From assembly GCA_043807785.1 (NCBI GenBank), contig JAZDFO010000068.1, positions 1 to 44,344 on the forward strand: DNA of 44,344 nucleotides, in the 5' to 3' direction. Under the pieces are notes generated by a model that saw nothing but the letters and a program-made list of their open reading frames with translations, did not search any database and had not been told where the DNA came from. The translations under genes and the position numbers were made by a program. Each line of letters begins with the position of its first letter. Positions within the stretch are counted from its first letter, which is position 1. Of this stretch, positions 1 through 44,344 are shown one piece after another. This DNA comes from Candidatus Micrarchaeota archaeon. Lineage in GTDB: Archaea; Micrarchaeota; Micrarchaeia; Norongarragalinales; SBBD01.

Positions 1-338
1 AGTAGTTTTACTTCAAGCGGCAGTTTTCTTTTTTTCCGTTCTTGCAAAAGTATGCTCGTAATCCATTTTTCCATAATCCCTATAGGGCATACATATAGAT
101 AAAGGTTTCGGTCGATTTTTTAAGAGGTAAAAACGTGAAAAATAGCGGGTTTATTCCCTAAAACACTGCGGAGTTACGGATCGAATTATCCACGCACTCC
201 GAACGCACTACCGGGTTCGGCATTAGATTTTAAGGACATCATGCTGCCTTATTAACTTTATTGTTGGTGAAACGCGGCAGGTTTTCGCCTTGCATCCGCC
301 TGCGAACGTTTTTATTGTGCCCCTGGCTGTTGTATTCC

Positions 339-1883
339 ATGCGCCGCCTTACGGTCCTATTGGCAATCGCGTTGCTGGCATCCCAGGCAGCCGCCACGTG
401 CCATACGCCGCCTTCAATCGCATTGGTGCCCAACAGCACCGCCGGCAAGGCCGGTTCAATCCGCCAGTATACCTTGTTTGTCAACAATACCAATCAATTC
501 GTGTGGTGCGACAACCAGTATCATGCCAATGTGACAGTCCCCCGGCAAATGCGGCTCATCGAGCCAGCCAGATATCCGATGCTCATCCGCGCAAACCCCG
601 GGAACGAGACCGTCGCCTACAACCTGACGTTTTCGCTTGAAAGCAATTCCTCCGACGGCGACTATCCGTTTGCCGTTACAGTCTACGGCAAGAGCTTCGA
701 GGGGAATGCCATCTCCTCTTCCGCAACCGGGAAATACGTTGTCGCCGGAAGGCTTTGGGACCAGCCGGACCTGATAATCACAAACTACGGTTTCCATTGC
801 TCTGACCGCCAAAAAATCCCGCGCGCGAACTGCTTCCTCTACGACTCGTTCTCGCTCGACAACGTGACAATCAGCAATACCGGCAACGGCAGCTTCCGCG
901 GCCAGATTTTTTTCAAGGCCTCGATAGCCGGCCCCAACCTCTCCACTGAATTCGCTTCCGCGCAGGTCCCTCCCGTCGGCGCCCTCTCATCCGTCACCGT
1001 CAGCCTGTCAAAGGCGGTCACCGCATTTTCCGTAGCCGGCCTCCAGGTACTCACCGGCGTGATTTCGACCGACTGGGCTACCAACGAGTCCTCGGAGAGC
1101 AACAATTTCCTCATATTGAACATTCCGGTCTCTGAAGGCTACCCGCCCGGGTGCTTTTACCTCAACCCTCCGTGCCAGTCCGGGTTCGCCTGCCGCGACA
1201 ACGAATGCGTTCCCGTGCTGGAGCCAACGCCGACTCCCGCCCCGGACATAGACGTCCCCGAATTCCCCCGCGCCACGCCCAATTCGACGGATTCAACGGG
1301 CAACAACGCCAACGATACCGCCGGTGTCAACTCGTCGGATGTAATCCAGGGCTTGACGGACTTGAAGAATCTGGGCGAGAACACCACCGACATCGAGGTA
1401 ATCCTCAACGATTCGGCCAGCCTGCAAAAGCAGGGCAAATTCGCCCAGGCCAAGGCGCTCATAGCCGAGGCAAGGCGCAGGGTCACCGAGCTGGTCGACC
1501 GTTCCAGGAAAGCCCAGGTCTCGGTTTACCTGTACGCCTCCGGCGGCTTCCTCATACTGCTTCTCGCCATGATTCTCTTTTTAGTAATCCGCAAGCGCAA
1601 GCACGAGGAGGCCGCGTTTTTGCGCCCGCCGGAGAGCAAGCCCAAGATGTTGCTGCCTCCGCTCAATCCGGAAAACTTTGAAAAATCAGCAGGCTTGCAC
1701 CCCCCCGTGGAGGAGCCGGCTCCCCACCCTGCGCTGGAAAACCATCCCCCCATCGCGGTTCCGCAAACCAGCGGAGGCAATGCTTCGGCCGAAAAACCCG
1801 GCGATGCGGCACCAGCCAAGCCCCCAGGCGGCGTTGTTCCAGTGCCGCCAATAAAGCCTATTTCTTTAGAGCCGCAGCGTTGA
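339..1883 (+). CDS. Secreted, membrane-anchored surface protein (signal peptide, many N-x-S/T sequons, C-terminal TM helix, Pro-rich tail)
   Basis: Track ORF 261..1883. The in-frame ATG at 339 gives MRRLTVLLAIALLASQAAA. The hydrophobic segment VYLYASGGFLILLLAMILFLVI is followed by RKRK and a P-rich tail. No family recognised. Confidence 0.6.
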   Translation: MRRLTVLLAIALLASQAAATCHTPPSIALVPNSTAGKAGSIRQYTLFVNNTNQFVWCDNQYHANVTVPRQMRLIEPARYPMLIRANPGNETVAYNLTFSLESNSSDGDYPFAVTVYGKSFEGNAISSSATGKYVVAGRLWDQPDLIITNYGFHCSDRQKIPRANCFLYDSFSLDNVTISNTGNGSFRGQIFFKASIAGPNLSTEFASAQVPPVGALSSVTVSLSKAVTAFSVAGLQVLTGVISTDWATNESSESNNFLILNIPVSEGYPPGCFYLNPPCQSGFACRDNECVPVLEPTPTPAPDIDVPEFPRATPNSTDSTGNNANDTAGVNSSDVIQGLTDLKNLGENTTDIEVILNDSASLQKQGKFAQAKALIAEARRRVTELVDRSRKAQVSVYLYASGGFLILLLAMILFLVIRKRKHEEAAFLRPPESKPKMLLPPLNPENFEKSAGLHPPVEEPAPHPALENHPPIAVPQTSGGNASAEKPGDAAPAKPPGGVVPVPPIKPISLEPQR

Positions 1884-2847
1884 CGGAGTTCTTGGGCACC
1901 CTTCCCCCGAAGAAGTCAACTAGGGCATCGACCGCCATCTGCGACATCTTCGCCCGCGTCTCTTCCGAAGCGCTTCCGATGTGCGGAATGACAATGGCGT
2001 TGGCAAGCGGGATAAGCTCGACCGGGCACCTCGGCTCGTCCTCGTAGACGTCAAGCGCGGCGGCCCAAATCCTCTTTTCCCGAAGCGCCCTTGCAAGCGC
2101 CGCCTGGTCGATGACGTTGCCCCTCGAAGTGTTCACCAGGACCGCCGTGGGCTTCATCAGCGCAAACTCCTTGTCCCCGACCATCCTCGAAGTCTCGTCG
2201 TTGAGCGGCGTGTGGATTGAAATGAAGTCGGACTCGCGCAAGAGCCGCTCCATCTGCACGTGCACTGCCGCGAACTCCGCATCCGCATCAGCGTCCGGCC
2301 CGAGCTTGTCGTTGTAGATTATTTTCATCCCGAATCCGTTGTGCATCCTTTTGGCGACCGCCTTGCCGATGCGGCCCATGCCCACGATTCCCAGCGTCTT
2401 GCCAAAAACCTCCTGCCCGAGGAAGAACGACGGCCCCCAGCCCTCGTAGCGGCACTCGCGCATGTACTTGTCGCCCTCGACGATGCGCCTTGCCGCCGCG
2501 ATGAGAAGGCCGCACGTCAGGTCCGCAGTCGTGTCCGTCAGCGCCCCCGGGGTATTCGTCACGAGAATCCCGCGCTCGCTTGCGGCATTCACGTCAATCT
2601 TGTCATAGCCCGCGCCGTAATTCGAAATGATTTTGAGCTGCCTGCCTGCAGCGTCCATGACGCCCGCGTCCACGGGGTCGGTGAGGATGCAAAGCAGCGC
2701 GTCTGCGCCCTTCACCCTCCTGGAAAGCTCGTCTTTCTCAATCACGCTCTCCTGTGTGCGCACTTCCACCTCGAAGTTGCGCTTGAGCTCCTCGATTGCC
2801 TTGCCCGGGATGCTCCGCGTGACGAAAATTTTTGGTTTGCCTGCCAT
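1858..2847 (-). CDS. D-isomer-specific 2-hydroxyacid dehydrogenase (glyoxylate/hydroxypyruvate reductase-like)
   Basis: 329 aa. NAD-binding motif GIVGMGRIGKAVAKR, plus YGAGYDKIDV and the PHIGSAS catalytic His region. The 3' end overlaps the convergent gene by 26 nt. Confidence 0.85.
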   Translation of the reverse strand: MAGKPKIFVTRSIPGKAIEELKRNFEVEVRTQESVIEKDELSRRVKGADALLCILTDPVDAGVMDAAGRQLKIISNYGAGYDKIDVNAASERGILVTNTPGALTDTTADLTCGLLIAAARRIVEGDKYMRECRYEGWGPSFFLGQEVFGKTLGIVGMGRIGKAVAKRMHNGFGMKIIYNDKLGPDADADAEFAAVHVQMERLLRESDFISIHTPLNDETSRMVGDKEFALMKPTAVLVNTSRGNVIDQAALARALREKRIWAAALDVYEDEPRCPVELIPLANAIVIPHIGSASEETRAKMSQMAVDALVDFFGGRVPKNSVNAAALKK

Positions 2848-2902
2848 GTTATTACCTGTTTTTACATCTGCGACGGACTACTTGCACTTCAACTAGCCCC
2901 AA

Positions 2903-3880
2903 TCATTTCCTTGCCTTCATTACATCCCTTGCCGCCTCTGCGACTTCCTTTTGCGTCATCCCAAACGCGCTAAGAAGCTCGCCGGGGCTGCCGCTTTCCC
3001 CGAACCGGTCCTGCATTCCGACAAAGCGCATCGGCACCGGGCATTCCTGCGCGAGCACTTCGGCCACCGCGCTGCCCGTGCCTCCCGCAACCTGGTGCTC
3101 TTCGGCAACGACGAGCGCGCCGGTCTCCTTCGCAGCCTTAACCAGCGCTTGGCGGTCAATGGGCTTGACCGTGTGCAGGTTGAGCACGCGCGCCGAAACC
3201 CCCCCGGCCTGCAGCGCACGGGCGGCCAGGAGCGCCTCGCATGCCATCAGTCCGTTTGCGACAATCGTGACATCCGAGCCGTCGCGGAAGGTTTCCGCCC
3301 TCCCGATCTTAAACGGCGTATCTTCAGTCGTAATCGTCGTCACCTTGTCGCGGCCGAAGCGGAAATAGACCGGGCCCTTCATTTTTCCGCTCTCGACCGT
3401 CGCCTTCCTTGCCTCGAGCCAGTCGCACGGCACCAGCACCGTCATGTGCGGCAAGACCCGCGTGATGGCCACGTCCTCGAGCGCCTGGTGCGTCGCGCCG
3501 TCCGGGCCCACTGAAATTCCGGCATGGCAGCCGGCAATCTTGACGTTCGCCTGGGAATAGCAGATGCTGACGCGCACCTGGTCCCAGTTCCTCCCCGGTG
3601 AGAAAACCGCGTAGCTGGCGATGAACGGCACCTTTCCCTCCGCAGCCAATCCAGCTGCCAGCCCGGCCATGTTCTGCTCGGCGACGCCGACCTGGATGAA
3701 CCTCTCGGGGTATTTTTCGGCAAACCAGTTCGAACGCGTGCTCTCGGTCAGGTCGCAGCACAGCGCCACCACGTTTGGGTCCTGCGCGCCAAGCTCGACC
3801 AATCCTTTGCCAAACCCGTCGCGCGAGGGCACCCTCTCGGGCTTTCCGGAATAATAGTCTTCCCGCAATGGTACCGCCAT
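2903..3880 (-). CDS. Transketolase, C-terminal (pyrimidine-binding) subunit
   Basis: Track ORF 2903..3985. The ATG at 3880 gives MAVPLREDYYSGKPERVPSRDGFGKGLVELG and lies 1 nt after the stop of the N-terminal subunit gene. Motifs FIQVGVAEQNM and ISVGPDGATHQ. Confidence 0.9.
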   Translation of the reverse strand: MAVPLREDYYSGKPERVPSRDGFGKGLVELGAQDPNVVALCCDLTESTRSNWFAEKYPERFIQVGVAEQNMAGLAAGLAAEGKVPFIASYAVFSPGRNWDQVRVSICYSQANVKIAGCHAGISVGPDGATHQALEDVAITRVLPHMTVLVPCDWLEARKATVESGKMKGPVYFRFGRDKVTTITTEDTPFKIGRAETFRDGSDVTIVANGLMACEALLAARALQAGGVSARVLNLHTVKPIDRQALVKAAKETGALVVAEEHQVAGGTGSAVAEVLAQECPVPMRFVGMQDRFGESGSPGELLSAFGMTQKEVAEAARDVMKARK

Positions 3881-3881
3881 T

Positions 3882-4748
3882 TCAATCACTTCCCCCGAGT
3901 ATCTTCCTCCTTTCCTCCTCCAATTCAGCAAGCGCCTTTGCCATCTCCTCCGGATTCGGCGGTTTTCCATGCCATCTGTAGTCATTCTCCATGAAAGAAA
4001 CGCCCTTGCCGGGAATGGTGCGCGCGATGATCATCGTCGGCCTGCCCTTGGTGCGCTCGGCCTCGTCGAATGCCGCTACAATCGCATCCATGTCGTGGCC
4101 GTCGACTTCGATGGCATGCCAGTTGAATGCCCGGAATTTTTCCGCAAGCGGGTCAAGCGGCATGACGTCCTCTGTATTGCCGTCAATCTGGATGTAGTTG
4201 CGGTCGAGCACGCCGACGAGGTTGTCTAGCTTTGCCTTGGCTGCGAACATGTACGCCTCCCAGACCTGGCCCTCGTTGCTCTCGCCGTCGGAAGTGACCA
4301 GCACCACCCTGTGCTTTTTGCCGTCCATCTTCGCCGCAAGCGCCATGCCCGCCGCAATCGAAGTGCCCTGCCCGAGCGGGCCGCTTGTCGACTCGAGCCC
4401 CGGCATGGAAAGGCTGTGCGGGTGGCCCTGCAGCCTCGAGTGAAGCTTGCGCAGCGTCAAAAGCTCTTCCTTTGGAAAATAGCCCGCCTCCGCCATGGCC
4501 GCATACCGCACCGGGCAGATGTGGCCGCAGGACAGGATGAGCCGGTCGCGCGACTGCCAGTCCGGCTTTTGCGGATCGTTGTTGAGAACATTGAAGTAGA
4601 GGGCCGCAAACACGTCGGCCATGCCCAACGGGCCCGCCGAGTGCCCGCTTTTTGCCTCGCACAGCGACCTTACCAGCGACTGCCGTATCGAGTTGGCGGC
4701 CAGCCGAAGCTCCTTTTGCGACGCAAGTTTCCTGCGGTAGTTTGCCAC
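3882..4748 (-). CDS. Transketolase, N-terminal (TPP-binding) subunit
   Basis: 288 aa. Motifs SGHSAGPLGMADV, RDRLILSCGH and SDGESNEG. GTG start preceded by GGGGGG with a 6-nt spacer. Confidence 0.9.
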   Translation of the reverse strand: MANYRRKLASQKELRLAANSIRQSLVRSLCEAKSGHSAGPLGMADVFAALYFNVLNNDPQKPDWQSRDRLILSCGHICPVRYAAMAEAGYFPKEELLTLRKLHSRLQGHPHSLSMPGLESTSGPLGQGTSIAAGMALAAKMDGKKHRVVLVTSDGESNEGQVWEAYMFAAKAKLDNLVGVLDRNYIQIDGNTEDVMPLDPLAEKFRAFNWHAIEVDGHDMDAIVAAFDEAERTKGRPTMIIARTIPGKGVSFMENDYRWHGKPPNPEEMAKALAELEEERRKILGGSD

Positions 4749-4887
4749 TTAAAACCCCCCGTTCCTTTCGGCATCAGACGGCAAACTTAGCGCCCTTGGT
4801 TTTTTTAAAGCATTCCCCGGCATTCCCTGCGATGGCAACCGCCGCCAACCCGCTCGTTTTTTATTCCCCGCCGGCGCCAATCCATGC

Positions 4888-5973
4888 ATGAAGAAAATCC
4901 TCGCCGTCCTCCTCGTTTCCATCCTGCTGCTGGGCTGCGTCGACGAGGGCGCCTCCAAGGCCACGCCGACGCCGAAAAAGCCGGTTGCGACCGTCAAAAA
5001 GCCGCCGGCATCGGCAACTGCGATGGCAACCCCGTCCGCCAAGCCAACCGCGACCCCGCTTCCGCCGAATTTGCGCCTCGCGATTTCCAAGCTCGTGGTA
5101 AAAGTCAACGCCTCCAACGCCACGGTAACCTGGACGACGAGCAATTTTTCAGACGCCGCCGTAAAATGGTGGAAGGGAAACCAGTCGTTTGAGGCGTCCA
5201 ATTCGACTTCATCCAAGAGCCACTCCATCACAATCCCGGGCCTGTCGTTCCGCACCGCATACCGGTTCAACGCCACTTCCTGCACGCCCGCAATGTGCAA
5301 TTCGTCAACCGGCTCGTTTGACGTATCCCACCGGCCTTGCGCAAACGGGATGGCTTACTTTGACGGCACAGACTTCTGCATCGACAACTACGAGGCGGCC
5401 CGCTCGGCGGATGGAAAGATTGCGCTCGGAGGCGGGCTCAACCCGTGGACAATGGCCACCCGCGCCGAGGCGCAAGCCGCGTGCGCGTCGGCAGGAAAGC
5501 GGCTTTGCACTTCAGCCGAGTTTTCCGCCGCGTGCGACATCAACGGCAGCCGCTTGGGCCTGATAGGCGACGGCGAATGCAGCCTCAACGGCACGCGCAC
5601 CTACCGCACCGGCGAGGCGACTGACTGCATCTCCCGCGCCGGAGTACACGACTTGATTGGAAACCTCCGCGAGTGGGTTTCTGATTCGGTGACTTTCGCC
5701 ACCCCCGCAAAGCCCGGCTACGCCAATACCGGGGCCGACGCGCTTTCCCTCGGGGCCGGCTACGCTTTCCAACCCCTCGCGGGATTGGATTCCGAAAAAT
5801 ACGGCAGCGACTACTACTATGTCGCCCCGCACTCCGGAAAGCCGCTTGAAGGCCTTGGAGTAACCCGCGGCGGCGACCTTTCGCAAGGCACGCGCGCCGG
5901 CTGCTTTGCCTACACCGTCGGCGAAGACCCCGCGGCGCGCGACCCACTAATAGGCTTCAGATGCTGCTCGTGA
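4888..5973 (+). CDS. Lipobox protein with a C-terminal FGE-sulfatase (SUMF1-like) domain
   Basis: MKKILAVLLVSILLLGC lipobox. Motifs GKRLCTSAEF, GVHDLIGNLREWVSD and RGG...IGFRCC resemble the formylglycine-generating-enzyme fold. TTTTTTATT box about 27 nt upstream of the ATG suggests a leaderless transcript. Confidence 0.65.
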   Translation: MKKILAVLLVSILLLGCVDEGASKATPTPKKPVATVKKPPASATAMATPSAKPTATPLPPNLRLAISKLVVKVNASNATVTWTTSNFSDAAVKWWKGNQSFEASNSTSSKSHSITIPGLSFRTAYRFNATSCTPAMCNSSTGSFDVSHRPCANGMAYFDGTDFCIDNYEAARSADGKIALGGGLNPWTMATRAEAQAACASAGKRLCTSAEFSAACDINGSRLGLIGDGECSLNGTRTYRTGEATDCISRAGVHDLIGNLREWVSDSVTFATPAKPGYANTGADALSLGAGYAFQPLAGLDSEKYGSDYYYVAPHSGKPLEGLGVTRGGDLSQGTRAGCFAYTVGEDPAARDPLIGFRCCS

Positions 5974-5984
5974 AGTGCCAGCGC

Positions 5985-7220
5985 TCAATTTGCGTTTGCT
6001 CCCTTGACAAACCCATCAATCTTGTCATAGGCCTGCTTTTGCGTGCCGATGTCGGGCAAGGTCACCACGCGGAAGAACCGCTCGTACGGGTTCATCGCAA
6101 AACCGCTTCCGGGCACGACCCGCACGCCCTCCTTCGACAACAACGACACGACGAACTCCTTGTCAGTCCCCCACGGGCCCTTAAGCAAGTGCGGGAACGC
6201 GTAGAACGCTCCCTTGGGCGGCACGCACTCGATGCCGTCAATCGAGTTGAGCCTCTCGGAGGCGTACTTTGCGCGTTCCTTGAGCATCGAGAGCATCCTG
6301 GAGTATTCGGCAGAATTCTTTTCCCTAGCTGCAATCCCGGCCGCGTAGGCGTGCTGCACGGCCTTGTTTGCCGAGAGCCTAAACGCGCACACCTTCACCA
6401 ACGCCTTTTTGAGCGTGTCATTGGCGAAGTTGGAAAACAGCGCATGGCCTACGCGCCACCCCGGTGAATAGTATCCCTTCGAGAGCCCGTCGAGGGTAAT
6501 TACCGGCACGCTTTTCGTCAGCGACGCCGTCGCCGTGTGCTTGCCTTCAAAGCGCAGGTGGTGGTAAATCTCGTCGGAAATGATTGCAACCTCGCCATTG
6601 CCCTTGTCGGCAACGACATCGATGATTGCCTTGAGGGCGTCGCGTTCAATGGTCGCTCCCGTGGGATTGCTGGGGTTGATGAGCACCACCGCGAAAGTGT
6701 CCTTGCCGATGGCATTCTCGAGGCTGGCAATGTCCGGCGCCCACTCCTTTTTGTGGTCCAGCTCGTAATAATTGGGCTGCCCCTCGTACCAGTTCACCCT
6801 CGCCGTGTAAAGCGGGTAATCCGGCCGCGGCAGTACGACTCCCACGCCCTTCTCCACCGCCACGCCGAAAAGATAGTCGATTAGTTCGCTCAAGCCGTTT
6901 CCGGCAACGACATTCTCTTCCTTTGCGTCGGAAATCCCCTGCGACTTCGAATATTGCGCGACTGCCTGTCTTAGCGCCGGCTCGCCCTGCTCGTTGGCGT
7001 ACCCGTCGTAATGCCCGTCGTCGCCAATGGCGTCCACCAGCCCCTTCTTGATGTGCGCCGGCATTGCAAACCCGTACGCGCCGTCGTAAGCCCCGGGGTC
7101 GCCGATGTTGAGCTCGAGCGTCCGCTCGCCGGCCTTTTTACGCGCCGTCACCATGGAGGCAATCTCGGGGTCGCGGATGGAATAATGCGCCGCCTGCGCC
7201 CTCCTGGTAATCCTGATCAT
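5985..7220 (-). CDS. Class I/II PLP-dependent aminotransferase (alanine/aspartate aminotransferase-like)
   Basis: 411 aa. NPSNPTG and the LSKGYYSPGWRVG PLP-lysine motif. Confidence 0.85.
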   Translation of the reverse strand: MIRITRRAQAAHYSIRDPEIASMVTARKKAGERTLELNIGDPGAYDGAYGFAMPAHIKKGLVDAIGDDGHYDGYANEQGEPALRQAVAQYSKSQGISDAKEENVVAGNGLSELIDYLFGVAVEKGVGVVLPRPDYPLYTARVNWYEGQPNYYELDHKKEWAPDIASLENAIGKDTFAVVLINPSNPTGATIERDALKAIIDVVADKGNGEVAIISDEIYHHLRFEGKHTATASLTKSVPVITLDGLSKGYYSPGWRVGHALFSNFANDTLKKALVKVCAFRLSANKAVQHAYAAGIAAREKNSAEYSRMLSMLKERAKYASERLNSIDGIECVPPKGAFYAFPHLLKGPWGTDKEFVVSLLSKEGVRVVPGSGFAMNPYERFFRVVTLPDIGTQKQAYDKIDGFVKGANAN

Positions 7221-7352
7221 TTGGCTTCACCGCATATTGATTGTGATTGCAAACCATCGCAGCGCAAAATTGATTCTGTCTGATTCTGCGATTATCTCAT
7301 GCAAGGAATAAAAACTCGACGCCTGCAGACAACGGATTCGGCGAGTGGCGAA

Positions 7353-7838
7353 CTAGTTGGCGGGGCAGGCGCACTGGCTGGCGTTAATGCCTATCTTTTC
7401 TGAAAATTCTTTGGCGGTCCATGCGTTGTTCTTCATCCCTTCGCAGACTCCGATTTGCGAAAAGCAGTCTGGGCTCTCCTTGCGGATGCACTGTCCAGAG
7501 CTGCAGGCGGCAGAATACGTCTTGAAGGACATCGCGCACGATACTGAACAGGTTCTTAGTCTAGTAACTCCGCTCGGTTTGTTCTTCTCGGATTCCTGCC
7601 ATTCCCGAAATCTTTCTTCCGTCTCTGTGTTGACCAAAACCCCTGGGCCGCAGGAATCCGTGCACGAGTCAAAATGTACGAATACGCAATCCGTATCGAC
7701 TTGACAGGATGCATCCCTTTCTCCGTGAAAAACTCCGTCTTCGAGCGGTGCCTGCTGCTTGGGCTGCGTTAGGGCGAATGCCGTGATGGCGAGAATTATT
7801 GCAGCAACCGCAATCCCGATGGCCAGCTTTTTGTCCAT
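7353..7838 (-). CDS. Cys-rich membrane-anchored protein, tandem paralog 1
   Basis: Track ORF 7353..7844 starts at TTG; the ATG at 7838 gives MDKKLAIGIAVAAIILAITAF (N-terminal TM). About 15 Cys. Shares the pattern D..C..D.DC...SCGPG...GQC...VCE...QC.C with the next gene. Confidence 0.6.
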   Translation of the reverse strand: MDKKLAIGIAVAAIILAITAFALTQPKQQAPLEDGVFHGERDASCQVDTDCVFVHFDSCTDSCGPGVLVNTETEERFREWQESEKNKPSGVTRLRTCSVSCAMSFKTYSAACSSGQCIRKESPDCFSQIGVCEGMKNNAWTAKEFSEKIGINASQCACPAN

Positions 7839-7844
7839 GCACAA

Positions 7845-7873
7845 GCCTTCGGCTGGGGTTGTATAAAAATCAG
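7845..7873 (-). promoter_or_regulatory. Conserved promoter block with TATA box (copy 1)
   Basis: The minus strand reads CTGATTTTTATACAACCCCAGCCGAAGGC. It is identical over 29 nt to 8408..8436 and ends 6 nt before the ATG, which is leaderless geometry. Confidence 0.55.
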
Positions 7874-7922
7874 CGTGTTGCGTGGAAAAAAGAGGGAAGA
7901 AAAAATCTCGTCGGGTGGCGAA

Positions 7923-8402
7923 CTAGGTAAGGGAGCAGTTGCATTGGGTCAAATCGACGTGCTCGGGATTGTAGAGCTGTTCAATTGTTAAGTTGGACAA
8001 TTTCAGTGCTTCGCAGACCCCGCCATAACCGTAGCATGCGATTCCATCGTCCTTTGCAGTGCACTGTCCTTGCTCGCAAACTGCCTTGTACTTCTTGAGC
8101 CTTACTCCGCAGGCAGCACAGCCGGTATTTCGTGCCCGTTTGCTCTGCATATAAGCATTTGATATCTCGTCATACGTTTTTTGGTTCATCGGCGTGCCGG
8201 GGCCACTGCAGCTTCCGCAAATGGTGAGCCCCCTTAATTCACAATCCGAATCTTCAATGCAAGCCGCATCTATTTTTCCGCTGTATATGCCGGTCTCAAA
8301 CCTGTCCTGGCCGAAATAGAGCTGGCCTCTAAACCATAATACTCCGACGATGTATAAAATCACGACCGCAAATGCGCCGCCAGCGACAAGCTTCCAATTC
8401 AT
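7923..8402 (-). CDS. Cys-rich membrane-anchored protein, tandem paralog 2
   Basis: 159 aa. N-terminal TM GGAFAVVILYIVGVLWF. The Cys pattern is conserved with 7353..7838. Confidence 0.6.
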   Translation of the reverse strand: MNWKLVAGGAFAVVILYIVGVLWFRGQLYFGQDRFETGIYSGKIDAACIEDSDCELRGLTICGSCSGPGTPMNQKTYDEISNAYMQSKRARNTGCAACGVRLKKYKAVCEQGQCTAKDDGIACYGYGGVCEALKLSNLTIEQLYNPEHVDLTQCNCSLT

Positions 8403-8407
8403 GTCAT

Positions 8408-8436
8408 GCCTTCGGCTGGGGTTGTATAAAAATCAG
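8408..8436 (-). promoter_or_regulatory. Conserved promoter block with TATA box (copy 2)
   Basis: Identical 29-mer to 7845..7873, ending 5 nt upstream of the ATG at 8402. Confidence 0.55.
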
Positions 8437-8518
8437 TTCGTTGCCCGTCTTGGGCGCTTAAAAAAAAGAAATAAATAAAAAAAGGAGGAGAACAGGCCGT
8501 GTAAGCAGTTTTGCTTGC

Positions 8519-8905
8519 TTACTGCGTCTGTTCGTCTGCGTCGCCTTCGGAGGCGCCGGCCGGCACTTCGGATTCCTCCGTGGTGCTCGCTGCGCCAGTG
8601 CTGGCGCCGCTTCCGACTACCTCGCCGATGGCGAAGCGGTTCCTTACCTGCGAGATGCGCACGCGGAGCTTGTCTCCCTTGTGCGCGCCTGCGACGAAGA
8701 TTATGAATCCTTCGACCTTGCCGATTCCGTCGCCTTTCTTGGCGACATCGGTGATCTCAAGGTCGTATTCCTCGCCTTGCTTGACCGGCACTTCGCGCCC
8801 CATCCCTCCGTCGTTGTAGGATGGCCTGCCGCCGCTGCTTCCGCCGCTGCGTCCGCCGCCGTATCCGCCGTCGCTACCACCGTAGCCTCTGTCCCTAAAA
8901 CCCAT
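8519..8905 (-). CDS. TRAM-domain protein with Gly/Ser/Tyr/Arg-rich N-terminal tail and acidic C-terminal tail
   Basis: Core PVKQGEEYDLEITDVAKKGDGIGKVEGFIIFVAGAHKGDKLRVRISQVRNRFAIGEVV matches small archaeal TRAM proteins. The N-terminus is MGFRDRGYGGSDGGYGGGRSGGSSGGRPSY. Confidence 0.8.
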   Translation of the reverse strand: MGFRDRGYGGSDGGYGGGRSGGSSGGRPSYNDGGMGREVPVKQGEEYDLEITDVAKKGDGIGKVEGFIIFVAGAHKGDKLRVRISQVRNRFAIGEVVGSGASTGAASTTEESEVPAGASEGDADEQTQ

Positions 8906-9095
8906 TCATTTCACCTAATTCATCCTGCCTGCACGGGGGTGTTGCACTTGGCGTAAAAATCCTCAAAGAATTAGACGGTTCGTCACAATCCCTTTCAAAA
9001 TACGCTAGTCGCCCCCACACAGTTCAGGGCATACTCTAATTTGGCGAGTGCAAGTTTAAAAAGGCGCGGTTTGAGCTTTCGCCAATGCCCGCACT

Positions 9096-9476
9096 TTAAG
9101 CATTATTGGCTGGAGCTTGGGCATCTTGTTTGGCTTCTGCCTGCGCTTGGGCCGGTGCCGCTGCTGCCTTTGCCGCAGCCTTTGCATCCTCGGCCTTCTT
9201 TGCCTCAATCTTGCGGGCTTTCGACGAGAGGTGCTTCTTTTTCGGTTCCGCAGGCTTTGCCGCTTCCTTGGGCTTTTCGACTGCGATTTCCACTTTGGCT
9301 TTCTTTGCCGAGGTTGCGAACCTTTCGGTCCACTTGAGCTTGCGCGGGTTGCGGCCCATGTTGTAGTTGCGCTCGCACTTGTGCGAACAGTAGTGCAGTG
9401 CCGTGCCGTCGCGTTTGTAGAGCGTTACCCCCAATCCGGGGCGCATTACGGTGCCGCAAAAGCTGCAGTTCGACAT
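9096..9476 (-). CDS. rpl24e: 50S ribosomal protein L24e with a long Lys/Ala-rich C-terminal extension
   Basis: MSNCSFCGTVMRPGLGVTLYKRDGTALHYCSHKCERNYNMGRNPRKLKWT zinc-ribbon core, followed by about 65 aa of K/A/E/P/Q-rich tail. Confidence 0.9.
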   Translation of the reverse strand: MSNCSFCGTVMRPGLGVTLYKRDGTALHYCSHKCERNYNMGRNPRKLKWTERFATSAKKAKVEIAVEKPKEAAKPAEPKKKHLSSKARKIEAKKAEDAKAAAKAAAAPAQAQAEAKQDAQAPANNA

Positions 9477-9487
9477 TTGGTTTCACT

Positions 9488-9799
9488 CTAGAATAGTTTC
9501 TTCTTGGCCTTCTTTTTCTTGATGGGCTTGGCCTCGCGCTCGGTGTCGGGGAGCATGAGGTGGTCCGTTATGCGAACCGGCCCCTTGACGTTGCGGCGGA
9601 TGACGCGGCCCTTGTCGCGGCCTTCGAGAATCCTTGCCATGACCTGCGTGATTTCGCCAAACACCCCGGTCCGGCCGGCGATTTCCACGACTTCAGCGAG
9701 ATAGCCGGTCTGGTCGGGCTTGACGTACTCGTCTTTCTTGTCCTGCGGCGCGTTTGCCACCGGCAGCTTGTTTATCTTGGTGCCCTTGACTGCTCCCAT
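9488..9799 (-). CDS. rps28e: 30S ribosomal protein S28e with an N-terminal extension and Lys-rich C-terminus
   Basis: Core [49 protein letters not shown]. 103 aa in total. Tail [13 protein letters not shown]. Confidence 0.9.
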
Positions 9800-9820
9800 C
9801 AGAGATTCACTTTAGGAAAT

Positions 9821-10414
9821 TTACGCCTTGGCCTCCTGCGCCTTTGCTGCAACAGGCTGTTGTGCCGCCTTCTCGGCAGGCTTTTCTACCGCCTTCTCTT
9901 GCGCCTTTTCGGCCGGCTTGTCCTCCTTCTTTTCTGCCGGCTTGTCCTTCTTGGGCTTGGCTGCCTTGTCTGCAGCAGCCTTGTCGGCCTTCTTCTTCTC
10001 CTTGGCTTCCTTGACGGTCGCCGGCCGGTCCTCGGTCTTGAACTCGTACTTTGCGGCCATCTTGGAAGCGATGTCCTTGATGGTCTGCTCGTTTGCGGCG
10101 TTGCCTGCCTTGGTCACGGCAATCGCGCTCGAGCCCACGTTGAGCCCTGCTGCCTTGCCCAGGCTGACCTTGCTGGAAACGTAAACATACGGGACCTTCT
10201 TTTCAGAGCACAGCTGGGGGAGGTGCATGACGATTTCGGGCGGGTCGACGTCTTCTGCGATGACCACCAGGGATGCTTCGCCGCGCTCGACTGCCTTGGT
10301 GCACTCGTTGGTGCCCTTGCGAACGCCGTTGGCGGCGCGCGCGGCCTCGATTGCCTCGAGGGCCTTCTTCTGCACGTCTGCAGGAGTCTCAAACTTGACG
10401 TGTATGGATGCCAT
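9821..10414 (-). CDS. rpl7ae: 50S ribosomal protein L7Ae with a ~75-aa Lys/Ala/Glu/Pro-rich C-terminal extension
   Basis: Core VRKGTNECTKAVERGEASLVVIAEDVDPPEIVMHLPQLCSEKKVPYVYVSSKVSLGKAAG. The tail contains KPAEK-type repeats. First gene of the conserved L7Ae-S28e-L24e order. Confidence 0.92.
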   Translation of the reverse strand: MASIHVKFETPADVQKKALEAIEAARAANGVRKGTNECTKAVERGEASLVVIAEDVDPPEIVMHLPQLCSEKKVPYVYVSSKVSLGKAAGLNVGSSAIAVTKAGNAANEQTIKDIASKMAAKYEFKTEDRPATVKEAKEKKKADKAAADKAAKPKKDKPAEKKEDKPAEKAQEKAVEKPAEKAAQQPVAAKAQEAKA

Positions 10415-10418
10415 GATA

Positions 10419-10443
10419 CAATCTCACCTTCGTTCATCGATTG
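10419..10443 (-). promoter_or_regulatory. Kink-turn (K-loop) in the rpl7ae 5' UTR enclosing the Shine-Dalgarno sequence
   Basis: Minus-strand RNA: CAAUC-GAU-GA-A-CGAAGG-U-GA-GAUUG. It has a 5-bp C-stem (CAAUC/GAUUG, with C-G at the -1 position), a 3-nt bulge (GAU), and tandem G.A/A.G pairs. The SD GAAGGUGA lies inside the element, and the AUG is 4 nt after it. Confidence 0.55.
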
Positions 10444-10539
10444 CGTGAACAAATAAGCGGAACATTCTTGTGCGAGCCAAGCTTTAAATACGTTTGGAGG
10501 GCAGTTCTTTAAATTGGCCCTTGACTTTGACGGAAATTT

Positions 10540-10806
10540 GTGGTTTTGATGGTTCTCTCGGATATCACGGAAATTCTTGGTATAGCGTCCCTTAACTTGA
10601 TTCCCAACCCCAAAAATCCACACCTCTGCAGATATTGCATTCCCGGCATACTCGCGGCTTTATTTGCCTTAATGTTTTTAGCTGGATTGTTTTCAAGCGG
10701 TCCCTCCAGTTTGACGGGAATATTCTTCATTCTCATGCTTGTGATGCTCGTGCTTACCGCTGCCGTTAGGAACAAGCACATAACGAAGCCGGTTAATCGC
10801 CGCTAG
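10540..10806 (+). CDS. Possible small two-TM membrane protein
   Basis: 88-aa ORF with two hydrophobic segments (GILAALFALMFLAGLF, GIFFILMLVMLVLTAAV). No homology recognised. Confidence 0.3.
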   Translation: MVLMVLSDITEILGIASLNLIPNPKNPHLCRYCIPGILAALFALMFLAGLFSSGPSSLTGIFFILMLVMLVLTAAVRNKHITKPVNRR

Positions 10807-10896
10807 GTTTTGGGCGCGTCCTTGAGCATCTCCTTGACCTGGTCGACGGTGACGAATTCCAGGGGGTTGATGCTGTTGAGCACGTAGCGCATCTCC
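10803..10896 (-). pseudogene. 3' remnant of a paralog of the coiled-coil gene at 12471..12845
   Basis: The minus strand encodes ...EMRYVLNSINPLEFVTVDQVKEMLKDAPKT*. The 45-nt stretch 10852..10896 is identical to 12523..12567. No matching upstream coding part is present. Confidence 0.5.
10836..10896. repeat. Dispersed repeat copy A (61 nt; 45-nt identical core)
   Basis: GACCTGGTCgACgGTgACGAATTCCAGGGGGTTGATGCTGTTGAGCACGTAGCGCATCTCC matches 12507..12567. Confidence 0.85.
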
Positions 10897-10909
10897 CGTA
10901 TCCGCTTCC

Positions 10910-11083
10910 CTAGTAAGTAATCACTTCCAGGCTGTCAACCCTTCGGAAGTGCTTCGCATTCGCCGTGATGACGGGCCGCTTTTCCGAGAGCGCGGTGCCG
11001 GCTATCATCGAATCTAGCGCATCGATTTCCGTCCCTCGGCTCCACCGCCTCAGTCGTCGTGCCCTTGTTGTAGCTACCGCCTT
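10910..11083 (-). pseudogene. C-terminal remnant of a PIN-domain (VapC-like) gene, no start codon
   Basis: The minus-strand frame reads ...GTEIDALDSMIAGTALSEKRPVITANAKHFRRVDSLEVITY*, a typical PIN C-terminal third. It begins directly after, and in frame with, the stop of the upstream gene, and has no Met. Confidence 0.5.
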
Positions 11084-11476
11084 TCACGCCAATTCTTTTA
11101 GGACGATGCGTTTTTCCTTTTCCTTGAAGGTGATTTCGTGCCGTTCAAAGAAACCGACGCGACCCAGGATGTTGAAGCTCGTCCCCATCCTGGCAAAACC
11201 GACCCGGGTGTTGAACAGGTTTCCGATTGCCTGCATCCGCAAGTCGAAGAGGAAAATCTCGGCCTTGTCGGATACCGTGGAGAGCGTCATGCGTTCTCCG
11301 CGCATCCACGGGATGCCGATAGCTTCCGCCACCCACGGCTGGAAAATGCTGTAATTGGAGCCCGAATCAACGATTCCGTCGCAGGCGATTTCGTTCGATA
11401 AATGGAAAAGCCTCACAGGTATGGTGGGGTAAAGCCCCTTCCCGTGGTGCCGGTAAGGAAACGATTGTTCGGCCAC
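11084..11476 (-). CDS. Retropepsin-like (clan AA) aspartic protease family protein
   Basis: 130 aa with the GIVDSGSNYSIF active-site-like D-S-G motif and ILGRVGFF near the C-terminus. Confidence 0.7.
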   Translation of the reverse strand: MAEQSFPYRHHGKGLYPTIPVRLFHLSNEIACDGIVDSGSNYSIFQPWVAEAIGIPWMRGERMTLSTVSDKAEIFLFDLRMQAIGNLFNTRVGFARMGTSFNILGRVGFFERHEITFKEKEKRIVLKELA

Positions 11477-11492
11477 GAAGTTCGCCTTGGGT

Positions 11493-11705
11493 TCACAGTA
11501 GGCTGTACGCTTCCTCCGGCAGAGGAATCTTCGTTATCAGTGGATTGCGCAGTCTGACTGCCTGGTTTTTCAGCAATTCTTTCGGGGAATCCGCCACCGC
11601 CAGCACTTTCCCTGCCGTTACGGCCACCCACTTGCCGGCAAGCCCGTCAAGCCGGTTCCCCTGGCGGGCAAGCCATGCGTGCGCGGCAACATGCGAAGCA
11701 GTCAT
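11493..11705 (-). CDS. Small DUF5678-like protein, upstream partner of the retropepsin-like gene
   Basis: 70 aa with GKWVAVTAGKVLAVADSPKELL, the pattern I associate with DUF5678. It ends 16 nt upstream of the protease gene. Confidence 0.5.
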   Translation of the reverse strand: MTASHVAAHAWLARQGNRLDGLAGKWVAVTAGKVLAVADSPKELLKNQAVRLRNPLITKIPLPEEAYSLL

Positions 11706-11803
11706 TTACACCAACCTTAGCATATTCGGGAACGGGCGGTTTTAACCCTTCCGCAGCCGCGTTTCCACTCCGCTGCGTCTCTGCTTCCGAATATTGCCTG
11801 CCA

Positions 11804-11974
11804 TTATCGCCATGTTCTTACCTTGGCTTTTTTCCGCACTTCGGCTACTCCCTTTTTCAACGCTCTTGCCTCCGAATCGGAAAATATTCTGAACGCATTG
11901 AGTGGTGTTGTCTTCTCCAGCGTGGTGCCGGGGATTCTGCCTCTCTTAGTTTGAGCATCAAACCGCGAATTCAT
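11804..11974 (-). CDS. Possible 56-aa small ORF (below the track threshold)
   Basis: The ATG at 11974 is preceded by AAGGGG. Sequence: MNSRFDAQTKRGRIPGTTLEKTTPLNAFRIFSDSEARALKKGVAEVRKKAKVRTWR. Translated by hand; no family recognised. Confidence 0.25.
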   Translation of the reverse strand: MNSRFDAQTKRGRIPGTTLEKTTPLNAFRIFSDSEARALKKGVAEVRKKAKVRTWR

Positions 11975-12189
11975 TCTGTTGCCCCTTGTCTTCTAATACC
12001 TTGCGAGCACCCGGAATGCCCTGCGGTGCTTGGCAAGCATTTCCTTGACCGACCTGTCCACTGCCTTGTCGAATTGCTTTGCCTTTTTAGATGCCTCGCC
12101 TGCTTTTTCCATAATATTCTCCTTCTGGCTATGCCCGCTTCTTCCTTTCGATGCCTGCCGCGCAGTAAATCCGTTCTCTTCAACGGGTT

Positions 12190-12474
12190 TCAATTCACAG
12201 CTATAATATAGCCAAAGAGTATTGCGATGAATATTAGTCCGGCGGCCATCCCAAGCGCATATTCCTTGAACGGAAGCGGGTTGTTTGGCCATGCCTTGTA
12301 TGCCCCCAACCCGACGATGAACACGATTCCAAAAGAGGCGAGAAACGAGCCGCCTGTCGCCGCAAGCATATATCCAGCCCCTGGCAATACGGTCAATAAG
12401 AAGTGAAACAGGATAAAAACCGCAGCGCCCAATGCAAATGCGTTCAATTTGATTGAGGGGCTCATTGTGGTCAC
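12190..12474 (-). CDS. Small integral membrane protein (3 predicted TM helices)
   Basis: 94 aa, hydrophobic throughout. The GTG start overlaps the upstream stop (GTGA). An alternative ATG lies at 12465. Confidence 0.5.
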   Translation of the reverse strand: MTTMSPSIKLNAFALGAAVFILFHFLLTVLPGAGYMLAATGGSFLASFGIVFIVGLGAYKAWPNNPLPFKEYALGMAAGLIFIAILFGYIIAVN

Positions 12475-12845
12475 TTGGGCGGCTCCTTGTCCTTTATCAT
12501 CTCGCGGACCTGGTCTACTGTCACGAATTCCAGGGGGTTGATGCTGTTGAGCACGTAGCGCATCTCCTGGATTTGCTTGCGCAAGTCCTCGAGTTCGGAC
12601 TTGATGGCGGTCGAGTCCGCGGAAGGCGCGCTGGAAGCCGCAGAAGGGGAAGCAGCTGCCCCGCCAGTCCCGCGCGACTCGATTGCCCTGATTTTCTCGT
12701 TCTGCATGACTATGGTCTGGCCGAGGACCTCCTGGTTGTTCTCTATCGTCTTGATCTTCTGCGCAATCAGGCTGATTTTCGAGTCGATTGTCGCAATGTC
12801 GGTTTTCAGCGAGTCGAGCGTCTTGAGCGGCTTTTCAGGCGGCAT
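12471..12845 (-). CDS. Coiled-coil protein of unknown function
   Basis: Track ORF 12471..13085. The ATG at 12845 (MPPEKPLKTLDSLKTDIATIDSKISLIAQKIKTIENNQ) avoids overlap with nac. Heptad-like sequence with an Ala/Ser-rich linker. Confidence 0.55.
   Translation of the reverse strand: MPPEKPLKTLDSLKTDIATIDSKISLIAQKIKTIENNQEVLGQTIVMQNEKIRAIESRGTGGAAASPSAASSAPSADSTAIKSELEDLRKQIQEMRYVLNSINPLEFVTVDQVREMIKDKEPPK
12507..12567. repeat. Dispersed repeat copy B (inside the intact coiled-coil gene)
   Basis: Matches 10836..10896. Confidence 0.85.
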
Positions 12846-12911
12846 AACGGAATAAAAAGGCGGGCGGCTTATAATACTAACTGTTTTCTCCCCATAGAGG
12901 TGGGCTTTTTC

Positions 12912-13301
12912 ATGTTCCCGAAAATGAACCCCAAGCAAATGGCGCAGATGATGCGCCAAATGGGCATTTCCAGCGACGAAATCCCGGCCGAAAAAGTCGT
13001 CATACACAAAAAGGACGGCTCGAAGCTCGAAATCACCAGCCCATCCGTCATGGCCATGGCAATGGGCGGCCAGACGACTTACCAAATCAGCGGCGAGGCA
13101 AAGGAATCCGGCGGCGAGCCAACAGATTCAACGGAATCTCAAGAACCGCTTGACAATTCATCCGCCCAATCCGACTCTCTTGAAGACGACGTCAAGCTTG
13201 TCATGGAACAGGCGAAAGTCTCGCGCGAAACCGCAGCTGCCGCCCTCAAGCGCGCCAACGGAAACATCGCCTCTGCAATCGTCGACGCGCGCGGGGAGTG
13301 A
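12912..13301 (+). CDS. nac: Nascent polypeptide-associated complex protein (NAC + UBA)
   Basis: Track ORF 12453..13301. The ATG at 12912 gives MFPKMNPKQMAQMMRQMGISSDEIPAEKVVI, and the C-terminal UBA-like segment is DDVKLVMEQAKVSRETAAAALKRANGNIASAI. An alternative ATG lies at 12924. Confidence 0.85.
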   Translation: MFPKMNPKQMAQMMRQMGISSDEIPAEKVVIHKKDGSKLEITSPSVMAMAMGGQTTYQISGEAKESGGEPTDSTESQEPLDNSSAQSDSLEDDVKLVMEQAKVSRETAAAALKRANGNIASAIVDARGE

Positions 13302-13331
13302 GCAATTCCCGTGCCCGACTCCCATGATGTT

Positions 13332-13349
13332 ATTGAAATCGACGGCTCG
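13332..13349 (+). repeat. 18-nt direct repeat, upstream copy (decayed duplicate of the rtcA 5' end)
   Basis: ATTGAAATCGACGGCTCG is identical to 13415..13432. It is followed by a G6-CACAT-C6 hairpin at 13358..13374. Confidence 0.8.
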
Positions 13350-13378
13350 ACACCTCTGGGGGGCACATCCCCCCACGC

Positions 13379-14461
13379 GTGTCGCCCCTCCCCCCTGTTG
13401 TTGGTGATACCTTGATTGAAATCGACGGCTCGCTCCACGGTGGCGGCGGGCAAGTGCTGCGCACCGCGCTCTCGCTTTCAGTCGCCCTCCAAAAGCCCTT
13501 CCGAATCACCAACATACGCGCAAGCCGCCCCAACCCCGGGCTGGCAGCACAGCACATCACCGCAGTCCGCGCCTGCGCCGCCATTTCCCGCGCAAAAATG
13601 GAAGGCGATTCCCTTGGTTCGCGCGAGCTGGTGTTTTCCCCCAACGGCATCGTTGCAGGCGATTACTCCTTCGACGTCTCCGCCGTTAATCCCAGCGCCG
13701 GCTCGGCAGTCCTGGTACTGCAGTCAATCCTGCCTCCGCTCCTGTACGCCCCCGGCCGGTCGCGGGTTTCGATTATTGGCGGCACGCACGTTCCATGGAG
13801 CCCCTGCTATGACTACGCTGAAAAAGTATTCCTGCCGGCAATCGCGCGAATAGGCGCCGCCGCCAGCGCGTCATTGCAGCGCAGGGGCTTTTACCCCTCC
13901 GGCGCAGGCAAAATCACCGCGCAAATCGAGCCACTGGACACGGGCCGCGCTCTCTCCCCATTCGTACTGGAGTCCCGCGGAATACTCAAGAGCGTTTCCG
14001 GCGAATCCGTTGCATCTTCCCTGCCGCTCTCGATTGCAGAGCGCCAGAAATCAGCCGCGCTATCAGCCCTGGCCCCCCTGCAGTGCGGCAAGAAAATCTC
14101 GTGCCAACGCGGCGAATCCGCCTCGCCCGGCACGTTCGCATTCTTGGCGGCGGATTACGGCAACACCTGCGAGGGCTTCTTCTCGCTTGGCGCAAAAGGC
14201 AAGAGCGCCGAAGCAGTGGGAAAGGAAGCCGCAGGCGCGCTGTTGAAATTCGATTCGTCGGCGGCAAGCGTCGATGAACACCTCGCCGACCAGCTTCTGG
14301 CATACTGTGCGCTTGCGCAAGGCGAGTCGAAATTCACCGTGCCCGAGGTTACCGCGCACTTCACCGCCAATGCCGAGACTGTAAAGCTCTTCCTTCCGGG
14401 AGTGAAAATCTCGTCGGACGGCATTCATGTGAGCGTTATTGGAGCAGGGTTGTGCCGCTAG
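13379..14461 (+). CDS. rtcA: RNA 3'-terminal phosphate cyclase
   Basis: IEIDGSLHGGGGQVLRTALSLSVALQKPFRITNIRASRPNPGLAAQHITAV. The track start is GTG at 13379. The in-frame TTG at 13412 gives the canonical M-IEIDGS N-terminus and is preceded by GGTGAT. Confidence 0.9.
   Translation: MSPLPPVVGDTLIEIDGSLHGGGGQVLRTALSLSVALQKPFRITNIRASRPNPGLAAQHITAVRACAAISRAKMEGDSLGSRELVFSPNGIVAGDYSFDVSAVNPSAGSAVLVLQSILPPLLYAPGRSRVSIIGGTHVPWSPCYDYAEKVFLPAIARIGAAASASLQRRGFYPSGAGKITAQIEPLDTGRALSPFVLESRGILKSVSGESVASSLPLSIAERQKSAALSALAPLQCGKKISCQRGESASPGTFAFLAADYGNTCEGFFSLGAKGKSAEAVGKEAAGALLKFDSSAASVDEHLADQLLAYCALAQGESKFTVPEVTAHFTANAETVKLFLPGVKISSDGIHVSVIGAGLCR
13415..13432 (+). repeat. 18-nt direct repeat, copy inside the rtcA 5' end
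   Basis: ATTGAAATCGACGGCTCG encodes IEIDGS. Confidence 0.8.
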
Positions 14462-15021
14462 GTGACCCTGATTTCCCGAGTGGTAGAGTTTTCCATCCCG
14501 TCGTTGTCGATGACTTTGAGCGTCACATTGTACAACCCGGCTGCAAAATACTGATGGCTTACGCTCGAGTGCGAAGTGGTGTTGGTCGCCCCGTCCCCGA
14601 ACTCCCAGTGATATGCGGTAATTGTTCCATCCAGGTCGCTTGACGCCGAGTAATAATCGCCTTTCTTAGTGCCCTGGAAAGAATTGTTTGTAAAGTCCAC
14701 TTTCGGCGCGCTTCCCTTGCACCTGCCGCTCTCGCAGCCGAAATCGCATACCCTGCCGCCGCGGTATATGCACTTGCCGCCCACGCACACCCCGGATTGC
14801 AGCAACTGCGTGCGCGTCGGGTCGCTGGCGTTGCACGCGTCCGAACAGTCCACCAAAATGCACTTGCGCACCTCCACAACCCCGCCGGAAGTCTGGTTGC
14901 TTTGGTTGACCGCCGGGTTGAATATGTTTGAAACCGCGAAAAGGCTGACTACCGTGACGAGGAATACCGCAATGCCGGCCAGGAGGATGAACTCGACTGC
15001 CGTGACGCCCCTGCTTTCCAT
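14458..15021 (-). CDS. Class III signal peptide (type IV pilin-like) protein with Cys-rich middle and C-terminal PKD domain
   Basis: N-terminus MESRGVTAVEFILLAGIAVFLV. C-terminus GTITAYHWEFGDGATNTTSHSSVSHQYFAAGLYNVTLKVIDNDG is PKD-like. TTTTTATAG box lies about 27 nt upstream of the ATG. Confidence 0.75.
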   Translation of the reverse strand: MESRGVTAVEFILLAGIAVFLVTVVSLFAVSNIFNPAVNQSNQTSGGVVEVRKCILVDCSDACNASDPTRTQLLQSGVCVGGKCIYRGGRVCDFGCESGRCKGSAPKVDFTNNSFQGTKKGDYYSASSDLDGTITAYHWEFGDGATNTTSHSSVSHQYFAAGLYNVTLKVIDNDGMENSTTREIRVT

Positions 15022-15105
15022 GGCCTGCTTAAACCCTCCCGGCTATAAAAACGCTATCAAGCCGCATCGAATGCTTTTTTAACCGCCGCTTCCTTCTGCC
15101 CCTCC

Positions 15106-15294
15106 ATGGAAAATCGCTCGCAGGGCTCCCTGGAATACATCATGCTCTTAGGCGGCATCCTCCTCATCGTCACCCTCTCGATAGTCATCATCCGCGGAGG
15201 CGTCCTGCCGCAAGCCCAGCACACCATCGACACCAACTACCACGACTACGTCACCATAACCAACACCAGCAACTGCACGCTGGCAGGATGCTGA
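15106..15294 (+). CDS. Small archaeal type IV pilin-like protein (class III signal peptide)
   Basis: MENRSQGSLEYIMLLGGILLIVTLSIVII. 62 aa. The last 18 codons lie in direct repeat DR1. Confidence 0.65.
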   Translation: MENRSQGSLEYIMLLGGILLIVTLSIVIIRGGVLPQAQHTIDTNYHDYVTITNTSNCTLAGC

Positions 15295-15295
15295 C
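15239..15295 (+). repeat. 57-nt direct repeat DR1 (3' end of the pilin gene)
   Basis: ACCACGACTaCGTCaCCATAACCAACACCAGCAACTGCACGCTGGCAGGATGCTGAC matches 16646..16702 at 55 of 57 positions. Confidence 0.9.
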
Positions 15296-15322
15296 CTAAT
15301 GAACCGCACTGCTGACCTAATG
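15289..15322 (+). repeat. Local tandem duplication: 13-mer TGCTGACCTAATG twice with an 8-nt spacer
   Basis: Copies at 15289..15301 and 15310..15322, at the right edge of DR1. Confidence 0.8.
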
Positions 15323-15379
15323 TAAAGCCTGCAACCATGGTTTGCAAAGTTTTATAAAGATGTCAAACTATAGTTTGGT

Positions 15380-16666
15380 ATGCCTGAAAAAGAGCAGCTT
15401 GTGAAAGTAATCGACTTCTGGAAAGCCACCGTTACCAGGGAGCGGCTTTTCGAGCGCGAGCTTGCCAGCGGACTTGACGCCGCAACCAAGGAGGTCGTGG
15501 ATTTGGTTGGCGTGCGCAGGTGTGGGAAATCGTCGATTTTCAAGCTGCTCATCCGGCGCCTCGGCCTGGAGGACAAGGCGTTATTCGTCAATTTTGAAGA
15601 CCCTTATTTCATAGTGCATAATTCCCCCGCGGTCATCGAGGAATTGATTGAGACATACCGCGAATACTACTATTCCGGCTTGGAGTACCTGTTCTTCGAT
15701 GAAATCCAGGCCATATCCGGATGGGAAAAAGCAGTCCGCAAACTCCGCGACTCAGGCGAGTACAGGATATTCGTCACCGGCTCGTCTTCAAAGCTATTGA
15801 GCGGCGAGTTTTCAACCCTCCTTACCGGCAGGCACCTCTCCCATGCCGCGTTCCCCCTGTCATTCCGGGAGTTCCTCGCATTCAAGGGCGTGCAAGCCAC
15901 CGGCAAACGCGACCTGGCGCTCAAAAGCACTGCACTCCTAAAGGCATTTTCCGAGTATCTTGAAAACGGCGGCTTCCCGGAAGTCGTGGTGACCGGCAAC
16001 AAAACCCTCCTCCAGCAGTATTTCAAGGACATCGTCTACAAAGACATCGCAGGCAGGCACGAAGTCCGGCAGACCGACGTGCTGGAAAAGCTCGGCGTGT
16101 TCCTCGTCACGAACTCGGCGCGCACGCTCTCCGCCGGCTCGGTAAGCAAGGCCTTCGGCATCTCGCACGAGTTCGCCTCGTTATACCTGGAATACTTCAA
16201 GGAGGCATTCCTCGTATTCGACCTGCCGCAGTTTTCGTATTCTCTGAAAACCCAGGCCAAAGCCCTCAAGAAATACTATTCAGTCGACACCGGGCTGGCC
16301 AACGCCGTATCCTTCCGGTTCTCGGAAGACAAGGGCCGCATGCTCGAGCAAAGCGTCTTTTTGCACCTTGCGCGCACCGGCGCCGACGCCTACTACTACA
16401 AGACGCGCGCAAACCAGGAAATCGACTTCCTCGTAAAAACGCGCCAAAACCACCGGCAGCTCATCCAAGTCTCCTGGAGCCTGCAAGACACCGATACCCG
16501 CAAGCGCGAGCTCGCCGCCCTCTTTCGGGCAATGGACGAGCTGCGAGCCAAGACCGCGCTCGTTTTGACCTACGACGAGCAAGAAACCATTTCACAAGCC
16601 GGCAAAACCATTACAGTGGCGCCCGCATGGAAATGGATGCTGGAAACCACGACTGCGTCGCCATAA
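15380..16666 (+). CDS. AAA+ ATPase of the archaeal AAA_14/DUF4143 type
   Basis: 428 aa. Walker A GVRRCGKSS, Walker B-like YLFFDEIQ, and the C-terminal DUF4143-like part ending APAWKWML. The 3' end runs into DR2. Confidence 0.85.
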   Translation: MPEKEQLVKVIDFWKATVTRERLFERELASGLDAATKEVVDLVGVRRCGKSSIFKLLIRRLGLEDKALFVNFEDPYFIVHNSPAVIEELIETYREYYYSGLEYLFFDEIQAISGWEKAVRKLRDSGEYRIFVTGSSSKLLSGEFSTLLTGRHLSHAAFPLSFREFLAFKGVQATGKRDLALKSTALLKAFSEYLENGGFPEVVVTGNKTLLQQYFKDIVYKDIAGRHEVRQTDVLEKLGVFLVTNSARTLSAGSVSKAFGISHEFASLYLEYFKEAFLVFDLPQFSYSLKTQAKALKKYYSVDTGLANAVSFRFSEDKGRMLEQSVFLHLARTGADAYYYKTRANQEIDFLVKTRQNHRQLIQVSWSLQDTDTRKRELAALFRAMDELRAKTALVLTYDEQETISQAGKTITVAPAWKWMLETTTASP

Positions 16667-16702
16667 CCAACACCAGCAACTGCACGCTGGCAGGATGCTG
16701 AC
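16646..16702 (+). repeat. 57-nt direct repeat DR2
   Basis: Second copy of the pilin 3' end. It still reads HDCVAITNTSNCTLAGC* in the pilin frame. Confidence 0.9.
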
Positions 16703-16885
16703 TTATCTATTCGCCTTGACCAAACGGAACCGCGCCTGCGAAAATGTTTGTAGCAATAACCTGCATTATACTAACCCTGGTTATTGCATGAATGTCGAAG
16801 GACGCATGCTGCTGTTGGCGCCCGACAAGCGCCGCGTTGCCTTCAAAACCAGGGAGATTGAAGTAGTGGACATCTGCGACTTCCT

Positions 16886-17040
16886 ATGAGTTTGGCACGC
16901 CTGAAAAAAGCAGCTTGCAAAAGCCGCTGTCTTTTGGAAAAGGCGTGGTTTCCCCGAGAGCCGCATTTCCCTGTTGCGCCACAGAAAGGCTTTTAAATGC
17001 CGAGTGGATTGTTTTTTCCGCCGGCAAGAAAATGCCGGGC
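16886..17040 (+). pseudogene. Decayed 5' remnant of a second DUF4143-type ATPase gene
   Basis: TATGAGTTTGGCACGCCTGAAAAAAGCAGCTTG aligns with TATAGTTTGGTATGCCTGAAAAAGAGCAGCTTG at 15369..15401. ATG has become ACG, there is a 1-nt indel, and similarity fades over about 150 nt. Confidence 0.4.
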
Positions 17041-17080
17041 AAATGTCTTGGTTCAACCCATAAAAGAGGTCGATGAAAGA

Positions 17081-17350
17081 ATGAAACTGTTTAAGGAAAG
17101 AAAAGCGCAGGGCGCGTTTGAATACATCCTGCTATTGGCGGGAGTACTGCTAATCGTCGTACTCGCAATCATCATCCTAAGAGGTTCCGTGCTCGCAAGC
17201 GCAAACAACAACATTCAGTCGGGAATGAGGTCAGTTGGAAACGCAAGTGCTGGCTGCAATGTTACTCAGCAGGTTTGGAACAACGGTTCCGGCGTATTCT
17301 GCTGTAACATTCTTGACAATATTAATTGTCAGGTAATACCTATAGCTTAG
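17081..17350 (+). CDS. Archaeal type IV pilin-like protein (class III signal peptide)
   Basis: Track ORF 16997..17350. The ATG at 17081 gives MKLFKERKAQGAFEYILLLAGVLLIVVLAIIIL. Confidence 0.7.
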   Translation: MKLFKERKAQGAFEYILLLAGVLLIVVLAIIILRGSVLASANNNIQSGMRSVGNASAGCNVTQQVWNNGSGVFCCNILDNINCQVIPIA

Positions 17351-17351
17351 T

Positions 17352-17379
17352 CTCTTTTTCTTTTTCCTTTCTTTTTTTA
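17352..17379 (+). terminator. Oligo-T tract after the pilin gene (archaeal intrinsic terminator-like)
   Basis: CTCTTTTTCTTTTTCCTTTCTTTTTTTA lies directly after the stop codon. Confidence 0.5.
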
Positions 17380-17556
17380 CTCCCCCCAGCGCGAGCGTTG
17401 CTTGAGGTTTGGGCTTGAGCCTGCGCTTGGCGGCTCTCGCTTGCTCTTTCCTGCGTTGCCTGCTGCTTTAGGGGGTTCACGGCCCGCTAATGCTGTGGGC
17501 AGGGGGGTTTGTCAGGCGGCGTGCGTCTTGGCGGCAGGGGGGATGGCTTGGGCATG

Positions 17557-18315
17557 TCAGAGGCCTTCTTTTTTCAGGCGGTTTAGGACTTTGCCAAAAA
17601 CCAATTCGAAGTCTGGAACTCGCCTTAGGAATTGGCGGAGGTCTTCATCCCACTTGGCCTTGAAGTTTGGCAGCCGTAAGCTCAACCCCGGCAAGTCCGG
17701 TTTTTCATGATAGTAGTCGAGTTTCTTGAGGATTAGGGCCGGGTCCAGGCGCACGTTGTTTTCGAGCAGGAACCAAACGTCGTACAAGTCACGGGCGGCA
17801 GTGCGGGAAAACACTGCGTGGACTTTTTCGGCAAGGATTTCCTCTAACGCGAGGACCCGCAAGGGAAAGCCGCCGAGTTCATAGGCGTCAACTACCTGCT
17901 TTTCAACCGGCTGTAAAAACGCGTTTTCCCTTAAACTGAAGTCGAAACGCACGCGCTGCGGCTGCTGGAGAAAGGAATTGAATTTAAGGAATACTCGGAG
18001 CCCCTCGCTGGTTTTCTCGTGCTTGGTTGCGGTAAACCGGATTCCGTGCAGTTCCTTGCCTTCGAAAAGGCCCTGGATTTCAGACCGCGCCTTGGCTTGC
18101 GTGATTGCCGGAGCGTTGAAGTCGAGGTCTTCCGAAAAACGCGCCTGCGGAAAATAAATTTTCTTGATGGCGGTCCCGCCCTTGAACACGAGGCCGGCGC
18201 AAAGCGGGGATTGCGACAGCACGGAGAGGACAACGGAAAGCGCGTAGTCCTTCTCGACGATGGCCTGCGGAATCCCCTCGCGCGCGGCCATTCTCTTGAG
18301 TTGCGCCAAGTCCAT
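17557..18315 (-). CDS. abiEii: Nucleotidyltransferase toxin, AbiEii/AbiGii family
   Basis: 252 aa. VFKGGTAIKKIYFPQARFSEDLDF is the hallmark motif. Starts 3 nt after the AbiEi-like gene. Confidence 0.85.
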   Translation of the reverse strand: MDLAQLKRMAAREGIPQAIVEKDYALSVVLSVLSQSPLCAGLVFKGGTAIKKIYFPQARFSEDLDFNAPAITQAKARSEIQGLFEGKELHGIRFTATKHEKTSEGLRVFLKFNSFLQQPQRVRFDFSLRENAFLQPVEKQVVDAYELGGFPLRVLALEEILAEKVHAVFSRTAARDLYDVWFLLENNVRLDPALILKKLDYYHEKPDLPGLSLRLPNFKAKWDEDLRQFLRRVPDFELVFGKVLNRLKKEGL

Positions 18316-18318
18316 CGT

Positions 18319-19128
18319 TTAATATCCCTGCCTGAAGTTGAGAAGCTGCTTTTCTTCGAGGTTCAATTTTAACCCCCACTTTTTGCTGTATTTGATGGTG
18401 TGCTTGGGGCCGGAGGGGTCGAGCCAGCGAAAGCCTTGAAACGAGCCTTCCAGTTGCTTGGCATGCCTTTTGAAGCCCATGAGTTCGAGAATGTAGCCGA
18501 GGCGCCGGCGGACGACGTGCTTTTCTGCTTTTGCCAGCGAAACGAGCTTGCCCCAGTCCAGTTCACTGGCGGCGGAGTGAATGGCTTCGGGGGCTGCCGA
18601 GACGCCCAGGCAGTATTGGGGCAAGCGCAGGCAGTCGATTATCGTCTGCTCGCGGGTGGAGACGTTGACTTCGGTACCGCCGAGTTTAACTTGCGTGAAT
18701 TCCCCTAGTTCGCGTTTTTTCACGAAAACGAAGGTGGTCTGCACCGCCTTGACGCTCTTCTTCTGGCGGTTTAGGGCCACGAAGACGGTCATGGGAATTT
18801 GCGTGGTCATCCCCCAATGGTTCAACGCGGACAAAAAGCCAATGTAGTAGTTCTTGGTGTTCGCGAGCGCGGGGGCGACTAGGAAGGAATGCTCCGACCA
18901 TTCGCCTTTGGGCCCGCTTTTTAGGGGAGCGAACAGGTAAGAGCCTTTCTGCAGGCGGATGACGCGGTTCTTTTTCGCCAGCCGCGAAAGCACGTTCTTC
19001 ACGGAGGCGGCAGTGCCTTTCAGAATCCTTTTCGCATCCTTGAACGAAAACAGCCCGTTGTTGCGCTCCTCCAATGCGAACAGGAGGGCAAGCTCCCTCT
19101 CCCCAAAACGCATTTTAGGTATAACCAT
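18319..19128 (-). CDS. abiEi: AbiEi-family antitoxin / wHTH transcriptional regulator
   Basis: Track ORF runs to 19152 (TTG start). ATG candidates are 19128 (MVIPKMRFGERE) and 19113. N-terminal wHTH: FSFKDAKRILKGTAASVKNVLSRLAKKNRVIRLQKGSYLF. Confidence 0.8.
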   Translation of the reverse strand: MVIPKMRFGERELALLFALEERNNGLFSFKDAKRILKGTAASVKNVLSRLAKKNRVIRLQKGSYLFAPLKSGPKGEWSEHSFLVAPALANTKNYYIGFLSALNHWGMTTQIPMTVFVALNRQKKSVKAVQTTFVFVKKRELGEFTQVKLGGTEVNVSTREQTIIDCLRLPQYCLGVSAAPEAIHSAASELDWGKLVSLAKAEKHVVRRRLGYILELMGFKRHAKQLEGSFQGFRWLDPSGPKHTIKYSKKWGLKLNLEEKQLLNFRQGY

Positions 19129-19147
19129 AGTATCGCTTAACGATACT
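19129..19147. promoter_or_regulatory. Perfect 7-bp inverted repeat between the TATA box and the abiEi start (candidate operator)
   Basis: AGTATCG-CTTAA-CGATACT. The TATA-like CCTTATATAC (minus strand) is at 19161..19170. Confidence 0.35.
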
Positions 19148-19221
19148 TTCAACGTTCAAAGTATATAAGGTTTTCGGCTGCCCCGGGACAGCTTGGACGT
19201 CCTCGCTTTCTTCCTCGATTC

Positions 19222-19986
19222 TCACGCCAATTCAACCTCTGCGGGGGACAAGTTTAGGTAAATCCTCCATTTTTTCGCTATCGCATCGAGCTCCTTGGGC
19301 TGCTTCCTTAAGTCCTTAGGATAGACACTGAATTCCCGGTCGTCCTTTTCAGTGCGCTTGAATAAACCGTCCCTTAGCGCGGTTATTATCTTTCTCGTGC
19401 GCTCGCCTTCAACCCCCTTTTCAAGCAAAATGTCCGCAACCGCCCCAAAATACCGGTAATCGAATGAATTAAGCCTTTTAACAACCTCCGAAAAACGGGT
19501 CTCCCCTGATTGCAGGAACCTTGAGGCAAAAGCGGTATCGCGGGCCTTAATCCGCTCTGCGGCAAACGAGGAATCGTCGTATTTGCCTTTCCTTATGGTC
19601 ACTAATTGAGTGCCGCCGGGCTTGAACAGCGTTTTATACGATTCAGCGGGCGAGTTGGTGAATATTACCTGCGTGCCCGACGGCATGTAACCCATTTCGG
19701 CGGCAAATGCCGGTGATCCGACCAGCTTGTTTGTCGGAATTTGCTCGCCAATAAGCGAGAGTTCCTCGATTGAGGCCAGCAGCCGGTATTTCTTGGTGCG
19801 CCAGTCCCCGTCAAGCCGTTGCTTGGCGATTATTCCCTTCTTCCCGAGCTCGTTGAGCACCTTCCATGCCGCGGTCTGGGGATAGGCCAGCCTTTCCATC
19901 GCTTCCTCAATGGTGAAGTACTTCTTTTGCCCGAAAGCATTAAGCAACCCGGCGTAGGCGTCGTACTCCCACTTCTGCAACCTCAT
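19222..19986 (-). CDS. wHTH-domain protein with an uncharacterised C-terminal domain
   Basis: 254 aa. N-terminus YFTIEEAMERLAYPQTAAWKVLNELGKKGIIAKQRL. Starts 26 nt downstream of the SWIM gene on the same strand. Confidence 0.5.
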   Translation of the reverse strand: MRLQKWEYDAYAGLLNAFGQKKYFTIEEAMERLAYPQTAAWKVLNELGKKGIIAKQRLDGDWRTKKYRLLASIEELSLIGEQIPTNKLVGSPAFAAEMGYMPSGTQVIFTNSPAESYKTLFKPGGTQLVTIRKGKYDDSSFAAERIKARDTAFASRFLQSGETRFSEVVKRLNSFDYRYFGAVADILLEKGVEGERTRKIITALRDGLFKRTEKDDREFSVYPKDLRKQPKELDAIAKKWRIYLNLSPAEVELA

Positions 19987-20012
19987 AACATCACTTGAGT
20001 AATTTGCTCAAG

Positions 20013-20981
20013 TCAGGTATTTAAGGCTTTCGGGAGCTTGCGTTCCTTTTTTCGCCTGGCCAGAAAATCCTCTAGCGCCTCCTTCTTATAGCCGTCGCTC
20101 TTACCGATTTTCTCACGTACTCGGCCCTCGATTTGCGTCCACTCTTCGGCGGTTGCGCAGGACAATATCGCGTCTTCTGCGCTGGGGACAAGGTCTAGCC
20201 CGCCCAAGTCAACGTCAGCCAGTACGGAGTCCAGGAGGATTCCCAGCCATTCTCGGCGGGTTTGTTTGTCCGGCGAACCCTTGGCCAGGCACTTGACTAA
20301 GCCTTCCGCGATTTCATCCACTGCGCAAGCGAGTTCGCCTTCTTCATCCATTTCAAGCAATGTGCTGCCATAACGGCGGGTGGCTTCAGTAAGAAGCATG
20401 GCATAGATCGTGCCTGCGGCAAGCCAGCCGTCGGACTCCACCAAATCATCCGCCATCCCGCAAAGATTCTGCAAGCCCGCTTCGATGGCCCTGCTTGAAC
20501 CTTGCTGCAAAGCGCGCAACGCCAGGCGGTGGAACGTGTTTACGTCTACCATGCCCTGGCGGGATGAAGCGGAAAATTCAGCTATATCAATCAAATGGGG
20601 TTCTTGCTTGACCATTTCGCCGACGAGAGCAATAAGTTCGTCTTTTGTGAATTCCGCGAGCATTGAGGCAAACGGCGGGAGCACGCGGATTGATTGTGGC
20701 TTGCGGGCTAAGCTTAAGAGGAGGGCGACAATGTGTTTGCAAAAGCCGCCGCGGGGGCAATCGCAGGAAGCCTTCGCAACCCTGTTTTTATTTAAAATGA
20801 CGGAAACATTGTACGGTTCGCGCGCAGAACCCTGGCAGGTTGTACGAAGTTCCTTTCCCAGCAAGACTGGCTCAAAAACCCTGTTCTCTAAAAAGTATTT
20901 ATTGCCTCGCTCGAATGATTGGGCGTCCGAAAGCTTGCGGACCGACGCTTCGGTAAGCCGGGGCAACGCGTTCTTTACCAT
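20013..20981 (-). CDS. SWIM zinc-finger protein
   Basis: 322 aa. CDCPRGGFCKHIVALLLSL fits CxCx(n)CxH. GGAGG lies 6 nt upstream of the ATG. TTTTATA box at about 21027..21036. Confidence 0.8.
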   Translation of the reverse strand: MVKNALPRLTEASVRKLSDAQSFERGNKYFLENRVFEPVLLGKELRTTCQGSAREPYNVSVILNKNRVAKASCDCPRGGFCKHIVALLLSLARKPQSIRVLPPFASMLAEFTKDELIALVGEMVKQEPHLIDIAEFSASSRQGMVDVNTFHRLALRALQQGSSRAIEAGLQNLCGMADDLVESDGWLAAGTIYAMLLTEATRRYGSTLLEMDEEGELACAVDEIAEGLVKCLAKGSPDKQTRREWLGILLDSVLADVDLGGLDLVPSAEDAILSCATAEEWTQIEGRVREKIGKSDGYKKEALEDFLARRKKERKLPKALNT

Positions 20982-21229
20982 AAAACCGCCTCCTTCGCTT
21001 CGATCAAAACCATTGGATACTACGCCGGGTATAAAAGTCGATGCTTAAGCGCCTCGTTTTGCCAGTCGTTTTATTTGCGCGTCAAGAATCATGCCAGCAC
21101 CGATTGTTTTGTAATCTCTGCGTTCAATACCAGGTTCCATTTGCTGTCGTGCTTTCCCTTCGATTCTGAGCCTTACGGTATCGCGTCTTTTGCGCCGGGC
21201 TCTTGTGGCGGCATGGTAGCCGGCAGTCA

Positions 21230-21260
21230 GTCGGGAAACCGGCTTTGAGGTCGGGAAACC
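21230..21260. repeat. 11-mer GTCGGGAAACC repeated with 20-nt phasing
   Basis: Copies at 21230..21240 and 21250..21260, in the spacer just 3' of the DUF3368-like gene. Confidence 0.7.
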
Positions 21261-21266
21261 CAGCCT

Positions 21267-21779
21267 TTAATCTGTTGCCTGCGCGGCCTTGCGGATGGCT
21301 TGTGCGATGTTCTTGTAGGTTTCGACGTCGCAGTACCAGCCGGCGTCAACCATCGCATCCAACAGTTCTAACGCCTTTTCGCCGGAAAACGCCTTCCTCC
21401 TCACGCCGTCAATCAAGAGCGCCGTGGAATGCGCGGTTGCAATGCCGTTCGCTGCAGCAAACCGCCTGGCGGGCTCGTCGTCTACGACTGCAACGGCCTT
21501 GAGCCGCCTTGCAAGCAGGATTACGCTGACGTCCGCGCTGCTTAGCCCCGGCTCTTCCCCTGCCTTTGCAGGCAGAACGTCGAGCGCCTTTCCCTTGATT
21601 AGGACAGATATGTGCATTGCTTCCGGGAACTGGTTTTCATCCAGCCGGAGTTCAAGGACTACTTGTCGTGTTGTAGCCAGCTTCCAGCCTAGCTTTGGCA
21701 GGTATTTCCAGAAGCCGGCGCGCGTTAGGTAAATGAGCGGCGTTGCGTCCAAGACCAGCGTTTTGCGCACAAAATGCAC
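21267..21779 (-). CDS. PIN-like nucleic-acid-binding protein (DUF3368 type), putative toxin
   Basis: 170 aa. LVLDATPLIYLTRAGF, AVAVVDDEPARRFAAANGIATAHSTALLI. Confidence 0.7.
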   Translation of the reverse strand: MHFVRKTLVLDATPLIYLTRAGFWKYLPKLGWKLATTRQVVLELRLDENQFPEAMHISVLIKGKALDVLPAKAGEEPGLSSADVSVILLARRLKAVAVVDDEPARRFAAANGIATAHSTALLIDGVRRKAFSGEKALELLDAMVDAGWYCDVETYKNIAQAIRKAAQATD

Positions 21780-21783
21780 CCTC

Positions 21784-22092
21784 CTATTCCTTTAGCGCCT
21801 CTTGTTCCCGTTCAATGTCCGGCCGGGAAACCCTGATGAATGCGGTCTTGCGTTCCTCCACTGCTGCCATCATTTCCCACAATGGCAGCCCCGCGAATTT
21901 TGCGGCAGCCGAGAGCGTCATTTTCCCCCTGCGCAGCAATTCGAGCGCCTCTTGTTTTTTCCACTCGCAAAGGCCTACGTCAATCATTTTTCTCACTGCG
22001 GCGGACTTGTCAATCCCCTCGTATTCCATCACGAATTCCAGCCTTTTTTCGTCCCCTTGAGGGAGCCTTGCCGCAACCGCCGAATATGCCAC
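21784..22092 (-). CDS. UPF0175-family antitoxin-like protein
   Basis: 102 aa. ALELLRRGKMTLSAAAKFAGLPLWEMMAAVEERK. GTG start with GGAGG upstream. Ends 4 nt before the DUF3368-like gene. Confidence 0.7.
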   Translation of the reverse strand: MAYSAVAARLPQGDEKRLEFVMEYEGIDKSAAVRKMIDVGLCEWKKQEALELLRRGKMTLSAAAKFAGLPLWEMMAAVEERKTAFIRVSRPDIEREQEALKE

Positions 22093-22384
22093 TTTTCATC
22101 GCCTCCAACCGACAACGTTTACGTTTATGTTATTATGTAAACAAAGTATAAAAGCATTCCCCTTGGCCTGCCGGTGAAGAGCCGGGCATGCAACCGGTCT
22201 AAAGTGCCGGGTTTTGGTTACTGCACTAATCAAAACATCCTCTTTTTTGAGCAGTGGAGTAATCGGGATGGCGAAAGATGGGCTGCCTGTGGTGTTGGCC
22301 TTCACTTCGCGGCAACAGTCAAAAGCAAGATTTTAACCATAGTTATGTTTTTATATAACTTCGGTTACAATATTGATGGTTTTT

Positions 22385-23041
22385 ATGAAGCTTCCTTTGG
22401 ACAAGAGGCTCAAAAAGCGCCTGCACCGCGACGTAGGCTGCCTGCAGGACGAGCTTGTGGACTTGCTTTACGGCGTTGCGCCTTCGCTGGTATTGCACGG
22501 CGGCACAGCGGTGTGGCGGTGTTTCGGGGGCGCGCGTTTTTCCGAAGACCTCGACTTTTACCTGCCCGGCGTGCAGGCTGATTTTGAGCAAGCTTTTAGG
22601 GCAGTGTTGCATTCCCGTGGTCTGGAGCTGTTGAAGTTCAAGAAAACCGCCAACCTGATTTTCGCCAAAGTCCGCAACCGCGATGCCGAAGTGCGCGTGG
22701 AAATCAATTTCTCCAAGGTTGCGCTTGGCGTGCCCTTGGCTTATGAGAAGATGGATGGGACGGCGCTGGTCGTTTTCTGCATTCCTTTGGAGGCATTGGT
22801 TTTGGAGAAGGCCCGGGCGTTTTGTTCCCGGCGGCTCATCCGGGACGTCTTCGACGTGTATTTCCTTTCCCTGCAATTGTCGGATGAATCTGGGCGCGGG
22901 GCTTTTGGGAAGGAGCTGGCCGGGCTGGTTTCGTCGCTTCCGGCTCCTCTTGACGAATCCACTTTGGATGCAATAGTTTATTCCGGCGCCGTGCCTTCGT
23001 TTGCGCAGATGCGGGATTATCTTGCGGGGCGCTTTCCATGA
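22385..23041 (+). CDS. Nucleotidyltransferase, AbiEii-like (short form)
   Basis: Track ORF 22373..23041. The ATG at 22385 gives MKLPLDKRL. Hallmark HGGTAVWRCFGGARFSEDLDFY. TTTTATATAA box at 22349..22358 suggests a leaderless transcript. Confidence 0.8.
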   Translation: MKLPLDKRLKKRLHRDVGCLQDELVDLLYGVAPSLVLHGGTAVWRCFGGARFSEDLDFYLPGVQADFEQAFRAVLHSRGLELLKFKKTANLIFAKVRNRDAEVRVEINFSKVALGVPLAYEKMDGTALVVFCIPLEALVLEKARAFCSRRLIRDVFDVYFLSLQLSDESGRGAFGKELAGLVSSLPAPLDESTLDAIVYSGAVPSFAQMRDYLAGRFP

Positions 23042-23613
23042 CCAACCCTGCCGTCCTGGAGAAGGCGTTTTCCATGCAGCCCTGCTTTTCTTTGGCACAG
23101 GCAAGGCGGGTCCTTTCGGGCGCCAGCGCAGGCTACGCTCGGCTGCTTTTGCACAACCTTGTAAAGGGCGGCAGGCTGCATCGCGTTGCCAGGGGCGTGT
23201 ATTCTTTCCACAGCGAGGCACAGGTCGCCGGCTTTGCGTTTTCGCCGTTTTACTACGGCCTGCAGGACGCGCTTTCGCTTCACGGAGCATGGGAGCAGGA
23301 GACCAATCCCGTGGTCGTCACCGTCCGCAAGGTCCGGGAAGGTGTCCGGAGTTTCGAGGGCGCGAACTTCGTCGTGAGGTGCATTCCACGAAGGCTCTTT
23401 TTTGGCTTCGAATCAATGCAGTACGGCGACTTGTGGGTTCCGGTGTCGTCGCTTGAAAAGACGCTCGCCGACTTGGCTTACTTCCGGTGCCACGTCCCAG
23501 CGGATGCCCTGCGGGAAATCCGGCCTCGCGTGGACTTGAAGGAATTGGATGAAGTGCTATCCCGTTTTCCGAAGCCTGCCGCGTCGAGGGCAAGGGAAAT
23601 GCTCTCCGAGTGA
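23038..23613 (+). CDS. AbiEi-like wHTH protein (short form) encoded downstream of the nucleotidyltransferase
   Basis: 191 aa. CFSLAQARRVLSGASAGYARLLLHNLVKGGRLHRVARGVYSF. ATGA overlap with the upstream gene. Confidence 0.7.
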   Translation: MTNPAVLEKAFSMQPCFSLAQARRVLSGASAGYARLLLHNLVKGGRLHRVARGVYSFHSEAQVAGFAFSPFYYGLQDALSLHGAWEQETNPVVVTVRKVREGVRSFEGANFVVRCIPRRLFFGFESMQYGDLWVPVSSLEKTLADLAYFRCHVPADALREIRPRVDLKELDEVLSRFPKPAASRAREMLSE

Positions 23614-23677
23614 GGCTGGGCCTTTTTCCCATCGCAAGCCTTTTATTGTGCAGCGCGCTGTCCATTGCGATAGCCGC

Positions 23678-23878
23678 ATGGACCTCCGATTGAAACCTCG
23701 CTTGAAACTGGGTTGCCGCGCGCAGACTTCCACCGAGTACATCCTTTTGGTGGCGCTGGGGCTGGTCGTCGTGCTTGCCGGCATCGCGGTTGCCGCGCAA
23801 ATCAAGGACATCAGCGACATCGTTTCGGCGCGCGTTTCCTCCGACCGCAATAAAGTCATTTCCATGTTCGTGAGCTGA
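23678..23878 (+). CDS. Archaeal type IV pilin-like protein (class III signal peptide)
   Basis: Track ORF 23549..23878. The ATG at 23678 gives MDLRLKPRLKLGCRAQTSTEYILLVALGLVVVLAGI. Confidence 0.65.
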   Translation: MDLRLKPRLKLGCRAQTSTEYILLVALGLVVVLAGIAVAAQIKDISDIVSARVSSDRNKVISMFVS

Positions 23879-23888
23879 AACCCCCGCC

Positions 23889-24926
23889 ATGCAGTACCTT
23901 GCGCTGGCAGTTTTCCTCGCATTTAGCGCCGCCGCCTCGTATACGGACCTCAAGCGGAGGGAAATCCCGGATTGGCTCAACTACTCGTTTTTGGCCGCCG
24001 GCATCCTTCTATCCGTTTATTACGGCGGTACGGAAGCCTTGCCCGGCACGCTCTTGGCAATCGTCGTTTGGTTTGGCTTTTCCTACGCGGTCTACCGTGC
24101 AGGCGCGTGGGCGGGCGGGGACGTCAAGTTTTTTTCGGCAATGGCGCCTTATGCCGGCCTGTTCGGCCTTGGCTGGCTGGATTGCCTGGCGGTGTTCTTC
24201 GCTTCCGTGATTTTGCTGCTGCCGGTGTTGGGCCTGGTTTATTGGAGGGAGGTGTGGGCGCTGCGCCGTGAATTCCTCGCAATCGCCAAAAGCGCGCTGT
24301 TCCCCTCGTTTGCCGGCGCAGTCGGCTCGTATGCCGTAGTGTCAATCTTTGGCTTGGCCTGGTCGCTTTCGCCGGGAAACTGGGTTGTCTCGGCCGGGCT
24401 GGTTTTGCTTTTCCTCCTCGTGCGGCTTCCTATGCTGCTTTCCGCCGCCGCATTCGCGCTTTGCGCGGCGTTTTTCGGGTTAAATCCGGGCCTGCTGGCT
24501 TTCCTGTTCGCCGTCTCGTTTGCGTTCTCGCTTTTGCCGCGCTCTTTTTCCATCCTTTCCTCCAAAGTGCTCCGCTACGACGCCAAGGTCGGCGGCCTTT
24601 CGGAGGGCGACGTGCCTGCCAGGACTCTCATCCTAAAATCCGGCAAGGTCGTGGCAGTTGACCCGCTGGATTTCAAGTCCGCGCTTCCTAAAGCCGTCGC
24701 AGCTCTCAAGGCGGGCAAGGGCATCGTTGCCGTGGCCAAGGGCTTGTTTTCCGGTGGTCCGCTGCGCGGCCGCGTGCTTGCAGACGCAATGTCGGCCGGC
24801 GGGCTTTCCAAGGCGCAGATAGCAGAGTTAAAAAGGGCGCAAGTGAAATGGGTTTGTGTAAAGCGCACGCTTGCCTTTGCGCCGGTGCTGGCTGCTGGGT
24901 TTCTCGCGTGCGCGGGGTTTTTGTAA
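23889..24926 (+). CDS. A24-family prepilin/preflagellin peptidase (PibD/FlaK/EppA-like)
   Basis: 345 aa, polytopic. The two catalytic-Asp contexts are ASYTDLKRREIPD and AWAGGDVKFF. Confidence 0.85.
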   Translation: MQYLALAVFLAFSAAASYTDLKRREIPDWLNYSFLAAGILLSVYYGGTEALPGTLLAIVVWFGFSYAVYRAGAWAGGDVKFFSAMAPYAGLFGLGWLDCLAVFFASVILLLPVLGLVYWREVWALRREFLAIAKSALFPSFAGAVGSYAVVSIFGLAWSLSPGNWVVSAGLVLLFLLVRLPMLLSAAAFALCAAFFGLNPGLLAFLFAVSFAFSLLPRSFSILSSKVLRYDAKVGGLSEGDVPARTLILKSGKVVAVDPLDFKSALPKAVAALKAGKGIVAVAKGLFSGGPLRGRVLADAMSAGGLSKAQIAELKRAQVKWVCVKRTLAFAPVLAAGFLACAGFL

Positions 24927-25357
24927 TGGCTCGCGGGCAAATGAGCATCGAGTTTTTCATTATAGCGGGCTTCATCCTCCTGGCTTCGAGCATCCTCATC
25001 GCGAATGCCGACACCCAGATTCAGGAGACTTCCGCGCTCAACAACATCGTGGCAGGCCGCAACGCGATGGATCTTTTGTCGACCAGCTGCATGTACGTCT
25101 ACCTGCAAGGCAACAATTCGGCAGTCACCAACTACATGTTCATTCCCTCCAACACTTCGTGCTTCAACTTCAACACCACTTTCTCGAAGTTCTACTGCGT
25201 CACCCTCGGCGTCACGGGCCTCGTATTCAGCGACGCTCTTCCCTTCAACGCCTCGGCACAGGACACTGGCTGCTCGGCGTTCAACGCGACCGGCTGGCTG
25301 CGCGTTTCGGCCTACAACAGCGGCGGAAACATCATCTACTCGTGCAGGCGTGTTTAG
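24926..25357 (+). CDS. Pilin-like protein (class III signal peptide)
   Basis: Track ORF 24848..25357. The ATG at 24926 overlaps the peptidase stop (TAATG). Sequence MARGQMSIEFFIIAGFILLASSILI. Confidence 0.6.
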   Translation: MARGQMSIEFFIIAGFILLASSILIANADTQIQETSALNNIVAGRNAMDLLSTSCMYVYLQGNNSAVTNYMFIPSNTSCFNFNTTFSKFYCVTLGVTGLVFSDALPFNASAQDTGCSAFNATGWLRVSAYNSGGNIIYSCRRV

Positions 25358-25359
25358 CC

Positions 25360-25737
25360 ATGCGGGGACAAGTCGGGCCGGAATACATTTTCCTCCTCTC
25401 GCTGGTGTTCATAGTCGCCGCGACGTCCATCCTGCAGTCGTTTAAGGACGTGGAAATCAACCTCGCGCTTTCCTCCGCGCGGCTTGCGTGCACGGAAATG
25501 GCTTCCCGCAATTCGTCGCTGGAGTGCTTCGTATTGGGCTATTCCATCGGCAGCGCGCCGCCGCAGGTGAACATCACGCCCCAGCTGGCCTCGTACTATT
25601 CCGCAGCCAACAAGACCGAGCTAAAAAACCTCATTCTCACGAACATGAACCGCATCTTCCGGCCCGAAGCGGCGACCGACACGAGCGTCAACTGGACCTG
25701 GGCGGCGTACTACAATTACAGCATCAACATCCAATAG
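25360..25737 (+). CDS. Pilin-like protein (class III signal peptide)
   Basis: Track ORF 24871..25737. The ATG at 25360 gives MRGQVGPEYIFLLSLVFIVAATSIL. Confidence 0.55.
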   Translation: MRGQVGPEYIFLLSLVFIVAATSILQSFKDVEINLALSSARLACTEMASRNSSLECFVLGYSIGSAPPQVNITPQLASYYSAANKTELKNLILTNMNRIFRPEAATDTSVNWTWAAYYNYSINIQ

Positions 25738-25889
25738 CCCGCTTGCATTGGCACTGCCTCTCTCACGCCCTTGGCCCGGCATCCCGGTTGCCTTCCCGTG
25801 CCTGCCGCCCCCTCCCCCGCCCGATGCGGTTTCCACCCGTTGGGCAATAGGCATTAAAACCGTCTTGGCCAGATTACTGCCTGTTGCAC

Positions 25890-27194
25890 ATGCTATTCGC
25901 CGACCTGCACTTGCATTCTAAATATTCGCGCGCAGTCAGCCCGAGCATGGACCTAGAGCACCTAGCTGCCGGCGCACAGAAAAAAGGCCTCGGCCTATTG
26001 GGCACCGGCGACTTTACCCATCCTTTGTGGTTTGCCGAGCTAAAATCCAAGCTTGAAGAGGCCGACGCCGGCAGCGGCATTTACCGCCTCAAGGGCGGCA
26101 ACCCGGCAGTGCGCTTCGTCCTGCAGGCGGAAATCAGCACGATAATCTCGGACGGCACCAAAGTCCGCAAAGTCCACCACATAGTGTTCGCGCCTTCCCT
26201 CGAATCCGCGGCATCATTAAACAGCCTGTTGGCCAAAAAAGGCAACCTTAGCGCCGACGGCAGGCCGACTTTCGGCAGCACTTCCCCCGCTGCACTCGTG
26301 GAGATATGCCGGCAGGCCGATTCGCGCATTGAAGTCGTGCCCGCGCACGCCTGGACGCCGTATTTCTCCGTCTTCGGCAGCATTTCTGGTTACGATTCCA
26401 TCGAAGAGGCTTACGCGGACCAGGCGCGCTACATCAAGGCGTATGAGACGGGCATGAGCAGTAACCCTGCGATGAACTGGCGCGTAAGCAGGCTCGACAA
26501 ATACGCGCAAATCAGCAACTCCGACTCGCATTCGCCGTACCCCTACCGCATCGGCCGCGAGTGCAACGCGTTTCACTTCGGCGCCAGGGAGCCCACTTAC
26601 GAAGGCCTGTTCGACGCCATGTACTCGCATGACGGGAGCAAGTTCGCGTTCACCATCGAAGTCGACCCCAACTACGGCAAGTACCACTACGACGGCCACC
26701 GCAACTGCAAGTTTTCCTGCCCGCCGGGCCAGACGCGCAGGCTCGCCGGTATGTGCCCGGTGTGCGGCCGGCCGCTTACCATCGGCGTGCTCTACCGCGT
26801 CGAAGCGCTCGCAGACCGTCCCGAGGGTGTCAAGCCAGTTGGCGCGATTCCCTTCAAGACGCTTCTGCCGCTGCAGGAACTCGTAGCCGCCGCAATCGGT
26901 TCGCCGCTTGCCTCCAAGAAGTCCTTCGAGCAGACCGAGAGGCTTACCGCGCGCTTTGGAACCGAGTTCGCCGTCCTCCTCGACGCCACGCACGAATCCC
27001 TGCAGTCCGCGGCGGGCCCTGAACTTGCCGCCGTGATTATCGCAAACCGCGAAGGGAAGCTCACGGTGCGCCCCGGCTTTGACGGCGAATACGGCGTGCT
27101 CGAGCTAGGCGGCGGGACGCCGAAGGAGGGTTTGCCGGGCAAGCGCTCTACTGGTTCTGCCGTGGCCGCTCAAAAGGGTCTCTCTGACTTTTAA
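25890..27194 (+). CDS. EndoQ-like PHP-domain endonuclease with C-terminal zinc finger
   Basis: MLFADLHLHSKYSRAVSPSMDLEHLAAGAQKKGLGLLGTGDFTHP, then CKFSCPPGQTRRLAGMCPVCGRPLTIGVLYRV. The track start TTG at 25884 is 2 codons upstream. Confidence 0.8.
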   Translation: MLFADLHLHSKYSRAVSPSMDLEHLAAGAQKKGLGLLGTGDFTHPLWFAELKSKLEEADAGSGIYRLKGGNPAVRFVLQAEISTIISDGTKVRKVHHIVFAPSLESAASLNSLLAKKGNLSADGRPTFGSTSPAALVEICRQADSRIEVVPAHAWTPYFSVFGSISGYDSIEEAYADQARYIKAYETGMSSNPAMNWRVSRLDKYAQISNSDSHSPYPYRIGRECNAFHFGAREPTYEGLFDAMYSHDGSKFAFTIEVDPNYGKYHYDGHRNCKFSCPPGQTRRLAGMCPVCGRPLTIGVLYRVEALADRPEGVKPVGAIPFKTLLPLQELVAAAIGSPLASKKSFEQTERLTARFGTEFAVLLDATHESLQSAAGPELAAVIIANREGKLTVRPGFDGEYGVLELGGGTPKEGLPGKRSTGSAVAAQKGLSDF

Positions 27195-27205
27195 CAAGCC
27201 GCAGG

Positions 27206-27937
27206 TCAGTTCGTGCCGCTGTCCGCCGCTTCGAATTCCTTGTAGTTGTTGGCGTCGAACTCGTAGGACTTCTTGAGGAACTTCGCGCCCCCGAACGAAA
27301 AGCCTTTGAGCACTTCTTCTTGTTCGCCGCAGTAAGTCGTCAGCTGGCTTTCGCGCTGGCTTGCGTCAAGCAAGTATGCCCTCCCGGAATATTCCAGGAC
27401 GGTGACGGGGTGAATCGTGTTGTTCTCCAATTCCAGGACGAGCACTTTTGCCTGCGCGCCGAGCGCTTGGAGCAGGCTGCACAACAGCAGTGCCTTGTCG
27501 AACACGTCTGCTGCGCCAACTTCGAGGATTTCCTTCTGCGAGAGCCAGAACGACACCGACACCTCGGAGTGCACTTGCCGGATGCCGCGCACGATGGCGA
27601 ACGCCGGCCCGGCGGCGAACAAAAAGTCCTTTTCGTAGTCGTAGCGCCAGCCTTCGGGAAGCGTGCCGGAGGCCTTCTTGTTGGCTGCCGTCTGCTCGAG
27701 CGCCTGCGCCTTGAGCTGTTGCACTGTCTCGGTGTTCTTGTCCACGAGCGCCTTGAGTTCGGGCACAGTCTTTTCCTCGTTCTCGTTGACCAGCGCAGCG
27801 TACCTCGAGATTATCCTGCGGTAGTACGCCGCCTGGGTTTCGAGCTTCTCCAATGCATCGGTTTGCTCGTGCTGCGCCGCCGCACCCTCCGCGGGCTTTT
27901 CCTCCTTCTTCCTGCCGAACAGCTCATCCAGGCCCAT
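27206..27937 (-). CDS. Hypothetical protein (N-terminal coiled-coil, globular C-terminal domain)
   Basis: 243-aa ORF with plausible composition. The palindromic CTATTAATAG box lies about 27 nt upstream. No family recognised with confidence. Confidence 0.5.
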   Translation of the reverse strand: MGLDELFGRKKEEKPAEGAAAQHEQTDALEKLETQAAYYRRIISRYAALVNENEEKTVPELKALVDKNTETVQQLKAQALEQTAANKKASGTLPEGWRYDYEKDFLFAAGPAFAIVRGIRQVHSEVSVSFWLSQKEILEVGAADVFDKALLLCSLLQALGAQAKVLVLELENNTIHPVTVLEYSGRAYLLDASQRESQLTTYCGEQEEVLKGFSFGGAKFLKKSYEFDANNYKEFEAADSGTN

Positions 27938-28174
27938 GCTTAAAAATCTGGTTTTAGCTCTATTAATAGCTTTGGATTTGCTGCGCCCAAGCGCCCGTTA
28001 CCGCATCACGGGGAAGCGTAGCAGCCGGATGGCGTGCAGTTGGAAACATTGGTCGCATTCAACAGCGCGCCCGTGTGGTTTTGCACGGTTAATTCTCCCG
28101 GGTTTGCATGCACGCCTTAAAGCCGCCGGTTTTTTAAGCTAACAGCGCCTGCTTTTTCCAAGGGGGGAATTTGA

Positions 28175-29236
28175 GTGGCATTTGACGAGTTCCTGCAATC
28201 AAACCGCAAGGCAGTCGGCCGCGCCATGGAAAAACGGCTCGAGCGCAAGCTAAGCCGGGAGGGTTTCCTCTCCTGCTGCGGAGCACAGCAGTACGGTGTT
28301 GACAGCCTGCAAAGCGCCCAGGAGTCCGTCAATGCGCCCATCTGGGACCTTCTTGACCGCGGCGGAAAGCGCTGGAGGCCCGCGCTTCTCCTGCTGACCG
28401 CACAGGCATTCGGCGCGGACCCTTTCAAGCTCTTGGACCTTTCAACCATTCCAGAAATAGTTCACAACGGTACACTTATGGTGGACGATGTCGAAGACGA
28501 CAGCGAACTGCGCCGCGGCAAGCCGTGCATCCACAAGTCTTACGGCGTGGATGTCGCGGTCAACGCCGGCAGCGCAATGTACTTCCTGCCATTGACCGCC
28601 CTTGACGGCCTTGCCGGCAAATACCCTGACAAGACGCTCCTTCAAGCCTACCGGATTTACGCTGAAGAACTGCGCGCGGTGTCTTACGGCCAGGGCATCG
28701 ACATTTGGTGGCACAAGGGCAACGGCGGAGAAGTCAGCGAAGGGCAGTACCTGCAGATGGTAGCCCTCAAGACCGGCGCGCTTGCCCGCATGGCGGCAAG
28801 GCTCGGCGCGCTCTTTGCAGGCGCATCTGAAAAGGACATGCGTCTTGCCGGCGAGTTTGCCGAAGCCATTGGAGTCGCCTTCCAGGTACAAGACGACGTG
28901 CTCAACCTCACCGCGGGCAGCGAATACGGCAAGGAAATCGGCGGCGACATCAGCGAAGGCAAGCGCACGCTCATCACCGCGCACGCGCTAAGCCACGCAA
29001 CGCCAGCAGACCGCAAAAAGCTTCTCGCCATCCTTGACGCCAAGACAAAAGATGCCGCCAAAATCCGCCAGGCAACCGCAATTTTGGAGTCCGCCGGGTC
29101 AATCGGCTACGCCAAGGCGCGCTCGCGCGAAATCGTGAAATCCGCTTGGCGCAGGTTCTCCAGCGTGCTGCCGGCAAGCAAGGCAAAAACCCTTCTTTCC
29201 CAGCTGGCCGACTACCTCGTCGAGCGCGAGATTTGA
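28175..29236 (+). CDS. idsA: Polyprenyl (geranylgeranyl) diphosphate synthase
   Basis: First Asp-rich motif LMVDDVEDDSELRRGKP and second FQVQDDVLN. GTG start preceded by GGGGGG with a 7-nt spacer. Confidence 0.9.
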   Translation: MAFDEFLQSNRKAVGRAMEKRLERKLSREGFLSCCGAQQYGVDSLQSAQESVNAPIWDLLDRGGKRWRPALLLLTAQAFGADPFKLLDLSTIPEIVHNGTLMVDDVEDDSELRRGKPCIHKSYGVDVAVNAGSAMYFLPLTALDGLAGKYPDKTLLQAYRIYAEELRAVSYGQGIDIWWHKGNGGEVSEGQYLQMVALKTGALARMAARLGALFAGASEKDMRLAGEFAEAIGVAFQVQDDVLNLTAGSEYGKEIGGDISEGKRTLITAHALSHATPADRKKLLAILDAKTKDAAKIRQATAILESAGSIGYAKARSREIVKSAWRRFSSVLPASKAKTLLSQLADYLVEREI

Positions 29237-29256
29237 ATTGGTCACAAGCCAACATT

Positions 29257-29640
29257 TCACTTCGGAGGAACGAAAACTTCCAGTTTCCTTACCTTGTCGA
29301 AGTCCTTGTCCGCCGTTGCCATTCGGTAGTTGTTGCGCAGGCAAATCGCCGCGTGCAGGGAATCGTACAACTGAAGGCCGCAAGACTCAAGGGCGAACGC
29401 ATCGAGTACGTCCTGCGCGCTCCCTGGCAGGATTGTGATGCCGGATTTCAACGCGATTTTTTCAATGTATTGCGCGGCTAGATCCTTTAAGACGCCCTTT
29501 CTGACAAGCGAAAAACGCAGTTCGAGGAGGGCAAATACTGACGTGCACGCGCCTCGTCCTTGCACTGCGCCCGCAATGTATTTTGAATATTCGCCGTAAA
29601 CGCTCCAGTCCCATAGGATGCACGAATCAATGTAGTCCAT
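29257..29640 (-). CDS. vapC: PIN-domain ribonuclease toxin VapC
   Basis: Track ORF runs to 29706. The ATG at 29640 gives MDYIDSCIL. Conserved acidic positions lie in YIDS, LLELRF, LYDSLHAA and ATADKDF. Confidence 0.8.
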   Translation of the reverse strand: MDYIDSCILWDWSVYGEYSKYIAGAVQGRGACTSVFALLELRFSLVRKGVLKDLAAQYIEKIALKSGITILPGSAQDVLDAFALESCGLQLYDSLHAAICLRNNYRMATADKDFDKVRKLEVFVPPK

Positions 29641-29650
29641 GGAGAACCCC

Positions 29651-29908
29651 TCACTTGAATTTCCTTGCAGCTTCCTCGAGCATGGCTTTTTCAACTTCGT
29701 CGTCAAACTCCTGCGCGCTCATCCGTCCAATCTTGTGCTTCTTTCCGATGAACCCCGCGTATTTGATCCAGAAGTTGTTTTCCGCCGGGCTGCGCAGGAC
29801 TACTGCCGAGTCCTTGGTTTCAGCATGCAGCCGGCCGTGCAGCCCAAGCTCCCTGCGCCAAGCAACCGGGATGAGCACCCTCCCCTTGCTGTCCATTTCC
29901 AGGTACAT
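29651..29908 (-). CDS. vapB: AbrB/SpoVT-family antitoxin VapB
   Basis: MYLEMDSKGRVLIPVAWRRELGL. Upstream there are three GTGGGA(A) repeats and AAGGTGGGA. Confidence 0.8.
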   Translation of the reverse strand: MYLEMDSKGRVLIPVAWRRELGLHGRLHAETKDSAVVLRSPAENNFWIKYAGFIGKKHKIGRMSAQEFDDEVEKAMLEEAARKFK

Positions 29909-30064
29909 TTTCCCACCTTTTCATATTTCCCACTTCCCACTTTTTAAGCCTTCCGCAGCCTCGTTTCCGCTGCCTGCATTCATCCAGCCGGCTGCCTTGA
30001 AATAAAAACAACGCTTTAAAAGCCGTCGCGCCGGAAATCCTTGCACTGCTTGCACAATTCCTAG

Positions 30065-33658
<3,594 letters not shown>

Positions 33659-33693
33659 AGCCAAATTCGCATCTGAATGCGCTTGGACTCCCG

Positions 33694-34524
33694 CTATATG
33701 GTATAGCGATTCCTTGGCGGGATTTTGGCCCCGCGCGCGGTCATCTCGTAGAGTACGCGCAGGCTTTCGTAGCTGCCTTTGCGGTTTTGCGGCTGCTGTG
33801 GCTTAACCATCCGGTATTCGAAGCCCGTGCCAAGCGCTTCCTTGAGCCTTTTTACCAAAAACGAGCCGGCGCCGAATTTTTCCGCAAGGTTTTCCCCGGC
33901 CTGCCTCCAGCGTTCCTCTTGGCTTTCGATGCCTTGCACGCCAGTAACCGAAACCACTTTCCTGCCGCCATCGACGTGGAAATTGAACGCAATCCTGCCG
34001 ATGGGAGCCTTTCCGCGATACAGCCGCAGCTGCCAGAGCGCTTCCGGGCAGGCAGGCCAGCCGATTTCGTCCTTGCCATGATCGTATCGGTTGGTGCGGA
34101 CAAGCTCAATCCGATATCCCTTGCCGGGTTGTGCCAGCGCGTCGAACTTTGGCGCCTCCTTGCTGCCCACGTCCAGGTTGACAACTGCGCGCGCTAGCTG
34201 GCGAAGCGCTTCGAGGGAACGGTACTCCCCGAACCCGTGCCTCACGCTGAAATACTTTGAAAGGTAGTGCGCGCGCAAAGCGCTCTCATAATGCCTGCCA
34301 TTGTGTTCTTCGCGCAATGGGCGCAGAATGCCTTCTTCGCGCAGGCGCAGGTGCTGGTACACCAGCCTCCAGCGCGGGTCGCTTTCATGCAGTATCGTGT
34401 GGAAAACGCGCAGGCTTTCCCCGTGCAGGTCAGGCAGTTTCGCACCCTTTGGCGGCTCGCGGTCGATGCCCTCGTGCGTGAGGATCCGGTCGAGCGGGTT
34501 GCGGAATCGGGTGTATCCTTTCAT
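33694..34524 (-). CDS. Hypothetical protein, no recognisable family
   Basis: 276-aa ORF with balanced composition, convergent with cdc48. Confidence 0.5.
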   Translation of the reverse strand: MKGYTRFRNPLDRILTHEGIDREPPKGAKLPDLHGESLRVFHTILHESDPRWRLVYQHLRLREEGILRPLREEHNGRHYESALRAHYLSKYFSVRHGFGEYRSLEALRQLARAVVNLDVGSKEAPKFDALAQPGKGYRIELVRTNRYDHGKDEIGWPACPEALWQLRLYRGKAPIGRIAFNFHVDGGRKVVSVTGVQGIESQEERWRQAGENLAEKFGAGSFLVKRLKEALGTGFEYRMVKPQQPQNRKGSYESLRVLYEMTARGAKIPPRNRYTI

Positions 34525-34534
34525 TCTCTTTTGC

Positions 34535-35125
34535 CTATTGTTTTACGAGTTCCTGCAGCCTTCGGGCGACTTTTTTCGACACTTTATCGTAGAGCGAGTT
34601 TCCTGACGCGTCCATCGTCACTATCAGCGGCCCGAGCTTGTCGGCCTGAAGCGTCCACATCGCCTCCGGCATGCCTAGGTCGAGCCATTTGACGCCCAAG
34701 ACCTTCAATTGCATTGCCGAAATTACTCCGCTGCCGCCGACTGCGGACAAGTAAACGCATTTTCCCTTCATCGCCTTCAGCACTTTGTCGTCCATCCCCC
34801 CCTTGCCGATGATTGCAGTAATCCCAAAGTCGTTTATCATCCGTGGCATCAGCGGGTTCAAGCGGCTTGAAGTAGTTGGGCCGGCGGAAACCAGCTCCCA
34901 TTTTCCATACCCGATCTTCCTCGCCAGCGGCCCGCAGTTGTAGACCGCCGCGCCCCGCAAGTCAGGCAAGTCCTTGCCGTGGCCGCCGTCGAGAATCCTC
35001 CTTATTGCCTGGTCGCGCATTGAGTAAATCGTTCCAGAGACCGTCGCAGCATCTCCGACTTTGAGCGCCAGCACGTCTGCCGTCTTGAGCGGAGTCTTGA
35101 GGTCAAAGGATTTCAATTTCGTCAC
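34535..35125 (-). CDS. Class I (Fe-S) fumarate hydratase / tartrate dehydratase, beta subunit
   Basis: 196 aa. GPTTSSRLNPLMPRMI, AIIGKGGM. Overlaps the alpha subunit gene by 23 nt. Confidence 0.85.
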   Translation of the reverse strand: MTKLKSFDLKTPLKTADVLALKVGDAATVSGTIYSMRDQAIRRILDGGHGKDLPDLRGAAVYNCGPLARKIGYGKWELVSAGPTTSSRLNPLMPRMINDFGITAIIGKGGMDDKVLKAMKGKCVYLSAVGGSGVISAMQLKVLGVKWLDLGMPEAMWTLQADKLGPLIVTMDASGNSLYDKVSKKVARRLQELVKQ

Positions 35126-35972
35126 CGCAGATTTTCACGGTTGCCTTGCGCTGCGCCCAGCATTGCATGTTGAGCGCCACCGGCAGGCTGGCGGTGTGAG
35201 TCGGCGCCATGTTAATCTTGACCGCCAGCGCGGTTGTATTGCCTCCCAAGCCCATCGTGCCGAGTTCGAGCGCGTTGATTGCCGCAAGTAGTTCAGCCTC
35301 CAGTTCGGCGAGCCGCTTGTCCTTGTTGTGCTCGTCGAGGGGCGAAAGGAACGCCTTTTTCGCCAGTTCCGCGGCCTGTTCGGAAGTGCCGCCGATGCCG
35401 ATTCCTATGGTGAGAGGCGGGCAGGCGTTCTTGCCCTTCTGTGCGACGGTCCGCAGGATGAATTTCTTGGCGCCGTCAATGCCGTCTGCGGGTGTAAGCA
35501 TGGCAAGCGCGCTCATGTTCTCGCACCCCGCGCCCTTTGGGATGACGGAAATTTCGACGCAGCCCTTGCCAACGTCAGCCACTTCATAGTTGATGATTGG
35601 CTCATTCCCTAAATTCTTTCGCGAAATCGGATCCACTGAATTCGGGCGCAGCGGCACGCTCTCGGTTGCCTTTCTCACGCCGTCGCGGACTCCATCGGCG
35701 ACTTCCTTGCCCAGCCGTTCCCCTCGCACGTAGAAAGTCAGGGTCCCGGTGTCCTGGCACATGGGCGCCTTCTTCTTGGCCGCCAAGCCGATGTTTTTGA
35801 GAATCAGCGCAAGCTGTGCTTTGGCGACCTTGTCGGTCTCGCCGTCGTGGGCTTTTTCCAGCGCGCGCACGGCGTCCTTGGGAAGCTCGCAGACGGCCTT
35901 GCCGAGCATTTCCTGCACTGCCTTGGCGACCGTCGCCGCGCTCGGGCCGCTTTCGCTGTTCCCGGCTTTCAT
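35103..35972 (-). CDS. Class I (Fe-S) fumarate hydratase / tartrate dehydratase, alpha subunit
   Basis: 289 aa. PMCQDTGTLTFYV, GIGIGGTSE. Confidence 0.85.
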   Translation of the reverse strand: MKAGNSESGPSAATVAKAVQEMLGKAVCELPKDAVRALEKAHDGETDKVAKAQLALILKNIGLAAKKKAPMCQDTGTLTFYVRGERLGKEVADGVRDGVRKATESVPLRPNSVDPISRKNLGNEPIINYEVADVGKGCVEISVIPKGAGCENMSALAMLTPADGIDGAKKFILRTVAQKGKNACPPLTIGIGIGGTSEQAAELAKKAFLSPLDEHNKDKRLAELEAELLAAINALELGTMGLGGNTTALAVKINMAPTHTASLPVALNMQCWAQRKATVKICGDEIEIL

Positions 35973-36084
35973 GCATTGGTTGCGGCGCTTTGGTTATTTA
36001 TTCGTATTCATTGAGGGCCAACTGTTTTGGCCACGGGAAAGCGGTTTAATTTCCTTCCCTGCATGGATATTCCCGGGAATCGTC

Positions 36085-36180
36085 ATGAAGCTGGAAGTCG
36101 TGGTGTTCGAGACGAGCATGGGAAACATCCATGTCGAGCTGCGCCGAAAGCGCGCACCGCTCACTGTAGAGAATTTCTTA
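36085..36180 (+). pseudogene. N-terminal 32-codon fragment of a cyclophilin-type peptidyl-prolyl isomerase
   Basis: MKLEVVVFETSMGNIHVELRRKRAPLTVENFL matches cyclophilin N-termini (aP.Tv.NF). Similarity is lost after 36180, and the frame runs into the 3' end of the convergent helicase gene. Confidence 0.6.
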
Positions 36181-36211
36181 GATGGGGCTCAAACTGGCAG
36201 GCAAAAACCCT

Positions 36212-37846
36212 TTACGCCTTTTGGCTCGATTTTTTGTCGGCTGACGTGATTTCGAGTATGCGGTCGAGCCGGAACACCCTCTCTGCCTGCCGCTTGAAGC
36301 AAAATGCCTTCATTCCAAGGTACTTCTTTCCCATGTACTCCATTTCGCCTACTTCCAGCGGCTGTACCGTGCGCTTGCTTTTCACGTCACTGGCCTTCAG
36401 ATAGACTATTTCCAGCGGCGTCTTGTTTTCAATCGCCTCTTCCACGAGCTCGGTTTTGCGTTTGAGCGGCGTCTGCTCTTCCGCCTTGCCGTATTGGTAG
36501 CTTGTAGTGAACTTGACGACCCTCCAGTCGGTGAAAACGTGTTTTTTCTCAACCGGTTTTTCGAGCGTTATGCCCTGCAGGGTGCGGCAGCGGCTCAAGG
36601 CGACGTAGAGCTGGCCGGGCGTGAACGTGCCTCTTCCGAGGTTGACGTGCACCCTATCGAAAGTCTTGCCCTGGCTCTTGTGGATAGTCACCGCCCACGC
36701 GAGTTTCATGGGGATTTGCGTAAACGAGCCGATGGTCCTGGAATCCAACGCCGCCCTTCCCTCGTTATAGAAATACTCGAACACGGTCCAAGTGTGTGGC
36801 GTCACTTCAACCCCGAAGCCATTCTGCAGCACGACGTTTACGCACTCCTTTTCCCCGCGTTGGCCAAAGCCAGTCACTTCCCCGACAGTGCCGTTCACCC
36901 ACCGTCCTGCGGCATCGTTGTTCAACATCATTATTTGCGCGCCTTTCTTCACGCGCAGCAGCTCGCCTGCAGGGCAGTGGCCTTCCTTGAATCCGCCTTT
37001 GATTACTGCCTTGAATTCGTGCGCCGGCGTCTTGAGGGAGGACAAGTGTTGTTCGTTGATGCCGTCCGCCAAGTCGTTGGTCGTAGTAAGCGTGACGCAG
37101 AAGCCGTCGTCCGCCTGCTTGGATTGCGGCAGGCAGCGTCGGTTGAGCGCGCGCAGCTCGTTTTCGCCGACGGTGTTGTTCCGGATGGCGTTTAGTAAGC
37201 TTATGAACGAGTCGTCTTTCTGCCGGTAGATTTTCTCGAGCTCGACGTACCCGAAGTTTGCCGGCGAGAAGGCCTTCGAGTCGAAAAAGTATGGGCTTCC
37301 GTAGTGCTCGCGGAACAAGTCTCTTTCCTTGCCGGTCACGACGGGCGGGAGTTGGTACAAGTCGCCGAAGAAAATCATTTGGACGCCTCCGAACGGCTCG
37401 TTTTTCTTCCCTCGGTTGAGTCGCAGGGACTTGTCCATGCAGTCGAGCAGGTCGGCGCGCACCATGGAAGCCTCGTCGATTACGAGCGCGTCGAGTTCTG
37501 CGTAGAGCGTTATGCGCTCTCCCCACGCCTTCTTGATTTTGTTGGGCGTAATGTCTGGCTTGAAGCCGAAGAAGGAGTGGATGGTTTGCCCGCCGACGTT
37601 GACTGCCGCCACCCCTGTAGGCGCCAGCACGGCAACTTGTTTGCCGGTTTTGGTTGTGAAGTAGCTGAGCAACGTGGACTTTCCGGTTCCTGCCTTGCCG
37701 GTCACCAGCACGTTATCGCCAGTCCCTTCCATGAGCTGCATGGCCTTGGAAAACTCGTCGTTGAAGTCTATTTCCTCGGGTTTCAAGCCCGCTGCCGTAT
37801 TCCCCCACGGTTGCTGCGCATCCGGCGCGCTTTCCTTTGAACTCAA
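36212..37846 (-). CDS. Pif1/RecD-family (SF1B) helicase with a C-terminal WYL-like domain
   Basis: 544 aa. VTGKAGTGKSTLL, LVIDEASMV, FFGDLYQLPPV, TIHKSQG. C-terminal KRTVQPLEVGEMEYMGKKYLGMKAFCFKRQAERVFRLDRILEI. The start is uncertain: TTG at 37846, and the first ATG lies after conserved N-terminal sequence. Confidence 0.85.
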   Translation of the reverse strand: MSSKESAPDAQQPWGNTAAGLKPEEIDFNDEFSKAMQLMEGTGDNVLVTGKAGTGKSTLLSYFTTKTGKQVAVLAPTGVAAVNVGGQTIHSFFGFKPDITPNKIKKAWGERITLYAELDALVIDEASMVRADLLDCMDKSLRLNRGKKNEPFGGVQMIFFGDLYQLPPVVTGKERDLFREHYGSPYFFDSKAFSPANFGYVELEKIYRQKDDSFISLLNAIRNNTVGENELRALNRRCLPQSKQADDGFCVTLTTTNDLADGINEQHLSSLKTPAHEFKAVIKGGFKEGHCPAGELLRVKKGAQIMMLNNDAAGRWVNGTVGEVTGFGQRGEKECVNVVLQNGFGVEVTPHTWTVFEYFYNEGRAALDSRTIGSFTQIPMKLAWAVTIHKSQGKTFDRVHVNLGRGTFTPGQLYVALSRCRTLQGITLEKPVEKKHVFTDWRVVKFTTSYQYGKAEEQTPLKRKTELVEEAIENKTPLEIVYLKASDVKSKRTVQPLEVGEMEYMGKKYLGMKAFCFKRQAERVFRLDRILEITSADKKSSQKA

Positions 37847-37883
37847 TCTGGTTTCGCCCGCCTTTTACAATCCGTTTTCCGAT

Positions 37884-39287
37884 TTATTCCCATAGCAGCT
37901 TGGTTTGTCCTCCTGCCCTGCCCCTCGTCTGGCTGACGTGCAAAAGCAGGGGAAAGTTGTTCGTGCATTTTCCTATTGCGATGCATTGCCCGACGCCGAG
38001 GTTCTTGACGATGCCAAGGCTAGCGGGGTCGATGACTTGCGCGCTGGACACGAAGGCGATGTCGTTGTCGGAGGAGAAGTTGAATGTGAACAAGTTGTCG
38101 CACTGGCGGAAGACCATGGAAGGCAGCGTCGTTGGCTCGTTGGTGATGATGACGGAGTAGATGCCGAGGTGGCGCATGCGCGTTATCACGTCGTCCCAGA
38201 ATTCCTTCTCGAAGTAGTTCTGCGCCTCTTCCGCGAAGAGAAAGATCTTGCCTTCGTCCCGCAAGCCGGCGCTGATAAGCTGCCGCAGGATGTAGACGAT
38301 TGAAAGCTCCTTGACCTTCTCGCCTTGGCGGAACATGTTCAACACTACCGCGCCGCCAAAACGCGCTTTTTCCAACGCCTGCCTGAAGTTGAATTCCCCA
38401 AAGACGCCGAGGCTCGCCGCGTAGTCAATGCGCGCCAGCGCCGCGTTCATCGAGCCGGGAGTGCTTTTGCTCAATTCCACCCATTGCTTTAAGTCTTTGA
38501 GGCTCTTGCCGGCAGCGTTTTCCGCCCAGTAGCGTGCGAAGAGGCGGAAGGCGTTGTGGTTTTCCTCGATTTGGCACATGCGCGCGAACGTCTCGAAGCT
38601 GATGCCGTCGAGGGGAATGAAGAAGTTCCTGCCGGGAACGAGTTCGACGATTCCGCCTGCAAGCCCGCTCTCCCCGCCGTTTTGCAGGTTCTTCAGCGAC
38701 GCGTATTCTCCGTTGACGTCCAAGACGACCGCCGGCGCGTTGTTGGCTAAGAGCTCTTCCAGCAGTTTCTTTGCCAAATGCGATTTTCCGCTCCCCTTCC
38801 TTCCGGTAATAAGCGTGACTCCCTGCAGGCTGGCCAAATCGATGGCGAAATCCAGGCCCGAGCCCTGCATCTTGCCTATATTCGCCGGCTTTTTCGGTTC
38901 GAAGCCCAGCAGGGATACGATTTCCTGCTCGCTGAGCCTTTTGACGGCCGCGTTGTCAGCGGGAAGCTTCAGTAACCCGGGCGAGAACCTGCCTTCCTTG
39001 ACCGTTCCGCGTATCTTGCATTTGGCGAGGCGGAAGGAAGACAATTGCCTGCCGTATTTGTCGTTGATTTCGCGCGCAAGCTCCGCGTTTGGGCCTTCGA
39101 GGCTGTCGAGCAAGTCGGTGAACACTTTGCGCAGGCCGCCGTACTGCAAGTCGTACGCCTGTGCGACCACCTGCATTTCGCCGTCGGAAACCAGCACGCA
39201 GTCGCCGATTTTGAGCTTGTCGCCCTCGCCGAAGGCCACGCCCAGCTCGTCGCCGTGCTTATGCAATACTTTCAGCCCCCCGGCCAT
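37884..39287 (-). CDS. HerA/FtsK-like (DUF87-type) P-loop ATPase
   Basis: Walker A TGRKGSGKSH and Walker B-like KIFLFAEEAQNYF. N-terminal barrel-like GDCVLVSDGEMQVVAQAYDL. The ATG at 39287 is preceded by GGGGGA. The alternative ATG at 39362 abuts the upstream stop (TAGATG). Confidence 0.8.
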   Translation of the reverse strand: MAGGLKVLHKHGDELGVAFGEGDKLKIGDCVLVSDGEMQVVAQAYDLQYGGLRKVFTDLLDSLEGPNAELAREINDKYGRQLSSFRLAKCKIRGTVKEGRFSPGLLKLPADNAAVKRLSEQEIVSLLGFEPKKPANIGKMQGSGLDFAIDLASLQGVTLITGRKGSGKSHLAKKLLEELLANNAPAVVLDVNGEYASLKNLQNGGESGLAGGIVELVPGRNFFIPLDGISFETFARMCQIEENHNAFRLFARYWAENAAGKSLKDLKQWVELSKSTPGSMNAALARIDYAASLGVFGEFNFRQALEKARFGGAVVLNMFRQGEKVKELSIVYILRQLISAGLRDEGKIFLFAEEAQNYFEKEFWDDVITRMRHLGIYSVIITNEPTTLPSMVFRQCDNLFTFNFSSDNDIAFVSSAQVIDPASLGIVKNLGVGQCIAIGKCTNNFPLLLHVSQTRGRAGGQTKLLWE

Positions 39288-39362
39288 CGCTTTTCCCCCG
39301 GCGGGTATTGGGCTTGGGAAGGAAGAAAAACCTGCCGGCACCGCGTTTCCCCTAGGCGGCAT

Positions 39363-39668
39363 CTAAAGCATATCGAGTTTTTTCTTAAGCGCCTTGGCCG
39401 TTTCGTAAATCCGCAGTTCTCTGGCCTTCGGACTCACTCCGTACCGTTTGGTTGGAGCTCCTGTCGGAGATTTCCCCGGCACTTCAGCAACGATTCTCTT
39501 TGCCTTCATTTCTTTAAGGACCTTGGAAAGCCCCGGCTCCGTCAGTCCAGTGGCGACCACGAGCTCTGACCAGCTTCTGGGCTCCTTGTGGGTGGCTTGC
39601 AGCACCTTGTAGGTCGAATCCCGCATCAGCAACGCCACCGCTCCCCATTCAGCAGGCTTGTATCGCAT
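39363..39668 (-). CDS. Small winged-helix (ArsR/MarR-like) DNA-binding protein
   Basis: 101 aa. RSWSELVVATGLTEPGLSKVLKEMKAKRIVAE. First gene of the cassette. Confidence 0.65.
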   Translation of the reverse strand: MRYKPAEWGAVALLMRDSTYKVLQATHKEPRSWSELVVATGLTEPGLSKVLKEMKAKRIVAEVPGKSPTGAPTKRYGVSPKARELRIYETAKALKKKLDML

Positions 39669-39681
39669 GACATTGAAAACA

Positions 39682-39723
39682 ACTTAACTCGATTTAAGCC
39701 GATTACTTGTCTATCAGTTAAGT
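39682..39723. promoter_or_regulatory. 8-bp inverted repeat (ACTTAACT / AGTTAAGT, 26-nt spacer) next to a bidirectional TATA box
   Basis: Repeat arms at 39682..39689 and 39716..39723. TATATAAAAA at 39724..39733. It lies between the divergent genes at 39668 (minus strand) and 39775 (plus strand). Confidence 0.35.
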
Positions 39724-39774
39724 ATATAAAAACAGTCGTAGCAGTTATACTCAGCCAATTTGGGCGGTGAGAGT

Positions 39775-40050
39775 ATGGTTGAGGACAAAAAGGACACAAT
39801 TCAGGAATTGAAGCGAAGAGAATATACCGTTACGAGTACGCCCGACAAGGGGTTGCTTGTTGAAAAAGACACTTTTTGGGGCAACTTCTCATACGATACG
39901 GGAATAGGCAAAGATACCTCTCATATCAAATGGGGCCGCACAATCCTCTTGATGATTATTTACGGAATCGGGATAATTGGCGGCCTATATTGGCTGTACC
40001 GAAAAGGCCAATTTCGTCAAGAGGTCATTAGCATCGTAGGAGGAAAATAG
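39775..40050 (+). CDS. Small protein with a C-terminal TM helix
   Basis: Track ORF 39760..40050 (TTG start); ATG at 39775. TM segment TILLMIIYGIGIIGGLYWLY. Lower-GC region. Confidence 0.4.
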   Translation: MVEDKKDTIQELKRREYTVTSTPDKGLLVEKDTFWGNFSYDTGIGKDTSHIKWGRTILLMIIYGIGIIGGLYWLYRKGQFRQEVISIVGGK

Positions 40051-40608
40051 GTGAGATATGTGATAAAACCAATAATTTTGTTGATTGCCGTAGCCATTTT
40101 GCTTTCTGGCTGCACAAGCAGTGAAGTCAAAAAAGTTGATGCTGCCGCCTCACAAACCGCGGCGACTTCCACGCCAGACGTAAAAACGTTCAAGGTTGCC
40201 GGGGTCGGAGAGACGCTGACCAATGACGAACTTAAGATCACACTCAATTCTGCTGAATTCATGGAGGCCATACCCAGCCAAAACGAGTACTTGACTGCCA
40301 TTGCAAAGGCGGACTATACCTTTGCCGTCGTTGAGGTGACTATAGAAAACGTTTACTCCAAACCATCGGCGGTTAGCAGCCTCATCCAGTTCAAGGTCGT
40401 GGACTCAGATGGCTACAAATATGACATGTCATTCGCAGGCTACACTGCCTTGGACCTGCACCTGGATGGAACACTTCAACCGGGGGATAAAGTAAGAGGA
40501 AAACTCGCCTTCGAAGTGCCAAAAAGCTCAAAAGACCTGCAAATGGTTTTTAATTTTGGCTTAACCGACACTGCGCAGGCTAAATTCACTTTGGGGACAC
40601 CGAAGTAA
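40051..40608 (+). CDS. Lipobox protein with a DUF4352-like beta-sandwich domain
   Basis: GTG start with GGAGGA 6 nt upstream. MRYVIKPIILLIAVAILLSGC lipobox. FAVVEVTIENVYSKPSAVSSLIQFKVVDSDGYKY resembles DUF4352. Confidence 0.65.
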   Translation: MRYVIKPIILLIAVAILLSGCTSSEVKKVDAAASQTAATSTPDVKTFKVAGVGETLTNDELKITLNSAEFMEAIPSQNEYLTAIAKADYTFAVVEVTIENVYSKPSAVSSLIQFKVVDSDGYKYDMSFAGYTALDLHLDGTLQPGDKVRGKLAFEVPKSSKDLQMVFNFGLTDTAQAKFTLGTPK

Positions 40609-40721
40609 ATTGGGCTAACGGGTAATTTGCCTGAAAGCGTGCTTGGCCGGAGGATTGGCTGTTGGCATTGCCTTGGCGCTCTTCCTTTCCTATATAGCAA
40701 TTCCGCCTTGTGCCCGCGTTT

Positions 40722-41282
40722 TCAGGATGCTTGATTGGCGGCGGGGAAATACCCTCGCGCTTTCATGATGTTGTCCAGCCCTGGGTAAGTCATCAGGTTC
40801 AATGCGATGCCGATGGAGCGCTGTTTTCCGCCCGCGTTCATGTTAAACGTGTCCTGCAGCTGGAAATAGGCGTCGACGTAAGCGTCTTGGGCTTGTTTTC
40901 CTTGCAAAAACTTAAGTCCCCCCAACGCGTTTGCAGCCGCCAGTCGAACCCGCGCCTCGTCATCCTCAATTGCTGTAAGCAAAACGCCTGCAAGCTCCGC
41001 GATTTTCTTATCTAAAACACAGCTGAAGCGAAGCGCGCCCAGCCCGCGCAGGCCGCCGTACCGTTCCTGCCATTTTCTGCTGCCGTACATGCGCATGCAC
41101 CCGTCCCTAACCATTTCGAGCGCCCGTGTGGCCTGCCTGCCCCTTAGTTCTCCAAACCTTTCTTCTAAATGGCGCTTGCACAACGCGTCGATTTCCTTTA
41201 CCACCTGCTTGATTTCCGGGGTTGAGCCGCTTCCAAGCCGCACGACGATGCCTTTGACTGTTTCCGTCCAGCCCTTTTTCAT
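40722..41282 (-). CDS. HEAT-repeat-like protein
   Basis: Track ORF runs to 41321. The ATG at 41282 overlaps the upstream stop (ATGA). EDDEARVRLAAANALGGL is HEAT-like. Confidence 0.6.
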   Translation of the reverse strand: MKKGWTETVKGIVVRLGSGSTPEIKQVVKEIDALCKRHLEERFGELRGRQATRALEMVRDGCMRMYGSRKWQERYGGLRGLGALRFSCVLDKKIAELAGVLLTAIEDDEARVRLAAANALGGLKFLQGKQAQDAYVDAYFQLQDTFNMNAGGKQRSIGIALNLMTYPGLDNIMKARGYFPAANQAS

Positions 41283-42115
41283 ACCGTCGGACCTCCAGGA
41301 ATCCCGGCGTCTTTCCCGCATTGTTTGAGGCCTTCGTCAGCACCGTTTTGTTCGCCCATAGCATTACCTGCCAAATCTTGCGCCAGGGGTGCGATAACCA
41401 GGTTTGCCCCGTTTTTGTTCAGCCACCGCCGCCTATCTCGGTAGTCGGGAACTGCTTTTTCGACCAGCGACCAGAACGCCGGCGAATGGCCTTTTTCCTT
41501 CAAGTGCGCCAGCTCGTGCATGATGACGTAGTCCAAGTGCTCCGGGGGAGCCAGCAGGAGCCTGAAGCTAAGGTTGATGTTGCCGTCCTGCGAGCAGCTG
41601 CCCCAGTTCGACAGGTTGTCCTTGATGAACACTTTGCGCGGCGCGAACCCGAAGTGCTTGTCATTCAGCTCCCTCACGCGCTTGTCGACCTGTGGCAGAA
41701 GGACGCTTGAAATCACGCGCCTGGCGAGGTTGGAAACGTGCTTTTGGCGGACGGATTCGCCGATTCCCTGCGCGAGCACGACCTCCACCACGCCGCCACT
41801 GAACCCCGCGGAAGACGACTTTTCCCCCCTGCCATCCCTTACGCTAACCCGGAATTCCCGGCCCCAAACCCTTGCAACCTGCCCGTCGAAAAAATCCAGC
41901 CCCCTGCGCTCAAACCTATCGGGCGCATTTCGCAGGCCGGCAACAATTTTTTCCTCAAGTTCCGCCGCAGCCCTGAACTGCTCTTCCCTCGGCCACGACA
42001 CCGGAACCTTGATGAAAATCGTGCCGCAGCGGACGCTAGCACGAGCGCGCCTTGCATGCGTGCCCACTCGCCTGACCGCATACTGTTTTCCGTTGACTTC
42101 GATGGTCTTCTCCAT
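41279..42115 (-). CDS. DUF45/YgjP-like (WLM/SprT-like) zinc metallohydrolase
   Basis: Track ORF runs to 42253; the ATG at 42115 gives MEKTIEVNGKQYAV. LDYVIMHELAHLKEKGHSPAFWSLVEKAVPDYRDRRRWL contains HExxH. Confidence 0.8.
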   Translation of the reverse strand: MEKTIEVNGKQYAVRRVGTHARRARASVRCGTIFIKVPVSWPREEQFRAAAELEEKIVAGLRNAPDRFERRGLDFFDGQVARVWGREFRVSVRDGRGEKSSSAGFSGGVVEVVLAQGIGESVRQKHVSNLARRVISSVLLPQVDKRVRELNDKHFGFAPRKVFIKDNLSNWGSCSQDGNINLSFRLLLAPPEHLDYVIMHELAHLKEKGHSPAFWSLVEKAVPDYRDRRRWLNKNGANLVIAPLAQDLAGNAMGEQNGADEGLKQCGKDAGIPGGPTV

Positions 42116-42276
42116 TTCCCGTTCCTCTTCGTGGCGAGACTCAATTCGTGCCTCCAATTTAAAAACCGTATCTGCGAGTAATAAAAGGCAGCCGGCATAA
42201 CCCGTATCGGGAAAAACCGGAGTTCTACAAAAATTGGTCCGGAAATGGCCCATATAGCATTAATGCCGCATCAGCC

Positions 42277-42549
42277 TTGAAGGGGCCATGCCTGGAGCCG
42301 GGGCAATACCAGTCCGGGCATTCGGATGCGCTGCTGGAACTTTTCAAGCAATACCTCGTGACGGACGAGAGATATGTCGCGCGGCTCAAGAGGCATTACG
42401 AAATGTTCAAGGCAAAGGTTCGGGAAATTGCGGGAAAGCAACGACTCTCAGAGAGCGCAGGCCGTGAGAGCGTGCCGAAAGCCGGCAGGAACGATTCATG
42501 CCCGTGCGGCTCCGGGAAGAAATACAAGAAATGCTGCCTGAAGCAGTGA
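42277..42549 (+). CDS. Small SEC-C motif protein
   Basis: The C-terminus [18 protein letters not shown] is the SEC-C metal-binding motif. Start uncertain (TTG at 42277). Confidence 0.6.
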
Positions 42550-42558
42550 GGCGTTCGC

Positions 42559-42918
42559 ATGGCGGGAAGCGCATTTCTCGGTTGGGAGGAAATAACGAAG
42601 TTGCGCAGCCGGAAAAGGAGAACGGCGGAGATAATGGTGGACTGCAACGGAGAAGACGAGTGCGATGCCACCATGGAATCCTACGCCGTGGATTGCCTGC
42701 AGTGCCCGTTCGAGGCGAGGATGCGCGGATCGGGCAAAGGCGAGAAGTTTCGGGTGCTTGGAGTGGTTTGCGGGGAGGGCGGGCAAATCCGTTGCAAAGC
42801 GGACGTGCGCGGCGCAATTGTGCGCATTGCGCTCCTGGACATAGAGCCGCTCTCAAGCGCCGGCACGACGAACCGCAGGGTTATCGAGGATTACCAAGAG
42901 TATGCGCGCGGTTGGTGA
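42559..42918 (+). CDS. Hypothetical small protein adjacent to the SEC-C gene
   Basis: 119-aa ORF. The pattern VDCNGEDE...CPFEA...V.V....... .IALLDIE...........IEDYQEY..W recalls a small conserved family I cannot name with confidence. A T7 run follows at 42962..42968. Confidence 0.4.
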   Translation: MAGSAFLGWEEITKLRSRKRRTAEIMVDCNGEDECDATMESYAVDCLQCPFEARMRGSGKGEKFRVLGVVCGEGGQIRCKADVRGAIVRIALLDIEPLSSAGTTNRRVIEDYQEYARGW

Positions 42919-43115
42919 AGAAGGCTGCGAAATCGCTGGCGAGGGAGTTGGGGCGCCGTGATTTTTTTGTAATTGTTTAGGAACCGAGGGCGTTGCTACT
43001 TCTACTAATCACGCCCTGGGCACAAGCCTAGCCGTTGGCTAGACGCCTCAATATCGGTTGCATCAGAATGCCGAATTTGACGCCACCTATAAATTACCCT
43101 TTGAAAAAGAGCGCG

Positions 43116-43739
43116 TCAATCATTTTTATCGTAAATCCTTTGCGAAAATTTATTTGCATTTTCAAGAAATATGCTGCTGATACTCAGAACATATTGTTTT
43201 TTCATAAAATTATATCTGCGGGAAAAATAATATGAATCCGGGCCGAGGGAAAGGGGGTATTGAAATTCTTCCCCCAGTTTTTTCTCGTTACTAGTTAATG
43301 CTTTCTTACTTTCAGCGAGGTAAGCCGCTGCAGAAGCTTCTGAATTGAAGGAAGTCATGAAAATCGAGTAACTGTCCTTGCCATCCTTGCAAATGACTGC
43401 CTTGCTATCCACACAGCCGGGAATCTTCTCAATCTTGTATTCGCGGGCAGTATCTGGAAGGGTTGCGCAGAATTGCCGAAAGTCGGATGGAATGAAATCT
43501 GGAATACTTTCATCGCCTATCTTGGACAATGCCGCAGATGTAGGCATGCCACTCCATTTGACCATCTGTTCGATGTATCCTGCAGGCAACTTATCGGTTG
43601 ACGGAACGGGGTTTGAAATAGTCGTCGGAAATGGAGAAAGAATCGGAGTAGCCGTAGGTTGGACTTGATTTTGGCTAGGAGTGCTAAGACATCCTACGAA
43701 GATAATGAGTAAAGTAACCAGTCCAATTGATTTAATCAT
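43116..43739 (-). CDS. Lipobox protein, unknown function (low-GC region)
   Basis: Track ORF runs to 43820. The ATG at 43739 gives MIKSIGLVTLLIIFVGC, followed by a Pro/Thr/Ser-rich linker. Confidence 0.5.
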   Translation of the reverse strand: MIKSIGLVTLLIIFVGCLSTPSQNQVQPTATPILSPFPTTISNPVPSTDKLPAGYIEQMVKWSGMPTSAALSKIGDESIPDFIPSDFRQFCATLPDTAREYKIEKIPGCVDSKAVICKDGKDSYSIFMTSFNSEASAAAYLAESKKALTSNEKKLGEEFQYPLSLGPDSYYFSRRYNFMKKQYVLSISSIFLENANKFSQRIYDKND

Positions 43740-44083
43740 ATTTATCGGAAAAACTATTCTTAACGTCAATAAAAAGGCCTTACTTCGCTGGAATAGATTC
43801 AATTTCCAGATTTTTGGCACCGCAGTGGCAAATTTGGCACGAATTCTAATGAGGCCCTGGCTGCAATACTATTAGCTGTCGCTGGAAAGGCGGCAAGGTG
43901 CATAATCGTGTAAACGATGGCCCGCGTTGGTTTTACTGGCTTTAGCATTTTTGGCCTTTGCCTATGTTCGCCTCGTTTTTTGACGAGCGGGAAGTGCAAG
44001 CTATAAATAGCGGTTTGGCAAGACCAGCCACGCCAAAGGTGGTCAAAGGAATAACGCGAAAAACGAGTAAAAATTAGTCAAAG

Positions 44084-44161
44084 GACTGCCAACAATGTGG
44101 TGTCCTAGGGCGGGAGTTCGACTCCCTGTCCGGGCGTCATGCCTACCGCTAGTAGGCAGTC
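44084..44161 (+). other. Structured non-coding element with a tRNA T-arm-like hairpin (not a callable tRNA)
   Basis: Outer 7-bp pairing GACTGCC/GGCAGTC. Inner GGGAG-TTCGA-CTCCC at 44112..44126 and TGCCTAC-CGCTA-GTAGGCA at 44140..44158. TATA-like CTATAAATAG at 44001..44010. Confidence 0.2.
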
Positions 44162-44344
44162 CGGCAATTAAGTTTAAAAACTATCGTGCGCTTCAGGTTA
44201 TGTGCCTCGCCCCCCAATTGCAATAGTCTTGTCGCGAAAGGAGCGCAAGCTCTTGCAAGAAAACACTCGACCGAGTTCCCAGTACCGCTTTGTGCAACGT
44301 GCAAGAGTCATCCTGCAAGCAGCTCGAGGCCTTTCAAACAACGA

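What the first reader, a model, noticed from the sequence alone, without database searches (positions are those of the whole stretch)
10419..10443. Textbook kink-turn wrapping the Shine-Dalgarno sequence of the L7Ae mRNA (autoregulation candidate)
Immediately upstream of the rpl7ae AUG the RNA reads 5'-CAAUC GAU GA A CGAAGG U GA GAUUG-3'.
- CAAUC/GAUUG form a 5-bp canonical stem with C-G at the -1 position.
- GAU is the 3-nt bulge.
- The GA on the bulged strand and the GA directly preceding the 3' stem strand give the tandem sheared G.A/A.G pairs.

The SD GAAGGUGA is the loop and non-canonical arm of this element, and the AUG follows 4 nt after the stem. L7Ae is the archetypal K-turn binding protein, and archaeal L7Ae has been reported to bind K-turns in its own 5' UTR. 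Here, binding would directly sequester the SD.
Basis: partly seen in the sequence, partly recalled or inferred. Interest (0 to 1): 0.6.

Follow-up and report, generated by a model that had tools for sequence, protein, structure and literature searches.

The report
L7Ae self-regulating kink-turn mRNA leader
The short RNA stretch in front of the ribosomal protein L7Ae gene of this small-genome archaeon (Micrarchaeota) folds into the kink that L7Ae itself binds, which is a new example of a known self-regulation switch and not a new mechanism.

Summary
On the minus strand, 10443..10419 reads CAAUC-GAU-GA-ACGAAGGU-GA-GAUUG, and the AUG of a true rpl7ae gene follows 4 nt later (TIGR03677, 154 bits). 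Hairpins of this type occur at 0.047 per kb per strand in this genome. The chance of one in the 40 nt before a given start is therefore about 0.002.

The element is strongly conserved:
- All 11 genomes of the same family keep it.
- Across 147 Micrarchaeota genomes in 21 families, 115 have a kink-turn hairpin within 60 nt of the rpl7ae start.
- The same test scores 12% in shuffled sequences, 3% on the reverse complement, and 8-19% before other genes of this genome that have a Shine-Dalgarno (SD) sequence.
- The C helix covaries: CAAUC/GAUUG, CUUUC/GAAAG, ACUG/CGGU and CC/GG (covariation score 0.66 against 0.28 in shuffles, 0 of 500 shuffles as high).
- A TATA box that is invariant in the family lies 39-52 nt upstream, so the element falls inside the 5' UTR.

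This matches the L7Ae translational feedback loop of Daume et al. 2017 and Huang et al. 2019. Binding and repression were not tested here. This scan has already noted the same kind of leader in at least 7 other genomes. Verdict: new member of a known kind, low interest.

The parts
10482..10489 (-). Archaeal TATA box (AUUUAAAG within uauuuaaag). The predicted transcription start is about 10463..10458.
   Evidence: TATWTAAA is invariant in all 11 family leaders and lies 39-52 nt upstream of the C helix (alignment A1). The start position is inferred from the usual archaeal TATA-to-start distance and is not mapped.
10439..10444 (-). C helix, bulged (b) strand: G-CAAUC (-6b..-1b)
   Evidence: CAAUC is invariant in family f1. 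It covaries with the n strand across families.
10436..10438 (-). Three-nucleotide bulge GAU (L1-L3)
   Evidence: Across the phylum the bulge is GAU in 58, AAU in 36 and UAU in 14 of 115 leaders. All six published l7ae UTR kink-turns also have GAU (PMC6298567).
10434..10435 (-). G1b A2b of the tandem sheared G.A pairs
   Evidence: Invariant columns in alignments A1 and A2.
10426..10433 (-). NC arm and loop ACGAAGGU: 3b:3n = A:U, 4b:4n = C:G, loop GAAG
   Evidence: Its length varies from 7 to 11 nt in the family while GG(G)U is kept.
10424..10429 (-). Shine-Dalgarno AGGUGA. Its last two bases are G2n and A1n.
   Evidence: Read from the sequence. GGUGA is invariant in the family. There are 9 nt between it and the AUG.
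10418..10423 (-). C helix, non-bulged (n) strand: GAUUG-U (-1n..-6n)
9821..10414 (-). rpl7ae (L7Ae/eL8), 197 aa, with a Lys/Ala/Glu-rich C-terminal tail of about 75 aa
   Evidence: PF01248 at 4.4e-29. TIGR03677 at 154 bits. Best PDB matches are archaeal eL8/L7Ae chains at 1e-38. In the one alignment shown (9e6q) the NE.TKAVERG and IAEDVDPPE.V stretches are near-identical.
10444..10453 (-). Candidate competing 5' arm UUUGUUCACG, which can pair with CG.UGAACGAA (10439..10429). Hypothesis only.
   Evidence: MFE structures. Ensemble test against shuffled upstream sequence gives p = 0.04. The duplex-energy test was null.

Best explanation
The element is the L7Ae-binding kink-turn (effectively a K-loop hairpin) in the 5' UTR of the rpl7ae-rps28e-rpl24e transcript of a Micrarchaeota genome.

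Proposed mechanism. When free L7Ae exceeds its rRNA and sRNA binding sites, it binds the GAU bulge and the tandem G.A pairs. This stabilises the 6-bp C helix (GCAAUC/GAUUGU). The protein then sits directly on the SD, whose bases are the loop, the NC n strand and G2n/A1n. The spacer up to 3 nt before the AUG is locked into the helix. The 30S subunit cannot bind and L7Ae synthesis falls, giving negative feedback.

Shown here: the sequence signature, its position in the leader, conservation and covariation, and the identity of the gene.

Inferred from published homologous systems: L7Ae binding, the conformational effect, and repression of translation.
For: - Anatomy is exactly as described, upstream of a true rpl7ae.
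- The chance expectation is about 0.002 for this position.
- All 11 genomes of the family keep CAAUC-RAU-GA-(7-11 nt ending GG(G)U)-GA-GAUUG, ending 0-3 nt before the AUG, while the flanks diverge.
- Across the phylum, 115 of 147 genomes (all 21 families sampled) have a kink-turn hairpin in the last 60 nt. The figure is 11.8% in dinucleotide shuffles and 5 of 147 on the reverse complement.
- For other SD-bearing genes of this genome the figures are 19% (C helix of 2 bp or more) and 7.9% (3 bp or more), against 78% and 73% for rpl7ae.
- At least 10 of the 32 misses are rare-variant or artefact cases: 2n = A in 6, and my own wrong start call in 4.
- C helix covariation: all 6 pairs change on both sides, 85% of cells are paired, and the score is 0.662 against 0.282 in shuffles (0 of 500 as high) and 0.05-0.25 with slid partners.
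- In family f12 the NC helices are hairpins of different sequence.
- A TATA box invariant in the family places the element inside the transcript.
- 3b:3n = A:U, the same as in the A. fulgidus UTR kink-turn. [quoted passage not shown]
- The mechanism is demonstrated in S. acidocaldarius and for six other archaeal UTRs (PMC5539422) and structurally in A. fulgidus (PMC6298567).
- The genome encodes fibrillarin and Nop5, so L7Ae has competing box C/D clients to be balanced against.
Against: - There is no experimental evidence for this organism.
- A weaker TATA-like UUAUUU at 10455..10450 could in principle start transcription inside the element.
- -1b:-1n = C:G favours protein-independent folding. 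None of the six published UTR kink-turns has it.
- The 6-8 bp C helix of this family may form without L7Ae. It is the MFE structure in one relative. The simple picture of an RNA that is unstructured until bound may therefore not apply.
- Within the family the helix never varies. Covariation comes only from comparisons between families, and the -1 and -2 pairs of alignment A2 were selected by my detector.
Confidence: 0.85

Rival explanations
1. The leader is a two-state switch. A competing 5' hairpin, UUUGUUCACG (10453..10444) with CG.UGAACGAA (10439..10429), holds G1b/A2b and the C-helix b strand in Watson-Crick pairs. L7Ae must displace it to form the kink-turn. This would be an elaboration of the known mechanism, with a threshold or ON-state structure.
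For: - The MFE of the window leader and of its congener is this hairpin, with P(unpaired G1b) = 0.00.
- Upstream-to-b-strand pairing exceeds that of shuffled upstream sequence: p = 0.04, 0.005, 0.005, 0.000 and 0.055 in 5 of 9 family leaders.
- Partner sequences differ between genera: UUGUUC/GAACGA, GAUUUUC/GAAAAUC, UGAUUGUG/UACAAUCA.
- Across the phylum 16.5% of leaders reach p <= 0.05, against 5% expected.
- An earlier scan note proposed the same for a Nanohalobium leader.
Against: - Whole-leader MFE is ordinary (z = -0.03).
- The duplex-energy test is null (mean z = -0.1).
- 4 of 9 family leaders show no signal.
- The pairings are not positionally homologous, so they are not true covariation.
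- In the window's MFE the SD is also paired (P unpaired = 0.21), so the hairpin is not clearly an ON state.
- The result depends on an unmapped transcription start.
Confidence: 0.2
2. The kink-turn is real and binds L7Ae (or another L7Ae/L30e-family protein), but its role is not translational feedback. Alternatives include mRNA stabilisation, 5' UTR processing into a small RNA, or chaperoning.
For: Nothing here tests function. L7Ae binds many non-regulatory kink-turns, and RIP-seq found several mRNA targets of unknown role (PMC5539422).
Against: - The element always overlaps the SD and the start region, ending 0-12 nt before the AUG in nearly all of the 115 leaders. This is what occlusion requires and other roles do not.
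- Repression is shown for seven other archaeal l7ae UTRs.
- At 25 nt the element has no room for a guide sequence.
Confidence: 0.07
3. The match is a chance resemblance. The conservation reflects only the SD and start-codon context.
For: GAGGUG or GGUGA supplies a GA plus helix bases for free. 19% of other SD-bearing starts give a motif with a C helix of 2 bp or more.
Against: - 73% against 7.9% at 3 bp or more.
- An invariant b strand RAUGA sits 7-40 nt upstream of the SD.
- Compensatory changes occur in all six helix pairs.
- Chance of about 0.002 for the 5-bp form.
Confidence: 0.03

Closest known systems
Archaeoglobus fulgidus l7ae 5'-UTR kink-turn (Huang, Ashraf & Lilley 2019, PMC6298567; PDB 6HCT)
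   Same: It is a standard kink-turn hairpin in the rpl7ae leader, with a GAU bulge, tandem G.A pairs and 3b:3n = A:U. The SD lies within the element. It acts as a translational OFF switch when L7Ae binds.
   Different: - A. fulgidus has -1b:-1n = C:A and a weak C helix that contains the SD (Fig. 6 legend).
- Here -1b:-1n = C:G and the C helix is 6 bp, lying between the SD and the AUG.
- Here the SD forms the loop, the NC n strand and the G2n/A1n bases, so L7Ae would sit on it directly.
- The NC arm is only 2 bp plus a 4-nt loop, which makes it K-loop-like.
Sulfolobus acidocaldarius l7ae (saci_1520) leader kink-turn (Daume et al. 2017, PMC5539422)
   Same: L7Ae binds a kink-turn in its own 5' UTR next to the SD and represses translation. 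That paper reports the arrangement as conserved in most of 121 archaea.
   Different: - Opposite polarity: in Sulfolobales the Kt-n strand comes first, then the SD, then Kt-b.
- Here the b strand comes first and the loop is on the NC side.
- No Micrarchaeota name was found in that paper's supplements. Its alignment lists sequences by locus tag, so inclusion cannot be ruled out.
- That paper reports that Nanoarchaeum equitans lacks an SD upstream of l7ae.
Common Micrarchaeota form found here: CC-RAU-GA-(3-39 nt)-GA-GGUG
   Same: Same gene, same b-strand motif, same polarity.
   Different: - In most families the SD GAGGUG itself supplies G2n, A1n and the C helix.
- The window's family (f1, and also f3, f22, f23) uses a register shifted 4-5 nt downstream: GA is the end of GGUGA, and a longer dedicated C helix abuts the AUG.
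Box C/D (C'/D') K-turn/K-loop of archaeal sRNAs; yeast L30e pre-mRNA kink-turn
   Same: GAUGA ... UGA resembles box C (RUGAUGA) and box D (CUGA). The protein family that binds is the same. L30e is the eukaryotic precedent for autoregulation.
   Different: There are no guide regions and no second C'/D' pair. The whole element is 25 nt and lies inside an mRNA leader, so it is not an sRNA. No Rfam family matches: nothing at gathering score in the window, and only a chance hit at E = 4.8.

Membership tests
L7Ae autoregulatory leader kink-turn (Daume 2017 / Huang 2019) | Lies in the 5' UTR of the rpl7ae mRNA, downstream of the promoter and upstream of the start codon | tested here: inconclusive
   It lies 4 nt upstream of the AUG of a TIGR03677 gene. 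A family-invariant TATA box 39-52 nt upstream predicts a start near 10460.
L7Ae autoregulatory leader kink-turn (Daume 2017 / Huang 2019) | Standard kink-turn sequence signature: C helix, 3-nt bulge, tandem G.A/A.G pairs | tested here: met
   CAAUC/GAUUG, GAU, GA...GA. The GA columns are invariant in 40 of 40 diverse cores.
L7Ae autoregulatory leader kink-turn (Daume 2017 / Huang 2019) | The SD or ribosome-binding site is within or abuts the element, so that folding occludes it | tested here: met
   AGGUGA (10429..10424) forms the loop, the NC n strand and G2n/A1n. The helix ends 3-4 nt from the AUG.
L7Ae autoregulatory leader kink-turn (Daume 2017 / Huang 2019) | Conserved in relatives, with base-pair covariation | tested here: met
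   11 of 11 in the family and 115 of 147 in the phylum, against 12% in shuffles. Covariation is 0.662 against 0.282, with 0 of 500 shuffles as high.
L7Ae autoregulatory leader kink-turn (Daume 2017 / Huang 2019) | The RNA does not fold into the kink without protein (3b:3n and -1b:-1n rules) | tested here: inconclusive
   3b:3n = A:U predicts no ion-induced folding. But -1b:-1n = C:G favours folding and the C helix is 6 bp.
L7Ae autoregulatory leader kink-turn (Daume 2017 / Huang 2019) | Specific binding by the cognate L7Ae | not testable with these tools
   Indirect only. The NE.TKAVERG and IAEDVDPPE.V stretches are near-identical to the best-matching solved archaeal eL8 (9e6q). That these stretches contact the kink-turn rests on my own knowledge, not on a tool result.
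L7Ae autoregulatory leader kink-turn (Daume 2017 / Huang 2019) | L7Ae-dependent repression of translation | not testable with these tools
   Needs a reporter or a toeprint assay.
Box C/D sRNA | C and D boxes plus C'/D' boxes, with 10-12 nt guide regions, in an RNA of about 50-70 nt | tested here: not met
   There is only one C-like/D-like pair, 8 nt apart, with no guide. No Rfam match was found.

The most novel reading that the evidence does not exclude
In this Micrarchaeota family the leader may be a true two-state protein-sensing switch. A 5' hairpin that pairs with G1b/A2b and the C-helix b strand would compete with the kink-turn and set a threshold for L7Ae. Once bound, L7Ae would sit directly on the SD rather than burying it in a helix. 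This differs from the published model, in which the RNA is unstructured until bound.
Probability: 0.2. Interest if true: 0.45.

Novelty: new member of a known kind. Interest (0 to 1): 0.2.

Why it matters
It extends the L7Ae feedback loop to Micrarchaeota, a lineage of reduced-genome DPANN archaea. No indexed paper holds both 'L7Ae' and 'Micrarchaeota' or 'DPANN'. The one DPANN genome discussed in the founding paper (N. equitans) was reported to lack an SD upstream of l7ae.

Near-universal retention in genomes of 0.6-1.6 Mb suggests the loop is hard to lose.

The survey also provides about 120 natural kink-turn and K-loop variants. They include register shifts, -1b:-1n = G:C or A:U, and 2n = A. 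These could serve studies of kink-turn sequence rules or synthetic L7Ae switches. The finding does not open a new question.

Tried and rejected
- Rfam at gathering score on the whole window gave no hits. At E <= 10 on 10350..10560 it gave only a chance hit to STnc420 (E = 4.8). No curated family matched this leader.
- RNAfold of the leader does not give the kink-turn hairpin and has z = -0.03. This is uninformative because G.A pairs are not modelled.
- A duplex-energy test for an anti-kink-turn partner upstream was null. The ensemble test was only partly positive. The competing hairpin is therefore kept as a hypothesis.
- I looked for kink-turns before fibrillarin and Nop5 in this genome, as reported for other archaea, and saw none.
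- The two other SD-bearing genes of this genome with a C helix of 5 bp or more encode what look, from the sequence alone, like an ATPase and a low-molecular-weight phosphatase/arsenate reductase (no family search was run). I judged both to be chance.
- A box C/D sRNA reading was rejected: there is no guide and the element is too short.
- I did not build a covariance model. Direct motif tallies with three kinds of control, plus count of structure pairs, answered the question.

Full report
**Observation.** The element is on the minus strand. Reading 10443..10419 as RNA gives 5'-CAAUC GAU GA ACGAAGGU GA GAUUG-3', followed by UAUC and the AUG at 10414..10412. The ORF 10414..9821 is L7Ae: Pfam PF01248 at 4.4e-29, and NCBIfam equivalog TIGR03677 at 154 bits against a cut-off of 134.6. 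The best PDB matches are archaeal L7Ae/eL8 chains at about 1e-38. In the one alignment shown (9e6q) the stretches NE.TKAVERG and IAEDVDPPE.V are near-identical. S28e, L24e and a TRAM-domain gene follow on the same strand.

The C helix is 5 bp with C:G at -1 and extends to 6 bp through G10444.U10418. The bulge is GAU. The tandem GA/GA pairs are in place. The SD AGGUGA (10429..10424) supplies the loop, the NC n strand and G2n/A1n. The AUG lies 4 nt after the stem.

**Chance.** I counted hairpins with a 5-bp Watson-Crick C helix, a 3-nt bulge, GA, a 3-14 nt spacer and GA. There are 110 on both strands of the 1.18-Mb genome and 3 in the window. That is 0.047 per kb per strand, or about 0.002 for the 40 nt before one named gene. 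RNAfold does not recover the hairpin and the leader's MFE is ordinary (z = -0.03). This is expected, because sheared G.A pairs are not in the energy model.

**Organism.** The genome is a MAG of 1.18 Mb in 147 contigs, 69% complete. The closest named records holding a similar L7Ae are Candidatus Micrarchaeota MAGs. The genome therefore belongs to a DPANN lineage.

**Conservation within the family.** All 11 genomes of the same family (4 genera) keep CAAUC-RAU-GA-(7-11 nt ending GG(G)U)-GA-GAUUG, ending 0-3 nt before the AUG. The C helix is 6-8 bp, and the sequence further upstream diverges. TATWTAAA is invariant in all 11 and lies 39-52 nt upstream of the C helix. From the usual archaeal TATA-to-start spacing, the start is predicted near 10463..10458. 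That gives a UTR of about 44-49 nt which contains the whole element. This is an inference.

**Conservation across the phylum.** I took the rpl7ae upstream region from 147 Micrarchaeota genomes in 21 families.
- A kink-turn hairpin ending within 20 nt of the start is present in 115 of 147. The detector required a C helix of at least 2 bp with a C:G or G:C closing pair, a 3-nt bulge, GA, a 2-40 nt spacer and GA.
- The same test scores 11.8% in dinucleotide shuffles and 5 of 147 on the reverse complement. With a helix of 3 bp or more it is 107 of 147 against 5.2%.
- The SD itself donates GA and GG, so I also used other SD-bearing starts of this genome as a stricter control. They score 19% at 2 bp or more, 7.9% at 3 bp or more and 1.4% at 5 bp or more.
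- Of the 32 misses, 6 have an A at 2n (CC-GAU-GA...CC-AA-GGU). This is a rare variant that L7Ae is known to bind in Kt-23 (PMC3985660 abstract). Four are my own wrong start calls. Several more have A:U or U:G at the -1 pair.

The common form is CC-RAU-GA-(3-39 nt)-GA-GGUG, in which the SD GAGGUG is the n strand. The window's family, together with f3, f22 and f23, uses a register shifted 4-5 nt downstream. There the GA is the end of GGUGA, and a dedicated C helix fills the space up to the AUG.

**Covariation.** The C helix reads differently in different families:
- CAAUC/GAUUG in f1
- CUUUC/GAAAG in f7
- ACUG/CGGU in f13, extended up to 10 bp
- GCACC/GGUGU in f14
- CC/GG elsewhere

I aligned 40 non-identical cores from 11 families (A2) and counted pairs. 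All six helix pairs change on both sides and 85% of cells are paired. The covariation score is 0.662, against 0.282 in shuffles (0 of 500 as high) and 0.05-0.25 with slid partners. One caveat applies: pairs -1 and -2 were required by my detector, so only -3 to -6 are free of selection. The 3b:3n position is paired in only 50% of cells, as is usual for kink-turns. In f12 the NC arm is a longer hairpin whose sequence differs between genomes.

**Mechanism.** This is the arrangement described by Daume et al. 2017. They showed by RIP-seq that L7Ae binds its own 5' UTR, showed repression by reporter for S. acidocaldarius and six other archaeal UTRs, and reported SD-bearing leaders with putative Kt strands in most of 121 archaea. 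Huang, Ashraf and Lilley 2019 showed that the A. fulgidus UTR kink-turn folds only when L7Ae binds. They solved the complex and showed by in-line probing that the ribosome-binding site becomes protected.

The window's element shares the GAU bulge and 3b:3n = A:U with A. fulgidus. It differs in three ways. First, -1b:-1n is C:G, which none of the six published UTR kink-turns has. Second, the C helix is longer. Third, the SD sits in the loop, NC arm and G.A part rather than in the C helix. L7Ae would therefore cover the SD directly as well as lock the spacer into a helix.

The genome encodes fibrillarin and Nop5, so box C/D RNPs probably compete for L7Ae. That is the situation in which feedback makes sense. 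I saw no kink-turn before those two genes.

**Possible extra layer.** In the window and its congener the MFE is a hairpin, UUUGUUCACG (10453..10444) with CG.UGAACGAA (10439..10429). It ties up G1b/A2b and the b strand. Other genera of the family have different upstream partners for the same b-strand bases.
- An ensemble test against shuffled upstream sequence reaches p <= 0.055 in 5 of 9 family leaders.
- Across the phylum, 16.5% of leaders reach p <= 0.05.
- A duplex-energy test is null.
- The pairings are not positionally homologous.
- In the window the SD is also paired in that structure.

I keep this as a hypothesis at about 0.2.

**What is known, and novelty.** No Rfam family matches. No indexed paper holds both 'L7Ae' and 'Micrarchaeota' or 'DPANN'. 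No Micrarchaeota name was found in the supplements of Daume et al., although the alignment lists sequences by locus tag, so inclusion cannot be ruled out. The mechanism itself has been published since 2017 as widespread in archaea. This scan has already noted it in at least 7 other genomes, two of them followed up with the same verdict. I therefore rate it a new member of a known kind, with low interest.

Noticed in passing
window 9821..10050 (-); L002-L011: L7Ae here is 197 aa, with a Lys/Ala/Glu/Pro-rich C-terminal tail of about 75 aa. Relatives in the family have open frames of 178-242 aa, so the tail is a family trait. Whether the tail affects kink-turn binding is unknown.
   Followed up: partly
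L138, L175, L181, L188, L190, L198 (family f13), upstream of rpl7ae: Six leaders have CC-GAU-GA-(9-12 nt)-CC-AA-GGU, with A instead of G at position 2n. This is a rare non-standard kink-turn type, known from Kt-23 of Thelohania solenopsae (PMC3985660).
   Followed up: partly
L115 (f3), L027 (f8), L208/L210 (f12), L151/L155 (f21), L016 (f10), upstream of rpl7ae: Several leaders carry two b-strand motifs, either in tandem (...RAUGA-NCC-RAUGA...GAGGUG) or nested as two kink-turns (L115: AAUC-AAU-GA-CC-GAU-GA-GAC-GA-GGU-GA-GAUU-AUG). They may be double kink-turns or alternative registers. Earlier scan notes describe double kink-turn leaders in other phyla.
   Followed up: no
L183, L209, L213 (f13): These leaders have an A:U pair at -1b:-1n (AUCUA-RAU-GA-...-GA-UAGGU). 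The folding properties of that closing pair have not been studied, according to PMC6298567.
   Followed up: no
window 10505..10518 and ORF 10540..10806 (+): A second, palindromic TTTAAA box lies about 22 nt before the GTG of a divergent 88-aa ORF with no Pfam match. It is probably the promoter of a leaderless divergent transcript, and not part of the rpl7ae leader.
   Followed up: no
G000 contigs C55:1354-1998 (+) and C65:4554-5315 (-): Fibrillarin and Nop5 lie on different contigs rather than as the usual adjacent pair. Fibrillarin has a TATA-like tttatatt about 27 nt before its ATG, so it is probably leaderless. No kink-turn was seen before either gene.
   Followed up: partly
genus g4 leaders L003-L007, L009, L010 (A1 columns 31-42): A block GCUGAUUUUC at the predicted transcription start is conserved across the seven g4 genomes while its flanks diverge. 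It contains GAUU, a copy of the C-helix n strand, and UUUUC, which is complementary to GAAAA of the b strand.
   Followed up: partly

What the first reader, a model, noticed from the sequence alone, without database searches (positions are those of the whole stretch)
15239..16702. DUF4143-type AAA ATPase gene bracketed by 57-nt direct repeats that duplicate the 3' end of a pilin gene
The last 18 codons plus the stop of the 62-aa pilin gene (15239..15295) recur at 16646..16702 with only 2 mismatches. The second copy follows directly on the natural C-terminus of the ATPase (…APAWKWML) and still reads …ITNTSNCTLAGC* in the pilin frame. The 1350 bp between the repeats contain only the ATPase gene and its 84-nt leader. 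At the inner edge of DR1 the 13-mer TGCTGACCTAATG is itself duplicated (15289..15322).

There are two readings:
- The ATPase gene was inserted as a cassette, with an unusually long target duplication or att-like site.
- A deletion collapsed a tandem array of pilin-ATPase units.

DUF4143 ATPases are notoriously multi-copy in archaeal genomes with no known reason. A repeat-flanked copy hints at mobility.
Basis: seen in the sequence. Interest (0 to 1): 0.6.

Follow-up and report, generated by a model that had tools for sequence, protein, structure and literature searches.

The report
One-gene ATPase cassette behind pilin gene
A single candidate anti-virus gene (an ATPase fused to a nuclease-like domain) was slotted in directly behind a small pilin gene of a tiny archaeon, leaving a spare copy of the pilin gene's last 57 bases. 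The same scar surrounds many other accessory genes here and in relatives, so these genes are gained as one-gene cassettes without a recombinase of their own.

Summary
15239-15295 recurs at 16646-16702 (55/57 identical, unique in the 1.18-Mb genome). The 1350 nt between the copies hold only an 84-nt leader and an AAA_14/DUF4143 ATPase (PADLOC PDC-S01).

It is an insertion, not paralogy. Three relatives (same genus and family) have pilin1 followed after 20-36 nt by the pilin2 promoter, with no ATPase and one pilin end.

It is the second insertion at this site. An 86-nt decayed start of an older, related ATPase lies at 16884-16969.

Four of 12 DUF4143 copies in this genome are bracketed in the same way, and two more empty sites were verified. 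So are about 13 other accessory-gene segments, carrying genes such as an R-M methylase, DUF3800 and PIN. The bracketed share is 7/19 in same-order relatives, and 9/61 against 8/297 shifted controls in diverse prokaryotes.

No integrase or transposase gene and no terminal inverted repeats are present.

Closest known is "insertion with long target duplication", described for restriction-modification genes in bacteria. The ATPase is probably cargo moved by host recombination.

This scan has noted the same pattern before, in this genome and around DUF4143 genes elsewhere.

The parts
15106..15294 (+). Host gene: 62-aa pilin-like protein with a class III signal peptide (pilin1). It is intact.
   Evidence: Pfam PF04021 E=6.6e-6. 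Orthologues in G001, G002 and G003 at 70-75% nt identity end in ...NTSNC(T/S)L..C*.
15239..15295 (+). DR1: the copy of the pilin 3' end that lies inside the intact pilin gene.
   Evidence: 55/57 identical to 16646-16702 and unique in the genome.
15289..15322 (+). Left-junction stutter: the 13-mer TGCTGACCTAATG (last pilin codon, stop, 7 nt) occurs twice, separated by 8 nt.
   Evidence: Exact matches at 15289 and 15310 only. Reading it as a templated-repair or earlier-insertion footprint is inference.
15296..15379 (+). Cassette leader: TATA-like box TTTATAAA (15351-15358) and perfect palindrome CAAACTATAGTTTG (15364-15377) just before the ATG.
   Evidence: Sequence. The AAACTATAGTTT motif also lies upstream of the three nearest homologues, L149-L151, at 59-62% protein identity.
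15380..16666 (+). Cargo gene: 428-aa AAA_14 + DUF4143 ATPase with a nuclease-like domain (PADLOC candidate PDC-S01). Its last 7 codons and stop are supplied by DR2.
   Evidence: Pfam AAA_14 4.6e-33 and DUF4143 6.8e-26. PADLOC PDC-S01 6.7e-113. Walker A, Walker B and E323/E347/D349/Q363 are conserved. Homologues end 2-5 codons after WMLE.
16646..16702 (+). DR2: displaced copy of the pilin 3' end, contiguous with the native downstream DNA.
   Evidence: Its right flank still shares TTCGCC with the G001 intergenic region.
16703..16883 (+). 181 nt absent from the empty sites; probably the leader of an older cassette.
   Evidence: Not present in G001, G002 or G003. Not significantly similar to the present leader (score 9 against 7.7 +/- 1.3).
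16884..16969 (+). Decayed 5' end of an older ATPase gene of the same subfamily: right half of the palindrome plus about 24 codons, start codon lost, 1-nt deletion.
   Evidence: Local alignment to 15368-15451, score 31 against shuffles 9.1 +/- 1.3 (maximum 16). tblastn finds nothing further.
16981..16998 (+). Conserved promoter box ACAGAAAGGCTTTTAAAT of pilin2. It marks where homology with the empty sites resumes.
   Evidence: 16-18 nt identical in G001 and G003, which place it 20-36 nt after the pilin1 stop.
17081..17350 (+). pilin2, the second class III signal peptide protein. It is the direct neighbour of pilin1 in relatives.
   Evidence: Pfam PF04021 E=1.6e-7. 75-79% nt identity to relatives.

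Best explanation
The segment 15296-16645 is a one-gene accessory cassette. It carries its own promoter, a palindromic operator-like site and an AAA_14/DUF4143 ATPase with a nuclease-like domain of the PDC-S01 type. It was inserted 1-4 nt after the stop codon of a pilin gene. The event left the last 57 nt of that gene on both sides, intact gene on the left and displaced copy on the right. This is 'insertion with long target duplication'.

It is the second such event at this spot. An earlier, related cassette is now reduced to about 270 nt (16703-16969).

The cassette encodes no recombinase, and the same scar surrounds unrelated accessory genes in the same genome. The ATPase is therefore most likely cargo.

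Inferred mechanism: host recombination and repair did the work. Either a staggered or resected break was filled in around incoming DNA, or (my preferred variant) a DNA piece or circle carrying 'gene end + cassette' was anchored by homologous pairing in the conserved coding end and joined illegitimately or by a single crossover at the other side. The repeats would then also allow precise loss, or excision as a circle, by repeat-by-repeat recombination.

Shown: the insertion, the duplication, the empty site, the recurrence and the lack of mobility genes. Inferred: the enzymology, the order of events and the direction of transfer.
For: Empty site at this locus:
- G001 (same genus), G002 and G003 (same family) have pilin1, then 20-36 nt, then the ACAGAAAGGCTTTTAAAT box, then pilin2. 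They carry one pilin end and no ATPase.

Foreign origin of the ATPase:
- No relative of this ATPase above 41% identity was found in 40 same-order genomes.
- The nearest proteins anywhere are 62% identical or less, and the named ones come from CPR bacteria.

Recurrence within this genome:
- 4 of 12 DUF4143 copies are bracketed by 37-155-nt repeats.
- Empty sites were verified for the C57 copy (G003) and the C4 copy (G001, G002, G005). The extra 1512-1561 nt there match the 1514-nt repeat spacing.

Recurrence elsewhere:
- 7 of 19 complete copies in same-order relatives are tightly bracketed.
- 9 of 61 are bracketed in diverse prokaryotes, against 8 of 297 shifted controls (Fisher p=5.5e-4).

Not specific to the ATPase:
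- About 13 further bracketed segments carry RelA_SpoT, PIN_3, SLFN_AlbA_2, DUF3800 (twice), ATPase_2/DUF234, an N6_N4 methylase with a neighbouring ORF, an unassigned two-gene pair, and a HicB-like gene (family read from its sequence only).

No mobility machinery:
- The only Phage_integrase hit in the genome is on another contig.
- No inverted repeat joins the two cassette ends.

Homology-anchored variant:
- The inner repeat edge lies within 4 nt of the host stop codon in 6 of about 9 cases.
- In seven cases with hand-checked host frames, differences between the two copies fall 12/8/28 on codon positions 1/2/3. Some copy pairs therefore diverged while both were coding.

Literature:
- The same kind of event is described for R-M genes (PMC2853133).
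Against: - Excision products, circles and strain polymorphism are therefore untested.
- No strain-level variant was found in the metagenome or exact-protein look-ups.
- This repeat's own two differences are both non-synonymous in the pilin frame. That fits neutral decay of a local duplication as well as, or better than, a donor-borne gene end.
- DUF4143 genes are strongly over-represented among bracketed genes. The protein has a PD-(D/E)XK-like domain (PMC3424549). An active role of the protein is therefore not excluded.
- The clustering of junctions at stop and start codons has no proven explanation.
- The genome is an incomplete MAG (68.8% complete, 147 contigs), so a trans-acting recombinase could be unassembled.
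Confidence: 0.7

Rival explanations
1. The ATPase-nuclease drives its own spread, like a free-standing homing endonuclease gene that carries a replacement gene end (as in the mobile endonuclease ORFs of fungal mitochondria). It would cut the pilin gene end in cassette-free genomes. Repair would then copy 'new gene end + cassette' from a donor, pushing the old end downstream.
For: - The C-terminal DUF4143 domain belongs to the PD-(D/E)XK nuclease superfamily (PMC3424549) and gives a weak Mrr_cat hit. Its conserved acidic residues are kept.
- DUF4143 genes are the most frequent cargo of bracketed segments: 4 of 12 copies, against about 13 segments among some 1090 other ORFs.
- They are bracketed far above shifted controls in other phyla.
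- Two related cassettes entered the same site in series.
Against: - The same scar surrounds genes with no nuclease, such as RelA_SpoT, DUF3800 and a HicB-like gene.
- Each DUF4143 copy sits in a different, unrelated target: a pilin end, the start of a gene read from its sequence as mevalonate diphosphate decarboxylase, a gene end read as aminoacyl-tRNA synthetase, and so on. No common recognition site exists.
- None of three relatives carries the cassette at this site, and no close homologue exists in 40 relatives.
Confidence: 0.12
2. Site-specific integration by a tyrosine recombinase acting in trans. The 57-nt repeats would be attL and attR of an integrase-less, cis-mobilisable element.
For: - The direct repeats lie at the 3' end of a gene, and the empty site holds one copy, which is the classical att picture.
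- The genome has one tyrosine recombinase (C28:8790-9965). It sits next to an array of five repeats that separate single accessory genes.
Against: - Every bracketed segment has a different repeat sequence, 32-155 nt long, with no shared core. The C28 repeat core does not occur at the pilin site.
- There is no integrase on this 44-kb contig.
- The cassette boundary cuts into the last codons of the ATPase, which is unlike a defined element end.
Confidence: 0.08
3. Simple paralogy. Either a tandem pilin-ATPase unit was duplicated in place, or there were two tandem pilin paralogues, and the structure was later eroded by deletion. The second repeat would then be a pilin pseudogene remnant.
For: - A remnant of a second ATPase start lies downstream.
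- Tandem pilin paralogues exist in G003, which has four class III genes in a row.
- Tandem DUF4143 arrays exist elsewhere (Nanobdella L070).
Against: - Three relatives lack any ATPase here.
- Within the supposed second unit, divergence is wildly uneven: the repeat is 96% identical, the ATPase start about 70-80%, and the leaders (84 against 181 nt) are not alignable.
- Pilin paralogues in G003 differ strongly at their 3' ends.
- The same scar occurs at many unrelated loci.
Confidence: 0.05

Closest known systems
Insertion with long target duplication of restriction-modification gene units (Nobusato et al. 2000, cited from memory; Furuta, Abe and Kobayashi 2010, PMC2853133)
   Same: - A short gene unit is absent from a related genome.
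- It is flanked by direct repeats longer than 30 bp and of variable length that are single-copy in the empty site and unique in the genome.
- The insert holds no integrase or transposase.
- The repeat overlaps the 3' end of the neighbouring gene, as in their H. influenzae cases.
- Gene fusion at the junction also occurs in their data.
   Different: - The cargo is a single AAA_14/DUF4143 gene, not an R-M pair.
- The host is a DPANN archaeon. In their screen no archaeal case survived selection.
- Here the scar is genome-wide, across many cargo types.
- Junctions cluster at stop and start codons, and some repeat pairs differ mainly at third codon positions.
PDC-S01, a single-gene phage-defence candidate in PADLOC (AAA_14 + DUF4143, COG1373); survey in PMC12988326
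   Same: The protein matches the PDC-S01 models over its full length (E=6.7e-113). It has the ATPase plus PD-(D/E)XK-type architecture. The paper reports the family as very abundant in Archaea, with many cross-domain transfers.
   Different: [quoted passage not shown] The flanking gene-end repeats and empty sites found here are not mentioned in them.
Homology-facilitated illegitimate recombination and 3'-end displacement arrays (Rhs, CDI, T6SS effector-immunity loci; PMC5361080)
   Same: An incoming module is anchored in a conserved coding stretch and pushes the old gene end downstream. Serial events then build strings of orphaned ends. This fits the older cassette remnant and the third-position bias in several repeat pairs.
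   Different: Those systems replace a variable toxic C-terminus together with its immunity gene. Here the host gene end is restored unchanged and the cargo is an unrelated free-standing gene with its own promoter.
Integrase-less att-flanked elements (cis-mobilisable elements) and integron cassettes
   Same: Small cargo without a recombinase, bounded by direct repeats, at a gene end. Gain and loss look precise.
   Different: There is no shared att or attC core, no integrase nearby, and the repeats are plain copies of each local target. The cassette also has its own promoter, unlike most integron cassettes.

Membership tests
Insertion with long target duplication (criteria of Furuta et al. 2010, PMC2853133) | The insert is absent from a related genome whose flanks align on both sides (an empty site). 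| tested here: met
   G001, G002 and G003 have pilin1 directly followed by the pilin2 promoter and gene.
Insertion with long target duplication (criteria of Furuta et al. 2010, PMC2853133) | A flanking direct repeat longer than 30 bp that is single-copy in the empty site. | tested here: met
   57-nt repeat, 55/57 identical. Relatives carry one pilin 3' end.
Insertion with long target duplication (criteria of Furuta et al. 2010, PMC2853133) | The repeat is not a multi-copy genomic repeat. | tested here: met
   Only these two copies exist in the 1.18-Mb assembly.
Insertion with long target duplication (criteria of Furuta et al. 2010, PMC2853133) | The insert is under 20 kb and holds no mobility genes. 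| tested here: met
   The 1350-nt insert holds one ORF, with Pfam AAA_14 and DUF4143 only. The single Phage_integrase hit is on contig C28.
Insertion with long target duplication (criteria of Furuta et al. 2010, PMC2853133) | The insert contains both R and M gene homologues. | tested here: not met
   The cargo is a DUF4143 ATPase. This is the same kind of rearrangement, but not a member of the R-M set.
PDC-S01 / COG1373 (AAA_14 + DUF4143) | Full-length match to the family models, above the Pfam cut-offs. | tested here: met
   PADLOC PDLC04787 6.7e-113 over residues 34-423. AAA_14 scores 114 bits (cut-off 27) and DUF4143 91 bits (cut-off 28.1).
PDC-S01 / COG1373 (AAA_14 + DUF4143) | Conserved Walker A, Walker B and nuclease-domain acidic residues. 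| tested here: met
   G44, K50, D107, E108, E323, E347, D349 and Q363 match columns conserved at 82% or more in 80 homologues. N324 is Q here.
PDC-S01 / COG1373 (AAA_14 + DUF4143) | Protects against viruses. | not testable with these tools
Site-specific integrative element (att sites) | An integrase in or beside the element, and a common att core among elements. | tested here: not met
   There is no integrase on the contig. All repeat pairs differ in sequence.
Transposon / insertion sequence | A transposase gene, terminal inverted repeats, and a short target duplication of fixed length. | tested here: not met
   No inverted repeat joins the ends 15296 and 16645. There is no transposase domain. 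Duplications range from 22 to 252 nt.
Free-standing homing endonuclease ORF with a replacement gene end | The same element recurs at the same target site in other lineages. | tested here: not met
   0 of 3 relatives have it at this site. The best homologue in 40 same-order genomes is 41% identical and lies elsewhere.
Free-standing homing endonuclease ORF with a replacement gene end | The encoded protein cleaves the cassette-free target. | not testable with these tools
   Only a PD-(D/E)XK-like domain is inferred.

The most novel reading that the evidence does not exclude
DUF4143/PDC-S01 genes, and other single defence-type genes, may form a widespread class of recombinase-less, one-gene mobile cassettes. 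Each would travel together with a short piece of the neighbouring host gene's end and re-enter related genomes by homologous pairing in that conserved coding end. The flanking repeats would then allow precise loss or circular excision. This would explain why the family is multi-copy, patchy and transferred across domains. It would also explain why the repeats stop at stop or start codons and often differ only at synonymous sites.
Probability: 0.3. Interest if true: 0.75.

Novelty: new member of a known kind. Interest (0 to 1): 0.5.

Why it matters
DUF4143/COG1373 (PDC-S01) is reported as the fourth most common defence candidate in prokaryotes and as especially abundant in Archaea (PMC12988326). 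How it spreads and why it is multi-copy is not addressed in what I read or found (two papers naming the family read in their relevant passages, plus five literature searches).

This locus gives a clean archaeal case:
- an empty site in three relatives;
- a 57-nt gene-end duplication;
- no recombinase;
- a second, older cassette at the same spot;
- two further verified cases in the same genome.

It extends 'insertion with long target duplication', so far documented for R-M genes in bacteria, to an archaeon and to another cargo class.

It also shows how very small, gene-dense genomes can take up accessory genes at gene ends without breaking the neighbouring genes. The mechanism is testable with simple constructs in laboratory hosts.

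Tried and rejected

2. Strain-level variants:
- A metagenome scan with the pilin protein gave one remote hit.
- Exact look-ups of the pilin and the ATPase were not on record.

3. More of the older ATPase: tblastn with this ATPase and 90 homologues found nothing significant beyond the 86-nt start. A possible C-terminal remnant...KTREIEVVDICDFL* at 16842-16889, reached only E about 0.09.

4. Homology between the two leaders: not significant. This argues against a single tandem duplication.

5. Compositional foreignness: the cassette's GC (0.50-0.585) is not distinct from its surroundings.

6. Automated choice of host reading frames for the codon-position test picked spurious open frames in this GC-rich DNA, and its totals were discarded. 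Only the hand-checked set is used.

7. Which repeat copy is ancestral: comparison with relatives is ambiguous, with one difference favouring each copy.

8. A circular contig for the nearest homologue (L149): it has only a 19-nt terminal overlap. I read that as a flanking repeat cut by the assembler, not as proof of a circle.

9. The sigma-70 and terminator scan is not informative for an archaeon.
Full report
**Observation**

The sequence was read directly and repeats were computed.
- 15239-15295 and 16646-16702 are 55/57 identical, or 57/60 to 15298/16705.
- A BLAST search of the whole 1.18-Mb, 147-contig assembly finds only these two copies, with E between 1e-18 and 4e-24.
- The left copy is the end of a 62-aa ORF, 15106-15294. 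This ORF has a class III signal peptide (PF04021), so it is an archaeal pilin-like protein.
- The 1350 nt between the copies hold an 84-nt leader and one ORF, 15380-16666 (428 aa), with AAA_14 (4.6e-33) and DUF4143 (6.8e-26) domains.
- That ORF matches the PADLOC candidate PDC-S01 at 6.7e-113.
- The right copy begins directly after ATPase codon E421 (...PAWKWMLE). The ATPase frame borrows 7 codons and its stop from the repeat. Homologues end 2-5 codons after WMLE, so the junction clipped the last native codons.
- The 13-mer TGCTGACCTAATG at 15289 and 15310 is confirmed.

**It is an insertion**

A DNA search of 40 relatives, followed by extraction and alignment, gives the same picture in G001 (same genus), G002 and G003 (same family, other genera).
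- The order is a PKD-domain pilin-like gene on the minus strand, then pilin1, then 20-36 nt, then the box ACAGAAAGGCTTTTAAAT, then pilin2.
- There is no ATPase and only one pilin1 3' end.
- In the window the same box lies at 16981-16998.

**A second, older cassette**

Compared with the empty sites, the window has 1407 nt (repeat, leader and ATPase) plus roughly 270 more (16703-16969).
- A local alignment matches 16884-16969 to 15368-15451. That stretch covers the right half of the leader palindrome, the start codon region and about 24 codons. The score is 31, against 9.1 +/- 1.3 (maximum 16) in 500 shuffles.
- The start codon is lost and one base is deleted.
- Nothing more of an ATPase is detectable.
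- The two leaders (84 and 181 nt) are not significantly alike.

The supposed second unit thus has 96%, unalignable and about 70-80% similarity in adjacent pieces. A single tandem duplication does not explain that. Two successive insertions at the same gene end do, with the older one largely deleted.

**The cassette**

- A TATA-like box (15351-15358) is followed by the perfect palindrome CAAACTATAGTTTG (15364-15377), 2 nt before the ATG (15380).
- The same AAACTATAGTTT motif lies upstream of the three nearest homologues that I could fetch (L149-L151, 59-62% protein identity). More distant subfamilies carry other paired palindromes at that position.
- I read the palindrome as an operator-like element that travels with the gene. 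This is inference.
- The protein keeps Walker A, Walker B and the conserved E323/E347/D349/Q363 of the nuclease-like domain. DUF4143 is classed in the PD-(D/E)XK superfamily (PMC3424549).
- GC content does not set the cassette apart.
- The nearest relatives in 5.8 billion proteins are 62% identical or less. Where named, they come from CPR/Patescibacteria.
- In species-representative genomes the best match is a Brocadiaceae MAG at 58%.
- None of 40 same-order genomes has a copy above 41%.

The gene is therefore a foreign acquisition. That agrees with the many cross-domain transfers reported for PDC-S01 (PMC12988326).

**Recurrence in this genome**

The genome has 12 DUF4143 matches. Four are bracketed by direct repeats.

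| Copy | Repeat | What the repeat duplicates |
|---|---|---|
| This one (C68) | 57 nt, 96% | pilin 3' end |
| C57 | 80 nt, 89% | promoter and first codons of a gene read from its sequence as diphosphomevalonate decarboxylase |
| C4 | 155 nt, 81% | 3' tail of the upstream gene |
| C115 | 37 nt, 92% | cassette also holds a small RHH-like gene |

Empty sites were verified for two of them.
- C57: G003 has the two flanking genes about 148 nt apart, against about 1560 nt here.
- C4: G001, G002 and G005 lack 1512-1561 nt, which matches the 1514-nt repeat spacing.

A self-comparison of the whole genome lists about 13 more segments of 0.4-1.9 kb bracketed by 32-111-nt repeats, most of them overlapping an end of a neighbouring open frame. 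Their cargo is:
- RelA_SpoT;
- PIN_3;
- SLFN_AlbA_2;
- DUF3800 (twice);
- ATPase_2/DUF234;
- an N6_N4 methylase with a neighbouring ORF, read as an R-M pair;
- an unassigned two-gene pair, read from sequence as nucleotidyltransferase plus wHTH, with no Pfam hit;
- a HicB-like gene, read from its sequence only.

The scar is therefore a general mode of accessory-gene gain in this lineage. DUF4143 is its most frequent passenger.

**Recurrence elsewhere**

- In same-order relatives, 7 of 19 complete DUF4143 genes with enough flank are tightly bracketed, and 2 more are bracketed loosely.
- Among 61 complete homologues from very diverse bacteria and archaea, 9 are tightly bracketed, against 8 of 297 windows shifted within the same loci (Fisher p=5.5e-4). 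One of the nine is a tandem array.
- The right repeat starts between -46 and +47 nt from the ATPase stop codon in most tight cases. Between 30 and 250 nt of promoter region lie on the left.
- This asymmetry fits a minimal 'promoter plus ORF' unit.

**Mechanism**

Nothing in or near the cassette encodes a recombinase.
- The only Phage_integrase hit is on contig C28.
- No terminal inverted repeats exist.
- Every bracketed segment has its own repeat sequence.

This excludes an ordinary transposon and makes one site-specific integrase unlikely. The picture matches 'insertion with long target duplication', described for R-M units in bacteria. Those events show long, variable, unique repeats, no mobility genes, an empty site with one copy, and often an overlap with the 3' end of the neighbouring gene. 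No archaeal case passed that screen (PMC2853133).

Two further regularities point to homology-anchored entry.
- The inner repeat edge lies within 4 nt of the host stop codon in 6 of about 9 cases in this genome. In two relatives it lies exactly at a start codon.
- In seven cases with hand-checked host frames, the differences between the two copies fall 12, 8 and 28 on codon positions 1, 2 and 3, with 21 synonymous and 19 non-synonymous codons. L124 adds 1, 0 and 7.

That is more third-position bias than I would expect from neutral decay of one copy (my rough expectation is about 44% third-position). It suggests that some copy pairs are two once-functional versions of the gene end, one brought in with the cassette. 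Homologous pairing in the conserved coding end, with an illegitimate join or a single crossover of a circular piece at the other side, would produce three observed features: repeats that stop where coding conservation stops, serial displacement of old ends, and precise loss by repeat-by-repeat recombination. The analogy is homology-facilitated illegitimate recombination and 3'-displacement arrays (PMC5361080).

For this particular repeat, the two differences are both non-synonymous in the pilin frame. A local duplication followed by decay therefore fits it equally well.

The 13-mer stutter at the left junction looks like a templated-repair footprint or the scar of yet another event. This is inference.

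**Rivals**

- An active, homing-like role of the ATPase-nuclease cannot be excluded, given its nuclease-like domain and its over-representation. Three points weigh against it: non-nuclease cargo carries the same scar, no common target exists, and the cassette is absent from this site in relatives.
- A trans-acting integrase remains possible because the MAG is only 68.8% complete.
- Simple paralogy is the least likely rival.

**Limits**

- The assignment of the organism to Micrarchaeota comes from earlier notes of this scan and from the names of paralogue-level hits. It was not tested here.

**Relation to earlier notes of this scan**

The scan had already noted gene-end insertion scars on another piece of this genome (e1-4495995, e1-4495991). 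It had also noted repeat-flanked DUF4143 cassettes in many other genomes, for example e1-1557073, e1-1311424, e1-2551930, e1-1973785 and e1-4725010. My genome-wide repeat survey and the long-target-duplication reading were reached before I read them. The PDC-S01 identity and the literature were then checked here.

**Verdict**

This is a real, well-supported instance of a known kind of rearrangement, with a new cargo class and a new host domain. It is of moderate interest on its own and of higher interest as part of the recurring DUF4143 pattern.

Noticed in passing
window 10803-10907 and 12474-12578: A 90-105-nt copy (87% identical) of the 3' end of the minus-strand gene 12471-13085 lies 1.67 kb away, next to rpl7ae. 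G001 has about 700 nt between rpl7ae and that gene, against about 2000 nt here, and it shares two internal pieces. This is a more complex gene-end duplication or insertion in the same window.
   Followed up: partly
window 16635-16642, 15286-15293, 16693-16700: The 8-mer GGATGCTG ends both the ATPase (codons WML) and the pilin gene (codons GC, then stop). Three of its four occurrences in the 44-kb window are here. It may be a microhomology that favoured this site, but it does not lie at the actual junction and remains unexplained.
   Followed up: partly
window 15364-15377; L149, L150, L151 upstream regions: The perfect palindrome CAAACTATAGTTTG just before the ATPase start is conserved upstream of the nearest homologues (59-62% identity, probably bacterial contigs), although the promoter type differs. 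Other DUF4143 subfamilies have their own paired palindromes, for example CATTACTAATG.
   Followed up: partly
own genome, contig C28:1790-9965 (outside the window): Five copies of a 60-110-nt repeat (core GGAATGCCGCTGGTGCGGGCACAGGC) lie at 1812, 3233, 5907, 6773 and 8510. They separate single accessory genes: a lipoprotein, a PIN gene, one SLFN_AlbA_2 gene with a Pfam hit and a second read as the same family from its sequence. The array ends beside the genome's only tyrosine recombinase gene (8790-9965). It looks like an integron-like or tandem-accretion array.
   Followed up: partly
window 17557-19152 (minus strand): An AbiEii/AbiEi toxin-antitoxin (defence) pair lies directly after pilin2 (Pfam and PADLOC hits). 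The ATPase cassette therefore sits at the edge of a small defence islet.
   Followed up: partly
L145 (G021:C1:8215-12429): In a same-order relative, one DUF4143 cassette is bracketed by a 40-nt repeat that is the C-terminal end (...TPLWKWLLH*) of another DUF4143 gene. A cassette appears to have been inserted into the end of a cassette.
   Followed up: no
L149 (Logan contig, 1521 nt): The contig of the closest homologue (62% identity) starts and ends with the same 19 nt. Many other close homologues sit on contigs of 1.4-1.6 kb. This fits assemblies breaking in flanking repeats of one-gene cassettes.
   Followed up: partly
relatives, table: Several DUF4143 copies in same-order genomes, and one in this genome (C52), carry a single in-frame stop codon. 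This suggests frequent decay of these genes.
   Followed up: no
window 7842-7881 and 8405-8444: A 40-nt repeat (90% identical) lies in front of two adjacent paralogous minus-strand genes (7353-7844 and 7923-8402). This is ordinary tandem paralogy with a shared promoter, not an insertion scar.
   Followed up: no

Follow-up and report, generated by a model that had tools for sequence, protein, structure and literature searches.

The closest described counterparts of the locus are of three kinds. Cyclophilins of the PF00160 family, among them the short bacterial and archaeal PpiA/PpiB type, have a complete domain of about 140-170 residues that forms an eight-stranded barrel. Islander-type tDNA islands (PMC4383910) and islands at the 5' end of dusA (PMC4482086) use a mechanism that is reported to leave 5' stubs. 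Pif1 helicases with a C-terminal WYL domain have been described from bacteria and include TePif1, DdPif1 (8BNV) and SsPif1 (8BNS) (bioRxiv 10.1101/163188, PMC9964779).

The DNA analysed here, referred to as the window, is the whole of one contig (C68, 44,344 nucleotides) of a Micrarchaeota (DPANN) MAG (G000) that comprises 147 contigs and is 68.8% complete. It carries at 36085-36249 on the forward strand an ORF that shares the N-terminal strands and the AP.(T/S)V.NF motif of the PF00160 cyclophilins, but corresponds to about a quarter of their ~160-residue domain and is a gene fragment without the function of the family. As in the tDNA and dusA islands, a truncated gene end stands at the edge of strain-specific DNA; a tRNA lies beside the locus in a sister genome, and the region is a mosaic of GC blocks. 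In contrast to those islands, no integrase, att duplication or regenerated target gene was found here, and the stub itself appears to be non-native. The adjoining helicase gene differs from the bacterial Pif1-WYL helicases in that it occurs in a DPANN archaeon, has an HerA-like ATPase gene as neighbour and ends in an 11-residue non-conserved tail overlapping the stub. Taken together, replacement or deletion through illegitimate recombination accounts for the pattern better than integration at a specific site would.

Identification of the cyclophilin stub

The ORF opens with ATG at 36085 and closes with TGA at 36247-36249, giving 54 codons with the translation MKLEVVVFETSMGNIHVELRRKRAPLTVENFL DGAQTGRQKPFTPFGSIFCRLT (full reading MKLEVVVFETSMGNIHVELRRKRAPLTVENFLDGAQTGRQKPFTPFGSIFCRLT), and it begins with a real cyclophilin N-terminus. 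Residues 6-52 match Pfam PF00160 with an E-value of 1.4e-6 and 29.1 bits (cut-off 21.7 bits) over profile positions 2-44 of 159, and residues 2-38 align to positions 2-38 of a custom cyclophilin HMM with 43 bits; this HMM rests on 11 cyclophilins, of which six come from relatives and five are metagenomic matches. The first-pass annotation had called the ORF a cyclophilin N-terminus, which these matches confirm; a lack of any significant cyclophilin match for the 32-residue peptide, which it had named as speaking against the call, was not observed. The best solved-structure matches are bacterial PpiA/PpiB-type cyclophilins, aligned over residues 6-39; the best of them, the E. coli periplasmic cyclophilin (1j2a/1clh), aligns through PpiA residues 7-40. 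Some archaeal and metagenomic cyclophilins are 52-64% identical to the stub.

Codons 1-38 (36085-36198, forward strand) carry beta-1/beta-2 and the AP.TVENF motif up to 'TG', as assigned by Pfam, the custom HMM and the alignments. All pairwise and profile alignments end at residue 38-41, and the homology is secure through codon 38 (nt 36198). The first-pass annotation had the gene cut off after 32 codons and saw no cyclophilin motif after 36180. The cut falls instead at codon 38-54, and 'DGAQTG' is still cyclophilin sequence (compare NFIDLAQTGFY in the metagenomic match P0006); the statement about motifs fails for this stretch and stands for the catalytic segments FHR..GFM.QGGD and MAN.G.N.NGSQFF, which are absent. 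With 54 codons the ORF falls short of a complete cyclophilin domain. It lacks the active-site segments FHR(V/I)..GFM.QGGD and MAN.G.N.NGSQFF and the C-terminal His/Trp region, and has at most a degenerate 'FCR'. Because all catalytic and substrate-binding residues are absent, the stub is predicted to be a non-functional 5' cyclophilin remnant that is unable to act as a PPIase.

The 112-nt divergent intergenic region between the fumarase alpha subunit gene (fumA) and the stub (35973-36084) has a GC content of 0.48, against 0.57 for the genome; it is without counterpart in relatives, no similarity being found to the genomes G001 or G003. It contains A/T-rich TATA-like boxes at ~35990, on the fumA side, and at 36046-36055 (GGTTTAATTT), ~30 nt before the stub ATG, which are putative promoters of fumA and the stub, respectively. 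The start codon of the stub is still in place, and its promoter probably is as well. An imperfect palindrome, CATGGATATTCCCGGGAATCGTCATG, at 36059-36090 with the centre CCCGGG spans the start codon and may be an operator or a product of chance.

Search for the remainder of the gene

No other cyclophilin-like segment was detected in six frames of the window with the custom HMM (hmmsearch --max, E<=10), and a PF00160 search of all 147 contigs matched only the stub, so that the assembly holds neither the remainder of the gene nor an intact paralog. The earlier remark that the missing two-thirds lay in no ORF therefore holds for every frame of the window and every contig. In this 69%-complete genome, unassembled DNA could still hold an intact cyclophilin, whether the native gene or another. 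No direct repeat of the stub region was found in the window, and the block borders share only chance-level matches of 14-25 nt.

Beyond the assembly, a word-indexed search with a 166-residue upstream-extended frame, for which full-length proteins were eligible, returned no close intact homologue. In a phmmer search against 1.84 billion cluster representatives the best full-length match to the stub was 61% identical; the only stub-length protein at full length was the stub itself, the short matches being contig-end fragments of other cyclophilins with at most 78% identity. The 68 genomes of the order yielded full-length cyclophilins only and no stub-like short protein. A short functional protein conserved in relatives, which the first-pass annotation had named as the finding that would speak against a truncated gene, was thus found neither among the 1.84 billion representatives nor in the 68 genomes. 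Exact-protein look-ups for the stub, the helicase and fumA gave no record, and neither these nor the word-indexed search revealed a close strain with an intact gene or the state before the event.

The helicase/HerA-like block and the junction

Three genes on the reverse strand follow the stub. The block is headed by a 101-residue winged-helix (MarR-like) protein (39363-39668; Pfam), followed by a 492-residue HerA/DUF87-type ATPase (37884-39362; Pfam and PADLOC) and a 544-residue Pif1-family SF1B helicase with a C-terminal WYL domain (36212-37846; Pfam and PDB 8bns). Helicase residues 25-534 align with SsPif1 (8bns) at an E-value of 1e-183, and DdPif1 (8bnv) is matched as well; PADLOC and PHROGs gave only generic helicase and HerA matches. 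As a Pif1 with a WYL domain the protein is typical of the bacterial type. Relatives of the helicase were found at 295 or more metagenomic loci, the best 80 of which are 52-57% identical. At residue 533 (nt 36248) the conserved helicase sequence ends with ...FRLDRILEI. Nothing corresponding to the last 11 residues, TSADKKSSQKA (36215-36247), is present in the best 80 of at least 295 homologues, most of these 80 ending 0-6 residues after DRILEI; the SsPif1 chain in 8bns ends three residues past the aligned region.

G001 lacks the helicase, which only a few genomes of the order possess. An HerA-like ATPase gene adjoins or lies near a helicase homologue in G021 and G038, two other genomes of the order, in differing arrangements, and an HerA-like or cyclophilin neighbour occurs at none of the best 80 of the at least 295 metagenomic helicase loci. 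We also considered that the stub arrived together with the helicase from a donor carrying a cyclophilin gene beside Pif1-WYL, and rejected this for lack of any cyclophilin at those best 80 loci. In G021 (L064 = G021:C15 9578-10074) a 148-residue N-terminal helicase fragment, 68% identical, is joined to a SEC-C-motif stretch, of which 59 nt are 83% identical to window 42484-42542; the HerA-like gene that follows (10284-11698) is 62-76% identical to that of the window. The helicase homologue of G025 (L063 = G025:C5 9447-10751) has an in-frame TAA and is without the WYL part. Helicase and HerA accessory genes decay and recombine across the order.

Codons 39-54 of the stub with the TGA (36199-36249, forward strand) form the breakpoint zone, which overlaps the helicase tail and contains a possible degenerate FHR block, assessed with a position matrix and tblastn. 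The sequence GSIFCRL (codons 47-53, 36223-36243) resembles the invariant G-x-x-F-H-R-V block, but it lies five residues too far downstream; tblastn aligns the stub tail to the cyclophilin of G021 with a 5-residue gap. With the position matrix, ~0.6% of random 16-residue stop-free windows from the six-frame translation of this genome score as well (p~0.006), which is suggestive of cyclophilin homology extending to the stop at 36247. A eukaryotic CypA-like long loop was examined as a source of the five extra residues before 'FCR' and rejected, the best PDB matches being short-loop PpiA/PpiB proteins and the alignments stopping at 38-41.

Since the cyclophilin homology ends at 36198 and the conserved helicase end is at 36248, the junction should lie somewhere in 36199-36247. 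The stop codon of the stub (36247) abuts the conserved helicase end on the opposite strand (36248), and the two ORFs overlap by 38 nt, in agreement with the first-pass annotation, which had the cyclophilin frame collide with the 3' end of the convergent helicase gene. If the junction is at ~36247, the cyclophilin would have been cut at about codon 54, and the last 11 helicase codons would be the antisense of the former cyclophilin gene.

Synteny of the fumarase locus

The sister genome G001, of the same genus and 97% complete, has a contig (C31) that is collinear with window 28.2-35.9 kb through Cdc48, fumarase beta and fumarase alpha. The left conserved flank of the variable DNA is fumA (35103-35972, reverse strand), encoding a class I fumarate hydratase alpha subunit with 75% amino acid identity to its counterpart on this contig. 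The blastn collinearity in fumA covers 35103-35909, and in an alignment of the 5' end the similarity begins only at about codon 12 (about nt 35935). In G001 a gene for a 408-residue lipoprotein stands 11 nt upstream of fumA, with a MazF-like gene, a 178-aa gene, a wHTH gene and a small membrane protein gene beyond it. G001 and G003 have this lipoprotein gene as the immediate upstream neighbour of fumA, and in G002 two genes intervene and the distance is ~2 kb; the present assembly has no homologue of it. No other cyclophilin was found at 43 Micrarchaeota fumA loci searched in six frames with the custom HMM (--max). Because relatives carry the lipoprotein there and no other Micrarchaeota fumA locus has a cyclophilin, the fumarase-cyclophilin adjacency is derived and unique to this genome.

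Both flanks of the variable DNA lie on the one G001 contig, 3.1 kb apart and with entirely different genes between them; in the window the distance is ~8.1 kb. Since similarity to G001 stops at about codon 12 of fumA and resumes only at 44027-44160, the interval of ~35.94-44.03 kb (35935-44026) is a replaced variable region, with the stub and the 112-nt upstream stretch inside it. Synteny and GC content describe it as a mosaic of at least four compositional blocks, with GC values of 0.57 at 36.2-39.67 kb (0.569, the genome mean, for the three-gene block), 0.46 at 39.67-40.72 kb, 0.575 at 40.72-42.96 kb and 0.43 at 42.96-44.03 kb. The first-pass annotation had regarded the stub as a breakpoint, and the truncated cyclophilin 5' end abutting the helicase gene agrees with this; of the two extents that it offered, a 36.2-39.7 kb cassette and a larger island extending rightwards, the second is the better, the whole of 35.94-44.03 kb being non-homologous to G001. 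The synteny comparison that it recommended for the space between fumarase and cyclophilin showed the lipoprotein gene there and no cyclophilin; with a native cyclophilin elsewhere in relatives, this contradicts a resident gene beside fumarase that was interrupted by the cassette.

Small orphan genes come and go throughout the fumarase neighbourhood. A 276-aa orphan ORF between cdc48 and fumB (33694-34524) is without counterpart in G001, and G001 has an unrelated 182-aa ORF between fumB and fumA (L060 6316-6864), where the two fumarase genes of the window overlap. The Cdc48 D1-domain intein (30755-32206) is absent from the G001 Cdc48, in which the flanks join directly at L060 4284-4285; these flanks are 76% and 83% DNA-identical to G001, and intein presence thus varies within the genus.

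No tyrosine recombinase was found in the window, and a PF00589 search of the genome gave a single match, on contig C28. Pfam and PHROGs revealed no recombinase in the ten ORFs of 36.2-43.8 kb; the genome-wide search covered the tyrosine type.

The right flank and the contig end

The right conserved flank is a 130-nt non-coding element (44027-44160, forward strand) with 74% identity to G001 C31 10835-10957. Its G001 counterpart lies immediately beside the 3' end of a tRNA that contains an intron. It is conserved only within the genus, and its weak matches in other genomes are not tRNAs. Classification of 44027-44160 as a tRNA, a split tRNA or a known RNA was tried with ARAGORN and Rfam, and neither gave a match; the element may be either a small RNA or an old relic of an att site or tRNA. 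Upstream of it is a TATA-like box, CTATAAATAG (44003-44012), and two GTCAAAGGA repeats lie inside. The element (L060 = G001:C31 10835-10970 in the sister genome) ends in a hairpin and ...GGGCGTCA, resembling the T-arm/acceptor 3' half of a tRNA, with similarity as well, in inverted orientation, to the 3' end of the adjacent tRNA.

Similarity to G001 ends at ~44149-44160, where the last 138+ nt of the window become identical to the start of contig C140, window 44149-44286 corresponding to C140 positions 1-138. Contig C140 is rich in HEPN/nucleotidyltransferase toxin-antitoxin pairs. The orthologue of the G001 tRNA lies at C123:35-169 (in C123 1-169), and GCCTACNNCTAG is found at C68:44141 and again directly ahead of the tRNA 3' end in C123; the duplicated sequence may have served as the target for a further insertion, one placed between the 130-nt element and the tRNA.

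Origin of the stub

The native cyclophilin gene of G001 is found in the order Lon, tRNA-Val(CAC), cyclophilin, phosphoglycerate mutase (gpm) and a TtcA-like gene (ttcA). The present assembly does not have this locus in one piece: 105 nt past tRNA-Val, contig C142 runs out in unrelated sequence, and contig C93 begins in the TtcA-like gene. The tRNA-Val(CAC) has a 59-nt intron here (C142 4389-4520) and none in G001 (L051 = G001:C18 10450-10523), and the assembly diverges from G001 right after this tRNA, which makes the place a second variable spot beside a tRNA.

Across 33 aligned residues the stub has 42% identity with the native cyclophilin of G001 and 39% with that of G003, these two native proteins being 70% identical; between this genome and G001, by comparison, the identity is 75% for fumA and 83% for Lon. 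Cyclophilins of another family of the order are 52-55% identical to the stub, and some metagenomic proteins 58-64%. Such values, read from the alignments, indicate that the stub is not orthologous to the lineage's own cyclophilin. Because of the 39-42% versus 70% identity and the different locus of the native gene, the stub is probably what is left of foreign, earlier imported cargo that was later cut by deletion or replacement, although 33-38 residues are too few for a phylogeny. Cyclophilins occur in six of the 40 relatives searched (seven of 41 when the stub of this genome is counted), and because of this patchy distribution their loss is evidently tolerated in the order.

Discussion

We consider it probable that 36085-36249 is a 5' cyclophilin remnant in a fast-turnover accessory region between the fumarase operon and the tRNA-linked conserved element. 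It is proposed that the place was once occupied by a cyclophilin gene of foreign, non-orthologous origin, which had its own promoter and lay there as cargo, divergent from fumA, and that a later deletion or illegitimate recombination removed everything after codon 38-54. The truncating event would probably have been tied to the arrival or rearrangement of the Pif1-WYL helicase/HerA-like block, and the cut cyclophilin end would have been joined to the 3' end of the helicase gene; we infer this order of events, the mechanism and the role of the helicase block in the truncation from the arrangement of the locus. A recent truncation is suggested by the intact start and by 38 well-conserved codons that show no damage. 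Small DPANN genomes are expected to purge such remnants quickly through deletional bias. A more elaborate version, which we regard as unlikely, would make the fumA-to-tRNA interval an integrase-free exchange hotspot whose gene blocks are swapped whole through short-homology or illegitimate recombination, with the stub as a datable scar, the last 11 helicase codons derived from antisense cyclophilin sequence and the stub promoter driving convergent transcription that enters the helicase gene at its 3' end.

The assembly is the source for the join at 36.2 kb, and a chimeric join there of cyclophilin- and helicase-bearing molecules from different strains or organisms has to be weighed. Such an artefact would not be out of place in a MAG of 147 contigs, in which many contig ends overlap others by ~140 nt, indicating strain branches, and in which the right end of the window itself (44149-44286) is identical to the C140 start. 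We nevertheless hold it to be quite unlikely, since a single G001 contig carries both fumA and the 44.03-44.16 kb element, the rest of the bin offers no repeat (20 nt or longer) of the junction sequence through which a misjoin could have come about, the GC content of the helicase block (0.569) equals the genome mean, and helicase and HerA homologues are present in other genomes of the same order. It is very unlikely that the stub is the attL end of an element integrated site-specifically in the 5' end of a cyclophilin gene, with a restored cyclophilin at its other end. The mechanism is reported (PMC4482086, PMC4383910) to produce 5' stubs of just this kind, the region is beside a tRNA-proximal hotspot, and the contig ends in a repeat or branch, so that more island DNA would lie beyond. 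Yet the window has no integrase, the single tyrosine recombinase of the assembly being on another contig; 36.2-44.3 kb contains no second cyclophilin segment or att-like repeat of the stub; from 44027 on the DNA is again of host type and syntenic with G001, with no cyclophilin; and the fumA-cyclophilin adjacency is not ancestral, no relative having an intact target gene at the locus.

That the 54-codon ORF or its transcript has been kept as useful, either as a micro-protein or as a convergent antisense transcript modulating the 3' end of the helicase mRNA, seems highly improbable to us. The intact start codon and TATA-like box, the 38 well-conserved codons free of frameshift and the 38-nt overlap with the helicase 3' end would all suit such a role, but no protein of like length and sequence exists among the 1.84 billion representatives or the 68 order genomes, and 38 intact codons are equally expected from a recent truncation. 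The simplest scenario, insertion of the 3.5-kb wHTH/HerA/helicase cassette into an intact cyclophilin gene, accounts for the stub abutting the last gene of the cassette and for the drop in GC at the other end, 39.67 kb. It is nonetheless extremely improbable, as no cyclophilin 3' part lies right of 39.7 kb in any frame, no target-site or terminal repeat is present and in other genomes the three genes do not stay together as a unit; because neither a 3' gene part nor a repeat is found beyond the cassette, the insertion breakpoint of a 36.2-39.7 kb cassette put forward in the first-pass annotation is excluded.

On the reading that we prefer, a remnant of imported cargo lying just inside the border of a replaced accessory region, the cyclophilin stub would be an ordinary genomic scar and not a working gene. 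The ORF is better annotated as a cyclophilin pseudogene or fragment than as a small protein, and the MAG should not be credited with a PPIase from it. The stub helps to delimit an 8-kb replaced accessory region in a DPANN genome by a tRNA-proximal hotspot, and gene turnover at this fumA-tRNA region appears to proceed without a recognisable integrase. This replaced-region context also bears on how the helicase/HerA-like block, the more interesting object of the two, is to be read.

Follow-up and report, generated by a model that had tools for sequence, protein, structure and literature searches.

Three open reading frames on the minus strand, at positions 36212-39668, form a gene cassette in the 44,344-nt stretch of Candidatus Micrarchaeota DNA that was analyzed (the 44-kb window; Table 1). 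In the direction of transcription, they encode a small winged helix-turn-helix (wHTH) protein, a HerA-type ATPase and a Pif1 helicase that ends in a WYL domain, an arrangement that agrees with the first-pass annotation. The spacer between the last two genes contains TTGTAAAA approximately 20-27 nt ahead of the helicase start codon. The cassette is headed by an AT-rich intergenic region (GC 0.37 versus 0.55-0.58 in the genes), in which the previously noted TATA-like sequence (TTTATATA) and perfect 8-bp inverted repeat (ACTTAACT/AGTTAAGT, arms 26 nt apart) were found again; these features would make the region a putative promoter and operator of the wHTH gene. An 8-bp inverted repeat arises by chance in 5% of shuffles of the region and in 2.6% of the contig's 106-nt segments, so that the repeat is suggestive, but not significant on its own.

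Table 1. Genes and sequence elements at the locus, numbered along the 44-kb window.
Feature	Position	Strand	Remarks
Cyclophilin-type peptidyl-prolyl isomerase, N-terminal remnant	36085-36180	+	32 aa; PF00160
Pif1-WYL helicase gene	36212-37846	-	544 aa; TTG start
WYL domain of the helicase	~36245-36451	-	
ATPase-helicase spacer	37847-37883	-	37 nt, ATPase stop to helicase TTG
HerA-type ATPase gene	37884-39287	-	467 aa from ATG 39287; open reading frame first listed as 37884-39362
Walker B, FLFAEEAQ	38220-38243	-	
Walker A, GRKGSGKS	38781-38804	-	
ATPase leader	39288-39362	-	75 nt, non-coding; earlier taken as N-terminal extension
wHTH gene	39363-39668	-	101 aa
Divergent intergenic region	39669-39774		AT-rich; putative promoter and operator of the wHTH gene
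Inverted repeat, 8-bp arms	39716-39723 and 39682-39689		
TATA-like sequence	39723-39730	-	ahead of the wHTH gene

The product of the central gene matches the DUF87/HerA profile PF01935 (E 6e-17, 62.9 bits with a cut-off of 23.2) and combines both Walker motifs with an N-terminal beta-barrel. For its AF2 model (pLDDT 86), Sulfolobus HerA (4D2I) ranks first among the PDB folds, with TM scores of 0.74/0.76 over the full length; T. kodakarensis HerA-NurA (9X1M) comes second. Profile and fold bear out the original DUF87/HerA call and suggest a hexameric-translocase-like protein. The start codon had been placed at the ATG directly adjoining the stop codon of the wHTH gene (TAGATG), which is probably wrong. 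The homologs and the database entry begin at MAGGLKV, which corresponds to ATG 39287, and in the 94%-identical relative (locus L011) the 65 nt 5' of the ATPase gene are approximately 90% identical DNA that carries two 1-nt indels and offers no in-frame start. ATG 39287 is therefore the most likely start, and a leader would part the wHTH and ATPase genes. The ATPase resembles the HerA of archaeal HerA-NurA systems in its core, its motifs, its barrel and its length (467 aa compared to ~460-500 aa), whereas its sequence is only ~16% identical to 4D2I and reaches 25-46 bits against NCBIfam HerA equivalog cut-offs of 800. Its surroundings differ as well, as neither nurA nor mre11 or rad50 adjoins the gene or occurs anywhere in the 44-kb window, and Pif1-WYL follows downstream instead. 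The absence of NurA or any other nuclease had been stated for the cassette; it holds across the whole window, in which the NurA profile yields no match at E<10 and no other recognizable nuclease was detected.

The helicase matches PIF1 (PF05970, E 5e-28) and WYL (PF13280, E 2e-9, 37.7 bits with a cut-off of 21.8) and contains the motifs GKAGTGKST, LVIDEASMV and GDLYQLPPV. It is colinear with SsPif1 (PDB 8BNS; E 1e-183, residues 25-534 versus 4-514) and also with DdPif1 (8BNV). Modeling of the tail produced two helices and a five-stranded barrel (pLDDT 82), and the PDB folds closest to it are WYL domains, those of BrxR, PafBC, CapW and DriD (rmsd 2.1-2.6 Å). These results confirm both the earlier Pif1/RecD-type assignment and the WYL tail. 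With more than 8000 homologs at 55-59% identity in many phyla, the protein is an ordinary member of the characterized Pif1-WYL family of SF1B helicases, for which biochemistry and structures have been published (PMC9964779; bioRxiv 10.1101/163188). It shares full-length colinearity including the WYL tail, all of the SF1B motifs given above and the WYL fold with the bacterial proteins TePif1 (Thermotoga elfii), SsPif1 and DdPif1 (8BNV/8BNX). In contrast to these, its host is an archaeon (DPANN) and not a thermophilic bacterium, the protein has an N-terminal extension of ~24 aa and a TTG start, and its gene lies 37 nt behind a HerA gene, a placement that is not typical of the family.

The assignment of the 101-aa protein as a small winged-helix protein was right, though the match is weak: the best Pfam match, MarR_2 (E 3.5e-4, 21 bits), stays below its cut-off of 27, and additional weak ArsR and Csa3 HTH matches fall below the curated thresholds as well. 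Size, helix-turn-helix-wing pattern and the location behind an AT-rich region with an inverted repeat are reminiscent of MarR/ArsR-type small regulators; unlike these, the protein shows no recognizable ligand-binding or dimerization domain and belongs to a rare, tiny family of its own, made up of ~100-aa proteins (13 matches with ~6 true homologs among 1.84 billion representatives). No homolog is present in ~180 fetched loci, which include the other HerA and Pif1 loci, and the wHTH protein is thus apparently no conserved partner of HerA or Pif1-WYL. It may be a rare local regulator that represses its own promoter via the inverted repeat.

The relatives of the ATPase differ markedly in their gene neighborhoods. 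Directly ahead of relatives with 30-55% identity, nurA is present in 77 distinct loci, and it ends at the ATPase start in 76 of 76 Bathyarchaeia/Nitrososphaeria-type loci and in a Woesearchaeota locus (55% identity). It adjoins the ATPase gene in none of the eight distinct Micrarchaeota-type loci, outside of which the HerA clade is strictly nurA-linked. The clade of the ATPase is rare: no more than 10 protein clusters reach ≥54% identity among 5.8 billion, and just four GTDB species representatives carry it. Such rarity would suit an accessory gene better than a gene of core repair. HerA and Pif1-WYL are neighbors in three of the eight NurA-less loci, each time arranged differently: in the window, Pif1 follows HerA co-directionally; in L001, the two genes are convergent with a DEDDh exonuclease gene between them; in L010, Pif1 precedes HerA and both genes are decayed. 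Other NurA-less loci carry a DEDDh exonuclease (beside HerA in L009, as in L001), a SWIM protein or a PIN gene (directly upstream of HerA in L095) instead. The closest relative, in L011 (94% identity in aa, 89.6% in nt), has only the ATPase gene and the 65-nt leader in common with the window, as the homology stops exactly at the ATPase stop codon; it is accompanied by an AbiEii toxin and a SWIM protein, and the 1.8 kb upstream and 6.7 kb downstream of it contain no Pif1. Pif1 is also missing from four further loci of the clade. For the helicase, 84 other loci (among them the three closest relatives at 68-74% identity and 80 further Pif1-WYL loci) contain no HerA gene nearby and no conserved neighbor, the commonest neighboring family occurring in only 8 of 84. 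The linkage between HerA and Pif1-WYL is loose and facultative. Because conserved co-occurrence of wHTH, HerA and Pif1-WYL was not observed, the undescribed three-gene module that had been suggested is not supported. The accompanying statement that no HerA and Pif1-WYL system has been described is in line with the literature, in which no paper pairing HerA with Pif1 was found.

Tentatively, the locus is best explained by chromosomal genome-maintenance genes, i.e. a lineage-specific, NurA-less HerA/Pif1 pair for DNA-end processing and not a dedicated three-gene system. The ATPase is archaeal HerA in the form found in this Micrarchaeota lineage; HerA is a hexameric ring and acts as a pump for double-stranded DNA. 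In the Micrarchaeota-type loci the adjacency to nurA has disappeared, and the HerA gene is found with its own 65-75-nt leader in changing contexts. Pif1-WYL is an SF1B helicase of 5'-to-3' polarity that uses its WYL domain to hold the 5' single strand. The two genes may be co-transcribed and their products may cooperate physically, at least loosely, on DNA ends or stalled forks. Here, HerA would engage and translocate duplex DNA, and Pif1-WYL would separate the strands, a task that NurA-HerA solves in another way; in sister lineages, a DEDDh exonuclease occupies the same place. In favor of this reading are the recurrence of the HerA/Pif1-WYL linkage in different arrangements, the nuclease genes beside HerA in sister loci (DEDDh in L001 and L009, PIN in L095) and the lack of mobile-element hallmarks. 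Against it speak the facultative nature of the linkage, the rarity of the clade, the defense-like neighbors in sister loci and a published argument that even canonical HerA-NurA may be antiviral (see below).

It is unlikely, yet conceivable, that three independent genes have ended up next to one another in a compact and much-rearranged DPANN genome, with HerA using a NurA encoded elsewhere and Pif1-WYL acting alone as in bacteria. The ATPase gene and its leader are self-contained, with L011 homology ending exactly at the gene borders, Pif1-WYL helicases have no conserved neighbor, the wHTH gene is nowhere else found beside HerA or Pif1, and a truncated cyclophilin gene next to the cassette indicates local rearrangement. 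However, the placement of HerA and Pif1-WYL at most two genes apart in three of eight loci, in three orders and orientations and without any other common flanking gene, is hard to obtain by chance or simple inherited synteny, and the joint decay of both genes in L010 also speaks against independence.

The first-pass annotation had considered an undescribed three-gene defense system, which is not supported as such. An anti-virus or anti-plasmid module of a different kind is kept as a rather improbable alternative: by analogy with Sir2-HerA (Nezha) and DUF4297-HerA, a HerA motor might work with exchangeable partners, which would be Pif1-WYL here and a DEDDh exonuclease, a PDC-S62-like SWIM protein or a PIN protein elsewhere. 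The ATPase resembles these systems in its HerA-fold motor (fold matches with E 1e-19 to 1e-21) and non-NurA neighbor, and its sister loci in their variable neighbors and defense-like surroundings (AbiEii, HepT/MNT, MazE-PIN, RHH/DUF3368 and SWIM proteins). The clade is patchy and rare, the homology block is the size of a single gene in unrelated contexts, and in L009, L011, L091 and L095 the ATPase gene is bordered by genes of toxin-antitoxin and abortive-infection types. In addition, the SWIM protein, whose gene shares an operon with that of the ATPase in L011 and L092, matches PDC-S62, a PADLOC candidate, along its entire length, the ATPase itself gives weak PADLOC matches to HerA and mad8, and a 2026 study proposed that canonical HerA-NurA may be antiviral (PMC12977600). 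Against this stands a cassette that contains neither Sir2, DUF4297 nor any other known defense effector, a HerA_antiphage (NCBIfam) score of 45.7 bits with a cut-off of 800 and a clade in which no member has a known defense phenotype. DPANN genomes are in any case rich in toxin-antitoxin genes, and the immediate neighbors in the window yielded no PADLOC matches except for a SEC-C motif. Moreover, the best fold match and the ~467 aa of the ATPase agree better with archaeal repair-type HerA than with the antiphage HerAs, which are ~100 aa longer (560-600 aa), and Pif1-WYL is very widespread and mostly solitary, with a family whose role is described in the literature as genome maintenance.

The truncation of the cyclophilin gene noted earlier is real: the remnant matches Pro_isomerase (PF00160, E 1.4e-6) over profile positions 2-44 of 159, its homology breaks off ~30 nt short of the stop codon of the helicase gene, and tblastn with E. 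coli PpiB revealed no C-terminal part elsewhere in the window. A remnant of an integrated plasmid or virus that entered the cyclophilin gene, with the wHTH protein as repressor and the ATPase and helicase serving replication, partition or packaging, would fit the cut-off cyclophilin gene, the small wHTH gene at the head of the cassette and the occurrence of Pif1-like helicase cores in phages and plasmids (≤45% identity). This reading is nevertheless highly improbable and largely refuted. Among the viral contigs of IMG/VR, the phages of INPHARED and the plasmids of PLSDB, the ATPase has no relative, and its clade is nurA-linked and chromosomal elsewhere. The phage and plasmid matches of the helicase come without a WYL tail, and its cellular relatives are closer. 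The locus shows no tRNA, flanking direct or att repeat, integrase or transposase, the second half of the cyclophilin gene is missing from the window, and the GC content of the cassette is unremarkable and matches its flanks.

With a lineage-specific HerA/Pif1 pair for genome maintenance as the tentatively preferred reading, the mildly unusual point is a Micrarchaeota-type HerA that stands without the nurA neighbor found in other archaea.

The three minus-strand ORFs that the first-pass annotation had grouped as a candidate undescribed defence or mobile-element module are present where it placed them, and all the motifs quoted for them were found in the sequence. Upstream of the small wHTH gene, the reported AT-rich region (GC 0.37) contains TTTATATA and the perfect 8-bp inverted repeat ACTTAACT-N26-AGTTAAGT, which is compatible with a putative operator; 5% of shuffled sequences contain a comparable repeat, as do 2.6% of equally long stretches of the same contig. 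A sigma-70 promoter and terminator scan gave nothing above background, a result that is not meaningful for an archaeal host, and an Rfam scan of the window returned no matches. The placement of the ATPase start at an ATG abutting the wHTH stop codon is contradicted by comparison with relatives. All homologues and the public annotation share a start at MAGGLKV, and at the locus of the closest ATPase relative (L011) the 65 nt 5' of the gene are kept as DNA, yet contain two indels of one base each and lack an in-frame start codon. The ATPase probably begins at ATG 39287 (467 aa), so that a 75-nt leader would separate it from the wHTH gene; the longer ORF was ruled out on these comparative grounds. 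Beyond the helicase stop codon, the truncated cyclophilin gene was recovered as an N-terminal stump, whose homology stops approximately 30 nt short of that codon; the remaining part of the gene was searched for within the window and not found.

Features of the window and of related loci discussed in the text
Feature	Locus	Position	Strand	Evidence or content
Small wHTH gene	window	39363-39668	-	101 aa; ORF, sub-threshold MarR_2 match
DUF87/HerA ATPase ORF	window	37884-39362	-	PF01935, E 6e-17
Pif1 helicase with C-terminal WYL	window	36212-37846	-	544 aa; PF05970 E 5e-28, PF13280 E 2e-9
Cyclophilin remnant	window	36085-36180	+	first 32 residues; PF00160 E 1.4e-6, profile positions 2-44 of 159
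AbiEii, AbiEi antitoxin, TrmB-like wHTH, SWIM zinc-finger, PIN-like cluster	window	17557-21779	-	AbiEii: PF08843, E 3e-37
SWIM protein of this cluster	window	20013-20981
Free-standing SEC-C protein	window	42277-42549		90 aa
CDC48/VCP-type double-AAA ATPase	window	30068-33658	+	1196 aa
ORF between CDC48 and fumarate hydratase genes	window	33694-34524	-	276 aa; no Pfam or PADLOC match
Low-GC segment	window	43000-44000		GC dips to 0.435 vs 0.52-0.62 elsewhere
ORF in low-GC segment	window	43116-43820	-	234 aa; no Pfam or PADLOC match
DEDDh 3'-5' exonuclease	L001; L009	10489-11031; 7332-7886	-; +	180 aa; motifs DVE, YNRAFD, HDAASD; PADLOC DEDDh E 8e-19
SWIM protein	L011; L092	3228-5161; 3938-5919	+; +	550-600 aa; PADLOC candidate PDC-S62, full length, E 6e-21
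Decayed Pif1-HerA pair	L010	8875-11028	+	Pif1: N-terminal fragment fused to SEC-C motif; HerA: split into three ORFs

Both large proteins belong to known families. For the ATPase, the central domain is assigned by PF01935 (62.9 bits vs a cut-off of 23.2), and Walker A GRKGSGKS and Walker B FLFAEEAQ occupy invariant columns in an alignment of 18 sequences. An AlphaFold2 model computed with 18 homologues (pLDDT 86, pTM 0.83) places an N-terminal beta-barrel (HAS-barrel; strands at residues 6-49 and 86-118) in front of a RecA-like core. The predicted overall fold is that of solved HerA: the best PDB match is the hexameric translocase HerA of Sulfolobus solfataricus (4D2I, full length, TM 0.74/0.76 over approximately 500 columns), second is the HerA subunit of the HerA-NurA complex from Thermococcus kodakarensis (9X1M), and TdpA and the anti-phage HerAs of Sir2-HerA and DUF4297-HerA, which are longer proteins, rank behind. 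At the sequence level, the protein is remote from all of these, and neither the NCBIfam HerA_Thermprot equivalog (25.3 bits) nor NF042943 (HerA_antiphage, 45.7 bits) reaches its cut-off of 800. Several other assignments were rejected. Matches to the conjugation or packaging ATPases TrwB, FtsK, VirB4 and TraG cover only P-loop stretches of 40-50 residues, the match to CedD, the ATPase of Ced DNA import, falls short of its cut-off (45.7 bits vs 600), and the mad8 model of the MADS system matches the ATPase core (E 5e-14), but no neighbour has a MADS match. Whereas a Sir2 or DUF4297 effector adjoins HerA in the anti-phage systems of those names, Pfam and PADLOC scans found neither in the cassette or its neighbours.

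The helicase is a canonical member of an architecture that has already been described. Its SF1B Pif1 core is matched by PDB Pif1 entries at E 1e-184 to 1e-44, and residues 25-534 align with Sulfurihydrogenibium sp. Pif1 (SsPif1, 8BNS, E 1e-183) as well as with Deferribacter desulfuricans Pif1 (8BNV). Both of these, like TePif1, are described with a C-terminal WYL domain (PMC9964779). In TePif1 this domain binds ssDNA and is required for full helicase activity (PMC9964779; bioRxiv 10.1101/163188), and 5'-3' unwinding is stimulated by the WYL-ssDNA binding (bioRxiv 10.1101/163188; summarised in PMC9964779). The WYL assignment of the tail held up in the window's protein: the PF13280 match exceeds its cut-off (37.7 vs 21.8 bits), and a model covering the C-terminal 107 residues (pLDDT 82; two helices and a five-stranded barrel) finds its best structural matches in the WYL domains of BrxR, PafBC, CapW and DriD (rmsd 2.1-2.6 A), followed by Hfq. 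The Pif1-WYL family is large and well conserved, with more than 8000 matches, and the helicase is 55-59% identical to homologues from Margulisbacteria, WOR-3, Elusimicrobia, Chloroflexi, Aenigmarchaeota and Woesearchaeota.

The wHTH protein, by comparison, is rare. MarR_2 matches it below threshold (E 3.5e-4, 21.1 bits vs 27), ArsR/SmtB reaches 15.4 bits against a cut-off of 55, and 1.84 billion cluster representatives yielded 13 matches, of which about six are true homologues of 80-105 aa; the neighbourhood comparison covered loci other than those of homologues P0241, P0243 and P0245. In P0244, a homologue encoded on a 947-bp metagenome contig, residues 1-54 are 81% identical, and what follows is an unrelated C-terminal domain of approximately 100 aa, one more indication that this small family has undergone recombination.

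The ATPase was reported to lack NurA beside it, and this was confirmed by a profile built from 80 NurA neighbours. In a collection of 5.8 billion proteins, only ten ATPase clusters share at least 54% identity; after these comes a large family of Bathyarchaeia, Nitrososphaeria and their relatives, at identities of at most 34%. The comparison set comprised 76 loci of this TACK type from species-representative genomes and one Woesearchaeota locus (55% identical). In 76 of 76, and in the Woesearchaeota locus, a nurA gene on the same strand ends at the ATPase start; the Woesearchaeota neighbour is named 'DNA double-strand break repair nuclease NurA' by NCBI, and as a query in a word-indexed search for a Micrarchaeota NurA outside these loci it returned an uninformative 5 matches. 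Since NurA lies directly upstream in every comparison locus, the normal state of this HerA clade is a nurA-herA operon. None of the eight distinct close-group loci, namely the window, L011, L001, L091, L092, L009, L010 and L095, gave a profile match at E<10. These loci are mostly labelled Micrarchaeota; the ATPase relatives P0002 and P0007, on contigs of 2.5-3.4 kb, stand outside this set. Among the TACK-type loci, one or two small proteins (approximately 160-170 aa, with a C-terminal winged helix) precede nurA-herA in 51-52 of 76, approximately 1.5-2.3 kb upstream of the ATPase. They form two mutually related families (hhalign probability 97%) and may represent a dedicated operon regulator; as candidate homologues of the window's wHTH they were rejected, the similarity being generic only (hhalign 62%; no HMM match). 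Four of these archaeal-type contigs (L016, L020, L054 and L064) carry the labels of bacterial MAGs (Acidiferrales, Acidoferrum, Krumholzibacteriaceae and Limnocylindrales), reflecting either mis-binning or horizontal transfer.

The idea of a conserved three-gene module fails on neighbourhood counts. Neither the wHTH protein nor its family profile found anything among approximately 180 other fetched loci, and no HerA-clade gene lies in any of 84 helicase loci (681 kb in total; 37 loci of at least 8 kb). The helicase has no conserved neighbour at all, the commonest neighbouring family occurring in 8 of the 84 loci, and its three closest relatives (68-74%) have unrelated genes next door. The closest ATPase relative, at L011, has 94% protein and 89.6% DNA identity. 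Its match to the window begins only just past the wHTH stop and ends precisely with the stop codon of the ATPase gene; an AbiEii toxin and a SWIM protein are encoded next to it. These breakpoints and the cyclophilin stump do reveal gene-by-gene rearrangement of this neighbourhood. Nevertheless, a Pif1-WYL gene lies within two genes of the ATPase in three of the eight NurA-less loci, with a different arrangement each time: HerA then Pif1, co-directional, in the window; convergent with one gene between in L001 (helicase 59% identical); and Pif1 then HerA, both degraded, in L010. Simple inherited synteny explains this pattern poorly, because no other flanking gene is common to the window and these loci. 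The SEC-C motif of the window's free-standing SEC-C protein is 76% identical to that of L010 over 21 aa.

Because the linkage is repeated, though facultative, within the lineage, loose cooperation between the two motors is suggested. The reading tentatively favoured here, with somewhat less than even confidence, is that the NurA-less HerA and the canonical Pif1-WYL helicase are genome-maintenance motors, possibly co-transcribed in the window, that would cooperate loosely on DNA ends or stalled forks, and that the wHTH, rare and unrelated to them, acts as a local regulator. That the cassette genes have no functional link whatever would fit the gene-by-gene rearrangement and is accounted somewhat unlikely, the recurrence of the HerA/Pif1-WYL pair speaking for a link.

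Other genes also recur beside the NurA-less HerA. The DEDDh exonuclease directly adjoins it in L001 and L009, in L001 between HerA and Pif1-WYL, and may be a stand-in for NurA. The SWIM gene and a conserved gene of 96-97 aa form an operon with the ATPase gene and lie downstream of it in L011, upstream of it in L092; a MazE-PIN pair is found directly upstream of the ATPase in L095. In L001, L009 and L096 the exonuclease or the helicase is accompanied by TPR proteins, and toxin-antitoxin or abortive-infection genes are frequent around the close-group loci. The window's own AbiEii/AbiEi pair and SWIM gene lie 17-20 kb from the cassette; the families of this cluster are those that flank the ATPase in the sister loci, and its SWIM protein is 50% identical to the one encoded after Pif1-WYL and TPR genes in L096. 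A defence module, in which HerA works with exchangeable partners, would draw on the rarity of the clade, the mobility of single genes, these defence-flavoured neighbours and a recent proposal that HerA-NurA degrades both DNA strands and is maybe antiviral (PMC12977600); with the Sir2 and DUF4297 effectors absent, it is judged unlikely. Equally doubtful is the idea that the NurA-uncoupled HerA serves as a modular hub in a small, mostly Micrarchaeota DPANN clade, partnered by Pif1-WYL, DEDDh, SWIM/PDC-S62-like or PIN proteins. The window would then hold the HerA/Pif1-WYL version of a previously undescribed NurA-independent machine, serving either foreign-DNA defence or end resection in reduced genomes.

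A remnant of an integrated plasmid or virus, the other origin considered in the first-pass annotation, is highly improbable: the window has no tRNA, no att-like repeats of at least 14 nt bracket the cassette, its GC is that of the flanks, the neighbouring genes (a DUF4352 lipoprotein, a HEAT-repeat protein, a YgjP-like metallopeptidase and the small SEC-C protein) include no integrase or transposase, IMG/VR viral contigs, INPHARED phages and PLSDB plasmids hold no ATPase relatives, and phage or plasmid Pif1-like matches are at most 45% identical and without the WYL tail. Elsewhere in the window, the CDC48-type gene has its first Walker A loop (GPPGCGK / TLLAKAV) split by an intein-like insert of approximately 480 aa with Cys at its start and His-Asn at its end, as read from the translation only.

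A literature search found no paper connecting HerA with Pif1, and the possible novelty lies in a small DPANN clade whose HerA would be independent of NurA and have alternative partners. If the link to Pif1-WYL is not functional, rearrangement has simply brought an orphan regulator and two known genome-maintenance genes together, and the cassette cautions against inferring systems from one gene order. If the tentatively favoured link is functional, an archaeal HerA motor can run without NurA when partnered by a helicase or a different nuclease, which would bear on the open debate over repair versus immunity for archaeal HerA complexes (PMC12977600); for the prokaryotic Pif1-WYL helicases, whose cellular role is still obscure (PMC9964779), it would provide a first hint at that role.
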